Shown here in pieces: positions 1 to 20,000 of a stretch of DNA of 20,000 nt (within the stretch, counting starts at the first letter, position 1; each line of letters opens with the position of its first letter). The notes below the pieces were generated by a model that made no database searches, was not told the DNA's origin, and saw only the letters and a program-made list of their open reading frames with translations. Origin of the DNA: Cirrosporium novae-zelandiae (taxonomy: Eukaryota); assembly GCA_026023565.1 (NCBI GenBank), contig JAPETS010000040.1, forward strand, positions 238,968 to 258,967, read 5' to 3'. The position numbers and the translations under genes were made by a program.

Positions 1-1046
1 TACTTTCTCGCTACACTTTCTCGGGAAACTGTGGCCCTCCTTTCCCTCTCTTCCCCTTCTCTGGATAGACATCCGTATGGGCGAACTGATGAGCAAGTAC
101 GCGGGGGTAGCTGAGGGCTTAGCCACGGCAACGGCAACAATAATGGTTTTGAATATACAACTAGTAAGTACACCATAGGGCGATCTACGATACATTCGAA
201 GGATGAATAGAGTGATCGTTGCCGCCGGGGGCTAGTAGTTAGGGGGGTTAGTAAAAGGTTCGAGAAGTATCTCTGTCGTGCTCTAGTTTGGTTGTTGATC
301 CTTGACGTTTTTGCTGGCTGGCTGGCTGATGAGGGGGAGATCTTCTTCATGCTGCCGTTGTGGGTGTACAACTATGTACTTTGTAGAGTAGGGTGTCATC
401 TGGCTGTACATACGTACAATCATATGATATGGATACCAATATCAACATTAAACTTAAGTATGTATTGCCTAAGGCACTGGTATACAGATACATGTTAATC
501 GTAGCAAGCTCGCCCGTAAAGGCCGCACAAGCAATACTGTATCGTTTTTAAATCCCCCAAAATAGCACAAACCATGAAATCAGAGGTCCAAAAATACCCA
601 CTGAAGAAGTATGTCCTGAGGTGATTCCTAAAACCCATAAAGGACATGAAGGCATCATTGGACTTTTTATACTCCATTCCCTAGTCCATGTTACCGCCCA
701 ACACTAGACACCGAGAGAGGTATAAAAAATTAGAACAAAAGGGGAAAAAGAGGAGAAATCAGATAGCCAACCAATCCATAATGCCCTTCACGAGTGCCAT
801 ACCTAGTAGTATGATCAAAGCAGCGGCGATGCGTATAGAAAATGTACTTTTATCTAAGGACCATTACAACCAAAGTCAATAGGCCTGTCAAAACTAAGAA
901 AAAGGAAAACAACAACGTCAACCTCGTAACTAGCAAAGACCTGTTTATGGCTGTCTTTCGGTCATATCAGTGTTTCCATGATTGAAAATGTATAATTCTT
1001 TCGATTGCCAACAGCGAGCTTGCTGATTGTCTTTCCGTGTCATATT

Positions 1047-3197
1047 TTATTGAGCTCCGAAATAGTGATTAGTCACATCTTCGGACCTTCGTTCTTCCAG
1101 GGTTCCTGGCATACCTCGGAGGACTTGTATGGTGGTTAGCAAAAATACATGAAACAGTTTATAAAATGTAAGTTACCCACCTGAGTGCTCTCAATAACTC
1201 GACCAGGTGCAATATAAGATCCCGTTTTGATCGTTACTCCAGGCATTATTGTCACATTCGCGCAAATAACGCAGCTTTGTTCAATGATAACTGGAGCTGC
1301 TTGAGAAGGGCCATTGATTCCAAATCTCGCCGATTGGTTGGGCGACATTGTGTTTGCTAGTATAGTTACACCCGAACCGATTGTAGTACGGTCACCGATT
1401 TTAATTGGCGCGGCATCATGGAAACGGCAGCCTGTTTCAATAACAACATCGGTCCCGATTTGGAGGTTGTAACCGTAATCACAGTAAAAGGGGCCTTCGA
1501 CGACAGAATTATCACCCAGTGTGCCTCTCGGCAGGTCGCTGGCAGTTGGGTGTAGAATTTCTAAGAAAAGTCGGCGACAATCTGCCTTATTATTGTATGG
1601 TGGTTCGTTGTTGAAGCGCCATAATGCTTTCTTGCAGCGCTCTCGAAGCGCAAACAGCTCTTGGGAGTATGCGTGATACTGCATCCCTTTCTCCATATTT
1701 TGCCTTTCAGTTAGACTGGGTTCGGCCACTTGTGCAAGAGCCATTTTTGCCGTGGCCTGTGAACTTGAAGCACTGAGGGAAGTATTTAGTGTAGGTGGCT
1801 GCTGGAAGCGAGATGCACTTGGATAAATATCCCTTCCATCGGACTGTGGAGTGTTTGCTATTTCATGAAAGGAAGGAATGCTGGTGCGAGCTTCCGGACG
1901 CCCATATCCCGGGAGTGGGGGTGGATACTCATTCGGGCGCTGGACATTTTCTGGAGGATACGAATTGGAAGGAGCAGAGAAAGAGGGCCTTGTTGAATAT
2001 GACGTTCTTGAACTCGGAGACGTTTGATAGAATATCCCATCTTGATCGTCATTAACCATGACTGGTCTTCCTCTACTACCATCAGAGCCTCGCGCATCAG
2101 TTGGATGAGCGAAATTGGCTCCATCTGGAGTATATGTTGGTAAAGAATCTTGATAGACTGTCTTCGATGGCTGTAGAGGCATTGGTCCTCGTTGAGTGGG
2201 GGTTTTCTGGGGCATCTTCGGCTGATACCCTTCACATTTGAAATGACCACGGACACAATTTTGACCTAAAATTAATAAGCGAAAAAGTTCACCAACACAA
2301 ATTTGATCAAAATTTATACTTACAAACCGGCTTAGCTTCATCACATTTCTTCTTTCTTCGCCGGCATGTCAAACATCCAGTTTTTGTCCGATTAGCGAAT
2401 GCCCGTTTCCTTGGTTTGTCTGAATGGCCTTCAGGGTGATGATCGGGTCCATAAGCTCCATAAGATGACATGCGAGAATGGTCATCGTCGGTCTGAGGAC
2501 TTGGTTCGTTGAAACGAGCATGGTTATTTGGATAGCTTTGATTGTTAGCTTGCTGTAAAACTTCAGCAAGTCTAGCATCTGAAGGATCACTGCGGTGTTG
2601 AATGGATTGTGATGGCATGGAAGCTTGTGGTGTTGAATATGGACCCCAGGCTGGATGTGATGGCGTATGAATCGATTGGTCAGCGTCGCTAGCTGGTCTC
2701 TCGGACTCATTCTGTGTCCTCAGAAAAGCATAACTTGCCTCACGTTCTGGACTATGGGAACTGGGAGAATTGCTGTGGGTGCTAGATTCCGGCGACTTTT
2801 CTCCATCTGGGGACTTCCTGAATTCTCGAAATGGCTTTGCACCGGAGTTCGAGGCGTCGGTGTCTGAAAGTTTTCGTTTATGAGGAGATACAACGACCGA
2901 AACAGCTTGTGATGACGATGTGACGTTAGAAGTGCCATTCGAATGAGCTGTATTTTCTTTTGGCAGAGAATTTTGTCTGTCGTCATGGTGGTTTGGAGCA
3001 GACTCGTCTGTTGGTTGCTCCTCTCTTCGAGGAGGGCTTCCCGGTAAGCCATTGAGAGGACTCCTTGGTAAACCATTGGGAGGACTCAGAGCATTCCGGT
3101 CATTCACAGCCGTGAAGCCAGAATCATGGCTGTCTCTATCTCTATCCTTTCCTAGAGGGCTATTGCTGGTGGCAGGCTTGGTAACGACTGCAGCCAT
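1047..3197 (-). CDS. Zn(II)2Cys6 transcription factor fused to a C-terminal maltose/galactoside O-acetyltransferase-like (Mac + hexapeptide LbH) domain, ~680 aa
   Basis: Exon 1 is 3197-2324. A 58-nt intron at 2323-2266 (GTAAGT...TTTAG) joins the two ORFs and restores a complete cluster, CLTCRRRKKKCDEAKPVCQNCVRGHFKC, preceded by basic KPRKRAFANRTKTG. Exon 2 encodes Mac-like TERQNMEKGMQY...LRERCKKALWRFN, VEGPFYCDYGYNLQIG and hexapeptide repeats (IKIGDRTTIGSGVTI, VTIMPGVTIKTGSYI). The last exon is uncertain: branch GCTAAC at 1140-1135, donor at 1176 or 1180, AAG acceptor at 1124, stop at 1047 (or 1073; the unspliced stop is at 1136). Confidence 0.88.
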
Positions 3198-4008
3198 ACT
3201 TATTGGGCTTATAGATTAACCAGTGACTCCAGGGTAAAAATGGCCAATTGAATTCTTCTATTTGATATTCTCCTTACGACGGACTTGAAGCGGGATGGTT
3301 TTCGAGTACCAAATTCGGTTGTTTCTGACCTTGATAACAACGAAAAGAGCAACTCACAAGCATCAACCCGAGGATAAGTTGAACTATGGTGATTCGTTTA
3401 CTTTATCAAGGTAGATACTTGCGAGTTATTTTCGAATTTTCATAAAATGGATGATGCTGTGATGAAATGGCGCCTGCAGCGGTTGCGAGTTGGCTGGGAG
3501 AATAGCCGGCAACAAGGTCGTAGAAAAACAACGTTAAGATCTGCAGACGCAAAAAGGTGACCAAGGAGCCGAGAGAATGCTTCAAATAATAGTCGAAGTA
3601 CTTCTCTCTTGTGCTTGAGGCTGAAAAAGAATCAATGGCAATAGTGGGAGCCGCGCGATTAGAGTCGGCTGCGGTTGATAGTACCCGAGTCGCCTTGATA
3701 AGCGGCGCTTTATTGAGGAGGGGGGGAAACTCCACTGACTGTGTCACAAACACTGTGAAGTGATTAGAGGACAAGCCTAGAATAAAGGTGATTAGAGCGC
3801 GGTTGGATTTGCAAAGATTTGAACGAGTTTGGGGGTTGTTTGGAAAGCAAAGAAGGGGAGAGAGGGAGCGACAGGCGCGCGAGAAGGCCTCGCTTATGAC
3901 TTGGATGGGGGTGTGCGGGCTGCGGTTCCGTAGATCCCTGTTCTATCTTGTCAGTGGGGCAAGCGCTGGTAGCGGTTAGTGGCTTAAAAGGACTTTTTGG
4001 GTGATACG

Positions 4009-4028
4009 CACACACAGACACACACACT
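4009..4028. repeat. Short imperfect (CA)n microsatellite
   Basis: cacacacagacacacacact. Confidence 0.7.
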
Positions 4029-5856
4029 CAACTGTAAGTACCTTAAAAGTACATTCTGTAACCTTCAGTAACCAGCTGTAACCCTGTATTTTTGGAAAGC
4101 ATAACTAACAATACGGGGTAATACAAACGATACAAACAATACAAACAGAACCAAATAAATAATATTTAACCAGCCCGCCACATCCTTGCTTCTGATTAGA
4201 CCATCTATCTGTTCTCACAACTCCCGGCCAAATCTACAGTATCAACGTCTTTTTTTTTAAAAATTCTTTCCACATGTACCTGGGTAATTACAATCATGGC
4301 CAATCTGCAGCCTAAAAAAGTTAGGAAAGTTTGGAAAGTCAGGAAACGCCAATAAAGTTTACTGAACTCAAAGCAACTTTTTAGGCTCAAAGTCACCCCC
4401 GCCATGCTTTTCTTTCAAGGGCTCTGTCTCTCCCTCCCTAAGCTCCAAACGCTTGAGGGCTTCAGCTTAAACAACACCTTGTAAGTTCCCAAAAGTAAAG
4501 AAAAAAAAAAGAATAATTAAAAAAGAAAAAGGAAAAAATAACTGAGCCTTCCCTGTTCCAGTAAGTAATAATTCTACTACTTCGGGATTCCTAGGTGCTA
4601 CTACTTCGTATAATAATTAGCCTTGGACGTTGCAACAAATCACTATTCATTAAATTGAGGTTTGTTTCACCGAGACCTTCGGTAGGCACTTATGGCCCTG
4701 TAAGCGCCGTCGCCAAATCTTTCGGAATTCATGCATTGACAGACTCTCGCGGCACCGCCTAAAGGAATCCATCATCCATCATCCACCAACGGTTAGCCAT
4801 CAACCGCAGTTAACTGCCATTCAAAACATGGTTATGGCCTGTACTTAGTCACACGCGCCTGGTGATTGCAAGTTAGTATCAACTGTGGTTGCGGCTGAGG
4901 AGTCAGCCTTAGTGATTGGAACTAGCAATCAATTGGTTCATGAATTTGTTTGCTCAGCGTCAGTTAGCAATTGGTGCGACTTGGTTAGTTACTTCAAGTA
5001 TCGCATTATGACACCTTCTTTGGTTCCGGCGGTAGTTGACCACAGCGTCATTCCAGACCTCCGCCGACAATCAACCATAGCCCCTCTGGTTGGTCGGATT
5101 CATTGCGAGAATGGGAAGGTGAAAAGCGGTGCAGGATAAAACACGAATGAGGTGCGTCATTCAGTTATAGACTATAGCAGTTTTCCAATATACCTTAATC
5201 ACTCAGACAGAGACACACAGCCTTCCGGGGATCAGCTTAACTTGATATTGACTCGGTTTCTCGGATATTCAGCCCACCATTTTTATTATTGAACCGGATT
5301 GGAGGTTGTGGGAAGGGTTAGCCGCGACTTCAGCTATGACCGACCACGGACTGGTTGTACATAGGTAACAATATAATAATTATTACGGTGAATATCACGT
5401 ATATCACCCACCATTCCTTTAATCCCTGCTTATCAAGGGAAGATGGATGATGCTTTCATCAGCCTATACCTTCTAGAGCTTGAGAGGGGAGGGGGGAAGT
5501 CTCGGCTTACTTGCAGTGGAACGAGTGGAAAAAAAGACCTTAGAGAGTTTATGGTTTGGTAGTGGGCTTTGTAGCTTGTTAGCTCCAATTTCGGATTGGG
5601 TCCAAGGGCTAAGGTGATGCAGGTGGAAAGCGCTTGGCGGCAAAAGGTTAGCGTTTATCAGGATGCGCCAGAAGTGAATTGTTGTCTTTACCAATAGCGA
5701 GGCGTAAGTGGCTCTCGATAAGTGCGGAAAGGCGGCTTGAAGGGCTTGAATCGGCTCGAGTGTTCCCTTCCCCCCCCCCACCACCCCTTGTCCCTTGTTC
5801 CTCGGAACACCCAAACGCTGGGAACCCGGGAGCCTGAGTGCCTGGCGAAAGAGCAC

Positions 5857-5878
5857 GAGAGAGAGAGAGAGAGGGAGA
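5857..5878. repeat. (GA)n microsatellite
   Basis: gagagagagagagagagggaga. Confidence 0.8.
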
Positions 5879-6653
5879 AATCAAGACTTTCACAAAGTTT
5901 AACTATTGTCCAAGTAACTACCTACCATACAGTAGTTTCCATTTCTTTCATCCCCGTCCCTGGAATGCTTTCTACATTTTAGGCAACTCTGCCGTGTAAG
6001 CTTAGGGTCATGCAGTCTTTAGACCGATTGCGATTTTCTTGTGTATTAAGGAGAGGTGATGGCCGCGCTGTATCACACCTCTAATTCAACAGTCGAGGCT
6101 ATTCGCTATTGTCTATCGCGTCTGTAAGACAAAGCCAGGCAAAAAACGGCCTGACTTTCCATCAACCGCCGAGGTAAAATACGGCAATTCAAATTCCACC
6201 TAAGTTACCAACAATCATTCATTTCTCCCCGTGGTAGTATCTAACTAATGATGTGATCTCGATTTTTTTTTGTCTTTGTCCTCCGGTGTCGAAATAGGAA
6301 TTCTTAACCCATTCTTGACTACCGTAACTGGAAATTTTGTGTTCCTCCAGAAAGCGGCCCCCAATACAATAGTCCTTTACTATACAGTCAGTGTATTTTA
6401 GTACAGGGCTGGAGATCTAAGAAGGATGTAGCGACTATCGCCTAAGCGAGCCGCTTTCGCCAATCAACTTGGCACTAACCCATAGTTGGTACTAAGGTGG
6501 GACCCCCCTCTCCCTCTTACCCATTTCTTACCCATTTTTTACCCGTCTTGACAAGCAAAACGAAAAGAAACGAAAAACGAAAAAAGAAAATAAAAAATAA
6601 AAAATAGTCTACGGAGGTAATCATGATTGGCATAACCCCATATATGACGCAAA

Positions 6654-6675
6654 ACAACAACAGCAACAACAACAA
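6654..6675. repeat. Short imperfect (CAA)n repeat
   Basis: acaacaacagcaacaacaacaa. Confidence 0.7.
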
Positions 6676-8283
6676 ATACTAACTCCAATAATCATAATAT
6701 TAATAAAATAAGATGCACAAATTTACCAAAGGGGTTTATTTATATTACAGCGTACCTACCTATCATGGATAAAGGTGTGGTTGGTGGTAAATGAGACTGT
6801 TGTTCGCTTGCCATGTTGCCGTTCACATGACCTTATGCAACGGCCGAGATGTGACCCACACAGCAGCAAGATTCTAAGAGGAGGCCCACGGAGCCTAAAA
6901 GGAAAAACGAAGGCAATCATTGACTTGGATATGGGGAGATGGGATGATTTTTCTTACCTTTTCCCACTGTGTGCATGCCAAGCCTCAACAACAAGAACAA
7001 CCTTGATCCATGATCCGAGTACCACTCCGCATCAGAGCCTCAAAGTGGCCAATAATCCGCCATCAACTTCCAAGGATCATCTCATCTCAAAGCCATCAAA
7101 GCCCAAATCCAATTTATGACAGTTCTTCGGGAATGTGAATATCAAACTTGGGTCATAGCCGTTCTTTGTCGGGATGAGGGAGACAAGGGGAAAAGGCTGG
7201 GGAACTCCCCTCTAAGATTGTCCCTTAGCTGGCCAACTAAGAGCTTGTCTGTTGTCCGTGTGCGTGAAACATGACTTTTGATGACAAGTCCAGTGCCCTG
7301 TGTGCAACGCTGTAGCGTCAAAACCACCTATCAAGTCCTTCTAGGCTTACCACTTTCCCCAGGGGAAGAGGGAAGGGCATGTCAATGACTCGTGGACCGA
7401 CATCATAGGGGCTTACTTACTCTAGCCGGCGCCTTATGGTTATCCTACCGCATCACAACTCCCTGCACAACCAAAAAGTTAAGTATCTTCCAGGAAGCTA
7501 CTCATTTACATTACATCCATAGTCTATCTCACAACAAATCTCAACCACCATCTTATTTTCCCCTCACTATTCTCAAGGATATTCATTTTCACCTCCTTTA
7601 CTTTCCGTGCTGTGGATTTGTCCTCGCTTCTGTATTTCTATATAAGACATATACAAGGCATGCTCAGTACTCGATATGAAGACATGGTTGAGGCACGGCA
7701 TCCGATAACGGAACAGTCACTTTAACTTTATCTATGTGCATGTGGCAATATACCATGTCAACGATGGATCTGCAAGTAACTTAAAGAGCGCACTTGTCTA
7801 TTGGGGAGTCTAGCTTACACTTGATGTATTGATCACCTACTCGGGAGAAAACAATTTCAACTTTACAGGAACCCCCTCCCCCACCACCATCATCTCTACC
7901 CAAAGGGTGTTCTGAAAGCAATATGCTCATTTCTAAAAAAAATCAAGGCAAAGGGGATAGAGAACAGCTTAGAATTTTTGATCCAAGTCCACCGGTAGGA
8001 CCCATGCAAATTATTCTTTTCAATCGGAGTTCGGCTAGTACTCTACACTGTCTTTCTGGCAGGTGTAATAAATGGAGGGGCCTCAACTGAAAATATTGAG
8101 GTGCTAATACTAGCTTGAATGTACATTAGATACTATCATCGTAAAGCCGTGGGAACAGAAAGTTAATGTTCTTGTGATTTGGCATGAGCGATTTAACTTT
8201 ATACCTCTGACATGGGATAGGTTACTTCGTGCTCATTATTTTGCCTCCCAATTACTGGAATGGGTATCAATATCATAAACAAA

Positions 8284-9975
8284 TCATAAACCAGACCCCT
8301 TGTTCATGCCCATGATTCGCCCGTGCCTGACCGCCCCAATACTTACTCCGCACTCGCCGGTCATCCAACCGGGCATCTTCTCACCATCGACGGCACCGCT
8401 TTCTACCAGTTGGCGGATGCCGGCGAAGATGTGAGAGCCATGGAATGTAAGGCGGACATCGGGCTTCCATGGGTTGTCAGCCGCTCCATGCTCCTCCAAC
8501 TCGGGTTGATCATCATCTACCGGCAGGCCATCGAGGAATGATCGTCTCCCTCGTTTGGATGACCTGCCTTCTTCCCCGCCTGCTCTTAAAGCTGCATTTG
8601 CCGATCCATCGTCGCCATTATCTACCTCCGCCACACTTCTACCAAATGGAAAGGGCTCTTCGAGTCTGATTTCAAGTCTGTCTAGGCCCTTCCCATCGCC
8701 AACCAACCCCGAGTTTCCAAAGCGGTTATTAGCAATACATTTTATGCGCTTAATGTTCGCTTCGTCTATAGCATTCCGTATAATAGGTTGCTCCAGCCCT
8801 GGCCGTCCCCTCTTCCTATTTCTTACTTGCCCTTGCTGGTTTCCCTCTGATATGTTCTCTTTATCTTCCCCAATCTCACTAGAGCCATAATCGATAGATT
8901 TTCGTTTAATTAAAACATGATCTAATGGCGAACAATCAGCTGTTCCGTCGGCAAATCTGTTCCAGCCCCCGGCAGCAGCATGGGCTCTGCCCGGTCCTCT
9001 CAGCTCGAGTAATGTCTCTAGGGACTTAGAGCTCAAAGATGTGGTTTGCAGCTCATAATGCCCCTCGGGATGTGAAAAAGCCTTTGGCAAAGCATTGAGA
9101 ACAACTTTCTTCAGGTTCTGACCTTCGCCGCTAGCAGCCCGACCTTGTGTAGATGACGATGAAATATAAATGTGAGGCGTGCCATCAGGGAAAGCGGCCC
9201 ATAAAGTTTTCGAAGACTCTAGTGATGACGCTTGCCTGGAGTTCCGAGTGCTGGATAGCAAATTTTGAGTATTGTATGGCGAGTCCGTAAAGTAGATGCG
9301 CAATAGTGTCAATGGCAGCTCTTTGGCACGATGCAAATAGCAATGTGCTTTCGCTAGTGGCGCTATTTCCCGTTGCAAGTTTTGTATGAATGTGGGTCCA
9401 TGGAATCGTGGCAACGTCTCGAGTTCTTCAAAGATTCTTTCACCTTTCTCCACTCCATCTGTAGACCCACCGTCAATATCATCACCTTCAGATATTACAG
9501 CAGTAATCCGCACCACTTTCACGGCCGTCCATCGCTGAACTGAAGGATGCGCCAACAAATGCCGCGACTCTGCGTCAGCGATCTGATATAGCGAAATCCC
9601 ATTTTTCCAGTCGCACTCTAGCATTCGATCTAATACCTCGCGCTTCCCACCTTTCTTCCCTTCAAAATCGCGATAGATGTCGCGTAACTCTTCTATGCTC
9701 GCCGCGGGGGTGAATCCGCCTGTATCGTATCCATCTAGTGCAACTTCGTCATAATCTTCATCTTCGCCTTGGCCAGATTCGTGCAAAAAAGGATTGCATG
9801 TAAATTGAACCTCTGGGTTTTCATGGAGCCAGGAAAGGGCAAGAGAGATCAAAGCGGGTCGGGAAAGGCGTGAGAGTGTCCGAAACACTGTGGGTGAGGC
9901 TGAGGGGAAGAGAAGGATTGATGGAAGAGCGGCGGTGGTGGGGATTGTAGGTCGTTTTCGATGGTTAGGAGGCAT
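8284..9975 (-). CDS. CHL4: Kinetochore protein CHL4 / CENP-N (Mis15) family, 563 aa, intronless
   Basis: Long ORF whose first in-frame ATG is at 9975 (MPPNHRKRPTIP). The listed upstream TTG start gives non-conserved-looking sequence. Family-type motifs: LSRLSRPALISLALSW, DWKNGISLYQIAD, AFPDGTPHIY, LSSKSLETLLELRG and C-terminal LTFHGSHIFAGIRQLVESGAVDGEKMPGWMTGE. Confidence 0.9.
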   Translation of the reverse strand: MPPNHRKRPTIPTTAALPSILLFPSASPTVFRTLSRLSRPALISLALSWLHENPEVQFTCNPFLHESGQGEDEDYDEVALDGYDTGGFTPAASIEELRDIYRDFEGKKGGKREVLDRMLECDWKNGISLYQIADAESRHLLAHPSVQRWTAVKVVRITAVISEGDDIDGGSTDGVEKGERIFEELETLPRFHGPTFIQNLQREIAPLAKAHCYLHRAKELPLTLLRIYFTDSPYNTQNLLSSTRNSRQASSLESSKTLWAAFPDGTPHIYISSSSTQGRAASGEGQNLKKVVLNALPKAFSHPEGHYELQTTSLSSKSLETLLELRGPGRAHAAAGGWNRFADGTADCSPLDHVLIKRKSIDYGSSEIGEDKENISEGNQQGQVRNRKRGRPGLEQPIIRNAIDEANIKRIKCIANNRFGNSGLVGDGKGLDRLEIRLEEPFPFGRSVAEVDNGDDGSANAALRAGGEEGRSSKRGRRSFLDGLPVDDDQPELEEHGAADNPWKPDVRLTFHGSHIFAGIRQLVESGAVDGEKMPGWMTGECGVSIGAVRHGRIMGMNKGSGL

Positions 9976-10418
9976 TGCCTTGTTATCAAGTAGTAGTAAT
10001 GCTGTAGGGATGGTAGGTGGGTTGAAATAAATAATTATACAACTACATTTTCTGTATGCGACACGATAAATCTCTAAATTATCGATGCTGGTCTTCTGCT
10101 GGTGACGAGGATCGGTAGGGTAAATAAAGGGCGAGGCGCAACGGAGGCGACAAGGATGGAGCTCTGGTTGACCGCTCAAGGGCTCTAGAGGCCGAAGGAG
10201 CCTTCACATGCTTGAATCTTGTTTGTAAGGTCTGTCACTGAGGTCACTTTGGTAGGTGGCTCAACATCATTGGAATGCATTCAATGCTAATCTTCTAGCA
10301 CGCCCAAATTTGCTTCATATCTAATGTTCTTTTTCTTCTCTTCATGGCGTCGGATGTGCGACTTACTATTCAACTCAATAATTGTTTAATTCATAGCTAA
10401 TTGCTTCAGCGCTTCAAT
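9976..10418. promoter_or_regulatory. Divergent (head-to-head) intergenic promoter region shared by CHL4 and the lipase
   Basis: Only 443 bp separate the two divergent start codons; a pyrimidine-rich tract lies at ~10326-10343. Confidence 0.6.
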
Positions 10419-12311
10419 ATGGCGAGCGGGAGACTTCCTTTCGTAGGTAGACTTTATCTGTAAGTACCTCCCTACCATGGATCACAACTTTCCTACTGGA
10501 ATTGTTTCGCAAATTCTTTATCTTTGTGCTTCTTCTTGGTGGCTGGGGTGGAAGGGATGCCATTCTATTATGATGAAACATTCATATGGGGCCTATTTGT
10601 GCTAATTATCATCCTTTCTTACTACACAGACGCGAATATCTTGCTCTCTTTGGCTCCTTTATTCTCATCTTTCTCGAAAGCACTATCAGAATAGCTACTC
10701 TCCTTCTTCGTACGTACAATAGTCCCAAGAATCTTTGGGCTTTTGTTTCTAATGGGTCATTGGCAGCTCAACCCATAATACAATTCTGCTACGATCGTTC
10801 CAAAACCGTATTCAACGCCTTCTCCTCTCCTCAAAGCCGTCAATCTCGCTCTAAAAGACGGACGATTACCCATTCCATAGCATGCGCAGCCGACTTCGTG
10901 GATCTATGTGCAATCTATGGCTATTATGCAGAGGAGCATGTGGTCCAGACAAATGACGGATACCTCCTTGGCTTACATAGACTTGCATGCCGCAAAGGTG
11001 AAGAAGGGCGCCTCGTAAATGCTGGACCAGGTAGTCTTAAGAAGAAAGTTATATATATGCATCATGGGCTTCTGATGAATAGCGAAGTATGGGTTTGCCT
11101 GACTGAAAAGGATCGCTGCCTTCCCTTTGCCCTTGTTGATGCTGGCTATGATGTTTGGTTAGGCAATAATAGTTTCGTGCCCCTTCCCAATAGCTACTGG
11201 ATTTTCTCTAATTCTTACAGGAGGAAATAAGTATTCGAAAAAATCAACGCTTCATTCCCCGACATCGACCGCTTTCTGGGATTTTTCCATTGACCAGTTT
11301 GCATTCTACGATATCCCAGATAGCATCAACTATATCCTATCAACCACAGGACAACCCTCGCTATCGTATATCGGCTTCTCGCAAGGAACTGCCCAAGCTC
11401 TTGCTGCATTGTCAACACACCCTTCCCTCAACAAAAAGGTGAATGTATTTATTGGACTTGCTCCTGCTATGTCCCCCGCCGGGCTTTCTAATGCTCTTGT
11501 GGATGCTATGATCAAAGCCTCTCCTTCTATAATTTTCTTGGCCTTCGGTAGACGTGGCATCCTCAGCTCAGCCGTGATGTGGCAATCGATACTCTATCCG
11601 CCCATCTTTATCCGGCTCATTGACGCTTCCATGTCCTTCTTATTCAATTGGGAAGTCAAGAACATTGCGACTCACCAGAAGCTTGCTGCTTACCCACATC
11701 TCTACTCTTTTACCAGCACCAAGAGCGTTGTTCATTGGTTCCAGATTATTCGGACAAAGTCTTTTCAGATGTACGACGATGATGTCCACGCTCCGTTCAG
11801 CATTGCTGCCCACGACCGTTATACCAAAGTTGCCAAATTCCCAACGCGCAATATAAAAACTCCTATTGTTTTGGTATACGGTGGCTCTGACAGTCTTGTT
11901 GATATCGACATCATGCTCAAGGAGCTACCTAATCATACTACTGCCAGGGAAGTGCCGCATTTTGAGCATCTCGACTTTCTATGGGCACAAGATGTTGATA
12001 CGTTGGTATTCCCTTACGTTTTCGATGCCCTTGCACAATACGCCAGCGATAGCTTAGATCTAGAAGGCGAAGATGGTACATATTCCCCAGCAAAGTTCGA
12101 TGGTACTACAGGTTATGAACCAATCTCGCCACTGGCGATTCGCAAAACAGGGGAAACGATCAGACGGGGTAACAGAAGTAGGAACAAGAGAACGAATAGC
12201 ATGGGGAGTGCGTTGAGCCTTGAGAGCACTGGGACCTCAGCAAGGATAGCGAATGGAGGCATCTCTATTGGACCGGCCACTGCGACAGTAGGTACAGTGA
12301 CGAAAAAATGA
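10419..12311 (+). CDS. Alpha/beta-hydrolase lipase / sterol esterase (Tgl1/Yeh-like, abhydro_lipase domain) with N-terminal membrane anchor, 538 aa
   Basis: Exons 10419-10459, 10630-10709, 10767-11171 and 11221-12311. The spliced product starts MASGRLPFVGRLYLREYLALFGSFILIFLE (TM). Motifs: EEHVVQTNDGYLLGLHRL, HHGLLMNSEVW, GYDVWLGNNRGNKYS (restored by splicing), nucleophile GFSQG, GGSDSLVD and catalytic His in FEHLDFLW. Confidence 0.92.
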
Positions 12312-13325
12312 TAGAGGATTTAGGTGTTTGCGTGCGCTGCTCCTTGATACATAGCTTACTGGGTAGGATATATTTTTTAAGGTGGATATCTGATAACACT
12401 AAATTGACTGTCCAAGGGTTCTCCTCTCCAGCGATGTATTTATTCTTTCTAGCATATTTCTGAATGTTGATTAGATCATTGGTGATAAAATCAATGGAAC
12501 CGAATAGGCTTCTCCATTTATACTGCAGCCTGAGGCATATATATATATAACCAGTGGGGGCGGAAAAGAGTCAATCCATCGCTTGTCAAAATACGTCGCT
12601 ACTTCGAGAAGGTTGGAATCTCTCGCTTGCTTGGTAATTTATTTTCTTCTGGGTATCATTGGCCACGTTTCATGAGATATTGTTTTATATAACGAAGTTT
12701 CAAAATGCAAAATAATGTTAATGAAAAATTCCATGGCTTGTTATGATCCTTCGCCACAGAAATCTTAAATGACAACTTCGTGCAACGGAGAGGACTGCCA
12801 GGGGCCATGACTAGTGTTTCATTAAGCTTCAACACGGCCTTATATTGTTTCAATAATATTGAAAATATATTGTTTTTCAATTCTTTCCACCGCTTCTGTC
12901 GCACTTGTCAATGCCAAATCATTTAGTTATCCAATTGAAATGTTGATTATTCTACAGGGCCCGTAATGGACCCCTTGGCCCCATCATTCTATCGTTCCGT
13001 ACCAGATAGCCGTCGTTCAGTAGTGGGTGGTCTAGTGGTCGTCATCAGGTTTCTAAACATTTCGGATGCCTTGATAAAACTCGAGCCATCTCCTCGAGTA
13101 TTTTTCCCCCTCATCGCTCCTCTCAATACTTTCGTGTGGGTGCTGTCTTTCTTTCCACTCAATTGCTGCTAGCCAGCCTTTACTTTCTTTTCTCTTTGAT
13201 CAGAGGTCCATTCTTTTCGACCCAGCTCCAATTGATTTGGACTGTAGCCTATCATTCTATCATTTAGCACTCCATTCACAAGTATACTACTATACACTCT
13301 CCTCTCTTTCAAACCTCCACTCAAA

Positions 13326-16300
13326 ATGCGAAGCGCAATCATTAACAGCGTTGTTGCTGTTGGCTGTATGGTCGGAGCTGCTGTAGCTGATGATGTTTCC
13401 GCTGCCTGGACTGATAGCAATACTGGCATTGAGTTCCAGCAATTTACTGATGCAGATACCGGATTTAGTGCTGGTATCGCACTTCCCGAAAGCCCCAAGT
13501 CAGACTTTATTGGAAACATTGTAGGCATATCCTTTGCAGTCATACAAAAGCAATCAACTGATATCTCTAGGTTCTTCCATTAAACAATTCAGAAGGATGG
13601 GGAGGCCTTAGTTTGACCGCAGAGATGGTGGGGTCCTTGCTGATTACAGCATGGCCTAACGGAGACAGTGTCATGGGCTCCATTCGTGAAACATCGTATG
13701 CATATCTCTATGATGAATCAAATTGAAAAAAAAGAAAAAAAAACGCTGACCAGTTTAGATCTTATGCGACACCTGCCGTTTATAGCGGTGACGCAACATT
13801 GGAACCGATCACGAATGGAACCTTCATCAACTCTACTCACATGTCTTATACTTTTCTTTGCTCTGGTTGTATTGTTGACGATCTCACCTTCACAGCTTCT
13901 GATACAGGCGCTGTCATGGGATGGGCCATGGCTGATACCAGCCCAACGACCCCAAGCAGTGCTTCAACTGCTTTTACCTACCACAGCAAAGGTTATGGTG
14001 ATTTCGAGATGTATTTATCTAAAGCTTACTCTGCCTCGTACTCCACTTGGGCATCGTATGCTAGCACATCCACATCTAGTGGAAACGCTACATCAACCGG
14101 AAACTCCACTGCATCTACTTCAAGCTCGACAGCCGCTCCATACTCAAATACTACATCCACATCTACGACATCCAATATTACTTATGATTATATCATTGCA
14201 GGCGCTGGGGCAGCGGGCATTATCGTCGCCGAGAGATTGGCGGAGACCAACAAGAGTGTTCTTTTATTGGAAAGAGGAGGTGTCTCAACCAAATCTAGCG
14301 GTAATAACGATACTCTTTCATGGAACGATACAATCACTGCTTATGATGTCCCTGCTCTGGCAAGCACGCTCTCTGAGATCGTCGATACCTACTGCACAGA
14401 TACCGCTGATATGGCCGGATGTCTTCTCGGAGGTGGAACCGAAGTTAATGCCTTGATGTTCGTTAAGCCCCAAGAAAAGGACTTCGATGATAAGTGGCCT
14501 ACGGGGTGGAAATGGAGCGATGTTGAGGAATATGCAAGCAAGCTCTATGAACGCAACCCTGGTACAATTCTACCCTCGGCGGATGGTAAATATTATGACC
14601 AGCCTGTCTACAATGTTCTGTCGTCATTTTTTAGCGGACTCGGTTGGAGCTCGGTGAATGCGATTGAAGAGCCAAACAAAAAAGAGAAAGTTTATAGTCA
14701 CCGTAAGTCTACACATTCTCTTTTGAAGCCGATTCCTGATTAACATTTCGTAGCCCCTTGGTCTATTCAGGACAGCGAGCGTGCTGGACCCGTTAGAACA
14801 TATCTTCCTTTGGCCCAAGGATTGGACAACTTCACTTTGAAGCTCAACACCAAGGTTCTCCGTGTGGTTCGTGACGGTAGTGCAATCACAGGTATCGAAA
14901 TAGAAAACTCAGATGGAAGCACAGAGATTATTAACATTAACACCGGTGGCAAAGTCATCCTGGCTGCTGGTACAATGTCAACCCCTCGCATACTGTTCAA
15001 TAGTGGTATTGGACCCAAGGCTCAGATCCAGACTGTTCAAAGTGGATCAACTGGCATCACGCTGCCAGATGAGGCAGATTGGATTGAGCTTCCTGTTGGC
15101 AAGAATTTGAAAGACCACCCGATCTTCACCGTTGAATTCAACACCAATAATAACTTCTCAGTATTCAACTTTGATACCGTGGAGACTGGCCCCAGTCTTA
15201 CCAACGAAGATCTCTACGCTCAAGGCTCTGGCCCAATTGCGCAAGGAGGTCAGCGCTTGAACTTCTGGACTACTGTCAATAGTACCGATGGCATCACTCG
15301 CTATATTCAAGGCACCACTAGTGCTGCTTCGGCCGGTGTAATAAAGATGAAGATCTATTTAACTCACGGACTGACATCAAGTGGCGTTCTCGGTATTACA
15401 TCTGATGGATATACCACATTTACAACTGATCCCTGGATGACAACTGCAGCTGATCAAACAGCCATTAACAACTTCATGCAATATATGATTGACGCCACCT
15501 CATCGTCTAACTCTACTCTCAGTATCGTTGGCAAGACCTCCAATATGACCGGGTCAGATCTCGCTACGGACTACGTAACTGGCGATCATTTTGTTGGCAC
15601 AGCCATCATGGGTACTAGCAACAATAGTGCTGTCGTTGACACCAACACCAAGGTTTTCGGAACCGACAACCTCTTCGTTGTTGATGGATCCATCCACCCC
15701 GATCTTCCTACCGGTAATACTCAAGCTATCATCATGGTCGTTGCTGAAGCTGCCGCTGCTAAGATTGCTGCACTGGACACATCCTCATCAACTTCGACTT
15801 CAAGTGTTGCTGCTTCTAGTGCGTCCGTTGGATCTCATGCTGTTACTTCAGTAGCTGCCTCTTCAGTGGCTGCCTCGGTGGTTACCACTATTGAGGGTTC
15901 CACCACGACTATTGTCAGTTATGTGACTGCTACCGCAGAGAGTTCAGACAGTGGTTCTGCTAGCTCTGGCCAATCGTCATCCGGCCAGTCCTCGGGCTCA
16001 TCCAGCTCCGGTCAATCCAGTTCAGGTTCATCCAATTCAGGAACATCCTCTTCTGATTCTTCGGACTCTGGATCTTCGTCGAGCTCTTCTAGTTCCAGCG
16101 CAAATGACTCGAACTCATCTGGTTCTGGCTCATCGAGCTCTAGTTCTACATCTGAATCTGGCTCATCTAGTTCGACATCTAGTTCCTCGGGCTCGTCCTC
16201 GAGCGATGCGGATGCTGAAGTGGTTGCAGCAATGGAAGAAATTATCCAAAAAATCATGGAAGAGTTGAAGGAGGTTATTGCTGAGGATTCAACCAACTCA

Positions 16301-16393
16301 ACTCTCAAGGCTAGAGGCTATGATCATACTCACGCTCACGCCAAGAGGGCACTTCTGAGTCACTTTGACTCTCTTCGCTCAAGTAAGCATTGA
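13326..16393 (+). CDS. cdh: Secreted cellobiose dehydrogenase-like flavocytochrome (AA8 cytochrome + AA3_1 GMC oxidoreductase) with long C-terminal extension, 967 aa
   Basis: Exons 13326-13520, 13571-13695, 13759-14702 and 14754-16393, all GT-AG with the frame restored. Signal peptide MRSAIINSVVAVGCMVGAAVA. Cytochrome motifs GWGGLSL, heme-ligand Met (AEMVGSLL, 13625), CSGC and His (FTYHSKGYG, 13982), then an S/T linker. FAD-binding YDYIIAGAGAAG, MAGCLLGGGTEVNA, GKVILAAG and VGKNLKDH. Catalytic His (GDHFVGT, 15587) and Asn (PTGN). Confidence 0.92.
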
Positions 16394-16591
16394 ACAGAGA
16401 AGGGACACACTTTCATGTATATAAATTTTTTGAGAATGAATGACACAATGTAGTGTCAATTGTGAGATAAATATGATTTTTTTTCGACATGGCTGTGTAG
16501 GGCAGGCCTTTCACCCTAGTCGATATTGATAGTATTTCCTTGATAACGCAATGATGATGTATTGTCTTGACATTGAGGGTTTGAGAATTTT

Positions 16592-16603
16592 GGGGGGGGG
16601 GGG
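16592..16603. repeat. Poly-G homopolymer
   Basis: Run of 12 G. Confidence 0.8.
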
Positions 16604-17030
16604 TGATGTAGATGCCTGACTAAGAACCAATGCCATTGTTGATTTGGCCAAAGGGCCTCTCGTACAGTACCAAAACAGATGGAATACGAAGTAGTAGGTA
16701 CACGTAGGCTTGGCGGGTAGGAAGGATTAAGAATTAATGAAAGTGAAAAAAAGGGTCAAAGAGATGAGGGAAGTGGTTGCAATAATATATGATTACTGTG
16801 ATGGTATTAGTGAAATGGGTATTAATGCATTGAAGCATTGATTGATAAAATAATAAATTGTTCAACAAGGAACATGGGACAAGAAGAGAAGTTGATGCAA
16901 CCAAGTAATTATTACGGTACGGGGGGGCTGAAGTATTAGGAACATCGGTACTAGAGTATTATTAAATAAGTAATGCACTTGCCTCTCCTTATTCCTTATC
17001 CCCAACCTACTGGACCCAGGAACAACTAAA

Positions 17031-17260
17031 CCACTAACCACTAACCACTCTCAAACCCACAGAATAACTGAACACTGACCACGGCCGTACTGCCTTCCTA
17101 ATTTACTTACTTACTTACCACTTTACTAACTTACTTCTTTTTGAAATCCACTTCTTCTTGTGTTGTGTTTCTCATATCTATCCCTTCGTCAAAATTCGAG
17201 GACTAACTCAACTTACTCTCCCTCCTCCTCCTCCTCCTCCCCCCCCCCACCCACCTACTC
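17031..17260 (+). repeat. Low-complexity pyrimidine-rich tract upstream of SHO1: (CCACTAA)2-3, (TTAC)4, (CCT)6 and poly-C; likely core promoter/5' leader
   Basis: ccactaaccactaaccact at 17031, ttacttacttacttac at 17103, cctcctcct...ccccccccc at 17221-17248. Confidence 0.6.
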
Positions 17261-17596
17261 ACTCTCGCTCTAAAACAGCTCCGCGCTGTTTTTCTCTTCT
17301 TCGAAGACCCACGGGCTGGATCCGTATTGCCTTAAACTTCTTCGACTTCTCCAACATCCCACTTTCGCAACAACGCGGTCACATTAATTATCGCCCTCGG
17401 CGCTCGTCTCCGCGCTTCGTTGTCGTCACTCCTTTAACCTTCTTCCATTCGATCAACCCAAAGTCCTTCATTCGTTTTCCTTGTCACGAGCTTGATAATA
17501 ATCAATCCCCCCCACAAACCGCCAGCCACCGTTCACTGATACGGTGTTATGTATGGTTCCCTTGACTCGCCAACAATTCAAAAGATAAACAATACC

Positions 17597-18714
17597 ATGA
17601 ACAATCGAGGGCGTTTTGGAGGAGGCTCCGGCTTCAGCCTGAGTAATATATTTGGCGATCCATTTGCGTTGGCGACAGTTTCAATTGCGGTGGTATGTCA
17701 GATATTGCGCAACTAAACAAAAAGTCATCACTGATTTTATCTAGCTCGCTGAACTTATTGCTCTTGTGGCTTCTGTCATCTCCGATATTCAATCTTCTTA
17801 TCCAAACTTCGCTTGGTGGACAATAGCGTACATGTTCTGTTGTGTCATCGGCGTTATCATCGTCATCGCTTCGGATTCCGCCCAAACTTATTCCGTAGCT
17901 GTATGTCACATACAATTGCTGAGTACCCTTTCATCAGACTAACGCCTTTCTAGATTGTCGGTTACCTTGCCGCAGGCCTCGTCTTCACCTCATCATCAAT
18001 CAATTCTCTTGTGTATGATCCATCGGGTTCAAAAGAAGCAGCCGCAGCTGGGTTCATCCTGCTCTCAATGGTCTCGGTATGGACGTCAGAATTCTAACGA
18101 CGATTGTGTTTCACTTAGCTGACTCTGGACTATATATAGATTGTTTGGATCTTCTACTTCGGCTCTACACCACAAGCTAGCCATCGCGGCTATATCGATT
18201 CTTTTGCACTTCATAAAGAACAGAGGTCATCTATGCGTAATAGCCAACCCATGTCTAACGGTCGCCCTGAGACTATATCTACCACCCAACCCCCACAGTT
18301 GTATACCTCGTCGCATCTAAATGGATTGGAGACATCCTCCCCTGTTTCAGGATATCCGGGAGGACCTGCAGGCTCAGAGAACCGCAACTCTCAGGCCCGA
18401 TTTGGTGCGCCGCCAGCCAGTTCACCCACGCCCGCAACCAACCCTGCCGAGGTTTCGCAACCTACAGAGTACCCATACCGTGCGAAAGCCATCTACTCTT
18501 ACGAAGCGAATCCTGATGATGCAAACGAGATCAGTTTTCAGAAGCATGAGATACTTGAAGTATCTGACGTGTCGGGACGGTCAGTATCCCATTCCTTCTA
18601 CACAGTGCTGTTTTTTTTTTTCGTTGGCTAATTTGTCTATGTAGTTGGTGGCAAGCTCGCAAAGATAATGGAGATATAGGGATCGCCCCTAGCAATTATC
18701 TTATCCTTTTATAG
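17597..18714 (+). CDS. SHO1: High-osmolarity signalling membrane sensor Sho1 (4 TM + C-terminal SH3), 294 aa
   Basis: Exons 17597-17692, 17745-17900, 17954-18076, 18140-18579 and 18645-18714. Motifs: [53 protein letters not shown] and SH3 [59 protein letters not shown]. Confidence 0.96.
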
Positions 18715-19873
18715 GCCTTCTCCTGATATCTGGGACACCCTGTACAATGATCACGCGGTTACGGTTTCTATTTCTCACTATTGTTCAAGTTTGGGTACTC
18801 GATACGATGAGACCTTTGCTGTCAACACAAAACGGCTTACGAGGGTTTCTGTATGTCGACGTCTAGAACTTCAGAATCTAAATTTTTTTTTTCACCTTGT
18901 GACTGGGAACTGGGCCTTTGAGTTTTTTTCTTAACTTTGTTTGATGGGTTATTTTTGGTAGCACAACGGAATTATACTAAGGCGAGGTTCAGGGGTGTTG
19001 TTTTCATTGATACCACCAATCTTCAGTCGGTCATCGCCCGCAAGCAGCAAAACAAAAATGCAATGAGTCGTAAATAATTCCTCTGGTTCTTTTTAGCATG
19101 TCTGGTGTTTCCTTAGCCCTGGGGTTTATGTGATGTACGCGATTGATACATTGTTACTTTTGATGTACAGAGTAAAGACCTTTTCGCCATGAGAGCTAAC
19201 GGCACCGTTTCTTCTTCCGGCAAGAGTTGCGAGAGATATGTTCTGCTTAACGGCTGCACCAATCAATTATTCCATTTCTATCAAGACTTTTTATCAATGA
19301 AAAATCCAGGCTCGTATATCTCCCTTTCCCAGACTCGGGAACCGGCCAATTAAGTCATGATAAGACGCGTGGCCGGTTCGGATCAGTTTGTCATTCACAT
19401 CCGACCAAATCCCGTTCTTGAATTTTCTTTGTAGAATTCGGCGACAAGGTGATTCCGTGTTTACTTTATCTTACGTCTGCTTAGAAAGTCCCCCCATTGA
19501 CCATGTAAGCCTCTAAGGGCTGTCTTTAACACTTTTTTGCTTTGCTCTTTACTGCTAAAATAGCTGGCAATGATGGTATATATATAAAATCGTGACATGT
19601 GTTTTTGACCAGGGCAACTTTTTTACTTTAACATTTAGTTATCACCAAGTTCCTGATAATCCATTGATAAAAGAGTGGCTAGTTTATTCCAATTAGGGAT
19701 ATCGTAAAATAAACCATTATTTGCTCAATTCACACCTTATGTTTTCTTTCAAAAATTTACATAACCCCGTCCATCCATCTCATCCCTTCATTTTACCCGT
19801 AAGTGTATATATCCCCCAAATCACATACAAAAAAAAAACATGTAACCATCCTCCTTCATCCCTAACAACACAG

Positions 19874-20000
<127 letters not shown>

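Follow-up and report, generated by a model that had tools for sequence, protein, structure and literature searches.

A Zn2Cys6 transcription factor of the FF-7 family in Cirrosporium novae-zelandiae carries a maltose O-acetyltransferase-type domain without catalytic residues: a probable pseudoenzyme

The ATG at position 3197 of the window (the whole 20,000-nucleotide stretch of Cirrosporium novae-zelandiae DNA analyzed here) opens a minus-strand gene whose product joins a Zn2Cys6 cluster, through a Pro/Ser-rich linker, to a domain of the maltose/galactoside O-acetyltransferase (Maa/LacA) type. This domain has kept the fold of the enzymes and lost their catalytic set, so that the case for a pseudoenzyme, as far as sequence can make it, is well supported; it probably serves as a structural module for self-association and/or partner binding and probably neither catalyzes a reaction nor acts as an acyl-CoA receptor. 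As an ortholog in the known and characterized FF-7/Bcin04g03490 family of developmental regulators, the gene is ordinary; what appears to be new is that FF-7 and Bcin04g03490 themselves have lost catalytic residues, together with a graded series of losses running from Orbilia to the Eurotiomycetes. Neither a pseudoenzyme reading nor a graded catalytic loss in this family was found in the literature searched (subscription papers and supplements fell outside its scope), and the accessible text of PMC4378982, PMC8495738 and PMC6260400 holds no keyword match for the former. FF-7-type factors are major developmental regulators, with thousands of binding sites in Neurospora and null mutants that lack fruiting bodies. 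The absence of both the catalytic His and Asn from FF-7 and Bcin04g03490 calls the published acetylation mechanism into question.

Gene Model and Membership of the FF-7 Family

The coordinates of the gene, of its diagnostic residues and of its neighbors are collected in Table 1. Excision of intron 1 produces a Zn cluster like that of P0002, a 669-residue database protein that is identical to the window protein over the domain, contains the same fusion and is labeled maltose acetyltransferase at its source, a label flagged here as a common mis-annotation of such factors. The Maa/LacA-type domain shares one reading frame with the latter half of the Zn cluster, and the three motifs on which the initial annotation was built (ETGCRFHD, ILANTMSP and QSCVICANV) are all encoded in frame by the minus strand between 1181 and 1735. 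At the 3′ end of the gene, nine splice variants of intron 2 fall within 1.5 bits of each other when scored against ortholog profiles; none of them restores the C-terminal G-N-P-A-R segment, one yielding G-x-P without the Arg.

Table 1. Positions of the factor gene, its diagnostic residues and the neighboring genes in the window
Feature	Position	Strand	Basis or remark
Exon 1	2324..3197	-	ATG, low-complexity N-terminal region, first part of Zn2Cys6 cluster; ORF list, splice-site listing, Pfam Zn_clus; agrees with start of P0002
Intron 1	2266..2323	-	GTAAGT...TAG, 58 nt; interrupts fourth Cys codon of the Zn cluster
Zn2Cys6 binuclear cluster	2234..2375	-	Residues 275-302, intron 1 inside; FF-7-type, N-R-T-K-T-G-C lead-in
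Exon 2	2265 to ~1181	-	Pfam Mac_assoc, Mac, Hexapep
Pro/Ser-rich linker (Pfam Mac_assoc)	1712..2233	-	~170 residues, hydrophobic residues scarce
Maa/LacA-type domain	1181..1711	-	Helical cap and left-handed β-helix
Glu568 (position of LacA Asn85)	1436..1438	-	Alignment
His574 of RFHD (position of LacA Val91)	1418..1420	-	Alignment; not conserved
Met598 (position of catalytic LacA His115)	1346..1348	-	Alignment
Val624 (position of LacA Trp139)	1268..1270	-	Alignment
Ala644-Pro645 (for LacA Gly159-Ala160, G-A-G turn)	1205..1210	-	Alignment; common to Eurotiomycetes
Intron 2	1124..1180	-	Donor 1180 (GTGGGT) or 1176 (GTAACT); branch site GCTAAC 1135-1140; acceptor most likely 1124
Short last exon	1047..1123	-	Stop 1073-1075 (P0002 model) or 1047-1049 (alternative donor)
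CENP-N/CHL4 kinetochore protein	8284-10203	-
α/β-hydrolase, lipase-like	10577-12311	+
Cellobiose dehydrogenase, long Ser-rich tail	13248-16393	+
SH3-domain protein	18140-18700	+

The protein displays the organization of its family, a central FF-7-type Zn2Cys6 cluster followed by a Mac_assoc linker and a C-terminal Mac plus hexapeptide domain. The Zn cluster scores 98 bits, against 34 bits or less for the next-best Zn clusters of the same genome, and the linker (composition: P 0.16, S 0.14, L 0.04; median length across 233 records among the matches listed: 187 residues) shows no sign, judged by composition alone, of a coiled-coil dimerization helix behind the cluster. A domain search of the genome returned two matches, the window gene and a stand-alone Maa, and the fusion is thus single-copy.

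Known members of the family include Neurospora FF-7, Botrytis Bcin04g03490, Fusarium FGSG_10069 and Aspergillus AN1402. The initial annotation, which knew of no functional characterization of the fusion, was mistaken on this point: work on FF-7 (PMC4378982) and Bcin04g03490 (PMC8079791) and the localization of AN1402 (PMC12316961) are in print, and knockouts, ChIP-seq and loss-of-function alleles within the domain, which the authors term a putative acetyltransferase, exist for the family. Neurospora crassa FF-7 (NCU04001; P0381) shares the architecture of the window protein and a near-identical Zn cluster (BLASTP E 3e-61, residues 237-649). Described as a putative O-acetyltransferase, it binds DNA at 2756 ChIP sites through a single short motif of the AAGCG type, has SUB1 as a weak interaction partner, shows fertility and light-response phenotypes, and supports transactivation but not nucleosome eviction (PMC4378982); it also appears in studies of clock period and ultradian rhythms (PMC8495738, PMC6260400). 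The GAL4, Mac_assoc and left-handed β-helix (LbH) domains of Botrytis cinerea Bcin04g03490 (P0365) match those of the window protein (E 5e-71). Its deletion, like its natural alleles, abolishes sporulation, sclerotia and pathogenicity, its LbH domain is the site of the null alleles Y633D and G722R, and its authors speculate on acetylation as the mechanism (PMC8079791). The closest of the four proteins compared is Aspergillus nidulans AN1402 (P0180; E 3e-76), with a near-identical Zn cluster and a nuclear location (PMC12316961).

The window holds 12 FF-7-type motifs against 7.1 expected, a count equaled or exceeded in 12 of 200 shuffles and thus not significant. Six of the 12 lie in the roughly 5 kb upstream of the factor (3198-8283), where no clear gene is seen. 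The factor may correspond to Aspergillus McrA. That name does not occur in the accessible part of the Botrytis paper (PMC8079791). In Neurospora crassa, FF-7 reportedly has its own gene among its targets (PMC6260400).

Fold of the Acetyltransferase-Type Domain

Against solved maltose/galactoside O-acetyltransferases (Maa/GAT), the domain returns phmmer E-values of 1e-9 to 5e-14. Its predicted model, with a mean pLDDT of 94.3, shows the helical cap and left-handed β-helix of Maa/LacA and derives from a 131-row alignment that itself contains Maa-like rows, so that it is not independent of that family. Foldseek places the model at a TM-score of ~0.8 to Maa/LacA entries, and structural superposition on the same enzymes gives Z-scores of 24-25 with an rmsd of 1.4-1.8 Å, the next families following at Z 15. 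Residues 7-185 of the model superpose on residues 2-168 of the LacA chain; the superposition output reports ranges without residue pairs, and the offset that it gives at the C-terminus equals that of the sequence alignment. The proposal that the fold outlived the active site is borne out.

Loss of the Catalytic and CoA-Side Residues

In alignment with the reference LacA and Maa sequences, taken from the annotated E. coli loci, the absence of the catalytic His and of the conserved Trp, originally read by eye, is confirmed: Met598 and Val624 occupy the positions of LacA His115 and Trp139. A His and a Trp contributed by adjacent subunits are common to LbH O-acetyltransferases (PMC3046976), and in LacA the H115A mutation lowers conversion by 90%, N85A causes a loss of more than 20% and W139A is one of the acetyl-CoA-proximal mutants with a loss of 15-64% (PMC12775004). 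The Asn named by the initial annotation, that of the N-x-x-I-L-D motif, is indeed lost; it corresponds, however, to LacA residue 87, and the catalytic Asn85, lying two residues earlier, is lost too, with Glu568 in its place. Its further concern that the His of RFHD might occupy the catalytic position can be set aside. His574 aligns with LacA Val91, a residue counted among the ligand-proximal ones (PMC12775004), and as a relocated catalytic base, though structurally conceivable, it was rejected as unconserved: the position lies 24 residues from that of His115 and carries a His in 1/242 fused records among the matches listed.

The CoA side of the site has gone as well, including Trp139, the Gly-Ala-Gly turn and the C-terminal G-N-P-A-R segment. 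Because E. coli Maa itself carries Ala-Ser at positions 159-160, the telling change in the turn of the window protein is the Pro. By hand count, 43/61 positions conserved across the classes of Leotiomyceta are kept in the window protein, distributed as 34/44 in the cap and first coils, the W-R-F-N-N helix included, and 9/17 in the CoA half.

A built-in control is provided by the stand-alone Maa of the same genome (L002; G000:C67:56314-56652), in which Asn, His and Trp are all intact. This enzyme and E. coli Maa/LacA have the fold in common with the window domain at 27-31% identity; they differ from the window protein in retaining Asn, His, Trp and G-x-P-x-R and in lacking a DNA-binding domain. 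The L002 gene has one intron, and its product has two extra residues inserted behind the D-Y-G turn.

The characterized orthologs occupy intermediate positions. The Asn85/His115/Trp139 positions are occupied by Gly613/Cys643/Trp669 in N. crassa FF-7 and by Gly646/Leu676/Trp702 in B. cinerea Bcin04g03490. FF-7 has thus lost the Asn and His like the window protein, while keeping Trp139 and the G-A-G turn, neither of which the latter possesses; Bcin04g03490, again unlike the window protein, keeps the full CoA-side set with G-N-P-A-R. AN1402 shares with the window protein A-P-G in place of G-A-G and the loss of Trp139, and differs from it in having Ser, Ala and Tyr at the three positions, with a His at +1 of position 115. 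Of the two Botrytis null alleles, Tyr633 corresponds to LacA Tyr72, a Tyr in 240/242 records among the matches listed and in the window protein, and G722R maps to LacA Gly159, in the G-A-G turn.

Graded Loss among Fused Proteins

The survey pool was assembled from a length-restricted homolog search (11/11 listed hits), the best 150 of 2377, best 120 of 430 and best 120 of 987 hits of further searches and one cluster look-up. It comprises 359 domain records; the counts cover the 242 with a Zn-cluster lead-in (window included) and exclude the other 117, which are fragments or stand-alone proteins. The sampling is skewed to the Eurotiales. Class labels follow organism names and the taxonomy that we take to apply to them.

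Among the matches listed, 16/242 fused records carry a His at position 115, namely 8/9 Orbiliomycetes, 5/7 Pezizomycetes and three without class label that group with the Pezizomycetes. It is found in none of the 171 named Leotiomyceta records listed, FF-7 and Bcin04g03490 among these, and Asn85 in two of them. The missing His is thus no quirk of this genome, and the ortholog survey agrees with the pseudoenzyme reading of the initial annotation. Asn, His and Trp occur together only in Orbiliomycetes (7/9 among the matches listed), Pezizomycetes having mostly His and Trp. In a first survey, 13/114 records without a Zn motif had His115; most of these appear to be stand-alone proteins, and one sits in a fused Pezizomycete-like cluster. 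Two records, P0081 and P0084, are fragments with no Zn cluster in the record and fused-type-like domains, and since they carry the His, its loss may not be absolute.

The CoA-side set, defined as Trp139, Ala160-Gly161, Gly176 and Pro178, was retained for longer. Among the matches listed it is intact in 11/12 Lichinomycetes-type, 21/25 Leotiomycetes, 29/38 Sordariomycetes and 20/20 Lecanoromycetes records; it is intact in 0/68 Eurotiomycetes (0/11 Onygenales and 0/57 Eurotiales), in 0/7 Dothideomycetes, where Trp is lost and G-A-G kept in five, and not in the window protein. The acceptor-side positions (LacA 17, 93 and 113) differ among classes. In the Eurotiales (e.g., P0180), 55/57 of the records listed have a His one residue past position 115, where the Onygenales have Ile. 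The Lecanoromycetes (e.g., P0300) have a Tyr at the His position in 20/20 of the records listed, with the CoA-side set intact.

In a 75-row tree of the domain, the fused domains group together to the exclusion of six stand-alone enzymes (97/82); within this group, 50 rows make up a clade without the His (99/96), to which the Orbiliomycetes and Pezizomycetes do not belong. The window protein, whose very long branch (2.0-2.6) is the longest among fused rows, is sister to the Eurotiomycetes (99/95); when the Eurotiomycetes are omitted, it remains within the clade that lacks the His (99/94) and shifts weakly beside the Dothideomycetes. The simplest reading of this topology would be that an intact enzyme was fused and then lost its residues stepwise, although an active copy may instead have replaced the domain in Orbiliomycetes. 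The fusions of the latter (P0142, P0276-P0282) retain the Maa catalytic and CoA-side set in full and hardly vary from one species to the next. In P0142 of Orbilia brochopaga, the Zn cluster and the fusion are as in the window protein, from which it differs by its full catalytic and CoA-side set (Asn580, His610 and Trp636). Such proteins are candidates for a true acetyltransferase-transcription-factor fusion, and the family offers a natural series for testing: intact (Orbilia), His-less with the CoA side (Neurospora) and lacking both (Aspergillus and the window protein).

A Structural Module and Its Alternatives

The reading that we consider probable for the window domain is that of a structural module. 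The factor would bind DNA via its Zn cluster, as shown for N. crassa FF-7, and its C-terminal domain would derive from a maltose O-acetyltransferase that was catalytically intact when fused, a state that appears to persist in Orbiliomycetes. Asn85 and next His115 would have been lost ahead of the Leotiomyceta radiation, and the CoA-side residues additionally in the lineage of the window protein and Eurotiomycetes. The folded domain, presumably inactive and needed for function, would bring about self-association of the factor, probably into a trimer by analogy with its enzyme relatives, and/or offer a partner-binding surface on its conserved helical cap. Because no coiled coil is apparent behind the Zn cluster and the linker is long and flexible, several clusters could recognize short single sites without a fixed spacing. 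That the domain matters is indicated by the two null missense alleles in the LbH domain of the Botrytis ortholog (PMC8079791). Two observations speak against a purely structural role, namely His574 at a ligand-proximal LacA position and the His at +1 in Eurotiales. In addition, G722R in the G-A-G turn suggests that the CoA-side surface may matter in Botrytis.

The initial annotation favored an acyl-CoA or sugar sensor, in which the dead site between subunits binds acetyl-CoA or CoA and tunes the factor. The idea fits the orthologs that keep the CoA-side residues better than it fits the window protein: judged from the residues retained, it is plausible for those of the Neurospora/Botrytis type, where the set outlasts the His in most Lichinomycetes-type, Leotiomycetes and Sordariomycetes and in all Lecanoromycetes records listed, and where G722R strikes a turn likened to that of VioB, an LbH enzyme whose Gly-X-Gly turn touches CoA at its pantothenate and adenine (PMC9271549). 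The equivalence of the two turns is drawn from the motif and its spacing to the G-x-P turn, not from alignment, and a Gly-to-Arg change may just unfold the helix or prevent assembly. For the window domain, a sensor is unlikely: Trp139 is Val, the mid-turn Pro has no backbone NH to offer, G-N-P-A-R is encoded by no splice variant, and the acceptor-side positions vary among classes.

It is quite unlikely that the domain is a relic drifting under relaxed selection in this lineage and of no further importance. The long, shifting branch of the window protein, the longest among fused rows, also fits relaxed selection, and the C-terminus is divergent. However, the frame is open, the class-conserved positions that are kept lie mostly in the cap and first coils, the model is confidently Maa-like, and none of the 242 records lacks the domain, albeit these were selected for having it. 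Very unlikely, finally, is a His-independent acetyltransferase acting on lysine or another amine of chromatin or partners at the binding sites, as outlined by the Botrytis authors: LbH N-acetyltransferases can dispense with the His, ApmA H135A still N-acetylating (PMC7885111), many orthologs keep the donor site and the domain alleles are null, but Asn85 is gone too, the donor-side set is missing from the window protein and 68/68 Eurotiomycetes records listed, no reported activity of these proteins was found in the accessible texts, and nucleosome eviction did not need FF-7 (PMC4378982), so that such activity is possible for orthologs with the donor site and hardly for the window protein. The accessible part of PMC8040287 contains no usable passage on His-free catalysis.

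Beyond the structural module preferred for the window protein, a tentative and rather doubtful extension would see in the FF-7 family a metabolic enzyme caught in the course of becoming a regulatory module. An active fusion (Orbiliomycetes) would have given rise to a dead, acetyl-CoA-binding sensor (Neurospora, Botrytis and lichen fungi), tying fruiting-body development and light responses to the level of acetyl-CoA, and then to a ligand-free scaffold (Eurotiomycetes and the window fungus), the β-helix throughout assembling the Zn2Cys6 factor into a trimer that reads DNA with three heads.

Genomic Neighborhood

No link between the four neighboring genes of the window (Table 1) and the factor was seen. 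Two contigs of the assembly (C35 and C47 of G000) give identical matches at identical coordinates (L008-L011), which suggests that one contig is duplicated in the assembly. The window closes with a long (CAA)n microsatellite (19872-20000) that runs up to the end of the contig.
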